From Phycisphaerae bacterium (GTDB lineage: Bacteria; Planctomycetota; Phycisphaerae; UBA1845): DNA of 64,000 nt. Location: the NCBI GenBank assembly GCA_963666835.2, contig CAXXGO010000007.1, positions 40,511 to 104,510 on the forward strand, in the 5' to 3' direction. The notes under the pieces were generated by a model. It was not told the DNA's origin and did not search any database. It worked only from the letters and a program-made list of their open reading frames with translations. Shown here piece by piece: positions 1-64,000 of the stretch. Each line of letters opens with the position of its first letter. Within the stretch, counting starts at the first letter, position 1. Made by a program: the position numbers and the translations under genes.

Positions 1-689
1 GGCGTCATGCCGCAGATGTGGTTGGCCACGTACCGGGCGGGACGGTTGAAGTCTATCAACCCGTCGGACTTCTTCAGTTTCGGGGCTCGCGTCGCCTCGG
101 CCTCATTCTGCGGGGTGCCCTCCGGGATGGCGTCTCCGGCAAACAGCTCGATGGTCGCCCTGACGGCGTCGACCCCGACCCCGGCCAGCCGGTCGTGAAG
201 CTCTTCCGCGGTTTCCTCCGGCTTCAGGGCCGTCCAACGTGAGGCGAGAATCGGTCCGGCGTCCATCCGCTCGACAATGCGAAAGACGGTGCAGCCGGAA
301 CGCTCCTCCCCGTGGACAATCGCCCAGTTGATCGGGGCCGCCCCGCGATACTTGGGCAGCAGGGACGCGTGCAGATTGACGAAGCCGCCGGGTGCGCTGG
401 CCATCAGTTCCGGCCCGAGCTTCTGACCGAAGTCTATCACCAACCCGAGCCGGGCATCGAGACTGCGGATCCGGTCGACGGTATCCGGGTCGTTGACGTC
501 CGGGGCTTCGAGCGTCTCCAAACCCAGCTCATCTGCAAGAGCTCGAACCGGGGTCCGGGCAGTGTGGCGTCCGCGACCGCTGGGGCGGGCGGGCTGGGTG
601 ATAACCAGCGGTACTTCGTGTTCGCTCTGGGCCAGCCACCGCAAGGTGGGGCGGGCAAACGCCCCGGATGCCACAAAGACGATACGCAT
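1..689 (-). CDS. fmt: Methionyl-tRNA formyltransferase (partial, runs off window)
   Basis: Manual translation from ATG at 689: MRIVFVASGAFA...VITQPARPSGRG...NLHASLLPKYRGAAPINWAI...MDAGPIL; directly downstream of def; absent from ORF track because no stop lies in the window. Confidence 0.95.
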   Translation of the reverse strand, partial: MRIVFVASGAFARPTLRWLAQSEHEVPLVITQPARPSGRGRHTARTPVRALADELGLETLEAPDVNDPDTVDRIRSLDARLGLVIDFGQKLGPELMASAPGGFVNLHASLLPKYRGAAPINWAIVHGEERSGCTVFRIVERMDAGPILASRWTALKPEETAEELHDRLAGVGVDAVRATIELFAGDAIPEGTPQNEAEATRAPKLKKSDGLIDFNRPARYVANHICGMT

Positions 690-702
690 GGGATTCCCCC
701 AC

Positions 703-1251
703 TCACTTCTTGGTTCGCTGCCGCTGGGCGTACTCTTGTTTGAGCTGCTTGAGGGCCCGGCGGTTGGCGATCTCGTCGGTCGCGGACATGGCATCCGCCA
801 CCAATCGGCCGACCAGGTGATCGCACTCGTGCTGCCACACCCTGGCGAGCAAGTCCGTTCCGACCATCCGAACCGGCTGACCGTCGAGGTCAGCGGCATC
901 TATCACCACATGGGAGGCCCGGCGCTTCGTAACCGTCACGCCGGGAAACGACAGACAGCCCTCCTCCGCCTCAACGGCCCCCGTCAGCTCCGATAAACGT
1001 GGATTGACGAAGATCTGCCGGTCTTGCGGCTCTCCGGTTATGTTGCAGATGAACAACTGCACGGGCCAGGCAACCTGAGGGGCGGCCAGCCCGATCCCTC
1101 TACCATCGCGCATGACTTCGAACATGCGCTCCACCACGATCTTGAGCTGGTCGCTGAACTCCTCTACAGGAGCGCAGACTTCGCGCAAGATCGGATCCGG
1201 GTAATGGATTATGCGAAGCTCGGCTGGGTTGGGTATTGGCATGGATGACAC
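703..1251 (-). CDS. def: Peptide deformylase
   Basis: GIGLAAPQV, EGCLS and QHECDHL motifs; start may be 1242. Confidence 0.96.
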   Translation of the reverse strand: MSSMPIPNPAELRIIHYPDPILREVCAPVEEFSDQLKIVVERMFEVMRDGRGIGLAAPQVAWPVQLFICNITGEPQDRQIFVNPRLSELTGAVEAEEGCLSFPGVTVTKRRASHVVIDAADLDGQPVRMVGTDLLARVWQHECDHLVGRLVADAMSATDEIANRRALKQLKQEYAQRQRTKK

Positions 1252-1293
1252 TTTCTGACAATCGAGATCGGCTCGCGCGGCTCCTCACGGATC

Positions 1294-1322
1294 TTGACAC
1301 TAGCCGTACCCAAGAATACTAT
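1294..1322 (+). promoter_or_regulatory. Sigma70-type promoter upstream of the TPR gene and rpsT
   Basis: TTGACA (1294-1299), 17-nt spacer, TACTAT (1317-1322). Confidence 0.7.
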
Positions 1323-1487
1323 CTGTGGTCTTTCGTTTGTAAAGGTATACTATCTACCTGTGTTGTATTTCATGGCTTGCGTGGTGTGCCGAGAACCCAG
1401 TTTCGCCGGCGTCGATGCCTGAACCGGCGATGATACCGGCAGGTCTCGTAGCCTCTCCGTCGTTTTAACAGAAAGTTACCAAGGCCC

Positions 1488-2948
1488 ATGGCGAAGAACA
1501 AGAACGGTGATTCGGAACCACCGGCCGACCCGAATGCCCGCTTGGTAACCAGCAAAGAAGACAAGCTCAAGGCCAAGAAGTGGTTCGACCGCGCCCGCGA
1601 GCTGGGCGACAAGCGGCAGTTCGACTACGCCATCGAGTATTACGTAAACGGCTTGGAATACTGGCCCAACGCGGTAGAGGAGGCCTGCAAGCCTCTTCAC
1701 GGTTGCGCGGTCGCCCGCAGGCAGACCGGCGGCAAGAAACCCGGCATCCGCGACAGTATGAAGCACTCCATGAACGACAAGGACCCCAAGAAGGCGTTCC
1801 TGAACGCCGCTTGGCTGTTCGGTCATGATCCCGATAACGCCGACTACCTCGAAGGGATGGCCAAGACGGCTAATCGGCTCCGGGCGGAGGATGCAGCCTT
1901 ATGGGCGTGCGGCCTGTGCCGTAAGACCTTGGAAGGGTCCGCCAAGACCAACGCCAAGCAGTATTTGGCGCTGGCCGGGTTGTTCGAGGAAATCGGGGAG
2001 CGAGCCGCCGCTCGCGACGACGCGGCGCTTGGCGTCGAGGCTTTCAATTCGGGAGTTCAGTTACTCCACACCCTGCGAGCCCGGGTTTCTAAGGACCGAA
2101 CCGTCGAAAACAGTCTGCGCGACCTATCCACCAAGCTGACCATCCTGAAAGGCAAATACCAGGAGGGCGAGTCCTTCCGGGATAGTATCCAGGACAAAGA
2201 AACTCAGAGGGTGTTGCACGATGAAGAGCGCACCATGCAGGCGGACGAGCGGGTCGAACAGCTCATCGCCCAGGCGGATCAGGCGTTTCGGGAGGCGCCG
2301 GACGACGCTCGTACCCTCAGCCGCCTCGTGGATTTGCTGTGCCGCCGGGAGAACGAAGAAGATGAGCTGCGCGCCATCGGCCTGCTCGTCGCCCAGTTTA
2401 AGCGGACCTCAGACTACCGCCACAAACACAATGCTGACGACATCCGCATGAAACAGCTCGGCCGAAAGGTCCGCCAGGCTACCAAGGCCGGCGACGAGGC
2501 CGCCGCCAAAGAGGCCCAGGTCGCAAGCCTTCGCTTCGATTTGGGCGTGTTCAAAGAACGGGTGGAGAGATACCCGACGGACAACCGGGTGAAGTTCGAA
2601 TACGGGGTCCGGCTGTTCAAGGCCGGGAGATTCGACGACGCCATCCCCGCCTTTCAGGCTGCCCGCACCGATCCCAAGAACCGCAGTGCATGTGGCCTGT
2701 ATCTGGGGCGCTGCTTCTTCCGCAAAGGTTACTTCACCCAGGCGATAACCGCTCTGAAGTCGGAAATAGAAGCCCACGAGCACTCGGATGACGATCTGGC
2801 TAAAGGCCTGCTTTACTGGCTAGGGAGGAGCTACGAGGCCGCGAAGGACGCAAAGAAGGCCGAACAGGTTTATGGAGAGATTCTCCAACTGGACTACAAC
2901 TATAAGGACGTCCGTGCTAGAATGGACGGTCTGTCGTCGGCCGATTAG
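1488..2948 (+). CDS. Tetratricopeptide-repeat protein
   Basis: 486-aa helical ORF with TPR-like C-terminal repeats (YGVRLFKAGRFDDAI, YWLGRSYEA, YNYKDVRARM). Confidence 0.85.
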   Translation: MAKNKNGDSEPPADPNARLVTSKEDKLKAKKWFDRARELGDKRQFDYAIEYYVNGLEYWPNAVEEACKPLHGCAVARRQTGGKKPGIRDSMKHSMNDKDPKKAFLNAAWLFGHDPDNADYLEGMAKTANRLRAEDAALWACGLCRKTLEGSAKTNAKQYLALAGLFEEIGERAAARDDAALGVEAFNSGVQLLHTLRARVSKDRTVENSLRDLSTKLTILKGKYQEGESFRDSIQDKETQRVLHDEERTMQADERVEQLIAQADQAFREAPDDARTLSRLVDLLCRRENEEDELRAIGLLVAQFKRTSDYRHKHNADDIRMKQLGRKVRQATKAGDEAAAKEAQVASLRFDLGVFKERVERYPTDNRVKFEYGVRLFKAGRFDDAIPAFQAARTDPKNRSACGLYLGRCFFRKGYFTQAITALKSEIEAHEHSDDDLAKGLLYWLGRSYEAAKDAKKAEQVYGEILQLDYNYKDVRARMDGLSSAD

Positions 2949-2993
2949 TGAGATAACGGACGGCAGGGAAGGCTTACTGACGGAGAAGAGACT

Positions 2994-3272
2994 GTGGCGA
3001 ATTTGCCTTCGGCCAAGAAGCGCAACAAGCAGAACGAACGTAACCGTATTCGCAATCGTGCCCGCAAGTCGGTGATAAAGACCGAAACGCGTAAGCTCTT
3101 GGATGCGATTCATGAGGGTGACGTTGACGCGGCACAAAGTGCGTTCGTTAAAGTGACGAAGAAGATCGACCAGGTAGCCGCGCATGGCACTCTGCACAAG
3201 AATACCGCTGCCCGCAAGAAATCGCGGCTGGCGCGCCGGCTGAACGCGGCTCTGGCCGCAAAGAAAGCCTGA
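2994..3272 (+). CDS. rpsT: 30S ribosomal protein S20
   Basis: MANLPSAKKRNKQNE...LHKNTAARKKSRL; GTG start. Confidence 0.97.
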   Translation: MANLPSAKKRNKQNERNRIRNRARKSVIKTETRKLLDAIHEGDVDAAQSAFVKVTKKIDQVAAHGTLHKNTAARKKSRLARRLNAALAAKKA

Positions 3273-3362
3273 CCAGCGGGCGGGGGGTAGCCCCGCGCTC
3301 GTTTACGTAGAACACCCACGGGTGCTGCGGTCTGCGGCGCCCGTGTTTTTCTGCGCTAAGTT

Positions 3363-3959
3363 ATGACCGCACCGCAATCCGAAGAATACGTCTCGCGTGG
3401 CGGTGACAAGCTCGCGGCGGCGCTCGATCGTTTCGAGATCGAAGTTGATGGACTGGTTTGCGCCGACCTGGGGAGCCACGTCGGGGGCTTCGTGGATTGC
3501 CTGTTGCGCCGGGGCGCTCGGCGGGCGTATTCGGTGGACACTTCGTACGGTACCCTTGCGTGGAAACTCCGACGCGACCCCAGGGTCGTGGTCATCGAGC
3601 GGAAGAACGCCATGCACGTCGAACTGCCGGAGCTTTGCGAACTTGTCACCGTCGATGTGGGATGGACGCCGCAAGCAAAGATTCTGCCGAACGTAGCCCG
3701 GATGCTGCAAGCGACAGGACGGGTCGTTACCTTGGTTAAGCCCCACTACGAGGCACCGCGCAAGTGGTTGGAAGGCGGTGTGCTTCCCGACGCCAGGGTT
3801 GACGGCGTAGTCGGCAATGTGCTCGAGCAAGCCGCGGCCACGGGGTGGGAAGTGCTCGGCACCGTCCCCAGCCCAATACGAGGCCAGGGCGGAAACCAGG
3901 AGTTTCTCGCCCTGCTTACCCGCGCATGTGTAGCGCAAGCATCCTGCGTGCCAAGATGA
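3363..3959 (+). CDS. tlyA: TlyA-family rRNA 2'-O-methyltransferase lacking the N-terminal S4 domain
   Basis: YVSRGGDKL, DLGSHVGGF, LVKPHYE and SPIRGQGGNQEFL motifs. Confidence 0.85.
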   Translation: MTAPQSEEYVSRGGDKLAAALDRFEIEVDGLVCADLGSHVGGFVDCLLRRGARRAYSVDTSYGTLAWKLRRDPRVVVIERKNAMHVELPELCELVTVDVGWTPQAKILPNVARMLQATGRVVTLVKPHYEAPRKWLEGGVLPDARVDGVVGNVLEQAAATGWEVLGTVPSPIRGQGGNQEFLALLTRACVAQASCVPR

Positions 3960-3980
3960 TATGCAACTCAGTCGGCATGG

Positions 3981-4010
3981 GTAGGGCACGGTCGAGGTAC
4001 GAGACCTGCC
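3981..4010 (+). repeat. GTAG-type REP, family A (GTAGGGCA(C)GGTCGAGGYACGAGACCTGCC); representative copy
   Basis: Further copies at ~7094-7123(-), 13320-13348(-), 13440-13469(-), 22144-22650, 45104-45133, 53227-53255, ~53471-53497 and 55528-55742. Confidence 0.85.
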
Positions 4011-4074
4011 GCAAAGGAGCGCGTCATGCGAAAGCTGATTGCGGGATGGGGGTGCCCATCGGGTCCCGATCCGT

Positions 4075-6001
4075 GTCGGAGTAGGAATCCCGGTTACCCG
4101 GGACCCCCTCCACAGATCCCAGCGTGCGGGACTACCGCACTGGGCTCCTGCCTTGGGTCATAACGGCCAGGTGTCGGTCGGGGTAAGGATGTAGGATTTT
4201 GGGAGCAGGTATCCACTGCTTGGCCAAACGGTTCATGCGGGCCCAGGTAATCCGAGTCTTCTCGCTGCGACGCCGGAGCGTCCAGCGCCAAAGACGGACA
4301 ACCTCATCCCGAAATGCCGTTAAGGCCGGGTAGTTCCGCGGTACCGCATAATACTGATAGTACCCGCGAACCACCGCCCGCAAATACGCGCCCACCTCTC
4401 GGACGGGGGCATGCATACGTCGCCGAAGCTCTTGCTTAATCGCTTTGAGCTTCGCACGCCGTCGTTTCGCGACAGTCTGCCGTAGTACCGTGAACCTCCC
4501 ACGCCGGGTCTTGCCACAGATGTGGCGAAAACCCAGAAACTCGAAGGTCGCCGGTTTGCCGCGGCCTTCTCGCTTGCGATTGGTCGACGCAAAACGGCCG
4601 AACTCAATCAGACGAGTCTTGTCCGCATGTAGCTCCAGCTTGAACTTCCGGAGGCGATCCGTCAGCTCATCCCGAAACCGCTCGGCATCCTCTCGCTGTT
4701 GAAATCCCACCACGAAGTCGTCCGCATATCTCACGATAATCACATCTCCGTGAGCTTGCGTCCGTCGCCATTGGCGGGCCCACAAGTCGAAGGCGTAATG
4801 GAGATAGATGTTCGCCAATAGCGGGCTGATACTGCCCCCCTGCGGCGTCCCCGTCTCCGTGTCCCTTCGACACCCGTCCTCCAGCACGCCGGCGTTCAGC
4901 CACTTCTTCACGTGACGCACGACACGCTGGTCTGCGATCCGGTGCTCGACGAACTTGATCAGCCAATCGTGGTCTATGGCATCGAAGAATCCACGAATGT
5001 CTGCATCCAGCACCCAATTCACCTTCTTCCTCTCGATGCCGACAGTCAGGGCACTTAACGCCTGATGGGCGTCCCGTCCTGGTCGAAATCCGTAGGAGAA
5101 CCCGAGGAAGTCTGCCTCGTAGACAGCCGAGAGCACATCGGTCATCGCCCGTTGGACGATCTTGTCTTCCAACACGGGAATCCCTATTGGTCTCTGCCGT
5201 CCATCGGGTTTCGGAATGTAGACCCGCTTGACCGGCCTCGCTCGGTACGCTCCGCGCTGTAGACGTGCCGACAGATCCAAGAGGTGTTCTTCTAGGTCCC
5301 TGCCGTACGCCTCCCATGTCATGCCGTCCATCCCCGGTGCCGAAGCATGCTTGAGGCTCAAGTACGCCTCCCGGAGGCGAGCGACATCATAGACATGGTG
5401 CCAAAGCGTGGTGAACTGTAAATCCTTATCCTTTACCGCTGCCTGTCGTACCCGATCCAACCCGCTTTGCAGACGATCCCGGCTCTGCGTACGGTGCCTG
5501 TTGTGTCGAATCGAGTTGCCCTTGGCCAGGCCCCTTTCCTCCAACTGCTCCGCGGACGACCTCCCCGCCGGGGGATCACCGTTGTTCGCAGTCTTCTTCG
5601 GTACTATGGGCCTGTCCGACTTCCCGCGCCCGTGCATCAGTGTCGTGCTCCTATGGATTCACACTGCGGACCTCGATGCCATGTTCGAGGCCGAACGCGG
5701 GATCTCCCGGGTTCCGCGTGAGGAGTTTCCGTGCGTGCTCGGGTTCTAAGACCGCGCGGAGTCCGAAAGGCGTCTCGCGTTAACGACGCCCTCCGGTGTT
5801 GCCTTCCGCCTTGGGGGACGGCGTCGGCACTCCGGAGTAAAAGGCTTTCACGGCTCAATGGCCGGCCCGCACGTGCCCCTGTCAACGCTCCCGCCATGCC
5901 CTTGCGGACACCACAGTATGACTCGGGGTCGGTGTGGTTCGCTATTCCTTCACCGTATGGCTCTCTCATCCACTACTCCTCACCGGCTTACCGGCGCTTT
6001 C
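4075..6001 (-). mobile_element. Full-length group II intron (IIB-like) inserted in a MITE-like repeat
   Basis: Domain V GAGCCCAGTGCGGTAGTCCCGCACGCTGGGATC; domain VI ending CCTACTCCGAC at 4075; domain I-like 5' region ~5640-6001; flanks rejoin to a repeat found intact at 12805 and 53740. Confidence 0.9.
4132..5637 (-). CDS. ltrA: Group II intron reverse transcriptase/maturase, no endonuclease domain
   Basis: GRQRPIGIP, SYGFRPGR, GTPQGGSISPLLANIYL and VRYADD motifs; stop codon lies within domain V. Confidence 0.95.
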   Translation of the reverse strand: MHGRGKSDRPIVPKKTANNGDPPAGRSSAEQLEERGLAKGNSIRHNRHRTQSRDRLQSGLDRVRQAAVKDKDLQFTTLWHHVYDVARLREAYLSLKHASAPGMDGMTWEAYGRDLEEHLLDLSARLQRGAYRARPVKRVYIPKPDGRQRPIGIPVLEDKIVQRAMTDVLSAVYEADFLGFSYGFRPGRDAHQALSALTVGIERKKVNWVLDADIRGFFDAIDHDWLIKFVEHRIADQRVVRHVKKWLNAGVLEDGCRRDTETGTPQGGSISPLLANIYLHYAFDLWARQWRRTQAHGDVIIVRYADDFVVGFQQREDAERFRDELTDRLRKFKLELHADKTRLIEFGRFASTNRKREGRGKPATFEFLGFRHICGKTRRGRFTVLRQTVAKRRRAKLKAIKQELRRRMHAPVREVGAYLRAVVRGYYQYYAVPRNYPALTAFRDEVVRLWRWTLRRRSEKTRITWARMNRLAKQWIPAPKILHPYPDRHLAVMTQGRSPVR

Positions 6002-6111
6002 CCCCCACCCATTCCGGCGGGGAGCCGGCGTTACTGTCCCAGCTTGGCAAATGCCGGAATGGATGGGGCACCCGCGCCGACCAAGGGGTAAGACCAAACG
6101 GTTGTCCGCAA

Positions 6112-6345
6112 CTATGTGACCGTCAGAAGGACCAGCGCGGCCACCAGCAACAGAACGACCACGGCCGCGATCCACCGTTTCGACGAACCGCCCGGATCCA
6201 CCGGGATGATCCAGTCGCCGCAGTGTGGACATTGCTGCGTATCTTCGTGAACCAGATTCTTGCAGGCGGGGCAGGCCAGGTAGACGTCGTCCTCGTCGCC
6301 TTCGTCCTCGACCCACTCCTCGTCCGGGAGGTCGTCGTAATCCAT
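6112..6345 (-). CDS. Small zinc-ribbon membrane protein
   Basis: Acidic N-terminus, CPAC...CPHC, C-terminal hydrophobic helix. Confidence 0.75.
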   Translation of the reverse strand: MDYDDLPDEEWVEDEGDEDDVYLACPACKNLVHEDTQQCPHCGDWIIPVDPGGSSKRWIAAVVVLLLVAALVLLTVT

Positions 6346-6387
6346 GACAGAGACTCCGGCAGTTCCGCGCCGCCGACGCGGACCGCG

Positions 6388-6984
6388 TCAATCGTTCGGG
6401 GGAGGGGTGGCCTTGACGACCTTGATCATGTTCTTGAACTCCGGAGTGTCACACCGGTTGCACAGCTCGAACAGAACGCTCTCCACGGTGGTGATGAACG
6501 CCCCCTCCTGCCGCATCCGCTCGAGCGCGTTCTCGTAATCCAACCGCCCGCGCGAACCGACTGCATCGGCGCAGACGAAAACGTCGTAATCCATCGCCCG
6601 CAGATCGAGGGTGGTCTGCTGCACGCAGACGTGAGCTTCGATCCCGATCACAATCGCCTGCGGCCGGTCGAGTTTCTGCAACGCTTCCCGGACCGGTGGC
6701 TCACCGCACGAGCTGAAGGTCATCTTCTCGATCACCGTGGCGTCCGCGGCCTGCAAACACTGCTGAATGTCCGGCTGCGTCGCACCGATGCCCTTCGGGT
6801 ACTGCTCCGTAGCCAACACCGGCATCGAAAAGCAGCGCAGGCCGTCCAGCAGCTTCCGCGCGGCCGCCACGACCCGGTCCTGATGGCCGATACTCGGCAA
6901 CAACTTCTCCTGAATATCGATTACGAATGCAAACGCCCGCTCGACGTCAAGCTGATTAGCACGCATCATGGTTAGTAGCTCCAT
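6388..6984 (-). CDS. Isochorismatase-family cysteine hydrolase
   Basis: IDIQEKL, TEQYPKGIG, EKMTFS and GIEAHVCVQQT motifs. Confidence 0.92.
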   Translation of the reverse strand: MELLTMMRANQLDVERAFAFVIDIQEKLLPSIGHQDRVVAAARKLLDGLRCFSMPVLATEQYPKGIGATQPDIQQCLQAADATVIEKMTFSSCGEPPVREALQKLDRPQAIVIGIEAHVCVQQTTLDLRAMDYDVFVCADAVGSRGRLDYENALERMRQEGAFITTVESVLFELCNRCDTPEFKNMIKVVKATPPPND

Positions 6985-7339
6985 CTCGCCGACCGGAGTC
7001 TACGAACGCCCCGCCTGTCCGTCAACGCACGCTATGTAGGTATGGTCGACGTACCAGACCTACTGCGTTCTTTGCGCGACGCGCCAGGATGGCGGCAGGT
7101 CTCGTGCCTCGACCGTGCCCTACCCGCGCGGACAGCGATGTCTGTCGCGTTGTAGGTAAGATGCCTGCGCTACATGCGCCGGCGCTGTTTGTCGCGCTGC
7201 AGGCAGGATGCCTACGCTACGCATTTCGACGCTGCCCTGCACGCGCCTGCGCTGCCCCGCAGTCTTCCGCAGTTGACCCATGACACCAAGTTGGCACCTC
7301 CCGCCGGGCATGGTTCGGCGTGCTTTGGTTTTCTGTTTC

Positions 7340-8038
7340 TTACGAGCCTATTTCGGTCAGCTCCACGGTGAAGTCCACGTCGGAGCTGAAGAGCTCCTCG
7401 TCCTCGTGCATATCCTCGACCCAGATGTAGGCCCCTTCGCAGATCGTGTCGGTTCCCGGCGGCATGGTCATTCCCCCGCCGAATATAGCAGCGAAGGTAT
7501 TGAGGGTGCCGTCGGCTCCGGGGAGCGTCAAGTCGTCAGCAACCACGGTCGTCGTGTAAGTCTCGGTCTGTTCTTCGGTAATCGTCCCGACAAGCTGGAT
7601 GCAGTTCGGCCCGACGATCGTATCCCAATAAGCCTCCCACTCCACCTTCCCGGTCAGCACGAAGCTGGAGGGTTCCCAGAAGATCGTGGCACCGTCGGAC
7701 TCCTTCGGCGTGTAGTCGTAGGTCACCCGATAGTCGATCTCCACCGTCGTGGTCTCGCCCGGAGCCAACGTGAATGTGCCCTCCGCCTCGAGAGTACTCT
7801 CTCCGTTGTGCGTCGGCATATCCACATTACTCGTTCCGTAGTGCTCAATCCGAAAAGTCTTGGCTCCGACCGCCACGGCATTATCGTTGTTGTTCTCTCC
7901 CGTCGGGTCGTCCCCGGCCGGAGGGACCGCACATGCCCCGACCATCACGCAGACAAGACCCGCCAAGGCCACCAAACGCAGCGATGCACCCGAGAAACTA
8001 CGAAAACCAGCCTGATTCATGATTGCCCTCCCGAACAC
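7340..8038 (-). CDS. Hypothetical acidic lipoprotein
   Basis: Signal peptide with lipobox-like VGAC; beta-rich acidic mature region. Confidence 0.65.
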   Translation of the reverse strand: MFGRAIMNQAGFRSFSGASLRLVALAGLVCVMVGACAVPPAGDDPTGENNNDNAVAVGAKTFRIEHYGTSNVDMPTHNGESTLEAEGTFTLAPGETTTVEIDYRVTYDYTPKESDGATIFWEPSSFVLTGKVEWEAYWDTIVGPNCIQLVGTITEEQTETYTTTVVADDLTLPGADGTLNTFAAIFGGGMTMPPGTDTICEGAYIWVEDMHEDEELFSSDVDFTVELTEIGS

Positions 8039-8331
8039 TCAGAATGTACGCACACTCTTCAACGCCACAGACCCGCGTCTGCGGTTGCCAAACAGAGCCT
8101 CCATCGCCGGGCGGAGGCGTTAGCCTGCCATTAAAGGGATGTCTCTACCGAAAGACAGAGGTCTCGTTCGACCGCGCTTGAAGATGATACATGCACGGGG
8201 CTGCGGCGCCAAGGTGGTTTGTGATACTTGCGGCAGCTTGGGATGTGCGTTTCGATCGTCGAAAGGGCGCCGGCGCCGGGTCCGCGAAATGGGGCTCGCG
8301 GACCCGGCACTCACGGCCGGCGCGTTACGCT

Positions 8332-9183
8332 CTATTCTTCGCCGTATCCGTCGCCGGGGTGGTGCTTGCCGCGACCTTCCCGGGGCTTTCGTCCGTGCCC
8401 GTCGCGTGGGCGGTCCTTGCGCGCCTGGCGGGCTTCTTCCTTGCTCAGCACGCCGTCACCGTCGAGATCGGCCTCCGGATTCAACTCGAGGATCCTGGCG
8501 GCGCGCTTCTCGAGTTGCTCCGCGTGCAGAGCGTCGAGTTCCGCGTCAGACAGAGTGCCGTCACCATCGGTGTCAGCTTCCGGATGTCGCTCGAGCACCC
8601 GGGCACGCATCTCGTCCTTGATCGCCGCCAGTTCGGCGTCGTCGATCACCCCGTTGCCGTCGGTGTCCGCTTCGGGCATTCTCCTGGCAAGTCCGGTCAA
8701 CATCCGTTCCCGCGCCTTGGCGGCGAAGGCCTTCCATTCGTCGTTGCTCAGCACGCCGTCACCGTCCGCGTCGGCCCCGGGGAACCGTTCCAAATCGAAC
8801 TCGGCAGGTGGGGTGTCCGAAGCGAGCAACTCCAGGCGCTTCAACAGACCTCCAAGCTGCTCTCCCGGGCCTTCACCTGCACCCATGTGTTTGCCACGCA
8901 TGCCACGATGCCCTTTGCCACGAGGACCGCGCTCGGCGCGCTGGCAGCGCGGCGTCCGCTCGTCCCCGAAGTTCTCCTCCAAGAAAGTCCGGACTTCCTC
9001 ATGTGTCAGAGAACCGTCACCGTTAGCATCGATGCCATCGTCTCCGAACCGCTCGAGCAACTTAACCTGCCGAGCGGCGGGAATCGGATCGTCCGCTCCG
9101 TCGTCCGCCACCGCCGTACTCGCCGTCGTTATCGTCCAAGCCAATCCCGCTACGAGGAATCCTCTCATGTATGTTCTCATCAC
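8332..9183 (-). CDS. Secreted EF-hand-repeat protein
   Basis: Signal peptide; five DxDGDG-type loops (DANGDGSLTHEE, DADGDGVLSNDE, DTDGNGVIDDAE, DTDGDGTLSDAE, DLDGDGVLSKEE). Confidence 0.85.
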   Translation of the reverse strand: MMRTYMRGFLVAGLAWTITTASTAVADDGADDPIPAARQVKLLERFGDDGIDANGDGSLTHEEVRTFLEENFGDERTPRCQRAERGPRGKGHRGMRGKHMGAGEGPGEQLGGLLKRLELLASDTPPAEFDLERFPGADADGDGVLSNDEWKAFAAKARERMLTGLARRMPEADTDGNGVIDDAELAAIKDEMRARVLERHPEADTDGDGTLSDAELDALHAEQLEKRAARILELNPEADLDGDGVLSKEEARQARKDRPRDGHGRKPREGRGKHHPGDGYGEE

Positions 9184-9773
9184 TCTTTCTCCCTTACTGG
9201 TTGTGGTTCAATCCAATCTTTCGGGCCGCGGTGCTCTCCCGTCTTACCGCGCCCAACCCGTCCGCGGGGGCCATGGAGAGCCTTAAGACCCCCTCGCTCG
9301 GGACCGCCGTGCCGAAAAGCCCGGCGGATCATCTCATCGAAGACCTCGTGCTGCTCCGGTCTCAACAGCTTTCTGCTGTCGAGAAAATGCTGCACGATCT
9401 CATTACTCATTTGCCGGCGTAAGCGGGCGGTTTCGTCCAACTGCGCGGCAATAGCCTGGCGGTCGGGTTCGGGTGCCGTCATCAGATCCGTAAGCCTCTC
9501 CCCGGCCGCCTTGAGTTGTTGCCGCACCCCGCTGACCCGTTCGTACATTTCATTCCGACTCTGCTCCAGGAGAGCCGCCTGATCCGGGTCCAACTGAAGT
9601 TCCTTGGCAAGATCCAGCTTGCCCTGGCGACCCTCATGGCGCTTACCGAAACCGGGCAATGCACCGCGATGATAGGCCATCACTCCGAAGGTCAACCCGA
9701 CCCCGATGTTGAACGCCAGCGACACGATCAACAGCAGTGAGAGCGATCGGCGACTCCAACCTTCCCAGGCCAT
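9180..9773 (-). CDS. Spy/CpxP-like periplasmic (heavy-metal sensor family) protein
   Basis: SLAFNIG transmembrane segment; LQLDPDQ and LRPEQ LTxxQ-like motifs. Confidence 0.8.
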   Translation of the reverse strand: MAWEGWSRRSLSLLLIVSLAFNIGVGLTFGVMAYHRGALPGFGKRHEGRQGKLDLAKELQLDPDQAALLEQSRNEMYERVSGVRQQLKAAGERLTDLMTAPEPDRQAIAAQLDETARLRRQMSNEIVQHFLDSRKLLRPEQHEVFDEMIRRAFRHGGPERGGLKALHGPRGRVGRGKTGEHRGPKDWIEPQPVREKE

Positions 9774-9776
9774 CTC

Positions 9777-10238
9777 TTAATCCTCCGCATCCGGCAGCAA
9801 CGCCAGAAGCTGCTCGTCAAAGGAACTCTCGGACAACACGTCGGAATACGAACTCACGGCAGTCCCGCCGTTCGATTCGACGGACGATCCCACCGACGAC
9901 GATAGCCCGCCCACCATGATCGTCAGCAGCACTCCGCACGAGAATGCCGCCGCTCCCAAACCAAGCGGAGCCGGGCGAAGAAACTCGAGCCACGTCCGTG
10001 ACACCCTCGCTCCGGAATCCCCTACCGGAAGTTGGGCCAAGACTCTGCTACTGAAACCCCACCGCGGCTCCGGGGCCGACAGCTTGCCCAAATCGGCGGT
10101 GAAACCCGCAACATCCGCGAGGAACGCCCGGCAACCGGCGCATCCGGCCAGATGGTCTTCCAGGAGCCCGTTTAGTGGCTCGCTGAGCTCGCCATCGAGC
10201 CGGGCCGAGATCAGTTTTTGAGCTTTCCTGCATCGCAC
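9777..10238 (-). CDS. Zinc-finger (zf-HC2) anti-sigma factor
   Basis: MRC...LDGEL...HLAGCAGC followed by a transmembrane helix. Confidence 0.88.
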   Translation of the reverse strand: MRCRKAQKLISARLDGELSEPLNGLLEDHLAGCAGCRAFLADVAGFTADLGKLSAPEPRWGFSSRVLAQLPVGDSGARVSRTWLEFLRPAPLGLGAAAFSCGVLLTIMVGGLSSSVGSSVESNGGTAVSSYSDVLSESSFDEQLLALLPDAED

Positions 10239-10257
10239 GGGAATTCACCAGTTCCTT

Positions 10258-10896
10258 TCACAGGGTTTCAGCACCCAATCCGGGCGAAACTTGCGGTGAC
10301 TCGATATCCTCGCTCTCGTTCTCCAGGAGCTTCCGAAGACGCCTTCTCGCCCGGAAAAGTAGCGATTCCACGGACGAAACGGTGGTTTCCAGCACTTCGG
10401 CAATTTCTGCGTATGAAAGACCGTGGAAATGGCGGAGTACGATAACCGCGCGCTGCGGGCGCGCGAGCCGCCCGAGCGCCTCGCGGACGGAAGCGGCCTG
10501 TTCGTCCGCCGCCATGCGGTCGGCCGCGGATTCAGGATCGTCCGGCAATGCCGCCGGTCCCTCATCGCCGGGCAAAGACGCCGTTCGACGCAGACGCCAC
10601 CACCGTCGGTAATTCAGCGCCGTATTCGTGGCCAGCCGCAACAGGTAAGTTGTGGTCTTGGCGCGCGGCGTGTACGCCGGCGCGGCCTTCCAGGCCTTCA
10701 GAAAGACGTCCTGGGTAAGATCCTCGGCCGTGCAACGGTCCACATTGCCGAGGAATCTGTAGATGAACTGCATGACACCGCGATGATGGCGCTCCACCAG
10801 CGTGCCGAACGCGCTGCGATCACCCCGACCGGCCGCAACTAATAGGTCCTCGTCGCTACACATCGATACTCTGTTATCGGTGGTCTCGCGGCTCAC
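10258..10896 (-). CDS. ECF-family RNA polymerase sigma factor
   Basis: AEDLTQDVFLKAW (region 2); LSYAEIAEVL...VESLLFRAR (region 4). Confidence 0.93.
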   Translation of the reverse strand: MSRETTDNRVSMCSDEDLLVAAGRGDRSAFGTLVERHHRGVMQFIYRFLGNVDRCTAEDLTQDVFLKAWKAAPAYTPRAKTTTYLLRLATNTALNYRRWWRLRRTASLPGDEGPAALPDDPESAADRMAADEQAASVREALGRLARPQRAVIVLRHFHGLSYAEIAEVLETTVSSVESLLFRARRRLRKLLENESEDIESPQVSPGLGAETL

Positions 10897-11087
10897 GAGT
10901 GCCTTTCTTCCGATCTAACGCCGGATCCCCGATTACGCCCTCGGCCACATGGGCGTTTCCCACTTCTTCTAACTCCGAACCCGGCCCAAACTTGCACCGG
11001 CTTGCCAGGAAACTCGCCTGTTACAAAGAGGACATCTTCGGATCGGGTACGGTATTCACGGGTGGAAGCCCGCCCTCGAGGCGGCAG

Positions 11088-11195
11088 GGTCCGCAGTGCG
11101 GACCGATTGGTTCTCGCCACAGATGGTAGATGGATACGGTCCGCTCTGCGGACCAACAGCCTCACCACAATGTTGGTCCGCGGAGCCGACCCTAC
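11088..11195. repeat. Cluster of REP-like palindromes GGTCCGC-n3-GCGGACC (family C)
   Basis: Copies at 11088-11104, 11138-11154 and 11175-11195; same motif at 31098-31114 and ~42207. Confidence 0.7.
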
Positions 11196-11299
11196 GGATT
11201 TTGAATCTGCGGGGGCCTTGCGGTTGGTGGATCGGGTTGTTGGACAACGGTGGGGGCTCCGATAGACTTCCATGGCGACGGAACACTGGAGGCTCGGAA

Positions 11300-12793
11300 T
11301 TGGCGGCGAAACAGAAGAAAACTCGTACTCTTCCCCGGCGACTGAAGGGGTTTCGTGATATCACGGCGGCGAATGTGCTCGCCCGCGACCGGATGATCCT
11401 GCGGATTCGGGAGGTCTATGAACGTTATGGGTTCCTCCCGCTGGAGACGCCGGCGCTCGAGTACGTAGACGTGCTCGGTAAGTACCTGCCCGAGGCGGAT
11501 GAGCCCAGCGGCGGCATCTTCGCGTTTCGCGACGAGGACGACGAATGGATTGCGCTGCGCTATGACCTGACGGCCCCGCTTTCGCGATACGTGGCCATGA
11601 ACCCGGATCTGCCCCGGCCATTCCGCCGGTATCAGGTGGGCCCGGTCTACCGGGTGGAGAAGCCGGGCCCGGACCGGTTTCGCGAGTTCTACCAGTTTGA
11701 TTTCGACTCGGTGGGCACCGGGTCGATGCTGGCCGACGCCGAGTGCTGCATGGTCATGTGCGACACGCTCGAGGCGTTGGGCGTGGGCCCCGGAGATTAC
11801 ATCGTTCGGGTTAACGATCGTAAGGTGCTCACGGGCGTGCTCGAGGCGGTGGCCGGCGGTGAGACGCTGGAGACGCGGACCTCCCTAAACATCCTGCGCT
11901 CGATCGACAAACTTGACCGCGTCGGGATGGACGGGGTGAAGGACCTGCTCGGCCCCGGTCGGACGGACGAATCGGGCGACAAGATGGCGGGGCTCAACCT
12001 CAAGCCCGAACAGATCGACGTCGTGATGGGATATCTGACCATCGCCACCGATTCGCGCTCGAGCCTGTGCGGTGAGCTGGAGAAGCTGGTCGCCAAGAGC
12101 GAAACCGGCGCCGAGGGCGTTCGCGAGTTACGCGAGATAGACGAGGCGCTATCCGGTGCCGGCTACGCCGAGAACCGGGTGATTATCGATCCGACGGTCG
12201 TGCGCGGTCTGGCCTATTACACGGGACCGGTGTTTGAAGGTGTCTTAACGCACGACGTCGTCGACGAAAGCGGGGTGACCCGGCAGTTCGGCAGCGTGTT
12301 CGGCGGTGGGCGGTACGACGGGCTGGTCGAACGCTTCACCGGCCAGAAGATGCCCGCCACCGGCGCGTCGATCGGGGTGGACCGGCTCCTGGCCGCCTTG
12401 CGTACGCTCGGCAAGCTCGACGTCGACGGCACGACCGCCCCCGTGCTGGTGACCCGCCTGGATCGGAAGATGACGGTGGAGTATCAGAAGCTGGCGGCCG
12501 AGCTGCGCTCCGCCGGGGTGAATGCGGAGTTGTACGTCGGCAACCAGGGTATCGGGAAGCAGTTCAAGTACGCCAGCGACAGCGGCAAGACCTTGGCATT
12601 AATCATGGGTGAGGACGAGCTTGCCGCGGGGGAAGTGTCGATCAAGGACCTCAGGCTCGGTGACGAGCTGTCGAAGGAGGTCGGCTCCGATCGCAAGAAA
12701 TGGCTTGAAGAACAGCCCGCCCAGTTCAGCGCCAAACGCCGCGAGCTGATCTCGGCCGTTAAGAAGGTCATGGCTCGGTACTCGATCGGGTGA
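11300..12793 (+). CDS. hisS: Histidyl-tRNA synthetase
   Basis: KGFRD, LRYDLTAPL, RFREFYQFDFD, RGLAYYTG and GGGRYD motifs; TTG start at 11300 after GGAGG. Confidence 0.96.
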   Translation: MAAKQKKTRTLPRRLKGFRDITAANVLARDRMILRIREVYERYGFLPLETPALEYVDVLGKYLPEADEPSGGIFAFRDEDDEWIALRYDLTAPLSRYVAMNPDLPRPFRRYQVGPVYRVEKPGPDRFREFYQFDFDSVGTGSMLADAECCMVMCDTLEALGVGPGDYIVRVNDRKVLTGVLEAVAGGETLETRTSLNILRSIDKLDRVGMDGVKDLLGPGRTDESGDKMAGLNLKPEQIDVVMGYLTIATDSRSSLCGELEKLVAKSETGAEGVRELREIDEALSGAGYAENRVIIDPTVVRGLAYYTGPVFEGVLTHDVVDESGVTRQFGSVFGGGRYDGLVERFTGQKMPATGASIGVDRLLAALRTLGKLDVDGTTAPVLVTRLDRKMTVEYQKLAAELRSAGVNAELYVGNQGIGKQFKYASDSGKTLALIMGEDELAAGEVSIKDLRLGDELSKEVGSDRKKWLEEQPAQFSAKRRELISAVKKVMARYSIG

Positions 12794-12804
12794 CGCCCGG
12801 CACA

Positions 12805-13014
12805 CGGGCGCCCATTCCGACGCATGCCGAGCTGGAGCAGCCGCGCCGGTTCCCCGCCGAAATGGGTGGGGAACGGACGAAGACCCGAAAGGCACTCGCA
12901 CTCCGCAATCGACTCCCCACCCTTCGCCTGGCGCATGGTGCGTGCGCCGTAAGTACACCTGTATCCAAGTCTCTTTCTTCACTGCGATGTAACTCAAGGC
13001 GAAGGGTACCCCGC
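12805..13014 (+). repeat. ~210-bp MITE-like dispersed repeat (family D), intact copy
   Basis: Co-linear similarity to 53740-53960 and to the rejoined flanks of the intron at 4075-6001. Confidence 0.75.
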
Positions 13015-13562
13015 TCATCGGCGCGCGTGAACATCATCGGCTCCCCCACGTTAAGGCAACATGACTTCGCGCGACTCTCGGCAGACTGGAACATACGCGA
13101 AAGTCAAAAGGACGCGGGCCACCCAGCATTCCCGTCCCGAAGGGCCGGGGGGCCAGTTACCGCGAATCGCGTGAAGGTCTGGCGCAATGGCGAAGTGTCG
13201 GCTATACGGCACTAGCGACCACAGGCAAGCTGCAACAGCCCATACTCGTGACGCGAGATCGAATAACGAACGGCACTTCCCCGCGCGAGTCGGCGATGCT
13301 TGCCTATGCCACCCTCGATGGCAGGTCTCGTTCCTCGACCTGCCCTACACCCGCCGACGCTGCCCTACAAAGAGGCTGTCGTAATCAGTACGGCGAGCGT
13401 GAGCGACCCGCCCTTGGCCGATAGGCAGCCACCCTCGATGGCAGGTCTCGTTCCTCGACCATGCCCTACAGAGAGTGCAACGGGGTGGCATGGGTCAACT
13501 TGTTGACCCGTGGTGTTAATCCGTGGAGTTACACACGGGGGATGAGCCCGGTGATCCGAAGG

Positions 13563-14570
13563 CTACGTACAGCGCAGCACGGCCGCCCCGGAGATGTTGC
13601 CGGTTTTGAGGGCGTAAAGGGCCTCGTTAGCCTGCGACAGGGGGAACACGGTAATCTGCGTCTTAATGGGGATCTCGGCGGCCGTTTCCAGCAGCTCTAC
13701 GCCGTCGCGCCGCGTGGCGTTGGCCACGCTGCGCAAAACCTTCTCATCGTAAAGATGCCTGCCGTAGTCCATCGGCGGCACTTCGCTCATGTATATTCCG
13801 GCAAGGGCCACCGTGCCGCCTTTTTCGAGAACGTCCAGGGCGTTCAGAATAAGCGGTCCGGCGGGGGCGAATATGACCGAAGCATGCATCTTCTCCGGTG
13901 GCGTATCCGCGGCACTGCCCACCCATTCGGCCCCGAGCTTCATCGCCAGCGATCGATTCGCCTCGTTCCGGGTGAAGACGTATACGTGGCACCCCCAGTG
14001 GCGCGCAACTTGAATCGCAATGTGCGCGGAAGCTCCGAAGCCGTACAGACCCAGCCGCTGACCCGGGCGAATCGCGCTGAGGCGTAACGCCCGAAACCCG
14101 ATAATGCCACCGCAGAGCAACGGGGCGGCCTGTTCGTCGGAGAATCCATCGGGAATGCGATAGGCAAACTCGGCGGGGATTGTCGCAAACTCAGCGTAGC
14201 CCCCATCGAGCGAGTAACCGGTGAAGCGCGCGGCGCGGCAGAGGTTCTCGCGGCCGGCGGCGTCACGGCAGAACCCGCACTCTCCGCAGGTGTCGTGCAG
14301 CCACGCCATCCCAACGCGATCGCCAATCTCGAAACCGCCCCCGTCTCCTTCGCTATCAACAACCACGCCGACCACTTGGTGTCCGGGGATCAACGGCGAT
14401 CGTATGGGAGGCAGCTCGCCCTCAACCACGTGCAGATCGGTGCGGCAGACGCCGCAGAAGTTGACTTGCACCAGCAGCTCACCCGGCCCGGGTGACGGCT
14501 TGGGCGCCTCACCGAGCCTCAGCGGACTCGCGGAGATCGGCTTCGGATTATCAAGCAACGCGGCGTACAT
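13563..14570 (-). CDS. Zinc-dependent alcohol dehydrogenase family protein
   Basis: CGVCRTDLH, PGHQVVG, structural Cys cluster CGECGFC...C, GLYGFGASA. Confidence 0.93.
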   Translation of the reverse strand: MYAALLDNPKPISASPLRLGEAPKPSPGPGELLVQVNFCGVCRTDLHVVEGELPPIRSPLIPGHQVVGVVVDSEGDGGGFEIGDRVGMAWLHDTCGECGFCRDAAGRENLCRAARFTGYSLDGGYAEFATIPAEFAYRIPDGFSDEQAAPLLCGGIIGFRALRLSAIRPGQRLGLYGFGASAHIAIQVARHWGCHVYVFTRNEANRSLAMKLGAEWVGSAADTPPEKMHASVIFAPAGPLILNALDVLEKGGTVALAGIYMSEVPPMDYGRHLYDEKVLRSVANATRRDGVELLETAAEIPIKTQITVFPLSQANEALYALKTGNISGAAVLRCT

Positions 14571-14998
14571 GACCGCGAGGCATTATAACCCGCACACGCG
14601 ACCACCGCTTGGCGAATCGTCATCTGTGAAGCGTCGCAAACTTGCCCGGGCAGGGCTCCCGCGCCCCGGAGAGCAGCAACTTGCCGTAACTACATAGTCA
14701 ATCTGAGGTTAAACGACTTAAGCGGGATGCCGATCCCGGGCAGCACGGTTCAGGCCGGCCGAATGTCGGATTACCGTAAGGCACGGCGAGGCTTGCAGTA
14801 ATGCCGCATACTGTGATAGGCTGCTCAGATCGGGCACGCGGATCGCGCCGGCGCCGGGAATCCGGCTTAAACCCGTCGACGGCCTTGAGCCGATAAATCC
14901 ACGGCGCGAGCGCCGAAACTTATTGTGGTACAGGGTGTTACGAATCGCGGTCGGCCTGGCGGACACCCGTTGAACAACTGCGAAGCGAGTAGCATACC

Positions 14999-16591
14999 TT
15001 GGCAAATCCAGTGTGGGATTACCGAAACGCGGGCAGGCAGTTCGGGCTGCGGATTCTGCTGCTTGGGCTTCTAGTGGCGTCGGGCGGCTGCAACGCGATC
15101 ATGAACGGCTGGCTGGATCCGACGGTGGTCGGAGCATACGACCGGAATCGAGTCAGCGAGATCCGCGCGTCTCTGACCCTAGAGGACACCCCGCCGGGGA
15201 TCGCCGGAGCGGAATCGCCTTCGGCGATGGACAAAGTGCTCATTGCGGAGGAGTACCCCATTTCCGGGGGAGACACGCTTGCGATAGAGATCGATGAACT
15301 TCGCCAGCGCGATACGCTTTATCAGATCCAGGCCCAGGTATCGCCAACCGGATTCGTGAATTTGCCGGTCGTCGGGCGGGTCATGGCCGGCGGTGATACC
15401 GTACCGCAGTTCGAAGCATCTCTGGTGAACGTACTGCGGGACCGCAACGTCCTGATCGACCCCAAGGTAACGGTCAACCCGCTCTTTCTGCACAAGGCCA
15501 CGTATTCTATCTTCGGAGTCGGAGTCAGCGCATCCAACAACGCCCCGTTGCGGGCGGGAACTTTCCCGATCCAGCGTCCCGATCTCCGCATTCTGGAGGC
15601 AATCAACCAGGTCGGTGGTCTGAACGAGTTCGTCACAGACGTTTTCGTTTTTCGCTCGTACGACCCCCCACCGGAATTCACGGGGGAACCCCTCGAAACA
15701 AGCGGATCGACCTATTCGGGAACCCCCTCCGGGGATATTGATGAACCAGGCGAGCACGAGGCCGGCCTGGACGAACCGGCGCAAGGCGAGGGCGATTCGG
15801 CAATAGAACAAGAGCTGTTCGACGTCGTAACCGAAGGCGGGCGGGCGGAACCGGAAACGGGTATCGTCGATGAGGAATCCGAGACTCTAAAAGAGCTCGA
15901 GCCGGACGGATCGGATCCGTTTCTCTGGGTCAACGGCGAGTTCGTGCCTAACCCGGCTTATTCGGCTACCCCGGCGGGGACCCCCGCAGCGGTACCGGTG
16001 GAGCCGCCGTCGCCTGATCTGGTTAGCCCGGCCGTGAACTGGGCGCGAGTGGCGGGGGAGACGTCCTATCGGGTATTGCGAATCCCGGCCGAGGCGATGC
16101 GGAGCGGCGATCCTGAGGCCAACATCTTCGTTCGCCCGGGCGATGTGATCCGGATAACGAGCGGCGAGGTCGGGGTTTACTATGTGATGGGTCAGGTGAA
16201 CCGCGTCGGTCCGTACTCGTTCAACAGCGAGTCGATTACGGTGAAGAGGGCGATCGCCATGGCGGGTGGTTTGTCTGCTCTGGCGTGGCCTGATCGTTGC
16301 ACCGTTTACCGCCGGCTGGGTCAGCGTGAGCAGATGATCCAGGTGGATCTTGATCGGATCTTCGCGGGCAAGGACCCTGACTTCGAGATCCGGCGCGGGG
16401 ACATCATCAACGTCGGTACTCATCCGTTTGCCCCGTTCCTGCGGAGGATCCGTGAGCTTACGCTGCCGAACCCGTCGACCAACGTCGGTTACAGTTTCAT
16501 GTACTCGCGGAACTTCGCGGACATTGACTCCTACGACGCGCGGATCAACCCGGCCAATGAACAGGACACGTTCTCGAACCTGTTTCCGTAG
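14999..16591 (+). CDS. Polysaccharide export protein (Wza/SLBB-like lipoprotein)
   Basis: Lipobox-like GGC; GDTLAI...GFVNLPVVG; SLBB repeats (VMGQVNRVG, AIAMAGGL); start uncertain. Confidence 0.85.
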   Translation: MANPVWDYRNAGRQFGLRILLLGLLVASGGCNAIMNGWLDPTVVGAYDRNRVSEIRASLTLEDTPPGIAGAESPSAMDKVLIAEEYPISGGDTLAIEIDELRQRDTLYQIQAQVSPTGFVNLPVVGRVMAGGDTVPQFEASLVNVLRDRNVLIDPKVTVNPLFLHKATYSIFGVGVSASNNAPLRAGTFPIQRPDLRILEAINQVGGLNEFVTDVFVFRSYDPPPEFTGEPLETSGSTYSGTPSGDIDEPGEHEAGLDEPAQGEGDSAIEQELFDVVTEGGRAEPETGIVDEESETLKELEPDGSDPFLWVNGEFVPNPAYSATPAGTPAAVPVEPPSPDLVSPAVNWARVAGETSYRVLRIPAEAMRSGDPEANIFVRPGDVIRITSGEVGVYYVMGQVNRVGPYSFNSESITVKRAIAMAGGLSALAWPDRCTVYRRLGQREQMIQVDLDRIFAGKDPDFEIRRGDIINVGTHPFAPFLRRIRELTLPNPSTNVGYSFMYSRNFADIDSYDARINPANEQDTFSNLFP

Positions 16592-16600
16592 GAGGTCAGG

Positions 16601-17545
16601 GTGAGCGTTCCCGGATCCGTTGCCGTTAATCAGCCGCGAACGTGGGGTGAGTTCATCCCCCCCGTCAGCCGTATCCGCATTGCGGTGGTCGCGGCGCTTC
16701 TGATTGCGGCTTATTGGGGCCCGATCCGGCATTTGCTCGTAGGCCGCTGGATCAGTGACGGCAACTGGTCACACGGCTGGCTGGTCCCGGCCTTCAGTCT
16801 GTATTTTCTGGCAAGTCGGCAGGACGACCTGTTCCGCTGCAAGGTGCGTCCCAGCTACATCGGGGCGGTGATCCTCTTCGGTTCGCTGACAGCGTACTTT
16901 TACAGTGCGTGGGCGTGGTCGATGAACTACCCCCAGGCGTTGTCGATTGTCGGGTCCATCTTCGGGCTGGTCCTGTTGATGGGCGGCTGGCAGGTCATGC
17001 GTATCGCCTGGTTCCCGATCCTCTTTATGGTGCTGGCGATACCCCTGCCGACCGGTCTGTATGTAACGATAACACAGCCGTTGCGGGCGTTTTCCTCGAC
17101 GGCGGCGGCCGCGATTATGCCGCTGTTGAGCAGCGGGCTGCAGACCGAAGCCCAGGCGGTGGTGATTGACTACTACCTGGACGGTAACACCGGTCAGTTG
17201 AATGTGGAAGAGGCCTGTAGTGGGATGCGGCTGATGATGGCCTTCGTAACGCTGGGCGTGGCGATGGCGTATTTCAACAAGCGGCCGGCCTGGCAACAGG
17301 TCATTATGGTCTTGAGTTGCGTTCCGATAGCGGTTTTGTGCAATGCGATTCGGGTGACGACCACCGGGATGCTCTACATTCACGGTAAGGAGGATCTGGC
17401 AACCGGCACCCCGCACCAGATGCTCGGGATTCTGATGTTGGTAATCGCCCTGGGCCTCTACGCGCTGATCGGATATGTTCTGAGTCACTTGTTTGTTGAA
17501 GAGCCCGAACCCGATGTCGAGGCATCGGAGTCCGCCGGCGGTTGA
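16601..17545 (+). CDS. Exosortase (EpsH/Xrt family)
   Basis: Multi-pass membrane protein with SHGWLVP, VEEACSG, NAIR and conserved His (TPHQ). Confidence 0.9.
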   Translation: MSVPGSVAVNQPRTWGEFIPPVSRIRIAVVAALLIAAYWGPIRHLLVGRWISDGNWSHGWLVPAFSLYFLASRQDDLFRCKVRPSYIGAVILFGSLTAYFYSAWAWSMNYPQALSIVGSIFGLVLLMGGWQVMRIAWFPILFMVLAIPLPTGLYVTITQPLRAFSSTAAAAIMPLLSSGLQTEAQAVVIDYYLDGNTGQLNVEEACSGMRLMMAFVTLGVAMAYFNKRPAWQQVIMVLSCVPIAVLCNAIRVTTTGMLYIHGKEDLATGTPHQMLGILMLVIALGLYALIGYVLSHLFVEEPEPDVEASESAGG

Positions 17546-17580
17546 TTCGACAACCGCAGGCGGGAACTGTATGAGGTAGC

Positions 17581-19809
17581 GTGATGACAACATTCTCAAC
17601 GCCTTCAGAGCACGGTCCCGGTCCGGTTTTCGCCCTTCCGCGCGCGGGCGGAGAGGGCGGCGGCCCTCCAAGCGCCGGCGACATCGTATCGATGCTGCGT
17701 CGGCGGATCGTGCTGATTGTCATCCTGTTCATCCTGTTCTCGGCGATGGCGGTGGCGGGTTTTTGGGCGTGGTGGACTTACCTTCCCAGCTACCGGGCCG
17801 AGTGCCAGATCCAGTGCATCTCGAACATCCCCGACTCGGGTTTGAGCGTCGAACAACGCCAACTCCGCCAGGATGAGCACGAGCGATTCGTGATGACCCA
17901 GGCGCTGGCTTTGAGGACGCCGTCTATTCTGGAGGACGCCCTCAGAACCGCCGCAGTCCGCGAAACGGAGTGGTTCAAAGGGGTGCAGCGGCGGGAAGAA
18001 GAACCGCTCTTGAAGCTGGAAGACAAGCTGCGGGCGGCACCGGTCCGCGGCACGGACATCTTGAAGGTGTGGATCGAGTGTCACAACCGTAAGGACCCGG
18101 CGGTCCTGGTGAACACGGTGGTGGATCGCTGGTATGAGACGGTCGAGCGCCGCGCCGCACAGGAGTTTGCATCCGAGCCGCTCAGAGACGCCCAGGAGCA
18201 GCTTGTTGCCATCGACGCGCAGATCGAAGAGAAGCGGGCTCAGCAGCGGGAGATCGCGATGCGTTTGCCCGCCGGCGCCCGCCAGAATCCGGCGAATAAC
18301 ATCGCCGCCCAGCAGGTCGAACAGTACTCGGCGCAAGTGGCCGAGCTTACGCTTGAAATGTCCCAACTCGAGCAGTTCAGGCAGATCTATAACGATCCGG
18401 CAGGAGTACCGGTTACCGCGGAAGATCGAGCGTTGGTCGAGCAGGATCCCCAGGTCGCTGAACTCGCCCGAACGCTCTTCTTGCTCGAGCAGCAGAAGGC
18501 GGCCGACGAAGGCGTCTTCGGGCCGGAGCATCGGGAGTACCGGCAACTGGAAGCGCGGATCGAGGCTATCGCCGACAAGCTGGCCAATCTGCGCGCCGAG
18601 AAACTCACCGAGCGCCGCGAAGACATCCGCGAGGCAACCAACACTGCCTACGCCAACGCGCAGCATGCCCTGTTCCTGGCGCGCGAGAATCTGGCGATGA
18701 GTGAGGCCATGCTCCAGGATCAGGACCAGCTTCTTTTCAACTACGCGACTCTGCAAGAGGATCTCGATCGCGATGTTGCTTACCGAGCTCAACTCAACGA
18801 GGTGATCCAGTCGTTGAACCGGGTCGTGCGTCAGAAGGGGGCCGTGAACATTAACATCCTCCAGCGCGCGATCGACCCGCTGGAGAAAAGCAGCCCCAGC
18901 CTACTTGTTCTTCCCGTGGGTATCGTGCTGGCGCTGGCCGTAGCTATCGGCTTGGCGCTGGTGTTGGAGTTGGCCGACAAGTCGATCCGCACTCCCAAGG
19001 ACCTGGAACGATACTTGACCGTCGCCCTGTTGGGGGTTGTCCCGGACACCGACGACGAGGAAGTCGCCATCAAGCAGGTGGAGACCGTAGTGCGCGACAC
19101 CCCGCGATCGATGGTTGCGGAAGCCTTCAGACGCGTGCGGACCAGCATGCGTTTCAGCACCACGGCCGATCGGCAGCGTTGCGTGGTCGTCACCAGTCCG
19201 CGTCCCGAAGACGGCAAGACGACGGTCGCCTGCAATTTGGCGCTGGCGATCGCCCAAGGCGGGCGCCGCGTGCTGTTGATGGACGCCAACTTCCGCCGAC
19301 CGGGTATTCACAAACAGTTCGACAAGGTCGCAAAACGCGGGCTGAGCAACATCCTGATCGGCGACGAGACGTTGGAGTCCTGTGTGAACCCCACGGACCT
19401 GCCGGCGCTGCACGTGCTGGGCAGCGGACCGATTCCGCCGAACCCGACGGAGTTGCTGGGTAGCGAGGCGTTTCGGCAGTTGCTCGGCAAAGCGACTGAG
19501 GATTACGATCAGGTCATTATCGACACGGCACCGGTGCTACTGACCAGTGACGCTCTCGTGCTGGCCTCGGCCGACGTCGGCGTGATTCTCGTAGTTCGAG
19601 CAAACGAGAACACCCGGGGGGCGGTGCGGCGAGCGCAAAGCCTGCTGGATGGGGTCAACGCTTGCGTGCTCGGGTCGGTATTGAACGCCGTCCAAAGCAC
19701 CCGCGGCGGATACTTCCGGGAACAACTCCACGACTACTACGAGTATCAGGCGGAGGTCGAAACGTCCGGGACCGCCAAACCTCCCCAAGAACCGGGCAAG
19801 CCATCGTAG
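17581..19809 (+). CDS. Wzc-like polysaccharide co-polymerase/BY-kinase
   Basis: Two transmembrane helices flanking a coiled coil; Walker A PEDGKTT, DANFRRP, IIDTAP; Tyr-rich tail. Confidence 0.92.
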   Translation: MMTTFSTPSEHGPGPVFALPRAGGEGGGPPSAGDIVSMLRRRIVLIVILFILFSAMAVAGFWAWWTYLPSYRAECQIQCISNIPDSGLSVEQRQLRQDEHERFVMTQALALRTPSILEDALRTAAVRETEWFKGVQRREEEPLLKLEDKLRAAPVRGTDILKVWIECHNRKDPAVLVNTVVDRWYETVERRAAQEFASEPLRDAQEQLVAIDAQIEEKRAQQREIAMRLPAGARQNPANNIAAQQVEQYSAQVAELTLEMSQLEQFRQIYNDPAGVPVTAEDRALVEQDPQVAELARTLFLLEQQKAADEGVFGPEHREYRQLEARIEAIADKLANLRAEKLTERREDIREATNTAYANAQHALFLARENLAMSEAMLQDQDQLLFNYATLQEDLDRDVAYRAQLNEVIQSLNRVVRQKGAVNINILQRAIDPLEKSSPSLLVLPVGIVLALAVAIGLALVLELADKSIRTPKDLERYLTVALLGVVPDTDDEEVAIKQVETVVRDTPRSMVAEAFRRVRTSMRFSTTADRQRCVVVTSPRPEDGKTTVACNLALAIAQGGRRVLLMDANFRRPGIHKQFDKVAKRGLSNILIGDETLESCVNPTDLPALHVLGSGPIPPNPTELLGSEAFRQLLGKATEDYDQVIIDTAPVLLTSDALVLASADVGVILVVRANENTRGAVRRAQSLLDGVNACVLGSVLNAVQSTRGGYFREQLHDYYEYQAEVETSGTAKPPQEPGKPS

Positions 19810-19965
19810 CATTCAGCACCGAAGACGCCGCGTTGTCGGCCTCGGCGGTCTGCGATACAATCCCTGCGGTCAGCGTGCGCGTCGTGAAGCGGGGTCGATG
19901 AAGATTGCACGATGGGTGCAGTTCGTACCGCCGTTCCGCGGGCCGGCTTGATCGAGGAAACCAAT

Positions 19966-21117
19966 ATGCGACAGGTCACGATGCTTGACCTCCACGCGGA
20001 GTACAAGCTGTTTGCCGATGAAATCCGTACGGTGGTAAGCGCCGTATTGGACAGCCAGCAGTTCGTTAACGGTCCCGCCGTCGCGGAACTGGAGGCCGAC
20101 CTGAGCGCCCGTGTCGGAGTGCCTCACGCGGTCGGAGTCAGCAGCGGTACGGATGCCCTGCTGTGCGCTTTGATGTCTCTGGGCATCGGACCGGGGGACG
20201 AGGTCATCCTCCCGGCGTTCACGTTTTTCGCCACGGCCGGGTCCGTCGCCCGAGTGGGAGCTACTCCCGTCTTTGTCGACATCGACGCGCGCACGTTCAA
20301 TCTCGATCCTGCCGAGGTGGAAGCCGCGGTTACGGACAAAACCCGGGCGATACTCGTTGTCCATCTCTTCGGCCAGTGTGCCGACATGGATCCTATTAAC
20401 GAGATCGCGCGCCGCGGGTCTATTGCGGTGATCGAAGACGCCGCTCAGGCGTTGGGCGCTGCTTACCGGGACCGGCCGGCGTGCAGTTTGGGTGATCTGG
20501 CTTGCGTGTCGTTCTATCCGACCAAGAACCTCGGCGGGTTCGGTGAAGGCGGGATGGTCTTCGTCCGCGACGACGCCCTGGCCGCTACGGTTCGGCAGAC
20601 TCGCGTCCACGGCGAGTCGCAGCGCTATGTACACGAGCGGGTCGGCGGCAACTTCCGGCTGGATACGATGAAGGCCGCCATTTTGCGGGTCAAGCTTGGC
20701 CGGTTTGACGAGTTTACCCGGCGGCGGCGGGCTAACGCAGCGCGTTATAACGAGCTTCTGGCCGATGCCGGGGTCAAGACGCCTTTCGTCGCCGAGGGCC
20801 AGCAGCCGGTTTACCATCAGTATTCGATTCTCTGCCACCGGCGGGACGAGCTCCGCAAGCATCTTAACGAGCGCGGAGTGCAGAGCGGCATCTATTACGA
20901 AGTGCCGCTCCATTTGCAGAAGTGCTTTGCCGATCTGGGCTATAAGCCGGGGTCGTTGCCGGTTACGGAAGATACGTGCAAGCATATTCTGTCATTGCCG
21001 TGTCATCCGATGCTCTCGGACGATGATCTGGAATACGTCGCCGCGGGCATACACGAGGTGTGTACGGGATCGTCGAAAGCGTGCTCGGCCGGGGGAGCCC
21101 CGACCGCCACGAAGTGA
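19966..21117 (+). CDS. DegT/DnrJ/EryC1/StrS sugar aminotransferase
   Basis: SSGTDAL, IEDAAQA and [15 protein letters not shown] motifs. Confidence 0.93.
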
Positions 21118-21154
21118 TTGTCCGGAGTGTTTCGCGGCAAGGTGGAGTTACGTT

Positions 21155-22099
21155 ATGCGCACTGTCGTAACCGGCGGGGCCGGGTTCCTGGGCAGCCATC
21201 TTTGCGACCGCCTGCTGGCCGACGGGCACGAGGTCATCGCCCTCGACAATCTGTTCACCGGATCGAAGCAGAACGTCGCCCATCTGGCCAACCGGCCCGG
21301 TTTCGAGTTTATTCGGCACGACGTGGTCAATCCGATCTTGCTGGAGGTGGATTGGATCTTCAATCTCGCCTGCCCGGCCTCACCCGTGCATTATCAACAT
21401 AACCCCGTCAAAACGGTGAAAACCTCGGTGATGGGGACCTTGAACATGCTCGGGCTGGCGAAGCGTGTCAAAGCCCGAATCCTGCAGGCCTCTACCAGCG
21501 AAGTGTACGGCGACCCTCACGAGCATCCGCAGAAGGAGTCTTATTGGGGTAACGTCAACACGATCGGCCCGCGAAGCTGTTACGACGAGGGCAAACGCGT
21601 CGCCGAGACGTTGATGATGGACTACCACCGCCAGAACAACGTGGACATTCGGATCGTGCGGATATTCAACACGTACGGCCCGCGCATGGCCGTCGGTGAC
21701 GGGCGGGTCGTTTCCAATTTCATCGTTCAGGCGTTGCGTGGCGAGAAGCTGACCGTCTACGGCGACGGAACTCAGACGCGGTGCTTCTGTTATGTCGACG
21801 ACCTGATCGACGGGCTGGTTCGCGCTATGGCGTATGAAGGCGATGACGACCACCTGCCCATCAACATCGGCAACACCGACGAGCGCTCGATGAACGACTT
21901 GGTGACCTGCCTCGGTGAGATCCTCGGCGAACCACTAGGGATCGAACGGCAGCCGATCCCGGTCAACGACCCGGTCCGCCGGCGCCCCGATTGCACGCGG
22001 GCGCAGCAGGTTCTCGGCTGGCATCCGCAGGTCACGCTGACGGAAGGCCTGCGCCGCACCGTCGATTACTTCCGCTCCCAGATGGCGCCGCCGCCGTAG
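21155..22099 (+). CDS. UDP-glucuronate decarboxylase (UXS-like SDR)
   Basis: [19 protein letters not shown] and YDEGKR motifs; likely ATG at 21155. Confidence 0.92.
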
Positions 22100-22143
22100 T
22101 GCCCGCTTGCCGGCCTGTTTGCAATATTAGGGTGTCACCTTCT

Positions 22144-22650
22144 GTAGGGCAGGTCGAGGTACGAGACCTGCCGCTGTTTTAGCGTAATGTGCGCGGGTGC
22201 CCCGTCGCTTTAGCGGTGGGGGACTCGCGCGTTACATGCCACGGGTCAACAAGTTGACCCATGCCACCCATCTGGCACCCCCGGTAGGGCAGGTCGAGGT
22301 ACGAGACCTGCCGCTGTTTTAGCGTAATGTGCGCGGGTGCCCCATCGCTTCAGCGGTGGGGGACTCGCGCGTTACATGCCACGGGTCAACAAGTTGACCC
22401 ATGCCACCCGGCTGTCACCCCCGGTAGGGCAGGTCGAGGTACGAGACCTGCCGCTGTTTTAGCGTAATGTGCGCGGGTGCCCCATCGCTTCAGCGGTGGG
22501 GGACTCGCGCGTTACATGCCACGGGTCAACAAGTTGGCCCATGCCACCCATCTGGCACACCCGGTAGGGCAGGTCGAGGTACGAGACCTGCCGCCGTCTT
22601 CGCGCGATGTGCGCCGTTGTGGCAGGTCTCGTGCCTCGACCGTGCCCTAC
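22144..22650. repeat. Tandem 140-bp BIME-like REP mosaic (3 full units, a 4th REP and a convergent REP)
   Basis: REP-A starts at 22144, 22284, 22424 and 22564 (period 140) with near-identical linkers; inverted REP at 22621-22650. Confidence 0.9.
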
Positions 22651-22683
22651 GAGCTCTTCGCGCTATGCGCGTCTTTTGAACTC

Positions 22684-22890
22684 ACGCCAACGGCGTTTAA
22701 CAGCAAAGCCCAGGGTAAACGAAGCGGCGCAGCCGCGCAGCGCCACCCTGGGGCACGGCGCCCCTTTCCACACCAACCCCGAAGCGGGTTGAACAACGGC
22801 GCAACCCCTGTCGGGGTTGATCCTCGATGTCACCGTAATCCCAGGGTAGCCGCTGCGCAGCAACCCTGGGCTATAGGACGTAACGCCTAC
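22684..22890. repeat. Multi-hairpin palindromic repeat whose right arm is interrupted by the DUF1670 element (arm resumes at 24804)
   Basis: Left arm ACGCCaacGGCGT...AGCCCAGGGT mirrors right arm ACCCTGGGCT...ACGCCtac|GGCGT; related sequence at ~31895-31950. Confidence 0.7.
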
Positions 22891-22953
22891 CTTCCTGACA
22901 TATGTCCACCCGGGTACCTTGGTAACGGACTTCGGGACTTGGGAGGACTACGC

Positions 22954-23805
22954 ATGGGGCTGCGGAACAAGAAGAAGGAGAGGCTTGAGCGTCTTGACTC
23001 GAAGACACTGGATGCCAAGTTTTTGCACGAAATCAAGCACGGACTCCATTGTTCGCCATTCGAGGCCGAGGCGGTTCTCGATGTGGTCAAGGAAGTTTAC
23101 TTCCCGTACCTCGATGAACACGCCGGCAAGGCCCCACCTGGCAAGATTGGCTTGGTCGTCGTCGACGCCGACGAGCCTGCCGGGAAACCCGTCTGCGAAT
23201 GCCAGAAGCAGAACGTGTGCCTGACAATCCACCGAGGTGCAGAGGATGATCGACTTCTGGAGGAGGAGGGGCCGGTCGGCTTTCGACAAGCCCGCATCCC
23301 ACCGCTTTGCCAAGAAGCCCTGAGTCAAGGTGGGCTGCTCACGCGCGAAGATCTGGCCTACCGGATGTTCTTTGTTACGCCACGAACCATTACGCGCGAT
23401 TTGAACGCTCTCCGGAGTGCGTATCCCGGGGTGCTTATTCCTCTGCGAGGAATCGTACACGATCTTGGTCCCGTGTTGACTCATCGCAGCCAAATCGTGC
23501 GTTTGGCTCTGGAGGGAAAGACGACCTCACAGATCTGCACCATGCTTCGCCATTCACCGGCGGCTGTAGCGAACTACGTCTCGACATTCACCCGTTGTGC
23601 GCAGTTGGCAAAGAAAGGTATGCAGGTCGGGCAAATCGCCTTCCTTCTGCGGAGAGGCAAGCGGTTGGTACAACAGTACCTTGATCTCCTCGACGAATGC
23701 GCGGTCGACAAGAACATGGGCTATCACCTGGAAGAACTGATGCGCCTGGGTTGTTGTGGCGGGGGGAAAAAGGGACACGGTGAAGAGGGAAGATCCGATG
23801 GGTAA
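22954..23805 (+). CDS. DUF1670-like protein A (283 aa)
   Basis: ATG after GGAGGA; QGGLLTREDLA, PLRGIVHDLG, THR and HSPAAVANY motifs; the ORF-track extension to 22477 runs through repeats. Confidence 0.82.
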   Translation: MGLRNKKKERLERLDSKTLDAKFLHEIKHGLHCSPFEAEAVLDVVKEVYFPYLDEHAGKAPPGKIGLVVVDADEPAGKPVCECQKQNVCLTIHRGAEDDRLLEEEGPVGFRQARIPPLCQEALSQGGLLTREDLAYRMFFVTPRTITRDLNALRSAYPGVLIPLRGIVHDLGPVLTHRSQIVRLALEGKTTSQICTMLRHSPAAVANYVSTFTRCAQLAKKGMQVGQIAFLLRRGKRLVQQYLDLLDECAVDKNMGYHLEELMRLGCCGGGKKGHGEEGRSDG

Positions 23806-24571
23806 GCCGCGAGACACCAACAGCAGAAGATACAGTCCCCTGCAGGCGAAAACGCTGAGAAACGTGTTGGCTCACCGCATCGAAACGGAGTTTCCACGCA
23901 TAGGCGGCCCACGGATTCGCAACCTGTGCGCAGAGATGATCCTTGAGGTCATCGGTGCCCACGTTCTCCCGAAGGAGCATATCCAACATGGTCAGATACT
24001 CTGGATGGCGATCAGCAGCGCAGATCCCCCGAGTCAGCGTCGACGGATTGAGGATACCGATCTGCTTCCGGTGGTCTTGGACGTGAGTACCTTCGAGGAT
24101 ATCGAGATGCGTTTGCAGAAGAAGGGACGTGGAGAGTTGCTCTTACAAAAGAGCTTGAGGTTATGCCGGCAGGCGTACGAACAAGGGGGCGTTCTGTCCA
24201 ACTCTGATCTCTCGGAGTTGTTAGCAGTCAATGCGTCGGACGTCTCGCGATTGTTGGCGGCGTACGAACGCGAGACCGGTCAGATCGTCCCACGTCGCGC
24301 TACTGTCCACGATGTCGGCACAGGGCTTACGCACAAACGGATCATCTGTTTCAAACATTACGCAGAAGGCAAAGCGGCTAACGAAGTGGCTCGGGAAACG
24401 TACCACAGCCTTGAGGCTGTGGATCGTTACCTGGGCCAGTACGATCGCGTCCGCCACTGCCATCTTCAGGGGCTGACGGCAAAGGAGACAGCCCATGCTT
24501 TAGGTTGCAGCATCTTCCTGGTTCAGGAGTACCTGGAGATCGATCATGAGTTGGAGGGCCAGCATGCTTGA
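23798..24571 (+). CDS. DUF1670-like protein B (257 aa)
   Basis: Overlaps the stop of protein A by 8 nt; QGGVLSNSDL, PRRATVHDVG, THKRII and HSLEAVDRY motifs. Confidence 0.82.
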   Translation: MGKPRDTNSRRYSPLQAKTLRNVLAHRIETEFPRIGGPRIRNLCAEMILEVIGAHVLPKEHIQHGQILWMAISSADPPSQRRRIEDTDLLPVVLDVSTFEDIEMRLQKKGRGELLLQKSLRLCRQAYEQGGVLSNSDLSELLAVNASDVSRLLAAYERETGQIVPRRATVHDVGTGLTHKRIICFKHYAEGKAANEVARETYHSLEAVDRYLGQYDRVRHCHLQGLTAKETAHALGCSIFLVQEYLEIDHELEGQHA

Positions 24572-25118
24572 CTCGATGGCACAGCACGTCAGACTTGTGT
24601 GTGCTGGTCGAGAGGACAGGGCTCTGCTGAGGAGCACCCCGAGCGCTCGTACCAGTGCCGGGACAGGCGCGGGAGTCTGCATGCACGGCGGGCTCTCGCT
24701 CTCCCTGGCCTGTTCTGGCTCCCAAGCGACAAACCTTGGGGGTCTGGGGGCAAAGCCCCCGGTGATCGCCACACGGTCGCGGTGGACATATGTCACTATC
24801 TACGGCGTATTTGCGACCGCGGGTGCCCAGCGTTATCGGAGCAAAGGCCTGACCGGAGTGCATTCCTACACCGTGAACGGCTCTACCGCGACGCAGGCAA
24901 TCTGGCAAATCATGGGGGAAGACGGCGCCGCCCGAGGATTCGGTTGCGGCAGATTCACCGGGCCGACCGAGCTGGCCGCCCGGCAGCCATACCGGCGAAG
25001 CCCAGCCGCCAAAGAGGATTCGGCTTCGATACAAAGCCGACCGAGCCGATATCGCTGATCGGCGGATAACTCGATATTGCGACAGACCGACCCCATTTGG
25101 ATATAGTAAGAACAGCTC

Positions 25119-28100
25119 ATGAGCCAAGCAGATCTAATGCAAACCGTCACCGAACGGGTGCTGGTGTTCGACGGGGCTATGGGCACCGGTCTTCATGCCC
25201 GGGAGCTGTCGATATCGGACTATGGAGGTCACGAAGGCTGCCCGGAGGTTCTGGTTCGAACTCGCCCGGACGTCATTCTGGATATCCACAGGTCGTTTCT
25301 GGCGGTCGGCTGTGACGCGGTGCTGACAAACACCTTCGGGGCCAACCAGGTCGTTTTGATCGACTACGACCTTGCGGACCAGACCTTCGAACTCAACAAG
25401 GCGGCCGCCGAGCTGGCTTGCCGGGCGTGCCGCGACTTCGAGAGGCCGGGTCGCCCGCGGTTCGCCGTCGGTTCGATCGGGCCGGGTACGCGCCTTCCCA
25501 CGTTGGGCCAGATTACCTGGGACGAGCTGGTTCAAAGTTATCGAGAACAGACCCTGGGGCTGCTCGCAGGGGGCGTCGATGCGGTCGTTATCGAAACCTG
25601 CCAGGACATCCTCCAGGCGAAATCGGCAATCGTGGCGGCCGGTGACGCCATGACCGAACAGAACCGCGAGGTGCCGATCTTCTGCACCGTTACGATCCAG
25701 CCGACCGGGACAATGCTGGTCGGAACGGATCTCGCCGCGGCCGTGACCACAATACAGGCATTCGACCGGGTGGCCGCAATCGGGGTGAACTGCGCGACCG
25801 GCCCGCAGGAGATGGCCGAGCACGTTCATTACCTTAGCAGTTGTTGTGCCCGCCCGCTGATCGTGCAGCCGAACGCGGGACTGCCTCAGCTTCTCGATGG
25901 TCAGCCTCACTACGATCTGACCCCCGAGGAGTTTGCGAAGTGGATGGTCGAGTTCGTCGACCGTGACGGAGTGAGTATCGTCGGCGGGTGCTGCGGGACG
26001 ACCCCGGAGCATCTTGCGGCCGTGGTCGACGCTCTCGATGGTCACCGGCCGAAAACGCGCCGGGACAAGTCAGAGCCGGCCCTGAGCAGCGTGTATCAGT
26101 CCGTTACCTTCCGGCAGGAAAACACGGTGTTGATGATCGGCGAGAGGACCAACGCCAACGGCTCGAAGAGGTTCCGTGAACTCCTGGCTGAGGACGATTT
26201 CGACGGGATGTTGCAGGTTGCTCGTCAGCAGATCGACGACGGCAGCCATCTGCTGGACGTCTGCACCGCCCAGGTAGGTCGCGACGAAGAGCGGGACATG
26301 ATCGAGCTGATCCGGCGCCTCGCCGTCGACATTACGGCGCCGTTGGTTATCGACAGCACCGAGCCCGCGGTAATCGAAGCGGCCTTGAAGCTGCTCGGCG
26401 GTAAGGCGATCATCAACTCGATCAACTTGGAGGACGGCGAGGAGAAGGCGGCGGCGGTGTGCAGGCTGGCACGTCGTTACGGGGCGGCCTTGATCGCCCT
26501 GACTATCGATGAAGCCGGGATGGCCAAGACGTGCTCGCGGAAAGTGGAGATTGCCCGGCGTCTATATGAGCTGGCCGTCAACCGTCACGGACTGCACCCG
26601 GAGGACCTTATCTTCGACCCGCTGACCTTTACCGTCGGCACGGGCAATCCTCAGGACTCCGGGCTGGCCTTGGAGACGCTGGACGCCGTTGCGGAGATCA
26701 AGAGCGTTTTGCCGAACGTCCACACTCTGTTAGGCGTCAGCAATGTCAGCTTCGGCCTCAAGCCACCGGTCCGGCGGGTGCTCAATAGCGTGTTCTTGCA
26801 TCACGCGCAGCAGCGGGGGTTGGACGCGGCGATCCTGCACCCCACGGGGATCCTTCCGCTTCATTCGATCAACGAGCATCACCGCCGGTTGGCCGAAGAT
26901 CTCATCTTCAACCGGCGGAGCGGCGAATACGACCCGCTCGCGGAGTTGCTCGAAGCTCTGGCAGATGCCCCGCAGGAAACGGCGCGGGTCATCGAGCTGC
27001 CGCCTAAGGTCGAGGACCGCCTGAGGAAACGGATTATAAGCGGCGAACGCCGGGATCTGGCGGAAGACCTGGATGAAGCGTTGGGCACGCACACCGCGGA
27101 GGACATTATCAACGACATCCTGTTCGACGGGATGAACACGGTGGGCGACCTGTTCGGGGCGGGGCAAACGCAGCTTCCCTTCGTACTCCGCTCGGCGGAG
27201 ACCATGAAGGCGGCCGTGCAGTACCTTGAACCGCACATGAGCCGCGACGCCGCGGCCGACAAAGGGACTCTGGTCCTAGCCACGGTCCGGGGCGACGTTC
27301 ACGACATCGGCAAGAACCTCGTAGACATCATCCTGACCAACAACGGCTACACCGTCCACGATCTGGGCATCAAGCAGCCTATCAGTAATATCATTAAGGC
27401 GTGCAACGAGTACGAGCCCGATGCCATTGGCATGTCAGGATTACTCGTGAAATCTACGGTAGTCATGCGCGAGAACCTGCAGACCCTCAACGAGCACGGA
27501 ATCACTACCCCGGTGATTCTGGGCGGCGCCGCCTTGACCCGCAGATTCGTCGAGCAGGATCTTAGAGCCGAATACGGCGGTCCGGTGTATTTCGCCAAAG
27601 ACGCCTTTGCCGGCCTGCGTTTGATGGATGAAATCACTACCGACCGGGCCCGAGCGTCTGCCGCGGTGGAACGCCTGCTCACTCCGATTGCCGGGGCGGT
27701 AATCGGCAACGCCCCGCCCGCGGTCTCTGAGATCTACGAAGCGGGAGGGGAACATTCGGAACACCCGGAGTACATCCCGCCTCGGTCGGACATATCGCGG
27801 GACGAGCCCGTGCCCGAGCCTCCCTTCTGGGGAGCGCGAGTTCTGGAAAACGTGCCGATCGGAGAGGTCGCCGCTCACCTCGACGAGAAGGCGCTCTTTC
27901 AGGTTCATTGGCAATACCGCAAGAACCGCAGAAGCCTACAGGAGTATGGCCGGTTCCTCGATACCGAAGTCCGCCCGATCCTTTGTGATCTGCTCGATCG
28001 ATGCGTTCGAGAGGACATTCTGAAGCTGCAGGCGGTCTACGGCTTCTGGCCCGCCCAGGCCGAGGGTGACAGCCTGGTGGTCTATGACCCGCATGACCGC

Positions 28101-28607
28101 AACGCGCGTCTTACCGAGTTCGAGTTCCCCCGCATGGGCAAGCCGCCGTACTGGTGCATCAGCGACTTCTTCAGACCGGCTGACGGCGGGGTCTTTGATG
28201 TCGTCGCGTTCATGCTGGTGACTGCAGGCCGGCGGGTCGGCGAGGTTGCGCACGATCTGCGGGCGGCCAATCGGTATCAGGATTACCTGCACCTCCACGG
28301 TCTGGGCGTAGAGATGACCGAAGCGTTGGCCGAGTATCTGCATCAGCGGATTCGCACCGAATGGGGAATCGGGGGGAACGCCCCCGAAGACCAAAGGAAG
28401 ATCGGCGTGCAATCTCGGCAGGGTTCGCGCTATAGCTTCGGTTATCCGGCTTGTCCGCGCTTGGAGGACCAAGTGAAACTCTGGCCTCTCCTCGAACCGG
28501 AACGACTCGGCGTGAGCCTCTCGGAGACGTGCCAGTTAGAGCCGGAGCAAACCGCCACCGCCCTAATCGCTCACCATCGTCAAGCGAAGTACTTCAGCGT
28601 GAGCTAG
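25119..28607 (+). CDS. metH: Cobalamin-dependent methionine synthase
   Basis: DGAMGT, GGCCGTT, IGERTNANGS, DVHDIGKN and RYSFGYPACP motifs; 1162 aa. Confidence 0.97.
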   Translation: MSQADLMQTVTERVLVFDGAMGTGLHARELSISDYGGHEGCPEVLVRTRPDVILDIHRSFLAVGCDAVLTNTFGANQVVLIDYDLADQTFELNKAAAELACRACRDFERPGRPRFAVGSIGPGTRLPTLGQITWDELVQSYREQTLGLLAGGVDAVVIETCQDILQAKSAIVAAGDAMTEQNREVPIFCTVTIQPTGTMLVGTDLAAAVTTIQAFDRVAAIGVNCATGPQEMAEHVHYLSSCCARPLIVQPNAGLPQLLDGQPHYDLTPEEFAKWMVEFVDRDGVSIVGGCCGTTPEHLAAVVDALDGHRPKTRRDKSEPALSSVYQSVTFRQENTVLMIGERTNANGSKRFRELLAEDDFDGMLQVARQQIDDGSHLLDVCTAQVGRDEERDMIELIRRLAVDITAPLVIDSTEPAVIEAALKLLGGKAIINSINLEDGEEKAAAVCRLARRYGAALIALTIDEAGMAKTCSRKVEIARRLYELAVNRHGLHPEDLIFDPLTFTVGTGNPQDSGLALETLDAVAEIKSVLPNVHTLLGVSNVSFGLKPPVRRVLNSVFLHHAQQRGLDAAILHPTGILPLHSINEHHRRLAEDLIFNRRSGEYDPLAELLEALADAPQETARVIELPPKVEDRLRKRIISGERRDLAEDLDEALGTHTAEDIINDILFDGMNTVGDLFGAGQTQLPFVLRSAETMKAAVQYLEPHMSRDAAADKGTLVLATVRGDVHDIGKNLVDIILTNNGYTVHDLGIKQPISNIIKACNEYEPDAIGMSGLLVKSTVVMRENLQTLNEHGITTPVILGGAALTRRFVEQDLRAEYGGPVYFAKDAFAGLRLMDEITTDRARASAAVERLLTPIAGAVIGNAPPAVSEIYEAGGEHSEHPEYIPPRSDISRDEPVPEPPFWGARVLENVPIGEVAAHLDEKALFQVHWQYRKNRRSLQEYGRFLDTEVRPILCDLLDRCVREDILKLQAVYGFWPAQAEGDSLVVYDPHDRNARLTEFEFPRMGKPPYWCISDFFRPADGGVFDVVAFMLVTAGRRVGEVAHDLRAANRYQDYLHLHGLGVEMTEALAEYLHQRIRTEWGIGGNAPEDQRKIGVQSRQGSRYSFGYPACPRLEDQVKLWPLLEPERLGVSLSETCQLEPEQTATALIAHHRQAKYFSVS

Positions 28608-28618
28608 AACGAGCGGGT

Positions 28619-29026
28619 GTCGGAGTAGGAATCCCGGTTGCCCGGGACCCCCTCCACAGATCCCAGCGTGCGGGACTGCCGCACTGGGCTCCTACCTTGG
28701 GCCATAACGGCCAGGTGTCGGTCGGGGTAAGGATGTAGGATCTTGGGAGCGGGTATCCACTGCTTGGCCAGACGGTTCATGCGGGCCCAGGTAATCCGAG
28801 TCTTCTCGCTACGACGCCGGAGCGTCCAGCGCCAGAGACGAACAACCTCATCCCGAAACGCCGTTAAGGCCGGGTAGTTCCGCGGCACCGCATAATACCG
28901 ATAGTACCCGAGAACCACCGCTCGCAAATACGCACCCACCTCTCGAACGGGGGCATGCAGATGTCGCCGAAGCTCTTGCTTAATCGCTTTGAGCTTCGCA
29001 CGCCGTCGTTTCGCGACAGTCTGCCG
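28619..29026 (-). mobile_element. 5'-truncated copy of the group II intron (end of maturase plus domains V/VI)
   Basis: Near-identical to 4075-4482 with scattered substitutions; same 3' end CCTACTCCGAC. Confidence 0.92.
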
Positions 29027-29277
29027 CTATCCCTACGCCATCGTCTCGTCTTGTCGAGAATCCCGTCGCGCACAAGCGGTCTGGGCTTCGCCAGTCCATG
29101 GATGGCTCGCCGCAAACGCCCGGCCGAATCGCGTTTGTCTTCCTGCGGACCGATGATTCACCTCCGGTTGCTCCCCACCCCGCCTCACGGCGACGCAGTT
29201 ACCTTCAGTTACAGGCCGGAGAACGCATGCCTGAAGGGGACTTGCACCCCTCCGATCAAGTACACTCTTAGGCGCAC
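29027..29277 (-). mobile_element. 5' end (domain I fragment) of a second, different group II intron
   Basis: Minus strand begins GTGCG at 29277, then GAGGGGTGCAAGTCCCCT and GTAACTGCGTCGCCGTGAGGCGGGGTGGGGAGCAACCGGAGG, typical of domain I; no similarity to 5640-6001. Confidence 0.75.
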
Positions 29278-29355
29278 TAATCGCATGAAAGGCTGTCTCC
29301 CGCCGGACGGTAGGATGTCCGTTCGGCGGTCGGGAGGACCAATAGGGAGACGACC

Positions 29356-30543
29356 ATGAAGAAGGACAGAATGGTAGCGCAGATTGGCTTGGATAGCCAC
29401 AGGAAGTTCAGCTCGGTGACGGCACGGGGAGAAGACAACAGGATTGTATGGCGGCAGCGTCTCGAGCACTGGAATCGGGACGAGGTACGGGAACGCCTGC
29501 AGTCTTGGCCGGTTGGGACTCCCGTGATTCTCGAGGGGACGTTCGGGTGGGGCTGGTTGGCGGACGAGTTGACCGCGGCGGGGTTGGATCCGCACTTGGC
29601 ATCGAGTCGGAAAGTGGCTGGCTGGCGGGAGGTTCGGGGAATCGCGAAGTCCAACCGGACGGATGCAGATCTGTTGTCGGAGCTGTGGTCGGAGAAGTCG
29701 CGGTGGTGGGAGGTCTGGCTGGCGCCGCGGGCGGTTCGGGACGAGCGAGAACGGATGCGGTACCGAATGAGCTTGGTGCAGATGCAGACGCGGCTCAAGA
29801 ATCAGATTCACGCCATCCTGCATCGGCACGGGATCTTGCATGAGTTTTCCGACCTTTTCGGCCGGGCCGGCCGGCGTATGTTGGATGGTCTGGTAACGCC
29901 GAAGGATGAGACGCTTCGAGCCAGCGCGAAGGCTGCGTTGAAGGGGTATCTGCAATTGCTCGATCATGTGCGTCGCCAGATTGCACGGGTCACGCGAGAA
30001 ATTCGCCGGGAGCTCAAGAAGGATCCAAACGGCGAACGCTTGCGTACGATCCCGGGGATTGACGTGGTTTTGGCGTATACGATTCTGGCGGAGATCGGAC
30101 GAATCAGCCGATTCCCAAACCGGAAACACTTGGCTTCGTACGCCTTGTTGGCTCCGCGCGCGGACGACAGCGGTGATGAGGACGATGAGACACCCAAGGG
30201 GCGGCATGTGGGACGGATCGGTCGCCGTACGCTGAAATGGGCGTTTATCGAGGCCGCCCGCGGCGCAGTACGGAAGGATAAGCGTTTTCGGGAGATCTTT
30301 GACCGACGCACAGACGGGGGGAAGAAGGACCGCAATCGCGGCTACATCACCGTGGCTCACGATTTGACGCGTGTGGTACACGTGATGTGGAAAAAGGAGA
30401 TCGACTACATGGACGATCCGCCGGATCGTCCACGGACAGCATCAAAGAAACGCCGTCCGGCAAGAACGGCAAGGAAGCGACTTCGAAAGAAATCTCGTCC
30501 GGGAACGGGCCAGCCCGAGGACCCTATGGTCGTTGCTGTCTGA
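29356..30543 (+). CDS. IS110-family transposase/bridge recombinase
   Basis: IGLDSH, ILEGT and KSNRTDA (RuvC-like domain); LRTIPGI...LAEIG...RF and APRADDSG (Tnp domain with catalytic Ser). Confidence 0.93.
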   Translation: MKKDRMVAQIGLDSHRKFSSVTARGEDNRIVWRQRLEHWNRDEVRERLQSWPVGTPVILEGTFGWGWLADELTAAGLDPHLASSRKVAGWREVRGIAKSNRTDADLLSELWSEKSRWWEVWLAPRAVRDERERMRYRMSLVQMQTRLKNQIHAILHRHGILHEFSDLFGRAGRRMLDGLVTPKDETLRASAKAALKGYLQLLDHVRRQIARVTREIRRELKKDPNGERLRTIPGIDVVLAYTILAEIGRISRFPNRKHLASYALLAPRADDSGDEDDETPKGRHVGRIGRRTLKWAFIEAARGAVRKDKRFREIFDRRTDGGKKDRNRGYITVAHDLTRVVHVMWKKEIDYMDDPPDRPRTASKKRRPARTARKRLRKKSRPGTGQPEDPMVVAV

Positions 30544-30700
30544 GAAGACGGCTCCAGGCCTCGTAGTAAATGGGCCGCCCGTACCGGACGAGATCATGCG
30601 ACCCCGCGCCCGGTGTCCCATGGTGGCATCGGATCGACATCATGTTGTTATGTCGGCAGGCAAGCGGTAGCGCGAATGGATAGATGGACCGATCGAGAGA
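30492..30700 (+). ncRNA. Predicted bridge/seek RNA of the IS1111-type element (ends approximate)
   Basis: 11-bp stem 30492-30502/30584-30594 encloses an internal loop whose left strand GAGGACCCTA matches the flanking target; downstream TCATGCGA and ATGGATA match the two IS ends. Confidence 0.75.
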
Positions 30701-31151
30701 TCTAGTCCGAACCGGTACACGGACGAGACAGATACGAGAAAGACACTGGGAAACGCCCGCGGGGTCGGGCTTTCCCGCCTACGGCGGAACTGGGGGCGCT
30801 GCCCCCAGACCCCCGGAGTTTATCGCTTTGGACCAAGAGCAGACTGCAGAACATATGATAAGAGGCGTCCACCAGCTACGATGGACGCCCCTGCCCTTGA
30901 CCAGGTCGTCAAGAGTCTGCCCTCGGGTCTTGCGGGCGCTCGGGTCGCACTCCTGCGTTGCCCTACCCTCTCGCAAGACAACGCCAGGATAATCGGATTG
31001 ACCCCAATCGAACAGCCCCGTTGCCTGCCGAATCAGCAAGCAGCCGGGCCGAATGGGAATGTTTTATACTTGACCGGGACATGCCTTTCATGGATAGGGT
31101 CCGCTGTGCGGACCATCTGTCTTTGACCGTTTCGCTGCTCGAGAATGCACA

Positions 31152-31676
31152 GTGCTCGCCAACCTGCTGGACAATACGGTAGTGCAGATCCTTGGAATGG
31201 CGGTAATCGCCTGTTTCATTGGGGATCTTGGCTGCGGTCTGATGTCGAGGCATTTGTTCGCAACCGAGTTCACGCACTTCGAAGGCGCGCAGGAGAGGCG
31301 AGACGCAGTGGAGCGTGCCAAGCGCGCGCCGCGCAGGCGACTGTGGTGGCGGTTACTGCGGCGATGCTTGGTCATTGTTCCGGCTGCTCTGGTCGCGTAC
31401 GAAGTCGCTCAACTGATAGGCCGGACTGTCTCCATTCCGGATCGATATCTGGAAGTCGTTTGCATGGGCGTGGTTTTTGGGGCAACGGCTTGGGGCGAGC
31501 TGTGGGTTGCGGCAAGGCGGATCCGCCTCAACCTCCGCCGACGGCTCAACGACCAGGGGGCAGTGGTTTGCATGCGCTGCGGCTACGACCTGCGTGGGCA
31601 GGTTGAGCGCCGTTGCCCGGAGTGTGGGGAGCCCTTTGAGTGCCCGGGGGAAGACGGGTCGGGTCAAGATCGATGA
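31152..31676 (+). CDS. Membrane protein with C-terminal zinc ribbon
   Basis: About three hydrophobic helices, then CMRCGYDLRG...RCPECG. Confidence 0.7.
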   Translation: MLANLLDNTVVQILGMAVIACFIGDLGCGLMSRHLFATEFTHFEGAQERRDAVERAKRAPRRRLWWRLLRRCLVIVPAALVAYEVAQLIGRTVSIPDRYLEVVCMGVVFGATAWGELWVAARRIRLNLRRRLNDQGAVVCMRCGYDLRGQVERRCPECGEPFECPGEDGSGQDR

Positions 31677-32139
31677 GCGCCATTGAGCCGCGCAAAACAG
31701 CGATCGCATGAACGTGCCGGGGAGGTGTTCGTCTCCCACCCGCTTCGGGACGGAGAACACGTTCGATGTCTCTGCTATCCACGAGTCGCGCTGCGCTCCA
31801 CTCGTGGCTACGTGCCTGCGCCCCTATCGGGGCGAAGAAGACATTTGATGTGCCTGCTACCGAGGCCCTGGGTCGAAGAGAACCGGCGTCGGCGTACCCA
31901 GGGTAGCAGCTGCGCGGCGACTCTGGGCTGTAGGCGCAACGCCGGCGTTGGCCGGGCAAGGTGGAGGCCTACGCTACGGTTGTCGGGCGAAAGGCCTTCG
32001 GCGTTTGCGGCGGATCTGACTGGCACTAATCTGTGAGCTGCCAACTGGGCTGAAGGGCGAGGCGTCTTCGGCGTTGCGGGCGGGCAGGGTAGAGGCCTGC
32101 GATACTGTTGCCGGGCGCAACGCCGGTGTTGCGGGGCGG

Positions 32140-33240
32140 TCAGACCGGGGAGAACTCGAGCCGTTCGGCCGGGGCGGGACGGGTTGAGCCGAGGGCGTCG
32201 GTGCGGGCGAGGGAACGGGCGGTTGGGGCGTCGCTCTTGAAGTTGACGGCCCGGGCGCAGATGTACAACGGGCGGTGCTTTGTCTCGGTGTACGTCTGGC
32301 CGATATACTCACCGAGCACGGCCAGAACGGCAAACTCCATCGCGTGCAGAGCGAGCATAGCCACGACCAGCGAGGCCCAGCCGCTTACGACGAATCCGAA
32401 GGCCAAGTAGCGATAGACGATAAAGCCGACCCCGATCAGGCACATCGCAATCGTCATGCCGGAGAAGATAGCCGCCACCCGCAACGGGGCCGTAGAAAAC
32501 GCCGTCAGTCCGGTCAATCCGAGCGTAACGAGGTGCGTAATGGAATATTTGGTCTCGCCATGCCGGCGGGGGTCCATTTCGACCTCGATCTCAGCACTTC
32601 GAAACCCGGTCCACGGAATCAGGTAGGCCATATACCGGTTTCGTTCCGGCAGTTCCCGGAGCGACTCGGCCACCTTCGCGCTGAACAGGCGCAAGCACGC
32701 CCGCTCGGGCGGTACATCGAGCTTGGCCAGACGGTTCAGGAAGCGGAGATAGGCATTACTCAGCACGGCGCGCAGGCGGCTCTGCCGTCTTTGGCGACGA
32801 CGGGCATAGACGACATCGAAGCCCTCGCGGTGTTTGTCGATCAGGCGGGGAATGTCTTCCGGGCGTTCCTGTAGATCGGCGTCCATCCAAACGACCATTT
32901 GCCCGCGGGCGGAGTCAATCCCGGCCGTGGCGGCGATGTGCTGTCCGAAGTTCCGGCTCAGCACGAGCACTTTGATCCGTTCATCCCGACCGGCCGCTTC
33001 TTCCAGATAGGCAACCCCGTCGTCCGTGCTGCCGTCATCGATGAACAGCAACTCATAGGACAAACCGGTGGGATCCAGCGTCCCGCGAAGCCGTTCCAGC
33101 AGCTCGGGCAGGCATTCCCGCTCGTTGCAGAACGGCAGGATCACGCTCAGCTCGCACTGCGGGTCCATGGTGTTTCGCGTGGGTTCATCCGGCCGGGTGT
33201 TTCGGTTGGTCATAACGGTTGCCGACAGTTCGAAATCCAT
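32140..33240 (-). CDS. GT2 glycosyltransferase (GtrB/ArnC-like)
   Basis: IDDGSTD, LSRNFGQ and MDADLQ motifs; two C-terminal transmembrane helices; start may be ~33168. Confidence 0.9.
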   Translation of the reverse strand: MDFELSATVMTNRNTRPDEPTRNTMDPQCELSVILPFCNERECLPELLERLRGTLDPTGLSYELLFIDDGSTDDGVAYLEEAAGRDERIKVLVLSRNFGQHIAATAGIDSARGQMVVWMDADLQERPEDIPRLIDKHREGFDVVYARRRQRRQSRLRAVLSNAYLRFLNRLAKLDVPPERACLRLFSAKVAESLRELPERNRYMAYLIPWTGFRSAEIEVEMDPRRHGETKYSITHLVTLGLTGLTAFSTAPLRVAAIFSGMTIAMCLIGVGFIVYRYLAFGFVVSGWASLVVAMLALHAMEFAVLAVLGEYIGQTYTETKHRPLYICARAVNFKSDAPTARSLARTDALGSTRPAPAERLEFSPV

Positions 33241-33277
33241 TCCGTCATTCGCCTCGGGGGCCGACCCGTCAGATCGG

Positions 33278-34306
33278 TCAATGCAAAACCACGTGTCCGT
33301 CGGTCATGGCGATCGGCACGTGTTTCATCCACTCCTGCTTACGCCACCAGGCTTCGTGACGGTGATACCAATCGATGGTGCGGGCCAGACCCGTTCGCAA
33401 GTCGGTCTTGGCGCGCCAGCCGAGCAGCCGTTCGGCCCGGTCGGTCGAGCTGATATGCAGGTCGACCTGTCCGGGGCGGTTGGCGATATACTCGACGCGC
33501 GACTCTGTACCGCCCATCAACTCGCTGATTTCCTGGAACACGGTAAGGATGTCGGCGGCGACGCCGGTGCCCAGGTTGATCACTTCGCCGAGCAGATCAT
33601 CGAGCGGTACCTCGAGCGCGGCCAGCAGGGCTTCGCAGGTATCAGAAACATAGCACCAATCGCGAGCCGCGGAGCCATCGCCGTGGATCGTGATAGGTTC
33701 GCCGTCGAGGGCGCTGGTCACGAATCGCGGGATGCACTTTTCGAGATGCTGATACGGGCCGTACTGATTGAACGGCCGGATGATAATCGCCGGGATGTCG
33801 TACGTCCGCCAATACGAATACACCAGGCGGTCCGCCCCGCATTTGGCGGCGGCATACGGGGTCAGCGGCATCAGCGGATGGTCTTCGGTCATGGGCTCGG
33901 ATAGCGCGGTGCCGTACACTTCCGAGGTGGAAATGTGGATGAACCGCTTGATCCGCCGCCGGTGACGAAGAACCTGGTCCGCGATGACGCGCGTGCCGAT
34001 CACATCCGTTTCGAAGAAAACAACATTGTCGTATATGCTGCGGGCTACGTGCGACTCGGCTGCGAAATGGACGACGGTGTCCACCTTGTCCATCAGATCA
34101 CCGACCAGGCTGGCGTTGCAGACGTTGCCATACCAGAAGTTGAAGCGAGGGTCTTCCCGAACGTGCGACGGGAGGTTATCAGGGTTGCCCGCGTACGTTA
34201 GCGCGTCCAGGACGTGTACGTCCACATGGGGGTGCCGCTTCATGAACGCGCGTACGAAGTTGGACCCGATGAACCCGGCCCCACCTGTTATCAGAATCGA
34301 TTCCAT
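33278..34306 (-). CDS. dTDP-glucose 4,6-dehydratase-like NAD-dependent epimerase/dehydratase
   Basis: TGGAGFIGSNF, DALTYAGN, HFAAESHV and YAAAK motifs. Confidence 0.9.
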   Translation of the reverse strand: MESILITGGAGFIGSNFVRAFMKRHPHVDVHVLDALTYAGNPDNLPSHVREDPRFNFWYGNVCNASLVGDLMDKVDTVVHFAAESHVARSIYDNVVFFETDVIGTRVIADQVLRHRRRIKRFIHISTSEVYGTALSEPMTEDHPLMPLTPYAAAKCGADRLVYSYWRTYDIPAIIIRPFNQYGPYQHLEKCIPRFVTSALDGEPITIHGDGSAARDWCYVSDTCEALLAALEVPLDDLLGEVINLGTGVAADILTVFQEISELMGGTESRVEYIANRPGQVDLHISSTDRAERLLGWRAKTDLRTGLARTIDWYHRHEAWWRKQEWMKHVPIAMTDGHVVLH

Positions 34307-34606
34307 TAGCCGCCTCGCGTAGCGAAGTTGTTGGTTTACGAACGCATCTCGTCACCCGCTCGGTAACGGGGGCTCGGCGCGTAGCTGCGCTGCCGGGGTT
34401 ATCGGCCGATAGGGTAGTCGCCTGAACTTACGGGATTGTGCGTAACGCGCCGGCGCCGGGCGCCCCGGCCGGGGATGCGCAATTAAAGCCCCGCGCGCAA
34501 CCGGACGAAGCGACTATCGGACTATAGTTGGACTCGGGGTAGTGGTGCGCGGATCGGTCAGCGACCCGGGTACGGGTACTCTGAGCGTTCGCCGGAGCAA
34601 CCTTAG

Positions 34607-35992
34607 ATGCCGTCGTTTCTTGTGGAACGCCTACCGCTGACCCCGACCGACCGTCGGGGGCGGATCGAGCTGCATCACGTAGTGATCGCGGTCGTGATTG
34701 TGGTCACTGTAGCGATGTATGCGCACATGATCTTGCGGTACGGGCAGGCGGTCGCCGTGGCCGACGGACACATGTACTACGCCCACGCTCATTCGTGGTA
34801 TTTCGACGGCGACTGCGATTACGCGAACAACCTCGAAAGCAATATCGAGCTTGAAGCCCGAAGTTTCTACATGCGGGAGCGATCGGGCTCCGGGCGGGTG
34901 CTCAACATGTTCCCGTGCGGCTGGTCGGTGTTGGCGATGCCGTTCGTAGCGCTGGCTGATGTTCTGACCATCTTGCACAACGCCGTTTTCGCCACGGACT
35001 TCGCCCGCGACGGCTACACGATCTACTATCGGGTCGTGGTACCTATCGGCCATGTGCTGGTCGGGCTGGCCGGGCTGCTGGCGGCGTACGCGCTGGTCAG
35101 TCGGTACTTTTCCAAGACGACGGCTGCCGTTGCAATGGCACTGACGTGGCTGGGAACGAATGTCGGCTACTTCATCGGGGTCGAGCCGACCATGAGCCAT
35201 GCGGCCAGCTTGGGCTTTGTCAGCCTGATGATCTTCACCGCCGAGGGTATCCACCGCGCAGGCTGGTCGCTCGGGCGAGCGCTGGGGTTGGGGGTATGCT
35301 GCGGAATGATGATGGCGATGCGGCACCAGAACATCGCCTGGATGTTCGTTCCGGCGGTCCTGCTGGGAATCCCCCTGATACGGGCGCTGTTTCGGCGGGA
35401 GCCGGGGTCCTGGCGACAGCTTGGGGCGACCGTTATCGCCGCCCTGACCGCGTGCGTATGCCTGCTCCCGCAGGTCGCGGTCAATCAGGCGACTTTCGGC
35501 AGCGTATTCAGCGGAATGACCAAGTACACTCCGTTCTGGTTCAATCCCGAGCCGTATCGCGACCTGTTTGAGTTTCCCACCGGCTTGGTCGTGCTCTATC
35601 CGTTGGCGGGACTCAGTTTGATCGGGCTGGTCGGCCTGGTTTGGCGTTGCCGTCGAAACCCGCTCATCCGGGCGGTCGCTGTCGGGTTCATGGCCTTCGC
35701 GTATATCAGCTTCTGTGCCCACTCGGGCACGTCGCGTAAGTACGCCTGCTGTGCGGTGGTGTTCATTTTCGGGCTGGCGGCCGTGTTGCACTGGGCTCGG
35801 ACCGCGCGGTGGCGTGGGGTCTTGGTGGGGGCAACGGTAAGCGCGCTGTGCGTGAAGAACGTCATGATGATCTTCCTGGCCGACCGCGGCTTCGTCAGCC
35901 GGTACATCTTCACCGCCGCCCCGCACGACCCACCGGAGATGATGCACGGACTCGCCCGCTACGTCGCCCAGTTCATCTCGAGCCTTACTTAG
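34607..35992 (+). CDS. Multi-pass membrane protein, possible GT-C glycosyltransferase
   Basis: About 10-12 hydrophobic segments; DGHMYY N-terminal loop; located in a glycan cluster. Confidence 0.7.
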   Translation: MPSFLVERLPLTPTDRRGRIELHHVVIAVVIVVTVAMYAHMILRYGQAVAVADGHMYYAHAHSWYFDGDCDYANNLESNIELEARSFYMRERSGSGRVLNMFPCGWSVLAMPFVALADVLTILHNAVFATDFARDGYTIYYRVVVPIGHVLVGLAGLLAAYALVSRYFSKTTAAVAMALTWLGTNVGYFIGVEPTMSHAASLGFVSLMIFTAEGIHRAGWSLGRALGLGVCCGMMMAMRHQNIAWMFVPAVLLGIPLIRALFRREPGSWRQLGATVIAALTACVCLLPQVAVNQATFGSVFSGMTKYTPFWFNPEPYRDLFEFPTGLVVLYPLAGLSLIGLVGLVWRCRRNPLIRAVAVGFMAFAYISFCAHSGTSRKYACCAVVFIFGLAAVLHWARTARWRGVLVGATVSALCVKNVMMIFLADRGFVSRYIFTAAPHDPPEMMHGLARYVAQFISSLT

Positions 35993-36054
35993 GCGGTGAA
36001 CAGTCGATATGCCCCCGCCCCGCTGATTGGCGCGAGATGACACCACGCGGCATC

Positions 36055-37059
36055 TCAGCGGAGTCGGACGCGTTGCGGGCGGTCGCGCCCGCACCACAGA
36101 CCAATGCCCTGTACGACGTATCCGGCCAACCGGGCGTGGTAGTAGGCCAACAAGACCGGAAAAGTAATCAAGACCTCTCCCACCGTCTTGCGCTTGCGGA
36201 GAAACTCGTTGTAGAGAATCGCCGCCAGGAAGAAGCCGGCACTCAACGCCGAAATCGCCCACCCGAACGGATGCCAGATACCCGGCACAAGCGCGATATA
36301 TGCCAACAGCAACGGGGTCAATTCGATTCGCGGTCGAAGGCCGTATTTGTAGCCTAACCGCGCCGCGGACCGGCCGCCGCGATACGCCTGCCTGAAGAAC
36401 GTCCGCCCCGTATAGTGGTGTTCGTGATAGACGATCGCGTCCGGAACGACGTGTTGCTCGTGCCCGGCCGCCCGCAGCATAAGGAACAACCCCTCTTCAT
36501 CCCCCCGCCCGGATACGTTCTGGTCGGCGCTGGGAGCGGCGCGGTCTTCGTCGAGCGTATGTTTCAACAGGAGTTCACGGCGGACGCACATGTTGCCGGC
36601 AACGAGCCGCGTCGCGTGGGTCCGACCATGGACACGGTGGCTGCCCTTGAACGTCAGCTCGAAGATGTTCTTCGGCGGCGGATCATCCACGCGCCCGGTA
36701 ACCGCGGCGACCCGCGGCGAGACAAAGCCGGCCAGCAGGCGTTCCAGCCATTCGGGCTCGGCAATGCAGTCGTTATCGAGAAAAGCCACAAACGCGCCGC
36801 GGCTTGTGTGGATACCTCGGTTTCGGCTCGGATTCGCACCCAAATGGACGTCGTTGCGCAGCCAGCGAAAGTCGAGCCCGGGATGGTTCTCGGCGAAATC
36901 GGCCAGAAACTGCGGGCTGTCATCGGTGGAGCAGTCGTCCACCACGATAACCTCGAACGAAGGGTGAGTCTGGCGGGCCAGCGCTTCCAGGCAGCGGCTC
37001 AGTATCTCGCGCCGATTGCGATTGGGGACGATTACGGAAACCTGGGGCTGTTCCGGCAT
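36055..37059 (-). CDS. GT2 glycosyltransferase
   Basis: VSVIVPNRN, VDDCSTD, SRNRG and FLDNDC motifs. Confidence 0.9.
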   Translation of the reverse strand: MPEQPQVSVIVPNRNRREILSRCLEALARQTHPSFEVIVVDDCSTDDSPQFLADFAENHPGLDFRWLRNDVHLGANPSRNRGIHTSRGAFVAFLDNDCIAEPEWLERLLAGFVSPRVAAVTGRVDDPPPKNIFELTFKGSHRVHGRTHATRLVAGNMCVRRELLLKHTLDEDRAAPSADQNVSGRGDEEGLFLMLRAAGHEQHVVPDAIVYHEHHYTGRTFFRQAYRGGRSAARLGYKYGLRPRIELTPLLLAYIALVPGIWHPFGWAISALSAGFFLAAILYNEFLRKRKTVGEVLITFPVLLAYYHARLAGYVVQGIGLWCGRDRPQRVRLR

Positions 37060-37071
37060 CAGAGCGTGGCC

Positions 37072-38346
37072 TCATTCTTGCGGGCCGACCGAAGGACCGG
37101 CGGCGGTTTCATCCGACCCGGCCGCCCTTCGCGAGCGGCACACGGTAAACAACCCGAGTGCCACAAACACGACACTATGAACGATTAGCAGCACGCGGAT
37201 GATCGCAGCAGGCGAGTCGTGCCATCGGTATAGAGCTGCCGCCTGGATTAACAGCCCCGGGACGTAAACATACAGGAACGCGAACCGGTTTGTTGCCGCC
37301 CCGGCTAAGGCGATCATGTGCGAGAGGTATCCGATCAGGCGAACCCCGGCCAGGCCGAAAAGCAGGGTGGAACCCGCGGCGTATTCCTCGTCAAAAAGAA
37401 CCACCATGATCCGCTGTGGCCAAAGCAGAAAGAGCAGCATCGGCCCGGCCGCGAGCAGTAGGAAGTACGCGCATATTCGCGCGAAGGTCCCGAACAGAAC
37501 CTGCCCCTTAGCATGCATCGTGGTCAGCAGGGGGAGCATCAGCGTAGTGAACGGGGTGACGAGCGTTCCCAACGCCCGCGCCAGGACGAAGGCCGCCCCG
37601 TATACCCCGGCGTGCTCGGGAAGAAAGTAGTGTTTGACACAGAGCATATCGATGTTCTGATACGCAGCCGAGGTAAACATCAGAATGAACATCGGGCCCG
37701 TGAACCGACGAATCGCGCTGCCGTCCAGCGGTATGGCCTCGTGCCCGCGCCAGGTCCGGCGCAATTGGACTGTGGCGACTCCGAGCGTTACGAGCAGACC
37801 GGCTAAGTAGGCGGTCAGCCCGGAAGTGGCCCCCCAGATAACTCGCAGAAGAACGACACCCACCACCAGCCGAACGGCGCTTTCGGTGATAATGTTGACG
37901 TTGTACTGCCCGAAATCCTGGGTTCCCCGCAGCACCCCGCGGGCAACGGCGACCAGCAGAGTCAGATAGACCATGCCGAACGCAACGACCAAAGGCCAGA
38001 CACTGTCGAACTGCAGAAAGGTCGCCACCGGTTTGACCAGCACCGCCCCGCCGGCCAATCCCAGCAGCCCATAGACGCCCACCCGGCGAGCCACTTCTCG
38101 CGCCAGGGTGCGGATCTTCCCGGGCTGCCCTGCTCCGATGTACTCGGCGCTGAACCGGGCAACCGTACCGTTGATAGGGCCCAGTGCTACCTGGCACCAG
38201 AAGACCAGTGACACTACGGTGGCAAAGACTGAGTACTCGGCGCTGCCTAACTCGCGACCGGCGTAGACCGAATACGCCAAGCCCAGCACGGCCGTAACGC
38301 CGGTACCGAAGATTAGTATCGCGCTATTTCTGGTCTCGGCTCGCAT
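37072..38346 (-). CDS. Oligosaccharide flippase (Wzx/MATE-like)
   Basis: About 12 transmembrane segments; GVLRGTQDF, NIDML, AGVYGAA. Confidence 0.85.
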   Translation of the reverse strand: MRAETRNSAILIFGTGVTAVLGLAYSVYAGRELGSAEYSVFATVVSLVFWCQVALGPINGTVARFSAEYIGAGQPGKIRTLAREVARRVGVYGLLGLAGGAVLVKPVATFLQFDSVWPLVVAFGMVYLTLLVAVARGVLRGTQDFGQYNVNIITESAVRLVVGVVLLRVIWGATSGLTAYLAGLLVTLGVATVQLRRTWRGHEAIPLDGSAIRRFTGPMFILMFTSAAYQNIDMLCVKHYFLPEHAGVYGAAFVLARALGTLVTPFTTLMLPLLTTMHAKGQVLFGTFARICAYFLLLAAGPMLLFLLWPQRIMVVLFDEEYAAGSTLLFGLAGVRLIGYLSHMIALAGAATNRFAFLYVYVPGLLIQAAALYRWHDSPAAIIRVLLIVHSVVFVALGLFTVCRSRRAAGSDETAAGPSVGPQE

Positions 38347-39370
38347 CCGCTTTTTTGCCAACCTGCCCGGTTGAGCGGGCGGAACCACTTCCACCGCCCC
38401 GCCGCCCGGTAATAAGGAACATCAACACCGCAGCGGTCATGCCCGCCCCACGCCAAAACGCCCGGACCACACTCATAATCGCAAAACCCGCGTAGGCCGG
38501 ACGACGCGTCCGCCGCACGATCTTCCAGGTCATCGGCATCTGGAAAACCAGAAGCAATAACAACATGATGGCCGGCAGCCACCACGTCGCCGGCCACAAC
38601 AATAGCGGAAGCGCCGCCAGCGTCAGCATGGCCAGCGGAGGTTGCAGGTGATCGGTCAAACCGCTGTAGGAATCTCCGGCCGCATGACCTCGGTGCTTCA
38701 GGTATAACCAGACCCGCCAGTAGCCCTGTTGGCTTTGCGTTTGCAGATAGGCCGGCCAGGACACGGGATGGTAGTGCTTCACGCGCGAGCCGATGTCGAA
38801 AGCCAGTTCGTGCCCGGCTTCCAGCACCCGCCAAGACAGTTCGGCGTCCTGCCCCTTAAGGAAGCGCTCGTCGAAGCCCCCCACCTCTTCCAAGGCGGAT
38901 CTACGATAGACTACGTTGAAGGTGGCCAGGAAGTTCACCCGTGAGCCCATGCTCTGGTGACGTTGCACAATCTCTTCGTGAATCAGGCAAGCCAGCAACG
39001 AGTGCCCGGTCATTATGCCGTAGCTGCCGCCCACCCCGGCGACCTTCGGGTCATCCAGGTGAGGCAGCAACCGGGACAGGGCGTCCGGCTCCGCTACGCA
39101 GTCCGAGTCTACGAACCACACCAGCGGCGTGCGGGCCGCGCGCCAGCCGAGGTTCCGCGCAGCTCCGGCGCCTCGACCTTCGCCCCGGATGTACGTGATC
39201 GGAAACTCGCGGGCGACTTGCGGGGTGTCGTCGGTCGAACCGTCATCGACGAAGATGATCTCGCGCAAACGGAAATCACTGAGCATCGGCACCACGGCTG
39301 CCAGGCACTCGCGCAGGGTAGCCGCACAGTTGCGACCGGGGATAACCAGACTGACGCCGTCGATGCTCAT
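38324..39370 (-). CDS. GT2 glycosyltransferase
   Basis: VDDGSTD, AARNLG, FVDSDC and GGFDERF motifs. Confidence 0.9.
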   Translation of the reverse strand: MSIDGVSLVIPGRNCAATLRECLAAVVPMLSDFRLREIIFVDDGSTDDTPQVAREFPITYIRGEGRGAGAARNLGWRAARTPLVWFVDSDCVAEPDALSRLLPHLDDPKVAGVGGSYGIMTGHSLLACLIHEEIVQRHQSMGSRVNFLATFNVVYRRSALEEVGGFDERFLKGQDAELSWRVLEAGHELAFDIGSRVKHYHPVSWPAYLQTQSQQGYWRVWLYLKHRGHAAGDSYSGLTDHLQPPLAMLTLAALPLLLWPATWWLPAIMLLLLLVFQMPMTWKIVRRTRRPAYAGFAIMSVVRAFWRGAGMTAAVLMFLITGRRGGGSGSARSTGQVGKKADASRDQK

Positions 39371-39495
39371 ATCGCCTGGAGTGTAGCTGAGCCGGTCCGA
39401 AAGCCCAACTCGGCGAGGAAGAAGGGTGACTTTCCAGGAAGAGAACGCCACGATGATCTTCCAGCCATCCGAAGAACCGTTCTTTTTCCGGCCTA

Positions 39496-41172
39496 CTACC
39501 GGGCTGTGGCGCGTCTCATCTCAGGCCAGCTTGTCTGGGCGTAGGAGCGTATTAGCAGGATGAACGCGATGAGTACAAGAGGGATCCCGACCCACACGGT
39601 GACCGGGTGGATCAGCAACATCACATAGTGGATCAGGGCCATCGTAGCGGGTACGAGAAAGAGCAGAATCGATCTGCCCAATTGCCCGGTCTGTTCGGAC
39701 GCGACGAACTCCTCGGAGAACGGGAAGTACCTTCCGAAAACAAGCGCCTGGAGGACGATCCCCAAGAGAGCGGCGCAGGCGGCCAGGATTATGTCATCCA
39801 GCACGCCAACACCCCACACCGCGAACGTAAGAACCGCTACCACGAAGAAAACAGGCAACGCAAAGCGGACGACCGCCACCTTGAAGGCTGCGACCAGCAC
39901 GTCGCCCGGTCGCGCGATCGGCAGAGCAAAGTAGACCCATGCGGCCTCGAGTTGGGTAGTGAAACGAAGTTGGATGATGGTAATCGGTGCCATCATGCAG
40001 ACAATATACAGCGCGAAGAGATACACTTTGCTCTCCCGGAGAGTGCCGAGTACATCGGTCGCGCCGCTGGCCGTATTGAAGACCATCACTCCGCCCATGA
40101 TCAGGCTGAACGCCACCGTCGGGTAGGTTCTCTGTTTGAATGACCGGTCTCTTCCGGTCAACTGCCAGCACAACTCGAAAGCGGCCCGCTCAGTTGCAGA
40201 CGCGGTCAGAACACGCGCGATTCTGCTCCCGATGGCCGGCCGATTGGGCCGATCGGTTGTACTCTTCTTTGCTGTCGGTCCATCGTGGAGCTTACTGAGT
40301 GCTCGGCTGAAACCCGGAGCCAACGGGCCGGCGACGACGATCAGGCATACCGCCGGAACGACAAACGCCAGGACCGAAAGCACTATCTGGACGACGCCGA
40401 CATGGCCGGTCAGCAGATCGATCGGGGCGGCAAACCACGCCGGCGGGAAGTAGTAGATCCACCACCGGTCGTCGATGGTAAGCGTCTTGAGGCTGGTGAG
40501 GCTCATTAGGCGCGGCATTACCTGGTAGCCACCGAGCATGACCAGCGTCATCCCGATTTGACAATAGAGAATGAGGTCGCGGAACCGCTCGGTGTCGGTC
40601 AGCCGCATGGCCACCAGGTAGGCCACCTGTGCCAGAAAAACGACCATGACAACCGAGCAAACCAACGTGGCCAGGAACACAACCGAGAACAAAGGGTGAT
40701 AGGCGAAGCTGCCGGCGATCATCGAGCCCGCAGAGAGGCTCAGGGCCAGCAGCGACAGGTAGGCGCTGATGTGGGCAATCCGGGCCGCCAGGAGGGTCCG
40801 GCCCGACACCGGCCGCGGGTGGAGAATCGCGACATCCGTCGTGTCCAAGAGAACGGCCGACAGATCGGCCACGAGAGACATACCCACCATCGTCATCACG
40901 AACGCGTGGATGATCGTGACTCCGGCCAGCGCCGACGGAATCTGGAACATCATCGTGCTCATGAACAGGCCCATGAAGGTGTAGAAGCACAGAGTCCAGA
41001 AGAACGTGTTTCGGGGTTTCTTCTGGCCTTCGTTTCGCATTGCGCTCATGTGCCGCCGGTTGTCCATCACCAGCCGGACTCCCAGAATGGCCCGGAACTG
41101 GTCATAGTCGACCCCGAACCTGCGAATCAGCCGCGCGAACAGATCGAAGCACCTCAAGATGAGTCTAACCAT
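39496..41172 (-). CDS. ABC-2-type permease-like membrane protein
   Basis: Many transmembrane segments; overlaps the stop of the upstream ABC ATPase; likely ATG at 41172. Confidence 0.8.
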   Translation of the reverse strand: MVRLILRCFDLFARLIRRFGVDYDQFRAILGVRLVMDNRRHMSAMRNEGQKKPRNTFFWTLCFYTFMGLFMSTMMFQIPSALAGVTIIHAFVMTMVGMSLVADLSAVLLDTTDVAILHPRPVSGRTLLAARIAHISAYLSLLALSLSAGSMIAGSFAYHPLFSVVFLATLVCSVVMVVFLAQVAYLVAMRLTDTERFRDLILYCQIGMTLVMLGGYQVMPRLMSLTSLKTLTIDDRWWIYYFPPAWFAAPIDLLTGHVGVVQIVLSVLAFVVPAVCLIVVAGPLAPGFSRALSKLHDGPTAKKSTTDRPNRPAIGSRIARVLTASATERAAFELCWQLTGRDRSFKQRTYPTVAFSLIMGGVMVFNTASGATDVLGTLRESKVYLFALYIVCMMAPITIIQLRFTTQLEAAWVYFALPIARPGDVLVAAFKVAVVRFALPVFFVVAVLTFAVWGVGVLDDIILAACAALLGIVLQALVFGRYFPFSEEFVASEQTGQLGRSILLFLVPATMALIHYVMLLIHPVTVWVGIPLVLIAFILLIRSYAQTSWPEMRRATAR

Positions 41173-41983
41173 CGCTATGCTCACCGCCTTCGATGGCTCG
41201 AATGAACCGGTTGGCCACGACGGCGTGCCCGCCTTCGCTGGTGAGCTGAGCGAATATTCGCTCGAGCGACGCCTCCTTGCTTCTGCCTTGCAACTCCTCG
41301 AACGAGCCGTCCGCCAGAATAGTGCCGTCTGAAACGATGATAATGCGGTCACAGATACGCTCGACCACGTCCATCACGTGCGAGCAATAGAAGATGGTTT
41401 TCCCCTTCGCCGCAAGCTGACCGATGATCTCCTTGACGGTCAGGGCGGAATTGGCGTCGAGGCCGGATAGTGGCTCGTCTAAAAAGAGCACATCCGGGTT
41501 GTGAATCATCCCGGCCACGATTAAGACCTTCTGCCGCATACCCTTGGAGAAGGTGGACAGACGATCATCAATACGCTCAGTCAGCTCGAACAACGACAGC
41601 ATCTCCCTGGACCGCTGTTCAATCTCGTCCGTCTCGAGGCCGTACAGACGTCCGACAAACCGAAGGTACTCCAAGGGCGTAAGTGAATCGTAGAGCGCGG
41701 CGGATTCCGGGACGTAGCCGATCCGCCGTTTAACGGCCAGGGGCTCGGTGGCCACGTCGTGTCCACACACTGAAGCCTGCCCGCCGAACCCGTCGAGCAT
41801 TCCGATGAGGATCTTCACCGTGGTCGATTTGCCCGCGCCGTTGGGGCCGATGTAGCCGAGGACCTTGCCAGGTGCTACGTCAAGATCGATCCCGCGCAGC
41901 ACAATTATCTCGCCGAACGACTTGGTCAACCCGCGCAGGCTTATGGCCGGCTCTGAAGGTGTATTGCCCATGCTTATCATCAT
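41165..41983 (-). CDS. ABC transporter ATP-binding protein
   Basis: GPNGAGKST, FSKGMRQK and FLDEP motifs. Confidence 0.95.
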   Translation of the reverse strand: MMISMGNTPSEPAISLRGLTKSFGEIIVLRGIDLDVAPGKVLGYIGPNGAGKSTTVKILIGMLDGFGGQASVCGHDVATEPLAVKRRIGYVPESAALYDSLTPLEYLRFVGRLYGLETDEIEQRSREMLSLFELTERIDDRLSTFSKGMRQKVLIVAGMIHNPDVLFLDEPLSGLDANSALTVKEIIGQLAAKGKTIFYCSHVMDVVERICDRIIIVSDGTILADGSFEELQGRSKEASLERIFAQLTSEGGHAVVANRFIRAIEGGEHSDG

Positions 41984-42336
41984 ATTGGTCCTCAACGCTG
42001 TTCGCCAAGCGGCTGCGTCAGTCTGCCGGCCATTATGCCCCGAATTGCCGTGCCGGCAGATTAGAAACCGCCCGAGTGTTTGGAATGACCGAGGCTGAGC
42101 GGCCGGTCCTTCGCAACGAGCGGGTAGGGTACGCTCCGCTCAATGGCAGTATTCTCGTTAGGCGGCCATGCGGTATCCCGTCCCGGAGGGCCGGCGGAAG
42201 ACCATTGGTCCGCACAGCGGAACCTTCTCTGCTTTCGCACGGGCAGCATCGGCCGAACACCCATGGGGCAACGGGTGGCTCTGCCCGGCTTGACAACCGG
42301 ACGGTCAATCGCAACCCTTAGCGCAGGAGATTAGAA

Positions 42337-43320
42337 ATGCGCGTACTTTCCGGAATTCAACCAAGCGGCAAGCTGCACCTGGGCAACTTCCTGGGGGCCA
42401 TGAAGCAGCACATCGAGCTGCAGCACCAGCACGAGTGCTTCTTCTTTATTGCCAATTTTCATTCCCTCACGACGGTCCAGGATCCCGACCGGCTCCGAAC
42501 GTTGACCAACGATGTGGCTCTCGACTACCTCGCTTTGGGTCTGGATCCGACCAAGGTGAACCTATTCCGCCAGAGCGATATTCCGGAGGTGACGGAACTG
42601 ACTTGGCTGCTCGCCACGGTGACCGGAAAAGGGCTCCTGGATCGGGCGACGTCCTTCAAAGACAAGATCGCCCGGGGGATCCCGCCTTCGATGGGGCTGT
42701 TCAGCTATCCGGTGCTCATGGCCGCCGACATCCTGATCTACCGCAGCGAGGTCGTTCCCGTAGGCAAGGACCAGTTGCAGCACATCGAGATGACCCAGGA
42801 CATGGCCGGGTACTTCAACAATACGTTCAAGTGCGAGGTCTTCACCCGTCCTGAGCCGAAGCTCAACGAGGCGTTCATCTGCCCGGGAATCGACGGTCAG
42901 AAGATGTCCAAAAGCTATGGGAACGCCATCAACCTATTCGATCCGCCCAAGCCGACGCGTAAGCGGATCATGACTATCAAGACCGACAGCACCCCGCTCG
43001 AGGACCCCAAAGACCCGGATACGTGCAACGTGTTTGCCCTGTATCAACTGCTGGCCAGCCCGGATGAGGTGGCCGCCATGCGCGAGCGGTACTGTGCCGG
43101 GGGCATGGGCTACGGCGAAGCGAAGAAAAGGCTCGCGGACGTCGTCGAACGCCTTTTGGGGCCGGCGCGAGAGAAACGGGAGCAGCTCGTGGCGGATCCG
43201 GATTACGTTGAAGACGTCCTGGCCTCGGGAGCGAGCCGAGCCCGCAAGATCGCTCGGGAAGTAATGGCGGCCGCCCGGGAGGCTTGCGGACTAACCACAG
43301 CAAAGGACACCCATCGTTGA
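42337..43320 (+). CDS. trpS: Tryptophanyl-tRNA synthetase
   Basis: SGIQPSGKLHLGN, YPVLMAADIL and KMSKS motifs. Confidence 0.97.
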   Translation: MRVLSGIQPSGKLHLGNFLGAMKQHIELQHQHECFFFIANFHSLTTVQDPDRLRTLTNDVALDYLALGLDPTKVNLFRQSDIPEVTELTWLLATVTGKGLLDRATSFKDKIARGIPPSMGLFSYPVLMAADILIYRSEVVPVGKDQLQHIEMTQDMAGYFNNTFKCEVFTRPEPKLNEAFICPGIDGQKMSKSYGNAINLFDPPKPTRKRIMTIKTDSTPLEDPKDPDTCNVFALYQLLASPDEVAAMRERYCAGGMGYGEAKKRLADVVERLLGPAREKREQLVADPDYVEDVLASGASRARKIAREVMAAAREACGLTTAKDTHR

Positions 43321-44438
43321 CCGACTACAAGGTGGCTTTGGAGGTCTACAACGGTCCGATGGATCTGCTTCTCTTCCTGATCAAGCGGGAAGAGATCGAC
43401 ATCCACGATATTCCCATTGCGCGGATCACGTCGCAATACCTGGCTTATGTCGACCTTCTCCGGGAGCTTGATCCGGAGGTGGTCAGCGAATTCGTAGTGC
43501 TCGCCGCGACTCTGATGGAAATCAAGTCGCGGGTGCTTCTTCCTCGCCCGCCGGTCGAGGAAGTAGAAGAGGAGATGGTCGATCCGCGGTTGGAACTGGT
43601 TCGCCAACTTCTGGAATACAAGAAATTCAAGGACGCGGCCCACTCTCTGGACGCGGCGGCCGAGGAGCGGGCTTTGAAGTTTGCCCGCCGGCCCGTCCGC
43701 CCGGAGCAGCCGGAGGACGAGGTCGAGCTGGAGAACATCGAAATCTGGGATCTGTTCGACGCGTTCAACCGGCTCCTGGAGCAAACCGGTAAGGCCCAGG
43801 CGGTCCACCGGGTCCAGGTCGACGATACCCCGATTGCCCTGCACGAAGAAGACATTCTTGATTCGATCGGGCGGGCCGGTGGGGCTCAGCCGTTTGAAGA
43901 GATCTTCGCCGGGCGGGGGCGCGGCGAGATGATCGGCCTGTTCCTCGCCCTGCTCGAGCTGGTGCGGCGGCAGCAGGTCCGCGTGAGCCAGGATTGCCCG
44001 TTCGGCAGAATCCTGATCCACCTGCGGGATCCGGATGACCCCAACGGGGAAGCCGCGCAAAACCTGTCCGATGAGTCGGCCGATCTCGATAGCGCGGAGG
44101 CATCTTCCGAATCGCAGGATTCTGCTCCCGCAGCGCCGGACGCTTCAGACGAAGATGACCCGACTCCGCCCCTGCGGGACGTCGAGAGTCGGCCTCCCTT
44201 CGATGACAGACCGGAGCACGAGCAAACGAGTTTGCCCCTGGCGACTGCGGGTGAGGACCGGGCTTCGTCCGCGCCGGATTACGAACAGATGCCGCCCGAC
44301 GGGAACGAGCTGGACTTCACCGGGCAACCGAATCGTCCCGTCCCATCCGCGGGCGGTTTTTCAGTGGACGAACAAACGAGTTCGCCCGTGCCATTTGTTG
44401 ACGGCAATGAACACCCTGGTATTGGAGCAGAGCAATGA
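43317..44438 (+). CDS. scpA: Segregation/condensation protein A with long acidic C-terminal tail
   Basis: YNGPMDLLLFLIK, LMEIKSRVLLP and FLALLEL motifs; TTG start overlapping the trpS stop. Confidence 0.88.
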   Translation: MTDYKVALEVYNGPMDLLLFLIKREEIDIHDIPIARITSQYLAYVDLLRELDPEVVSEFVVLAATLMEIKSRVLLPRPPVEEVEEEMVDPRLELVRQLLEYKKFKDAAHSLDAAAEERALKFARRPVRPEQPEDEVELENIEIWDLFDAFNRLLEQTGKAQAVHRVQVDDTPIALHEEDILDSIGRAGGAQPFEEIFAGRGRGEMIGLFLALLELVRRQQVRVSQDCPFGRILIHLRDPDDPNGEAAQNLSDESADLDSAEASSESQDSAPAAPDASDEDDPTPPLRDVESRPPFDDRPEHEQTSLPLATAGEDRASSAPDYEQMPPDGNELDFTGQPNRPVPSAGGFSVDEQTSSPVPFVDGNEHPGIGAEQ

Positions 44439-44899
44439 CCCCTAGTGAACGCCTCAAGGCTCTCGATATGGAACTCCCGGCCGTGGCCACGCCAGTGGGC
44501 AGCTACGTCCCGGCCACGCGCACCGGACATTACGTGTTTACGAGCGGGCAGCTCCCGTTTCGCGATGGTGCTTTAGTCTGTGCCGGGAAGCTCGGGGCGG
44601 ACGTAAGCGTTGAAGACGCCGGCGCTGCCGCGGCGATTGCGGCTCTGAACGGGGTGGCCGCGGCCGCGCAAGTGGCTGGCGGTCTTGATCGAATCGCTCG
44701 AGTAATCCGCGTCGGCGTCTTCGTGCAGAGTGCCCCCGGGTTCAACGATCAGCCGAAGGTAGCCAACGGAGCGAGCGATCTTCTGGTCGGCATCTTCGGC
44801 GATGCGGGCAAACACGCCCGCGCCGCGGTCGGCGTCAACGAGCTGCCGTTGAATACAGCGGTGGAAGTCGAACTGCTGTTCGAGGTAACGGACGCCTAG
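44435..44899 (+). CDS. RidA/YjgF family protein
   Basis: [22 protein letters not shown] and AVEVE motifs. Confidence 0.92.
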
Positions 44900-45417
44900 A
44901 AGCCGGTTGGACGGCGGGCTTTGTCTCCGCTCCGAACACGGAACGCAAACCGGCGGACTCGGTAGTAACCAGCATCGCATCAGATCGGGAAACGCCGGTC
45001 CGAGTGGCGTCGGCATGTACGGCGCGGGCATCCTGCCTGCCAAGATGATTGAGTAACGCAGGCATCCTGCCCACCGGAAGGGTGCCGCCCACTGCCGGCG
45101 AGGGTAGGGCATGGTCGAGGTACGAGACCTGCCGCGGCCCTTGCGCGGCGCGCGCCATTGTGGCAACTGTCGCACCTCGACCGTGTCTACGAGGCTACGC
45201 GAGCATCCCGACCTTCACCCCTGGCTTCACCGGGCAGCGTTAAGTTCCGATAACTTAACAGAGCCGCAACGTTAGGATTCGTGACCAAATGGTGACGAAG
45301 TACCGGAGCGGTTGTGTTAAGATTACCGAGTAGCGCTCCCGACACCCAAGAGGTGCCACAGAGCCCAGGTGGAAGATAACTCGTTTCTTCGATAGTTGTA
45401 GCTGTAGGAGCATTCGG

Positions 45418-46695
45418 ATGCGCAGGACATCATTAGCCAGGCACCCGCAGCGGGGTCTGAGCGGCTTTCGCACGGTAGGCCTCGGGCTTCTGTGCGTGGC
45501 GTTATCTGCCGGGTTCGCCCTGGCTCAGTCGGGGCCGACCCCCTCCCCCAAGAAGGACAGTCCCAAAACCGAAGCCGGTGACAAGGCGGGCGAGGTCGAC
45601 AAGAAAAGCGGCTTCAGCAAGACGTCTGCACCGCGCAAGAAGACCAAGAGTCGCCGTAATCCCAACTACAAGATGGACCCCAATGCCAAGTGGTCTTGCG
45701 AGAAGAGCATCATCGAGGAACCGCCCGTCTGGCGCAACTCGGGCAAGCTGACTTTCTCCTTCCACATTCGCAACGAAGGCACCGCTGACCTGCAGATTAA
45801 AGCAGCCGGTGGGTGAGGGACGAAATTCAACGGTCGGCCTGACCGTACGATTAAGCCGGGACAAGTTGAGGAACTCGCAGTGACCCTCAGTTGTCACAAA
45901 CTTCGCAACAAGTTTACGAAGAACATCACCGTATACACGAATGACCCGACTCACAGTCTGGAGACTCTGGTCTGTAGAGGGGAGATTCTCGAAGGCGTGA
46001 AGTTCACGCCCAATCGGGTGAACTTCGGGTCGGTTTCACGGCTCGATAAAGCCCAAACCAAGACGATCACTATCACTCGTGGAGATGGAGCCCCACTCAA
46101 ACCGAAACTGCACGAGACTAACAACAAGGCCGTCACGGCCGAGCTGAAGGAGATCACCCCCGGCGAACGCTATGAGATTGCGGTCACGGCAACTCCGCCC
46201 TTCACGGAGGACCAGTTGCGGACCAACATCAGATTCGATACCGGTGTCCCCGAGGTTCCCACCACCAATATCCCGATCATGGGGCGGATGAAACCTCTGG
46301 TGGAAGCCAAACCGAGACGTTTCGTGCTGGCGGATGACAAGCAGGGGGACTGGAAGGAGACCGTCGAACTGGTGTGGGACGCTGCCACGCCGGGCAAGAT
46401 CATCGGCGCCGAGACGACGGACCCGGCCATGAGCGTCCAGGTTGACGATAAGGACGGGAAGCAGACGGTGACGCTGATGGTGCCGCGTAGCTTCGATCCA
46501 CGGATCGGAGCCCAGGCGGTCACTCTCAAGATCGAGAGTAACGAAACTCCAACGGTGAAGATCCCCATTAGCGTGGCCTCCAAACCGCGGTCCGGTGCGG
46601 ATTCGGGCCGAGCCGGGCGGAACTCCACCGGGCGCGCCAAAGCGCCGGCTCCGACGAGTGCTCATAAGGGAGGATCCCGGGGCGGACGCTGGTAG
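45418..46695 (+). CDS. Secreted DUF1573-like Ig-domain protein with in-frame TGA at 45814-45816 (candidate selenoprotein, 425 aa)
   Basis: ORFs 45418-45816 and 45880-46695 share a frame; read-through gives IRNEGTADLQIKAAGG*GTKF...IKPGQ...FTKNITVYTNDP, a continuous domain. Confidence 0.75.
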
Positions 46696-46724
46696 GGGAA
46701 CAACACGCCTGTTTCTATCCGTGC

Positions 46725-46762
46725 AAGGCCGGGCTAGCATGAGTTCCCCCGGCCTTTCTTTT
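46725..46762 (+). terminator. Possible intrinsic terminator between convergent genes
   Basis: AAGGCCGGG...CCCGGCCTT stem followed by TCTTTT; loop is large. Confidence 0.4.
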
Positions 46763-46795
46763 CAGATTGTGCGGAGAGGGTCTCTGCCGTTGGGG

Positions 46796-47902
46796 TCAGG
46801 CCTTGCCCGGAACCGGAATGGACACGACGAAGCAGGCGCCTTTGTGTGGCTCGGAGGAGACGGCAATGCTGCCGCCGACGGTCTGCACCAGACCATGCGC
46901 AATCGCCAAACCCAACCCGGTGCCTTCGGCCGAACCGGCCGACGAGGATAGCGTGCTCTTCGTACTCCAGAACGGCTCGAACGCACGGGAGATGGCCGAT
47001 TCGTCCATCCCAACTCCCGTGTCGCAGACCCGGGTAACCAGCCGGTCTCCTTCGAGGGATACCGCAACGGTCAGCTTCCCGCCGTTCGGCATGGCCTCAA
47101 CGGCGTTGCGAGCAATATTGTGCAGAGCCGTCTGCATTTGGACACGCGACGTCGGGATGATCGGAAGGCGGGGAATCTCCAGGACGAACTCGATATTGCG
47201 ACCTTCGATCATCGCATCGATGTCGTCGGCCACGTTGTAGAGGATCTCCGTGAAGTCGCTCAGGTCCTCCGTGCGATGGTCGCCCTCCGCGAATGCCAGC
47301 AGGCCGTTTACCAAAGCCGTCGCCCGATGCAGGGCCTTGCCGGTCTGTTGAAGAACGCGGTTGGTGACCGACGGAATGTTGCTCGCAAGGGCGTAATCAA
47401 CGCTGGTGATGACTCCGCCGAGGATGTTGTTGAAATGATGGGAAAGCGCCCCGGCCAGGGCTCCCAGGGAGGCCATCTTGCGGCTCTCGTTGACCTCGTT
47501 CTGCAGGTTGATCCGTTTGGTGATGTCCCGGATGCAAAGTGAGCTGCCCAGGCACGCGCCGGATTCCGATACCACCGGAGCAATATTCCCGGCCAGCTCG
47601 CGCGGGTGCCCGTCCTCGTCGCGGTGCTGAAACTCAATCATGAAGGTCGACCCGGTCATAATCGCCCGGCGGATTAGCTCTTCGGCGTTGGCCCGGCGGC
47701 CCTTCGGGATCACGGAGCTGACCGGCGTACCGATCATGCGGTCGGCAGCGGCTCCGAACATCCGGGCGGCGGCGGAGTTCCACGTTCGGATGTTCAGATC
47801 GCGATCGGTGGCGATCAGCGCCACCCCGGCCGTCTCGCACAGTTGCCGGAAGAAAGCATCCCCGCAGAAGGGGTCGGCATCGTTGTGAGGCACACGACTC
47901 AC
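46796..47902 (-). CDS. PAS-domain sensor histidine kinase
   Basis: PAS (WNSAAARMFG), H-box SHHFNNIL, N-box NIARNA, DTGVG and GTGLGL. Confidence 0.93.
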   Translation of the reverse strand: MSRVPHNDADPFCGDAFFRQLCETAGVALIATDRDLNIRTWNSAAARMFGAAADRMIGTPVSSVIPKGRRANAEELIRRAIMTGSTFMIEFQHRDEDGHPRELAGNIAPVVSESGACLGSSLCIRDITKRINLQNEVNESRKMASLGALAGALSHHFNNILGGVITSVDYALASNIPSVTNRVLQQTGKALHRATALVNGLLAFAEGDHRTEDLSDFTEILYNVADDIDAMIEGRNIEFVLEIPRLPIIPTSRVQMQTALHNIARNAVEAMPNGGKLTVAVSLEGDRLVTRVCDTGVGMDESAISRAFEPFWSTKSTLSSSAGSAEGTGLGLAIAHGLVQTVGGSIAVSSEPHKGACFVVSIPVPGKA

Positions 47903-48798
47903 TCGGCTCTCCGCATGGATCCGGGTCGATGCTGTATTATCGGCGTAATGAAGTACATCTTCTCGTGTCGTTTCCCAAGATCCTCTTCCGAGAAGAAACG
48001 GCTCCCCACGAGGAACTCCTGGTCGATTTCCGCCCCGGCACCGATGAGTACAGACTCATGCGGGTTCAGGGCGAGTACCGTCCGCAGGCTGGAGAACACG
48101 TGACGCTCGTATTCCGGAACCTCCCGCAGGATCCCACCCTCGCGTTCCCAGGTCATTCTCCCGAGGTTATGGCGGATTTCCAGACTAATCTGCAGATCCA
48201 CCCGACCGCCGAAGTCCGGATGGTAGGCGTATTCCACCGTAATCAGCTTGTCACCCGCGGTGAACGTCTTGCCCGCCAGGCGATCGCCCACCCCGTAAGC
48301 GAAGATCGACTCGCGATCGCGAATCGTGCTGACCAGAAGGGCCAGCGGCAAGCCCGCTTGGGCCTGGACCCGGTCGCGATGCACCACGGCTTCGCCGGCG
48401 CTGAGGATCGTCTTGACCGCAGGCCAGGCGTCTTCCGTCACCGCCCCCATTCGAACCCCGTTGCGGGCCAGTCTGGAAACCAACTGAGGCTCGACCCGCA
48501 GCTCGTCGATGTGGTTCCAAATCTTGCGCGAGTGCTGGATTGTATCGGCCGGAAGCTCCACCCGAATGACGTCGAACAGAAGATCCACCACCTGGATAGA
48601 GCCGGTGTGAGCGGGTAACGGCTCCGATTCTGATAAGGTCGCCGATTCAATCCGTGGTTGGGAATCTGCATCCGCCTCGTGGGGAGACGAACCCGGTCCG
48701 CCCGGACCGGACCATAAGGCCGATGGGGCGCACCCCCCGAGCAAGGAAACGCCGATCAGAGCGGCCATCGCACGATAGTAGAATCGCCGATCAATCAT
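47899..48798 (-). CDS. Hypothetical lipoprotein
   Basis: Signal peptide with LGGC lipobox; overlaps the kinase start; ATG at 48798. Confidence 0.7.
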   Translation of the reverse strand: MIDRRFYYRAMAALIGVSLLGGCAPSALWSGPGGPGSSPHEADADSQPRIESATLSESEPLPAHTGSIQVVDLLFDVIRVELPADTIQHSRKIWNHIDELRVEPQLVSRLARNGVRMGAVTEDAWPAVKTILSAGEAVVHRDRVQAQAGLPLALLVSTIRDRESIFAYGVGDRLAGKTFTAGDKLITVEYAYHPDFGGRVDLQISLEIRHNLGRMTWEREGGILREVPEYERHVFSSLRTVLALNPHESVLIGAGAEIDQEFLVGSRFFSEEDLGKRHEKMYFITPIIQHRPGSMRRAE

Positions 48799-48943
48799 GA
48801 CGCCATGCCCCCGAACATCAGTTCCAGTATACGCCGGGTGCCGCCCGGCTAACAAGCGCCGCCGGAAAAGAAGGCGGCGTTTCAATACTGCCGAGGGGGT
48901 CAAGAACCCTCCGGTTGGGCAGACAGGCAGGCACAAGCCTCGA

Positions 48944-50128
48944 TCAGGACCCGAACTCACCCTTCTCGTACACGAAGCATACCCGGCCGTCTTCAGACAA
49001 GTACAGGGCGACAGCGGCGCCGTCATCGAGCGGGCGCAGCCAGGCCGGCGCCTGCTGCCCACGGTACTCGAGTGACAGGGCAATGGCGCCGGAATCGTCG
49101 GGCTCTGCGAGATCGCGGCCGACCGCCGCGGCGCTGGGGATCCTCAATTCCACAAAGCCGACCACGTTCGTGCGGATGTCGAGCAGGCCGACCCGCGGGT
49201 CGGCGAGCGCATCCGACAGCGGGTCGGAGAAGCGTAGGGGCTGCAGTTGGGAGCGCAGCCGAAACCACACCCCGACCAACTCGCCGGCGGTCATCGCGGT
49301 TGCCCCGGTCAGGTCAAAGCGGTCGTGCGGTTGTCCGTCGAGGACCATCGACACCACCTCAGCCTCGTTGGGCAGCAGGAAGACGACGTCCACCGTTTCC
49401 CGAGAGTCGGGGGCGACCGAAAGCGAGTCTGTCGTCAAAGGAGTTAGCGGGTCGAAGTCCGTGAGAAAACTACCGAGCGGATCGAACAACTGCCCGTCAA
49501 CCAGAAGCTGCAAAGTCGGGTGGTTCGGCGGCTCTGCCTCCAGTACGATCTTCCGCGCGTCGCGACCTTTCCAAGTCAGCGCAACCGTCAGCACGGCGTA
49601 GCGCTGGTCGATCGGGGCGGCCATGAACATCCGGCGGACTCCGTCGGAGTCCCGGCGGTCGAGCAAAAAGACCTGCGATCGGACCGCAACAGAGTGGATC
49701 CACCACGCACCGCCGGCGCTCGGAAAACGGGCCGGTCGGTCGTCATCCGAGGAACCCGCAACTGCCGTCTCGACCGGAACGGTTGGGGTCTCCGGCACGA
49801 TTTCAGTTGGCGCCTCGTCGGATTCCGTCGGCTCCGAGGGTTGTTCAGCCTTAACCGGCTCCGCACCGACCGGGTCGGGTTCCGTCGCCGGGACCTTAGC
49901 CGTAGCGTCGACGATTGGTGAGCCGGAATCCGTAGACTCGCCCGGCGCGGGTATCGATACGCCGGCGGTCGGCAGTGCTGCTGAAACCACGGTACGACGG
50001 GGAGCCCAAGCCACGACCGCAACCGTGGCGGCGGCGAGAATCGCCAGCGCTGCCAGGCACAGCCCGAGCGATACGCTGAATCGGCTATCGTGGTTCATGA
50101 TCCTGCCGGCCTCCTCAATCGGCGGCAT
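48944..50128 (-). CDS. Hypothetical membrane-anchored protein with Pro/Glu/Thr-rich linker
   Basis: 394-aa ORF with N-terminal hydrophobic helix; immediately downstream of nadE. Confidence 0.7.
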   Translation of the reverse strand: MPPIEEAGRIMNHDSRFSVSLGLCLAALAILAAATVAVVAWAPRRTVVSAALPTAGVSIPAPGESTDSGSPIVDATAKVPATEPDPVGAEPVKAEQPSEPTESDEAPTEIVPETPTVPVETAVAGSSDDDRPARFPSAGGAWWIHSVAVRSQVFLLDRRDSDGVRRMFMAAPIDQRYAVLTVALTWKGRDARKIVLEAEPPNHPTLQLLVDGQLFDPLGSFLTDFDPLTPLTTDSLSVAPDSRETVDVVFLLPNEAEVVSMVLDGQPHDRFDLTGATAMTAGELVGVWFRLRSQLQPLRFSDPLSDALADPRVGLLDIRTNVVGFVELRIPSAAAVGRDLAEPDDSGAIALSLEYRGQQAPAWLRPLDDGAAVALYLSEDGRVCFVYEKGEFGS

Positions 50129-50144
50129 TCCTTCGGCCGAAAAG

Positions 50145-51791
50145 TCAGTGACAACGGGCGGCGATCGGCATTCGCCTCCCGGAACCGAAGGCGCGGCTGG
50201 TAACCTTCAAACCGACCGGGGCCTGTTTGCGCTTATACTCGTTGCGGTCCACCATCCGAACCACTTCCTCTACCGTCGCCCGATCAAACCCGCACCCGAT
50301 GATATCATCAACGGACATGTCCTCCTCGACATAGTGCTCCAAAATGGCGTCGAGAATCTCGTAAGGAGGCAGCGAGTCCTGGTCGCACTGGCCCGCTCTC
50401 AACTCGGCGGAAGGCGGCTTGGTGAGCACGTTTTCAGGTATCCCGGGTCGCTTAGCCTCCGCGTTGAGATACCGTGACATTTCGTACACGACGGTCTTCG
50501 GAACGTCGCTCAACACCGCCAACCCGCCGCACATATCTCCGTATAACGTGCAGTATCCGACGGCCAGCTCGCTCTTGTTCCCCGTGGTCAACAGCAGCCA
50601 GCCGAACTTGTTCGACAGCGCCATCAAGATCGCCCCGCGGATGCGGGCCTGGATGTTCTCTTCGGCAATGCCCGGCGACTGGTCCTTGAAGTGGTCGGCG
50701 ACCGCAATCTCCATCGATCTATGAACGTCTTCAATTGGAATAACCGAATACGCAATACCAAGATTGCTCGCCAGAGCTTCCGCGTCCGACAGGCTGTGGT
50801 CACTGCTGAAACGTGACGGCATAGCGACACCGCATACACGGTCTGCTCCGACGGCCTCTACCGCCAGCGCCGCGGTCAGCGCCGAATCGATACCGCCGGA
50901 CAACCCGATAATCACCTTCTCGAAACCGCACTTGCGGATGTAGTCGCGGATTCCCAACACCACAGCCCGGCAGATCCCCGGAATCCGGTCCGGATAGGAC
51001 TCTACCCGTCCGCCGGTTTCCAGATCGGCATAGAGCAAGTCTTCAGCGAATGCTTCGGTCCGAGCGATGACCTGACCTTTGCCATCCAGCACCAGACCGG
51101 CCCCGTCGAAGATAAGGTCGTCGTTCCCGCCGACCTGATTGACATACACCAAAGGCGCGCCCTGTTCGCGGATCTGCTCCGCGAAGATGGCCTCCCGTTC
51201 GGCCTGCTTGCCGGCGACATACGGGGAAGAGGCGAGGTTGACGATAACTTCGGCCCCGGCAGCGGCGGTCTGCCGGATCGGGTCGAACCCGTATACGCGC
51301 CGCCCGATGAACTGCCGGTCGTTCCACAGGTCCTCGCAAATCGTCAAACCGAGTCGAATCGTCCCCGAGCCGCTGTCGATCTCGGTTACCAGCGGTCCCG
51401 ATCCCGGGCTGAAATAGCGGGTTTCGTCAAACACGTCATACGTGGGCAACAGCCGCTTGGCGTACGAAGCGTGGATCTTGCCGTCCCGGCATATCGCGGC
51501 CGAGTTGAAGATGCCCTTCCCCGCACCGCTTGGATCAGGCTGCACGTAGCCGACCATGGCCGTGATGCCGACGCACCGTTCGGCGATCTGTTCCATCGCG
51601 CGGACATTCCGCCGAATCAAATCCTGGCGGAGGAGAAGATCTTTCGGCGGGTACCCGAAAACCGCAAGCTCTGGGAAGACTACGAGGTTCGCCCCCTCGG
51701 CGCGAGCCTTCTCGATCCACTCGACGATCCGACTCTGATTGCCGTCGATATCGCCGACGGTCGGATTAACTTGGGCAAGTGCTATCTTCAT
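50145..51791 (-). CDS. nadE: Glutamine-dependent NAD+ synthetase
   Basis: Nitrilase domain (FPEL, ICEDLW) plus GLSGGIDS, NIQARIRG, TGNKSE and PSAEL. Confidence 0.96.
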   Translation of the reverse strand: MKIALAQVNPTVGDIDGNQSRIVEWIEKARAEGANLVVFPELAVFGYPPKDLLLRQDLIRRNVRAMEQIAERCVGITAMVGYVQPDPSGAGKGIFNSAAICRDGKIHASYAKRLLPTYDVFDETRYFSPGSGPLVTEIDSGSGTIRLGLTICEDLWNDRQFIGRRVYGFDPIRQTAAAGAEVIVNLASSPYVAGKQAEREAIFAEQIREQGAPLVYVNQVGGNDDLIFDGAGLVLDGKGQVIARTEAFAEDLLYADLETGGRVESYPDRIPGICRAVVLGIRDYIRKCGFEKVIIGLSGGIDSALTAALAVEAVGADRVCGVAMPSRFSSDHSLSDAEALASNLGIAYSVIPIEDVHRSMEIAVADHFKDQSPGIAEENIQARIRGAILMALSNKFGWLLLTTGNKSELAVGYCTLYGDMCGGLAVLSDVPKTVVYEMSRYLNAEAKRPGIPENVLTKPPSAELRAGQCDQDSLPPYEILDAILEHYVEEDMSVDDIIGCGFDRATVEEVVRMVDRNEYKRKQAPVGLKVTSRAFGSGRRMPIAARCH

Positions 51792-52786
51792 ACGGACTCC
51801 GCTTGGCGATACGTTGCCACACTCCGTCGGCGGATTGTAGATCGAAACCCAGCCCTACGCACGACGGTGTGAAAGACGCAAAGGTGTGCGCAAAAAAACA
51901 ACGAGACCAGCGGGACTCCTCCGTGTTCGGGCCGGAGAGAGGAGGATGGTGGAAGAGCCTTTCTTCCGCTGATCCCGTTAATTCGTCGGCGGTGCCGGGA
52001 AGCTTTCTATGGTTCAACAGGCAACCAAGCCTATCGAATTATACCCATGGGTTTTCCCGACCGCTAGCCTGCAGGCTGGACAACCCGTGCCGGACGGTGA
52101 CTCTGCCCTCACCTCTCATACTCAGAGCATCGCCCATAAGCGGCTGCCGCATAACCGCCGTGTGCTTCGTCGCCGGAAAGACTGAGCAATCCGAATGCCA
52201 CGAGCCGCATTGTAGCATAAACCGCTTGCCCAGACACCGCAAAAGTCGGCTATTATTTTCCGGGGCGGTGCCGTGCCAAACCCCATCGCCGACTCGTAAC
52301 GCCGAGCCGCCCTAAAGCAATCGCCGGCTAGGTTCCTTCGTTATTATCAGACACTCTCACTGTAAGCATTCACCTTTTGCTGCCACCGTTAGCCGCTGTT
52401 CCTGACGAATCACTGGCCCGGCGTCGCCCGCTCGTGCCGGGAGGGTTCCCCGATGATTGGCTCCCGACAAGAAGTTACAGATTTTGAGCGTGCGGTGGAT
52501 TCCGCTGGAGTCAGCACCGAGCCAATTGCCCGATTCGGCGTCGTCCGTACAGTTCGAAAGGTCCACGGACGGGCGTAACGCTGCGCTCTTGTCGGCGGGA
52601 CATTCCAGTAAACGCGGGTCTGTCATCTGCACCGGGGCGGGCTTACTCCGACGCGAACAGACGCGCGTGCGTCCCGAGTTGTTGACGGTCCAGCGGTTTG
52701 CCGTGATCATCGTCTGGTGGACGGGTGAGTGTTCTAACCGGCACGGGTGTACTGGTTCGCCGGGTTTTTGGAGTTGAACGAAGACC

Positions 52787-53080
52787 ATGAGCAAGCTCCC
52801 TTTCGATCGCAAGATCTTCTGGACGACGTTCGGCGTCGTTATGGTCCTGCTCGTGGTGACCTTCTTCGTGCTCTTCAAGTTCACCACCTACCAACTCACG
52901 AATGCAGACCTGTTCGGCTCTCTGATCGCCGCGACCATCTTCTCGTACCTGGTCCATCTCTGGATGCTGCCCGGGATGTACGACGACGAGGACTACTACG
53001 AAGAGGGCGAGGACGTCGGCGAAGATGCCCTGCAAGAAGACGTCGAAGACTCGCCCGAGGGTGAGCTGCCCGTCGAGTAA
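52787..53080 (+). CDS. Small two-helix membrane protein with acidic tail
   Basis: GC3-rich codons; two hydrophobic helices; D/E-rich C-terminus. Confidence 0.75.
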   Translation: MSKLPFDRKIFWTTFGVVMVLLVVTFFVLFKFTTYQLTNADLFGSLIAATIFSYLVHLWMLPGMYDDEDYYEEGEDVGEDALQEDVEDSPEGELPVE

Positions 53081-53739
53081 GTTCGCCCCGCACGCACCCA
53101 ACGGAATGCGACCTCCCAGTGCGTCAGGCGGGCTATCGTTGTGTCATTCCTGGTTTTTCGGGTGTGCCACTACTCTTGAGCAGTGCAGAATCGTCGTTGG
53201 ACTATGACACCTAGTTGGCATCACTTGTAGGGCAGGTCGAGGCACGAGACCTGCCGCCCACAAACCCGTAGGCGTCGCGGTGCGTCGTGGCCGACCTGGT
53301 CAGTACGGCAAGCGTGAGCGACCCGCCCCTGACCGATACGCGGCTACTCGTTGGCGCTCCACCAAACGAAGACGTGCCGCCCGCAGGGGGCTTCGCGTGA
53401 AACGGCCGCACGATCCCCCAGGCTCACGCCTTGGGGCTAGAGGACCTGTCGCCCCAAGGGGCTTGGCTTACGGCACGGTCGAGGCACGAAACCTGCCATC
53501 AAGGCCGCAATGGTTCGAGTCGTACGAAGATGTGCCACGCACGTGGCTTGCGGGACCAGCCCGCCAGGGCGACAGCTCTGCCTAGCCCGCGCGCGAGCCG
53601 CGGGATCGAGTCGCGAGTCGCCCCCAGCCCCGCCAGGGGCGGCACGTCGATACTCGAGAAGACGCCTGTGGTCGCCAACATGTCCCCCGTATGATGTCCA
53701 ATCACCGGTGTCCGATTCAAACAAAGATGATCCGCATGG

Positions 53740-53960
53740 CGCGGGTGCCCCATACATCCCGGCGTTTGTTGCGCTGGAACAGCCACGCCGGTTTCCCGCC
53801 GGGATGGGTGGGGGACGGACAAAGACCCGAAAGAAACTCGCCTTCAGGCAAGCCCCCACCCTTCGCCTGGTGCGTCGTGCGTGCGCCGCAACTACAACCT
53901 GTATCCGACGCTCTTTCGCCGCTACGGGATAACCCAAGGCAAAGGATGAGGGCACCCGCG
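53740..53960 (+). repeat. ~220-bp MITE-like repeat (family D), intact copy
   Basis: 11-bp terminal IR CGCGGGTGCCC/GGGCACCCGCG; homologous to 12805-13014. Confidence 0.78.
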
Positions 53961-54008
53961 CTGGGATCTGTGGAGGGGGTCCCGGGTAACCGGGATTCCT
54001 ACTCCGGC
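53959..54008 (+). mobile_element. 50-nt 3'-terminal remnant of the group II intron (half of domain V plus domain VI)
   Basis: CGCTGGGATCTGTGGAGGGGGTCCCGGGTAACCGGGATTCCTACTCCGGC matches the reverse complement of 4075-4124 except at the penultimate base. Confidence 0.88.
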
Positions 54009-55402
54009 ACCTTGCCGGCTTTAGTGACAGGAGCGCGTCTCCCCGGCAGCAACGCCAACAGAATGAGCAGCGGAATCATCGGCACGCGAAAACGCGGGTC
54101 GATCTGCGGGGCCGTCGCGAGCAACAACGCTACCGTGCAAGCCAGCGGAAAGAACGCTGCGTCATAATCGAATCTGCGACGGACCAATCCGGCCACCACA
54201 CCCAGAAAGAGCAGAACGTACGGGCCGGCCAGAAGCGCTGATCGCAACCGCGCGGGCTCAGTACCCTTCGGGGGACGGAAGGCCAGGTTCATCGGAAACG
54301 TCAGGATCGAACCACACCTCGTCAGATAACACGTTAGTGTGCTGAACGGCCGGGCCGCCAGGTACGACAAGCCGATCCCCCGAAGAGCTCTGGACAACTC
54401 GAACGAATCCACGGTCGTCCGATTCCCCTGGGCCAGGTTCCGCCAGTTCAGAGCTAACCGCTGCTGTTCAGTCAGCCCGGTAAGCCGCCCGGGTAACTCC
54501 GCATCAATCCGATCCCAAACCGTGTGCGGCTCCTCGGCCCGGTTCGGATCAAGCGAGGTCTCCGCATAGCGATCGTCCGCGCGCCCCTCGCCCCACAGCA
54601 CCACCTCGGTAGCCTTGAAGTAGGCCAGCACAACCCCGCTCTGATCGGATAACGCAAAGTGCCCGGCCACAACCTGGTTGCGGATCAACCACGGCGACAG
54701 CACAACCGCAACGCCCAGAACGTAGCTCAAGGCAAAGCGCCCGGTGCCGGCAGATGGCTCTGCGGACGCAAGCAAACCACGGCGCTGCCAGGCGCGCCAG
54801 AGCAATCCGACCAGCAGTACCGGCGGGATCAGGATGGCCACCGGACGAACAAGAATCAGAAGCCCGGCCGACACCCCGAGCAGGAGAAACCACCGCCCTT
54901 GTCGCCGTTCGGCGGCAATCTGCCAGATGAGCCAGGTGATAAGGAGCAGAGTCAGAAAGAGGGTCGTGGCCATCAGCCACATCGAGTAGTACAGATGATA
55001 AGGTTCCATCAGAAAGAGCCAGGCCACCACGATGGCGCGGCGGTCGCTAATCTGTCGCCGGGTGATACCGTAAAGAAGCAAGACGTTGAGCACGCCGAGG
55101 ATCTGTTGGGCGGCAATAAGCGTCGAAACCGCGCCACCGCCGACCAGCATCACCCCGGCCAGAAACAGCGGATAGCCCGGCGTCCGCCAAGTGTCCGGAC
55201 GCCGAGGCGGTTCCGTGGACTGGCTGAACGTACCGTGTTCCGCCACGTTGCGGGCGATCTGGTAATACTCCTGGCTGTCGAGAGATCGGAACGCGAAGGT
55301 GTCGATCCGCCCGGTGGCTCGATACACCGCCGCCAGCGCGCAGCCGTGTACGAAGACCGCGACGATCAGCAAATACAAAAACGGTCGGTGGGCATTCGAC
55401 AT
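53999..55402 (-). CDS. GT39/ArnT-like (GT-C) membrane glycosyltransferase
   Basis: DSQEYYQIA, RTPGYPLFLA, LVRP and PRFRVP motifs; many transmembrane segments. Confidence 0.85.
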   Translation of the reverse strand: MSNAHRPFLYLLIVAVFVHGCALAAVYRATGRIDTFAFRSLDSQEYYQIARNVAEHGTFSQSTEPPRRPDTWRTPGYPLFLAGVMLVGGGAVSTLIAAQQILGVLNVLLLYGITRRQISDRRAIVVAWLFLMEPYHLYYSMWLMATTLFLTLLLITWLIWQIAAERRQGRWFLLLGVSAGLLILVRPVAILIPPVLLVGLLWRAWQRRGLLASAEPSAGTGRFALSYVLGVAVVLSPWLIRNQVVAGHFALSDQSGVVLAYFKATEVVLWGEGRADDRYAETSLDPNRAEEPHTVWDRIDAELPGRLTGLTEQQRLALNWRNLAQGNRTTVDSFELSRALRGIGLSYLAARPFSTLTCYLTRCGSILTFPMNLAFRPPKGTEPARLRSALLAGPYVLLFLGVVAGLVRRRFDYDAAFFPLACTVALLLATAPQIDPRFRVPMIPLLILLALLPGRRAPVTKAGKVPE

Positions 55403-55527
55403 GGCCGGATAGTGTAAGCGCTTTGGCCATAATTGCGAGAGGAAGAAACGCGGCCCTTCGCCAATGTCAGTCGATGCCGGGCCGAGATCCGATGGAAGCA
55501 GTCAGTCCGCCGCTCAAAACCGCATCC

Positions 55528-55742
55528 GTAGGGCACGGTCGAGGCACGAGACCTGCCGGTCAAAACGCCATCCGTAGGGCACGGTCGAGGCACGAGACCT
55601 GCCGCACAAGACGCCATCCGTAGGGCACGGTCGAGGCACGAGACCTGCCGCTCAAAACGCCATCCGTAGGGCACGGTCGAGGCACGAGACCTGCCGCTCA
55701 AAACGCCATCCGTAGGGCACGGTCGAGGCACGAGACCTGCCG
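55528..55742 (+). repeat. Tandem array of five REP-A copies, period 46 bp
   Basis: GTAGGGCACGGTCGAGGCACGAGACCTGCCG at 55528, 55574, 55620, 55666 and 55712 with near-identical 15-nt linkers. Confidence 0.92.
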
Positions 55743-55944
55743 CGACGGCGCGCTGTGTCCAAGTGGTCTGTGACCACGAGAAGGCTCCACGCCGGTGGGC
55801 GTGCCACTGCCGTTGAACAGTATGCTCCCGCCGCATCACACTCTACGGATCAACAAGTCTATACGTGCCATAAGGTTGTCAGTTAGGTAGCTTGTCGCCT
55901 GGACGGTGGGGAACTTGCGTGATTCTGTGTGTTGTGCGGTGTGC

Positions 55945-56041
55945 TGCAGGCAGGATGCCTGCGCTACTTGGACTGCAGGCAGGATGCCGGCGTTATGTAT
56001 TCTGCAGGCTCGATGCCTGCGTTACTGGATGCCTGCGCTAC
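55945..56041 (-). repeat. Cluster of REP family B (GTAGCGCAGGCATCCTGCCTGC-like)
   Basis: Repeated GGATGCCTGCGCTAC variants; also at ~3930, 7157-7220 and 45020-45070. Confidence 0.7.
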
Positions 56042-56057
56042 GCGCGGCGGTGCTGCT

Positions 56058-56639
56058 CTACCGGGCATGTCCGCACGATTCCGTGGACTGAGCCGGGCAT
56101 TGTTGCGGGCAGGCGAGGGTCTGGTCTGTTGTTCGGCGGCCGGCGCAGCTTGAGGGTCTGGTCGGCGGTTGCTCCGGGCACGCCAGATAACACGCCCGAT
56201 TCGCAATCGTCGGGTCCAAGGCCGCCCGCGGATAGGAATGGGCTATGCGGTCGGTAAGGGCCTCGACCAGCGGCCGGAGCAGATCGAGAACGCGATCGAA
56301 CTTGTCATCCGCTATTGCGTTGGAGGCTACGGCTCGGGTATTCGCCTGTTCCTCCCTCGGCTTAATAGCGGGCAGGAGCGGCGGAGGAGTCGGGCTTTGC
56401 TGATCGCGGACTCCGGCAAGCTGCAGGACGGTACTGCCGATCAAATCGGACGACGGGGCCGAGGTTGCTTGGGTGCGCGGGGTGGCTCGGTGTCCCATCG
56501 CGCGGGCGGCGAGTCCGCTCCCTGTAATCACCCCTAACATAAAGACCCACGCATAGCGGATAACGCGAGAAAGAGGCCAGCGGGTGTGATGAGAACGCCG
56601 GTGGATGTAGTACGGATTGGGCATGATCATTCCGCTCAC
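56058..56639 (-). CDS. Hypothetical protein with N-terminal hydrophobic segment
   Basis: Only plausible ORF in the gap; C-terminal part doubtful. Confidence 0.4.
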   Translation of the reverse strand: MSGMIMPNPYYIHRRSHHTRWPLSRVIRYAWVFMLGVITGSGLAARAMGHRATPRTQATSAPSSDLIGSTVLQLAGVRDQQSPTPPPLLPAIKPREEQANTRAVASNAIADDKFDRVLDLLRPLVEALTDRIAHSYPRAALDPTIANRACYLACPEQPPTRPSSCAGRRTTDQTLACPQQCPAQSTESCGHAR

Positions 56640-56980
56640 AGTAAGAAAACGTTGACACCCTCCGTGGCGAGGTGATCACGGCGAAACCCGATCCGGGTCT
56701 GCCGGGTCGGGCGTGGTTGGTTCGCAACGGCGATCCAACCGCGGGCTCTCGGTCCGTCTCGAGCAGGGCGTTCTCCCGAACCGCCGATAATGGCTGAGTT
56801 TCGGGGTCACAGGTAGCCGTTTGGCATCGCCACGGCACCCGCGGACGGAAACGTCCGAGAAGTACATCGGACGGTTACCGGACGACCTGAAGTTCCGATA
56901 TCTGCAGCGCGTGTAAACCCCTGGATCGGAGGACCGCATCTTTCAGAACCCGGCGTCAAAAAATAGGTGACTGTCCCCAA

Positions 56981-57967
56981 TTAAGGGATCCGTAGGTCGA
57001 GGGTTCGCCGGTGTTTCGTCTTATTGGCGTCGTCGACCGTGACGGTCACGCGATAGGTGCCCGGCTCGCGGAATACGTGGATCGGCGCCGCTACCGGAGA
57101 TTCGTCGCCGTCTCCGAACTCCCAGTGGTATTGCTGCGGAACGAAAGAGCTGCGGAGTCTGAACTGCATTTCACGCGGGTTGCGATCCCCGGCCGGGAAG
57201 GCCCGGATCAGAATCCACGGCTCGGTGCGCAAGATGTCCTCGAAGAACTGGACGATCCGCTCCGTATCCGTGTGCCGCGCCGAACCGGCTCCGTCTTGGC
57301 GGACGTCCGCTCCAACCGATCGGAGCCAGTCGGCGCACTCGCTCGAGTGCTTACCGGTCAGGGCATCGGCCACGCTGAAGTTTACGTAGATCGGTTGATG
57401 GTGATTCACCGGGGTGACAACGTCCGCGAGGAAATCGCTCTCCACCTTGGGACGAACAATACCAAGCGCCCGGAACACGTCCGGATGACGCATGCCGGTG
57501 TGCAAGGCAGCGCACGCTCCCGTTGACCACCCATACAGGAACACGCGATCGCTCGATACGTTGTGGCCGCCACGAACGTGGTGCAAAGCTGCCAGGATGT
57601 TCGCTTCATCCGTGCGCAAGCTCGCTAGATACTCTTCCTCATTCCGCGACCAGCGCTTCTTCGTCGTCGTCAACGTGGGGGCTATCAGCAGAAATCCATC
57701 CGACTCGGCCAGCTCGGTCCACGCCCGGAGCTGCTTGACCGGCGAGTCAGGAAACGGTCCGTGACATACCACCACCAGAGGCCAGGCGAGCCCGGCGTCA
57801 TAACTGGAAGGTCGGTACAGCAAGTACTGTTGCCCCAGGTCCGGTTCAATAATCGGGCGGATCGGAGCGGGCACGTTGGGGTCGTTGTACTGCGAGCAAC
57901 CTCCGCCGGAGGCCAGGGCAACGGCGGCAACGATGAGAAACCTGAACATGCATTTAGTGCTGGTCAT
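56981..57967 (-). CDS. Lipoprotein with alpha/beta-hydrolase (PHB-depolymerase-like esterase) and C-terminal PKD domain
   Basis: GGGC lipobox; PLVVVCHG; GWSTG nucleophile elbow; YHWEFGDG...PGTYRVTVTV. Confidence 0.85.
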   Translation of the reverse strand: MTSTKCMFRFLIVAAVALASGGGCSQYNDPNVPAPIRPIIEPDLGQQYLLYRPSSYDAGLAWPLVVVCHGPFPDSPVKQLRAWTELAESDGFLLIAPTLTTTKKRWSRNEEEYLASLRTDEANILAALHHVRGGHNVSSDRVFLYGWSTGACAALHTGMRHPDVFRALGIVRPKVESDFLADVVTPVNHHQPIYVNFSVADALTGKHSSECADWLRSVGADVRQDGAGSARHTDTERIVQFFEDILRTEPWILIRAFPAGDRNPREMQFRLRSSFVPQQYHWEFGDGDESPVAAPIHVFREPGTYRVTVTVDDANKTKHRRTLDLRIP

Positions 57968-58066
57968 ATCTCCAACCTCGAACAATGCAGTGGCCGTCGT
58001 GCCGGTACCGAGAGCCATACGGGCAGAGCAAGGAAGTCTCCGTGGTCTTCGCAACTCGGATGGGCG

Positions 58067-60469
58067 TTACTGCCGCACCTCGTAACCGCAATCGGCCAGA
58101 TGTCGCTCGAACTCCTTGCGGAATGCGACCGCGTCGTCCTCCACCAGGGTACGCGTGTCATCTCCCACGACCGTCCGGAACGTCAAGCTGCGGACGCTGG
58201 AGCCGATCGACTCCCCGGCGTAACTCCCCACGTAGCGAGTGTACTTCAGCAGCGGGTGTGCGAACGACGCCAGCCGCTTCGATACCTCCGCGTATTCCGT
58301 TGCCGCCGGGACCAGGAACGAAAAGTCCATCCCAACCAGCGGATACTCGGGGATAGTGCCGAGCTTCTCGGCGCGCTGCCGTACCGTATCCAGGCCATCG
58401 AGCCGCAACTCCGCCCAGGCAATGCCCCAGGCCGACAGATGCTCATCCATGACCCGGCGCAGCGGAAGATCCACGACACTAACCCGTCCGAGAGCCGTTC
58501 CGTCGATCGAGACTTCCGCAGTACGGCGAGGGTGTTCCCAAGGCCGGGCCGGGTCCGCCTCGACCCTGGCGAAGACCACCTGCTGAGCGAAGCGCTGCCA
58601 TGCCCAACCCTCGATAGCCCCTTTAAGCCGATCGTATAGCTCGGTCTCGCTTCTTTTGCCGCGCCGGGCGCTAATCAGGCCGACGTGGCGATACTCGCGG
58701 TCCTTGGGCGAAGCCGGCTCGAACACACTGCCCAGCTCGATGATCGAGAATGCCGGGAAGTGGAACCGGTTTTTGGCCACGGCCGCGAGCAGTCCGGGCA
58801 GCAGCCGCTGCCGCATCTGGTGCAGGCCTTCGGCGGCCGGGTTGCGCAGTTCCACGCATTGGCCGGGGTCGGCTCCGAGCTGGCCGAGCCAAGCGGAGTC
58901 GTACCAGAGATACCCTTGAATCTCGTTGAAGCGCTGTCCGGTCGTGAAATACTCGAGGGTCCTCTGTTCGAGCTCGTGCAGACTATTAGGCTCGAAGCGG
59001 CGCATCGAGACCTTCGGCAACTTAGGCGCGATCGTGTCATAGCCGACGTAGCGGGCGAGTTCTTCGATCACGTCCGCTTCGATCGAGATGTCATTAGTCG
59101 CCCGGTACGACGGCACGCCGATCTGCCAAAGCTCGCCCTGATCCGCCAGGGTGAACCCCAGCGGAGCAAGAAGCTGCGTCGCTTCGTCGGCGGGAACCTG
59201 TCGCCCGATCGCCCGCGCCACATGTTGCGGCTTCACCATCACCGAAGTCGGCTCGCTCGGCGACGGATACCCGTCCGAGAGCCGGCTCTTGATTTCAAGG
59301 TCCGGGTACATGCCCCGAGCCAACTCAATGAACCGGCGGATCGATAGCTCGGTATTCGTCGGGTCAAGCGATTTCTCGAAACGGGCGCTGGCATCGGTAC
59401 GCAGGCCGAGACGTGTCGCTGTTCGCCGGATGGTCGCGGGGTCGAAATTGGCCGACTCGAGCAACAGCGACGTAGTGCTGTCGGATACTTCGGTTTCGAG
59501 CCCGCCCATTACCCCCGCTAGGGCGATCGATCGGCCTTCGCACTGAATCATCAGCTCGCGATTCGTCAGGGCGCGTTCCATACCGTCGAGCGTGCAGAAC
59601 TTCTCGCCGTCCTCCGCCCAGGCGACCTCGATTCGCGCGACCTTGGCCGCGTCGAAGGCGTGCATCGGCTGGCCCAGGTCGGCCATGATGTAATTAGTCA
59701 GATCGACCAGCCCGGAGATCGGACGCATGCCGACGTGCCCCAGCCGCAGTTGCATCCAGAGCGGACTAGGCTGGGCCGGGACTCCCTCGACCACCAAAGC
59801 GCTATACCGCCGGCACGCTTCGGGATCGGTGATCTCGATCGGGACGTCCGGCAGACCCTCACCGGATAGCTCCTCCAACGGCGCCACCGGATAAGGCTTG
59901 AGAGGCAGCTTGCGAATCGCGGCGATTTCGCGGGCGATACCGTACAGACCCCACAAGTCCGGGCGGTTCGTGAGAGACTTGTTGTCGATCTCGATTACCC
60001 AGTCCTCGAACAGGTCCGAGGGAAGCTCCTCGCCCGCCGTACAGGTGCCGTCGGGGAAGATGGCCTCGTTAGCCGCCATCGCGATCCCCAGCGCGTCGCC
60101 CGGCAGAATCATGCCGCAACTCGTATGATCGGCGACCTTCGTCTCGCCGATTTCCCCGAGCGCCGCGATGCTGGACCCGGCCGGGGCATAAACCACGTTC
60201 GCTCCGACGTGCAAAACCGGAGCCGCCGTAACCGTCTCGACAGTCTTTCCGTCCCCGACGTTGAGAACCACGTGGCGCAGATTGCGCGTGCCGGGCAGTT
60301 CGGTCACGTCTTCGATTCGCGCGACGATGAGCCCGCGCGCGCCGATCTTGATCGGCTCGACGCCTTCAACTTCCGCAGCCGTGCGCGTAAACCGCTCCGC
60401 CAACTCCGACGGATCGAGGTCGGCGGGCAGGTCAACGAAATCACGGATCCAATTGAGCGAAACGAGCAT
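58067..60469 (-). CDS. pheT: Phenylalanyl-tRNA synthetase beta subunit
   Basis: MLVSLNWIRDFV, NRPDLWG, VDLTNY...GQPMHAFD, LRTDASARFEK and DVIEELAR motifs. Confidence 0.96.
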   Translation of the reverse strand: MLVSLNWIRDFVDLPADLDPSELAERFTRTAAEVEGVEPIKIGARGLIVARIEDVTELPGTRNLRHVVLNVGDGKTVETVTAAPVLHVGANVVYAPAGSSIAALGEIGETKVADHTSCGMILPGDALGIAMAANEAIFPDGTCTAGEELPSDLFEDWVIEIDNKSLTNRPDLWGLYGIAREIAAIRKLPLKPYPVAPLEELSGEGLPDVPIEITDPEACRRYSALVVEGVPAQPSPLWMQLRLGHVGMRPISGLVDLTNYIMADLGQPMHAFDAAKVARIEVAWAEDGEKFCTLDGMERALTNRELMIQCEGRSIALAGVMGGLETEVSDSTTSLLLESANFDPATIRRTATRLGLRTDASARFEKSLDPTNTELSIRRFIELARGMYPDLEIKSRLSDGYPSPSEPTSVMVKPQHVARAIGRQVPADEATQLLAPLGFTLADQGELWQIGVPSYRATNDISIEADVIEELARYVGYDTIAPKLPKVSMRRFEPNSLHELEQRTLEYFTTGQRFNEIQGYLWYDSAWLGQLGADPGQCVELRNPAAEGLHQMRQRLLPGLLAAVAKNRFHFPAFSIIELGSVFEPASPKDREYRHVGLISARRGKRSETELYDRLKGAIEGWAWQRFAQQVVFARVEADPARPWEHPRRTAEVSIDGTALGRVSVVDLPLRRVMDEHLSAWGIAWAELRLDGLDTVRQRAEKLGTIPEYPLVGMDFSFLVPAATEYAEVSKRLASFAHPLLKYTRYVGSYAGESIGSSVRSLTFRTVVGDDTRTLVEDDAVAFRKEFERHLADCGYEVRQ

Positions 60470-60509
60470 CAGAACTCCCGGTTATCTCTTAGCCGCGCGC
60501 GGCTGCCAC

Positions 60510-61056
60510 CTATGACGACTGTGCTAGGATCGGCCCGCCGAGCCGTTCCGGCGAGACGATCGGCCGTAGATCCCCCGCGTTCAGCACGCGAATATCCCGG
60601 ATGCCATACTTCATCATGGCCAGGCGGGTGAGCCCGAGCCCGAACGCGAAGCCCGTGTAGATCTCGGTATCGATATTCCCGGCCTGCAGGACATTGGGAT
60701 GGACCATGCCGGCCGGGAGGATCTCGATCCATCCCGATTTCTTGCAGGTCGGACATCCGTGCCCGTTGCAGATCTGGCAGTTCATGTCGATCTCGATACC
60801 CGGCTCGACGAACGGGAAGAAGCCCGGGCGGACCCGCAGCTTCACCTCGCGCTTCATGACCTCCTGCAGCAGGGTCTTGGCCATGGCGATCAGGTTCGGG
60901 ATCGAGATGTCGCGATCGATCATCAGGCCCTCTACCTGATGAAAGGTGTTCTCGTGCGAAGCGTCGAGGGTCTCGTAGCGAAAACAGCGTCCCGGAACGA
61001 TCACCCGCAAGGGAGCCCCGAACTTGAGCATCGCCCGATGCTGCACGGGCGAAGTG
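60510..61056 (-). pseudogene. pheS: Phenylalanyl-tRNA synthetase alpha subunit, C-terminal half only (5' part missing at a junction)
   Basis: TSPVQ, FHQVEG, FPFVEP, GMVHPNVL and GFAFGLG motifs; homology stops within the RTHTSPVQ motif. Confidence 0.9.
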
Positions 61057-61564
61057 CCCATAGCCAGATCTGAAAGGGAATCAGCCCGCAGAACGCGGCC
61101 TCCGAAAGCACCGGCGCACTCAACGCAATCAGCCCCGGATAGACCGCCGCTGCCAATGAGGCCAGCAGGGCAACCCGCGTATCGAAAAGCCGCCGGGCAA
61201 GAAGCCACACGCCCAACACACCCAGAGTTCCGAAAATTCCTCCAAGAGCCCGAGCCAGGATTACCGGCGGATCCTCTCCGAATATCAGGAACAGCGGTGC
61301 CAACAACAACGGGTAGCCGGGGGTTCGGAACACGGCCGGTCCTCCAGGCCCAAACCGATAAGGTTCGCCATGAGCGATCGCTCGGGCCAGGATCCAGTAG
61401 CCTTCACTGTCTCCGAAATGGAAACCATCGGCGGCGAACTTCGCCTCCCAGTAGAAAGCCACCCCCAACCGGAGAACGAAGGCCAGGCACAGCACTCCCA
61501 ACAGCCAGCGAAGCGGATGGCCAGTGCTCTTCGTTTCTGCTCTAGGGGGAAAAGGTTCAGCCAT
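61057..61564 (-). pseudogene. N-terminal fragment of a GT39/ArnT-like glycosyltransferase, truncated at the same junction
   Basis: DSEGYWILA, FRTPGYPLLLA and LSEA motifs, then runs out of frame into pheS sequence. Confidence 0.75.
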
Positions 61565-61871
61565 GCCAATGAAAGATAGAAGTTGGTGCCTGGATTCAAG
61601 TTACACAAATTTAGGTTGCCTGGGCCTTCTTGTCAGCCTCAGCTTCTCTGCGATCAAGAACCGGGCCCGCTGGCAGGGATAGCGTGGGACTTGGTACGAT
61701 TATCGGCTCTGGGTATACTACAAACGATGGGCAACCGGGCCTCCTGACGCACGACCCCAACCTCAATTGCCTGACCCTTTCGAGGGGTGAGTTGGGGTAG
61801 TCCGGGGTGAATGGAGAACCCCGGGGGCCGACATCCCCATCTGAGATCCATTTACCGTCGAGACGCTTGGC

Positions 61872-62236
61872 ATGACCGAGAAGCATTTTGGCTACGGTCC
61901 GTGGGAATATCGCTATATGTGCAAGTCCTGCGGGCACGCTGTCAAATCGCCGAAGCACGAAGTCCCATGCAGTTGCTGCGGTGGGGATTTCGGTGTCAAG
62001 ACCTCCATGCGCAAGGTCTATCTGGAACCCGAGAAGCGCCCGAAACGGTCGAAGTGGAATACGAACTCGAACCCACCTTCTGGGATACCATCCGGTCGCT
62101 CGTCGGGATGAAGGTCGAACAACGAACCGCAATCCGCCGCGAGAAGAAGCGGGCATCAAGACGCTGGCGCTGGCAGACCCATGCCGAGGTCGAGGAAGAG
62201 TCGGGCGTCATGCGCCACGACGAGTTCATGAGCTAG
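61872..62236 (+). pseudogene. Small zinc-ribbon protein split by an apparent frameshift near 62035
   Basis: CKSC...CSCC in frame 61872; plausible continuation EVEYELEPTFWDTIRS...EFMS in the 61811 frame. Confidence 0.5.
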
Positions 62237-62365
62237 TCCCCCTCTTTCCGGTGTCTCCGAATTTCGTGGAAGCCCACATTCCGCTTGGCAAAACAACTGG
62301 CAAGGCGTATCCTGTCGATCAGGTGGTTTCTTCACACGACGTTTCTCAGCGAGGGGGATTGAGCG

Positions 62366-63218
62366 ATGTTGCGTACAGGTGGTCTGTTGTTGGCGAGCCT
62401 GGGGCTGGCCCTGCTCATCTTGCCGGTCGCGATGGCCGGGAACCTGAAGGTCGATCAACATATCTCGGGCGTCCAGAAGTTTGATCCCCAGGCCGAAACG
62501 GTTCGCTTCTTCGAGGGTATTGATGCAGGCAAACTGCAAGTTCGCGTCACGGCCGACGGCGCCATCGCTGCCGATTTCGCATCACGAATACAAGTGACAT
62601 AGCTCTGAATGTCGTCATGCCCGAGGCCTTCGCGGCCGTTCCGGTTGCCCTCGCTGATCTGAATGACCAACCGATCATGATCGAGGATGCCCAGCCGGGA
62701 GAAGGTGACGAGCCTCCTGGTGAGGACGATGAGCTTCCGCCCCCCGAAGGTGACGATCTTCCTCCACCCGACGATCCCCAGAAGCTTGGCATCGGTTGTC
62801 CTTACGCAGATGGTTCCGAAACCAATACGTTCTGCTTCGTGCCCGGCTTGCTGCTCATCTGCAGCTTCGCAGCGTCTGCCTCGAACACGATCATCCCGGT
62901 CCCAGTCCCAAGCACCACTATCAAGTCCGGCCCCTGGATGCGGTGACCAACGTGAAGGGCGTCTACGAAATCTGCGCCATGATGGGGCGTGGTGAGATCG
63001 ACCATCAGGTTGCACAGATCGCCGCCTGGCATCTGAACAACCAGATCACGTGGCAACAGTTGTGGGACGAGTCGCAGCACGGCCCTGCCGGGATCGGCCC
63101 CCGCAATGGTATGAACCGCCGCCAGCTCTTCGATGCCATCGAAGCGGTGGAAAAGGCGGTCCAGAAGTCATGGGGCAAGGTCACCAGTCTATGGCGCTCA
63201 GCCAACGGCAAGGTCTGA
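62366..63218 (+). pseudogene. Secreted planctomycete-type hypothetical protein split over three frames
   Basis: Signal peptide; joins near 62570 (RITNTSDIALNVVMPEAFAAVP) and 62850 (SVCLEH...AQIAAWHLNN) give one coherent protein. Confidence 0.65.
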
Positions 63219-63304
63219 TCCTCTGATTCGCGCCCATTAGGCACGTAGCTTCAGCGGGCCAGCCCGTGGGGTGTGTCTCCACGCACCAGGAAACTCCATA
63301 CGGC

Positions 63305-63688
63305 TCAGATGAACCGGATATTCAACGGATAGCGATAAGCGATTCCATGCTGCGCTTTTACGGCGGCGATGATCGACGCGACCACGTGAAATACGATCAG
63401 AATCGGCAGCAGCGCAAACCCGATCAACACAAATGCCAGCGGAATGCAAGTGAAGCCGTAGAGCATGATCGTCAGCTGGAAATTGAGCGATTCCTTGGCC
63501 TGATCGTCCACAAAGGGCATCGTGTCCCGGTTCATTAACCAGATCGCGAACGTCGCCAGAATATTGCCGAAGGGAATTCCCGTGTAGAGCAGCAGGCCGG
63601 ACAAGTGTGCGGCCAGGGCCCAGTTGTTCTCTTCCCTGGTGGTAACCGGACGTGAGTTGTAGCTTGGGGGGGACTGGTGGTAGTCCAT
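63305..63688 (-). CDS. DUF4870-family membrane protein
   Basis: WALAAHLS, FVDDQAKESLNFQ and YRYPLNIRFI motifs. Confidence 0.88.
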   Translation of the reverse strand: MDYHQSPPSYNSRPVTTREENNWALAAHLSGLLLYTGIPFGNILATFAIWLMNRDTMPFVDDQAKESLNFQLTIMLYGFTCIPLAFVLIGFALLPILIVFHVVASIIAAVKAQHGIAYRYPLNIRFI

Positions 63689-64000
63689 GGCGCTCCTCCT
63701 GCGCGTGGCGCGATCGTCATGTCACTTTGTCTATTCGCCCGCAGGAGAGAAATATTGGCGGTTAGCCGGATGATTCATCGATGGAGCGTCTCTGCGTCCG
63801 TCTCCCCAGCAGGTGTGGCACGTCCCTGAGTTTACGAAGGGCGTGGTCGTCGACCTGCCGGATCGTAGTGCCTCTAAGGGAATGCCACATAACTTGTTTG
63901 CTGCCAACGCGATATGAGCTGTAGGCGACGCTTCGTGAATCCGGGTTAGGGAGATACTATTCTTCCCTCTCTTCCCCCTCTTCAAACCGATAGCCAATAT

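Follow-up and report, generated by a model that had tools for sequence, protein, structure and literature searches.

Analysis of the window, a stretch of 64,000 nucleotides from a Phycisphaerae bacterium, revealed two adjacent genes of the DUF1670 family on the forward strand. The first, orfA (22954 to 23805), encodes a protein of 283 amino acids, and the second, orfB (23798 to 24571), encodes a protein of 257 amino acids. The genes overlap by 8 nucleotides and their products share 26% identity (E = 4e-16), in agreement with an earlier note on this DNA that had described two overlapping paralogous reading frames. Its assignment of both proteins to DUF1670 was borne out by matches to Pfam PF07900 (E = 1.8e-37 for OrfA and 1.6e-49 for OrfB); OrfA additionally matched HTH_23 (E = 1.6e-5). 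The genes lie within a mobile unit of 1,913 bp on the forward strand (22887 to 24799), if the CT found at both ends is counted once, on the left; 22889 to 24801 is an equally valid description. These boundaries were set by comparison with empty sites and with 32 relatives. A scan for promoters and terminators gave matches at chance level, and PADLOC returned nothing meaningful.

Comparison of the two ends revealed the perfect inverted repeats of 15 nucleotides that had been claimed. The left repeat TGACATATGTCCACC (22896 to 22910), which includes the palindrome GACATATGTC, is 100% complementary to the right repeat GGTGGACATATGTCA (24781 to 24795). Both repeats are subterminal. On the left, the terminal extension ACCTTCC (22889 to 22895) lies between core and repeat and is preceded by ACGCC, the left half of the target hairpin, with the left CT (22883 to 22888; CT at 22887 to 22888), whose C is the final base of the 5' stem arm. 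On the right, the repeat is followed by the extension CTAT (24796 to 24799), the right CT (24800 to 24801), and the loop remainder AC with the right hairpin arm GGCGT (24802 to 24808). The earlier note had read a duplicated CTAC as the core. The duplication is present in this copy, but it is not the shared core: the right junctions of the five other copies in the genome read CTAT-CTTC-GGCGT, so the core common to them is CT. The extra AC of this copy is the remnant of a TAC loop, and its agreement with the AC at which the element starts is coincidental. The correction to CT leaves the predicted circle junction, IRR-CTAT-CT-ACCTTCC-IRL, unchanged as a string. A narrower boundary, with only the interior (CACC...GGTG) moving and duplicating a 10-bp palindrome, was rejected because the outer extensions are identical in 6/6 copies situated in different hairpins and because a short site bearing the palindrome was found once only.

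A search of the 6.0-Mb genome for copies with the same ends revealed six units with 99 to 100% identity in differing flanks. They vary at 0 to 4 positions over the 1,900 nucleotides between the outer repeat edges. The word GACATATGTC occurs 15 times in this genome, against about 2.9 occurrences expected from base composition, and all 15 belong to unit copies or their remnants. No other element of the genome shares the repeats and, since every one of these words belongs to the DUF1670 element, the genome holds no master element.

The copy in the window interrupts a REP/MITE-like host repeat (22680 to 22886) that has an ACGCC-NNN-GGCGT hairpin at each end. The hairpin of its left arm, ACGCC-aac-GGCGT, is intact at 22685 to 22697. 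Without the insert, the split hairpin of the right arm is rebuilt as ACGCC-TAC-GGCGT, with a 5-bp stem and a 3-nt loop, just as the earlier note had proposed. All six insertions are positioned in one orientation in the loops of ACGCC-TNC-GGCGT hairpins of this host repeat, and in each case the body of the repeat is on the left-hand side of the insertion. About 44 hairpins of this TNC type remain unoccupied in the genome, and the empty sister sites read AACGCC-TTC-GGCGTA; one unoccupied hairpin with a TAC loop was found. The wider set of ACGCC-NNN-GGCGT hairpins numbers 105, of which 52 adjoin a host-repeat body, 40 of these 52 with the loop TTC.

The junctions were then compared in the 33 elements with both junctions available, a set that is not independent (four are from one genome, loci L125 and L131 have a common right flank, and L142 and L144 represent one lineage). 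The ends, ACCTTCC followed by GACATATGTC on the left and GACATATGTC followed by 4 to 5 nucleotides on the right, are conserved across these elements and several phyla. The inverted repeats of the relatives are 10 to 16 nucleotides long; the end structure kept across phyla has repeats of 11 to 16 nucleotides built round GACATATGTC, with extensions of 7 nucleotides on the left and 4 to 5 on the right; in most relatives, again from several phyla, the left extension is kept as ACCTTC(C/T). Among 105 loci scanned, the palindrome is at the expected position on the left in 58 and on the right in 56.

The rebuilt target is a hairpin in 30 of the 33 elements. In 26/33, the dinucleotide shared by the two junctions begins at the final 5'-arm base, and across phyla the landing spot is this base in a GC hairpin with a loop of 3 to 4 nucleotides. 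The stems themselves vary (ACGCC, GCCCC, CGGCCGCC, TCCGCC, and TCGTCCC), with hairpin shape and the position of the 5' stem-loop boundary constant. Landing is always in one orientation and at the point where the 5' stem arm of a small, GC-rich hairpin meets its loop. The first base is equal at both junctions in 33/33 elements and the second in 25/33. CT is present at both junctions in 20/33, and TT, AC, or TG cores also occur. In the eight elements with differing flanking dinucleotides, the left one is CT without exception, which favors a crossover at one or two shared bases over a staggered cut with a 2-bp target duplication.

These results indicate that the element in the window is a jumping, hairpin-targeting unit of two DUF1670 genes that was recently active. 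The DUF1670 element is mobile, as the earlier note had claimed: near-identical copies lie in differing flanks, sister sites are unoccupied, and ends and landing geometry are kept across phyla. The outcomes that the note had named as contrary to its reading were unconserved boundaries, the lack of an empty site, and repeats belonging to a known insertion sequence (IS); none of the three was encountered. Nor is the unit a MITE, defined by the lack of coding capacity, as it carries two conserved genes. In 32 of the 33 elements both genes are either intact or fused, which, together with the conservation of HTH residues and of the repeat palindrome, indicates that they matter to the element.

The absence of known recombinase motifs, likewise stated earlier, agrees with the outcome of scanning OrfA and OrfB against Pfam at E <= 1, which gave DUF1670 and HTH families only; neither Pfam nor NCBIfam revealed a catalytic domain in OrfA or OrfB. 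The scan is able to detect DEDD and Tnp domains, since the product of a resident gene at 29356 to 30543 matches PF01548 and PF02371. An AlphaFold2 model of OrfB (pLDDT 89.9) was used for structure searches. Residues 108 to 257 correspond to three HTH modules (best Z score, 6.3), and a wider search with residues 113 to 257 returned HTH proteins only. The N-terminal domain gave nothing above a Z score of 4.7 and matched no known fold, and Foldseek found no match in the PDB at E <= 0.001. A profile search of PDB sequences matched only the HTH region, to a chain named "CAP repeat" (E = 4e-6), and the HTH clusters obtained from a protein atlas did not reach the level of trust. The residues that the two paralogues have in common (H171/D172, H179, H203/S204, Y211, and Y245 in OrfB numbering), among them the invariant H179 and Y211, are located in HTH modules. 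With regard to known enzyme classes, tyrosine recombinases gave no Pfam match and were not among the 50 best structure matches, serine recombinases gave no Pfam match and a Tn3 resolvase aligned through its HTH only (Z score, 5.5; 46 residues), although a family member may escape detection by fold matching, and the HUH Y1 family gave no Pfam match at E <= 1. Both proteins are modeled as HTH arrays plus one small domain whose fold is unknown. Prediction of an OrfA-OrfB complex scored 0.20, with the mark at 0.32.

Inspection of the overlap revealed a G6A5G3 run at the end of orfA (23761 to 23774, forward strand), a candidate slippage site for an OrfA-OrfB fusion. The frame of orfB (-1) is already open from 23756, that is, at this run. 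In another genome, four copies differ in the equivalent run only, as G8 or G7; the G7 form encodes a fusion of 539 amino acids. Proteins that combine two or three DUF1670 units also occur naturally. IS3 and IS1 families produce OrfA, OrfB, and a frameshift-made OrfAB transposase. The DUF1670 element is like them in its overlapping genes, the second in the -1 frame, in the homopolymer run at the overlap, and in the natural existence of fused and unfused forms. In contrast to IS3 and IS1, its downstream gene is a paralogue of the upstream gene rather than a DDE catalytic domain, and the G7/G8 difference is in the DNA, whereas slippage is putative.

The right end contains a conserved structured RNA in gene sense (24604 to 24766, forward strand), composed of three helical arms plus a single-stranded linker that is conserved. 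RNAalifold gave -66 kcal/mol for the forward strand versus -37 kcal/mol for the reverse strand, with many G-U pairs, and covariance model R1 scored 156 bits at the RNA of the window. Two-sided changes were detected in 37 of 47 pairs and 95% of cells pair, a level reached by 0 of 500 shuffles. Rfam contained no match. The RNA is absent from 13/33 elements, including four near-identical copies of one genome, and that whole genome gave no match to the RNA model. The same RNA was found elsewhere downstream of an rve-type transposase gene and in a resident IS1111-type element, where it scores 83.5 bits on the strand opposite to tnp. A function as guide RNA was rejected because the right-end noncoding region contains no target 6-mer, the loops are conserved rather than programmable, and the module is dispensable. 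The internal loop is nearly identical in the close relatives L072 and L076 despite their differing targets, and the variable tail between RNA and right repeat is independent of the target, with the same tail in L083 and L145 and in L142 and L144. The short 5' leader of the window element contains the target-like words GTAACG, CTTCGG, and ACTACGC, which overlap the ribosome-binding region; roughly 0.9 target 6-mers are expected by chance, and no comparable leader matches were seen by eye in relatives. The RNA therefore appears to be an accessory module and not a guide.

Joined ends were searched for in four of the six public runs with this DNA. No right-end-to-left-end junction and no empty allele of the window locus was present in these runs, which consist of contigs only, in which rare forms are invisible; the loose ends found there were paralogous empty hairpins and a short remnant. 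None of the fetched loci contained a pair of palindromes spaced by 10 to 20 nucleotides, the pattern searched for as a sign of joined ends. Locus L156 was considered as a circle junction and rejected, being a permuted contig with normal junctions.

On balance, the unit is somewhat more probably than otherwise one copy of an active, site-specific IS of an undescribed family in which no genes other than the DUF1670 pair are conserved. A literature search for "DUF1670" and "PF07900" gave no match. The element probably moves by machinery not yet described. In the mechanism proposed, OrfA and OrfB, as separate proteins or as a slippage-made fusion, would bind the palindromic repeats by their HTH modules and pair both ends. 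The ends would be joined as IRR-CTAT-CT-ACCTTCC-IRL, probably on a circle, with the repeats spaced by 13 bp, and would recombine conservatively with a hairpin at one or two shared bases, leaving no target duplication; the first base would always be shared and the second usually. The chemistry may be performed by the DUF1670 proteins themselves, as a new type of recombinase, or by an enzyme that they recruit. Mobility is shown; the autonomous movement, circle formation, and DUF1670 catalysis suggested in the earlier note are putative. It is quite possible, though we would stop short of calling it probable, that the DUF1670 pair or its fusion constitutes a new recombinase class, built from HTH modules and the small domain without a known fold, that recognizes its own palindromic repeats and the stem-loop boundary of a hairpin and performs the exchange at one or two shared bases with no target duplication. 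If so, the element would parallel the RNA-guided IS1111 in a protein-only, structure-guided form, occurring in many bacterial phyla and in archaea (a Pfam family match was also obtained in a Methanosarcina control genome).

Excerpts of PMC11187229 and PMC11208160 describe the IS1111 group of the IS110 family (e.g., ISEc11 and IS4321/IS5075) as having subterminal repeats of 11 to 13 or 7 to 17 nucleotides and left and right terminal extensions of 7 and 3 bp, or alternatively of 6 and 3 bp. The DUF1670 element resembles this layout in its perfect subterminal repeats, with 15 nucleotides within the range of 7 to 17, its asymmetric short extensions, its short left and long right noncoding ends with a structured RNA in the right one, the CT at the crossover, the lack of an evident target duplication, and insertion in one orientation into REP-like palindromes. 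It might accordingly be a nonautonomous look-alike, moved in trans by the resident IS110/IS1111-type DEDD recombinase while the DUF1670 pair binds the ends or regulates. The resident element that carries the RNA module is present in five identical copies, one of them at 29278 to 31103 of the window, and PF02371 was found in 5/5 other DUF1670-bearing genomes examined, which keeps a helper in trans conceivable. IS110-family genes are common regardless, however (6/14 control genomes), and because they are present in all five genomes examined, their co-occurrence does not discriminate. The resident element has other repeats (CATGAAAGGC) and is flanked by sequences different from ACGCC hairpins. 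A DEDD recombinase of the IS110/IS1111 family needs a guide RNA that matches target and donor, whereas the RNA of the DUF1670 element lacks loops that match target or donor and can be dispensed with, and in the IS1111-type element it lies opposite to tnp. Elements of the IS1111 group are excised scarlessly as circles and insert at a CT core. Differences in the DUF1670 element include the absence of a RuvC-like DEDD domain (PF01548) and of a Tnp domain with its conserved serine (PF02371), the two HTH proteins being the only genes, right extensions of 4 to 5 nucleotides plus CT in place of 3, a repeat spacing of 13 bp in the putative joined ends instead of 10 (7 + 3) or 9, a 10-bp perfect palindrome within the repeats that is conserved across phyla, and a core that may also be TT, AC, or TG. 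On the whole, movement by the resident recombinase is unlikely.

Alternatively, the DUF1670 proteins could dock the ends on extruded hairpins and leave the chemistry to a universal host enzyme acting on hairpins or REPs. Candidates are an SbcCD-type hairpin nuclease, a REP-associated HUH transposase, or a topoisomerase. The constancy of hairpin shape and position despite varied stems fits such structure-specific recognition, as does the result that no catalytic fold was recognized in either part of OrfB. The spread of the element across phyla is also compatible, since any helper must be widespread. On the other hand, this idea draws on enzymological background, and junctions that are base-exact in 33 elements are unlike the usual repair-mediated capture; we consider it rather improbable. 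IS200/IS605 and REP-associated HUH (Y1) elements produce no target duplication, have ends other than simple terminal repeats, and target small hairpins with an adjoining short word. The DUF1670 element shares these three features, but it differs in having true inverted repeats at its ends, no HUH/Y1 domain, and no sign of single-stranded intermediates.

Cut-and-paste movement of the IS630/Tc1-mariner type with a 2-bp target duplication, the DDE part being missing, unrecognized, or supplied elsewhere, is highly improbable: the HTH_23 and HTH_29 matches, a weak match to the N terminus of IS630 transposases (NF033545, E = 0.065), and the equal dinucleotides in 25/33 elements agree with it, but Pfam and structure searches detected neither a DDE domain nor an RNase-H-like fold, the repeats are subterminal rather than terminal, the dinucleotide is CT and not TA, and the asymmetric mismatches of 8/33 junctions, with CT always on the left, would not arise from a true duplication.

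According to an excerpt of PMC11208160, the IS families of the current scheme are all defined by DDE, DEDD, HUH, serine, or tyrosine chemistry. The DUF1670 element is mobile and abundant, yet none of these enzymes was recognized in it. Should the DUF1670 proteins be catalytic, they would represent a new class of recombinase that acts on DNA hairpins with the precision of a single base, of interest to mobile-DNA biology and genome engineering. Should they not be catalytic, the element would be a transposase-less parasite that spreads across phyla via a borrowed enzyme, which would also be new at such a scale. The analysis supplies a testable anatomy: exact ends, a predicted joined form, and a rule for the target, together with a putative site of slippage and an RNA module that is portable and common to unrelated insertion sequences.

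Searching for relatives of orfA revealed 1,432 homologues, of which the best 120 are 70 to 89% identical and mostly located on contigs of 1 to 3 kb; homologues in this identity range are present in other phyla. Occurrence is patchy, which also speaks for mobility. One of 40 related genomes carries the family, and in a sample of the phylum one of 401 genomes, that of the window itself, exceeded the Pfam cutoff. The family comprises 970 clusters at 50% identity, and one metagenome scan with a four-sequence alignment as the query confirmed 263 relatives.

Examination of the 6.0-Mb genome (7 contigs) to which the window belongs revealed six copies of the DUF1670 element, differing at 0 to 4 of 1,900 positions. 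All six are inserted into the terminal hairpin of a REP/MITE-like host repeat; the repeat body lies to the left of the element each time, and the sequence 3' of the right arm, GGCGTA, is different in each copy. Empty sister hairpins read AACGCC-TTC-GGCGTA. The copies with common ends, differing flanks and empty sites that an earlier note on this DNA had proposed to look for were thus present. The genome contains 105 ACGCC-NNN-GGCGT hairpins, 52 of which adjoin a repeat body; the loop of these 52 is TTC in 40 cases and TAC in one. Comparison of filled and empty sites placed the insertion point between AACGC[CT] and [CT]TCGGCGT. The right junction is ...CTAT-CT-TC-GGCGT in five copies and ...CTAT-CT-AC-GGCGT in the window's copy, which indicates that the duplicated CTAC core described in the earlier note consists of CT and the remainder of a TAC loop. 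The observation of the element itself was confirmed, and its core was corrected to CT. The word GACATATGTC occurs 15 times in the genome (12 times in the six copies, once in a truncated right end and twice in short remnants). Since all 15 belong to the DUF1670 element, its ends are common to no other element in this genome. Together with the junction comparison below, these results demonstrate the mobility of the element and its target rule; it is a genuine insertion sequence that targets hairpins, has been active recently and represents an undescribed family. No paper in the literature searched contained "DUF1670" or "PF07900." Just upstream of the host repeat bearing the element, about 3.5 units of 140 nt (93 to 94% identical) are repeated in tandem (22130-22619), and each unit bears hairpin-forming words, e.g., GGCAGGTCGAGGTACGAGACCTGCC.

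The element spans 22887-24799 (1,913 bp, with CT counted once). The left CT (22887-22888) is followed by the 7-nt extension ACCTTCC, the 15-nt left repeat TGACATATGTCCACC (22896-22910), a 43-nt leader, orfA (22954-23805; 283 aa) and orfB (23798-24571; 257 aa), which overlaps orfA by 8 nt in the -1 frame. A noncoding right end of 209 nt lies 3' of orfB, and the inverted copy of the left repeat (24781-24795) is followed by the 4-nt extension CTAT and the right CT (24800-24801). Both proteins matched the Pfam family DUF1670 (PF07900; E values of 1.8e-37 for orfA and 1.6e-49 for orfB) and generic helix-turn-helix (HTH) families. No further Pfam family was found for either protein at an E value of ≤1, and the sole addition from NCBIfam was a weak match to the HTH at the N terminus of IS630 transposases. 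The proteins are paralogous to each other (26% identity), which bears out the earlier description of two overlapping paralogous DUF1670 genes inside inverted repeats.

The junctions were compared in 33 elements for which both junctions and flanks were available. L156 was left out because its second left end was mistaken for a right end by the script; by eye, its dinucleotides are CT/CT. The left/right dinucleotides were CT/CT in 20 elements, TT/TT in three, AC/AC in one, TG/TG in one, CT/CA in four, CT/CG in three and CT/CC in one; these cases are not independent, as L125 and L131 have a common right flank, L142 and L144 represent one lineage and a single genome supplied four of the CT/CT cases. 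The first base was equal on both sides in 33/33 elements and the second in 25/33, and the left dinucleotide was CT in all eight exceptions. These data are most simply explained if one dinucleotide is the element's own and crossover requires identity of one base and favors identity of two. If two strands were exchanged symmetrically across a mismatched core, both arrangements should be equally frequent; all eight mismatched junctions have CT on the left. A staggered cut with fill-in would place copies of both target bases on each side and leaves these eight junctions unexplained. When the empty sites were rebuilt, 30 of the 33 folded into a hairpin with a stem of 4 bp or more, and in 26 of the 33 the dinucleotide started at the final base of the 5' stem arm, ahead of a 3- to 4-nt loop. 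The typical target is GCCCC(nnn)GGGGC; other stems are ACGCC, CGGCCGCC, TCCGCC and TCGTCCC. This variety of stems in a fixed geometry indicates that the constant feature of the target is shape and position more than sequence.

An alignment of 69 relatives of orfB revealed three invariant residues, G174, H179 and Y211, and conservation of at least 90% at R121, D172, K180, H203 and Y245; most of these positions are retained in orfA. The AlphaFold2 model of orfB (pLDDT 89.9) consists of an N-terminal domain (three helices, a beta hairpin and a helix) and three HTH modules. In a structure search, residues 113 to 257 aligned with HTH proteins only (best Z score, 6.3), namely, sigma region 4, DeoR, DnaA domain IV and the Tn3 resolvase HTH. 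In the model, the conserved H203-S204 and R210-Y211 are predicted to lie in a turn and a recognition helix; the palindrome is equally conserved, which fits its being read by the predicted HTH. The N-terminal domain modeled alone (pLDDT 73.8) gave nothing above a Z score of 4.7, and no catalytic center could be named from the alignment, the model or the structure search. As inferred in the earlier note, the element may be autonomous and may excise as a circle, with a putative catalytic role for the DUF1670 pair.

Of the 33 elements, 32 carry both genes either intact or as a fusion, and some proteins comprise two or three DUF1670 units. Four copies from one genome (L056, L057, L059 and L060) are identical except for G8 or G7 in a G(n)AAAAG run at element position 861, located at the A/B junction; G7 creates a single fused frame of 539 aa. 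The window's copy carries the run G6A5G3 at 23761-23774, where the orfB frame is open from 23756. Fusion products made by slippage are known from IS1 and IS3. On the basis of these runs, a slippage-made A-B fusion is plausible for the DUF1670 element as well. Some database proteins (P0123, P0128 and P0264) combine a DUF1670 unit with a DnaG-type zinc ribbon or a portion of a UvrD helicase; these are probably gene calls that read through an insertion located at the end of a gene.

The distribution of the family in related bacteria is patchy: it occurred in 1 of 40 related genomes and, above the Pfam cutoff, in a single genome of the 401 in the phylum sample, namely, the window's own. Despite this patchiness, it is abundant overall: 1,432 orfA homologues (the best 120 being 70 to 89% identical and chiefly on 1- to 3-kb contigs), 970 orfB cluster representatives, 33 genome-record loci (titled Phycisphaerae, Planctomycetota, Acidobacteriota, Nitrospiraceae, Lentisphaeria and Deltaproteobacteria, among others) and 263 metagenome-contig relatives, of which 80 were kept. 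Ends were scanned in 105 loci, comprising the window, 24 of the 33 genome loci and the 80 metagenome loci; L073, L078 to L082, L084, L085 and L087 were left out (short or distant matches, or no flanks). The palindrome was found at the expected left position in 58/105 loci and at the right position in 56/105, with many contigs stopping inside the element.

Three remnants of DUF1670-type elements were found in the window's genome (G000; C5 and C6 are contigs), each with its breakpoint within the repeat palindrome. G000:C6:739695-739768 has lost the interior and keeps both outer extensions around one TGACATATGTCA (left end/right end). G000:C5:242189-242241 is a perfect right-end/right-end palindrome, whose arms extend imperfectly into the flanks as read by eye from the printed sequence. 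Both are joined exactly at the center region of the palindrome. G000:C6:796205-796365 belongs to a second subfamily with GACAATTGTC repeats; here, the orfB 3' end, an RNA module and the right-repeat interior are fused to an inverted left extension. These breakpoints indicate that the palindrome is a rearrangement hot spot, which may reflect either the action of proteins of the element or errors made when palindromes are replicated.

The right end contains a structured RNA module of roughly 160 nt (24604-24766, plus strand), whose conservation across phyla exceeds that of the proteins. Its predicted folding energy is -66 kcal/mol on the gene strand versus -37 kcal/mol on the opposite strand, and many of its pairs are G-U, which turn into A-C on the complement. 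In an alignment of 30 distinct sequences fitted to a covariance model, 95% of cells paired and 37 of 47 pairs showed two-sided changes; none of 500 shuffles scored as high, and slid controls paired at 37 to 49%. Rfam gave no match to the module. The covariance model found it in 20 of 33 elements and missed it in 13. It is also present in all five genome copies of the resident IS1111-type element, where it lies on the strand opposite to the transposase gene (83.5 bits; 30786-30978, minus strand, in the window's copy), in the second-subfamily remnant (G000:C6:796205-796365) and directly 3' of the rve-type transposase gene of an IS3-like element in another genome (L091:1501-1642). A genome with four active-looking short DUF1670 elements gave no match among 150 candidates scored. 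Absence from some elements and presence in IS1111-type and rve-type elements show that the RNA is a portable accessory module of insertion sequences, and both a guide role and a requirement for the DUF1670 element were rejected.

As described in two reports, IS1111 elements have subterminal repeats, 7- and 3-bp extensions, a short left end, a long right end that harbors a guide RNA, a CT core, scarless circle excision and REP-type targets (PMC11187229, PMC11208160). The DUF1670 element reproduces this plan feature by feature, with circle excision being predicted, and differs in having neither a DEDD recombinase nor a programmable RNA; the repeat spacing in the predicted joined ends is 13 bp versus 10 bp in IS1111. 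The repeats and flanks of the resident IS1111-type element (29278-31103) differ from those of the DUF1670 element. This IS110/IS1111-type element of 1,826 bp has a transposase gene (29356-30543), subterminal repeats (CATGAAAGGC/GCCTTTCATG) and a 3' noncoding region of 560 nt. Four of its five genome copies were compared at full length and showed one difference in the printed end stretches; the fifth is interrupted by a contig end. Next to its left end, two stretches (28619-28693 and 29033-29194, minus strand) weakly resemble group II intron RNA families, with 36.3 and 25.2 bits, below the Rfam gathering scores.
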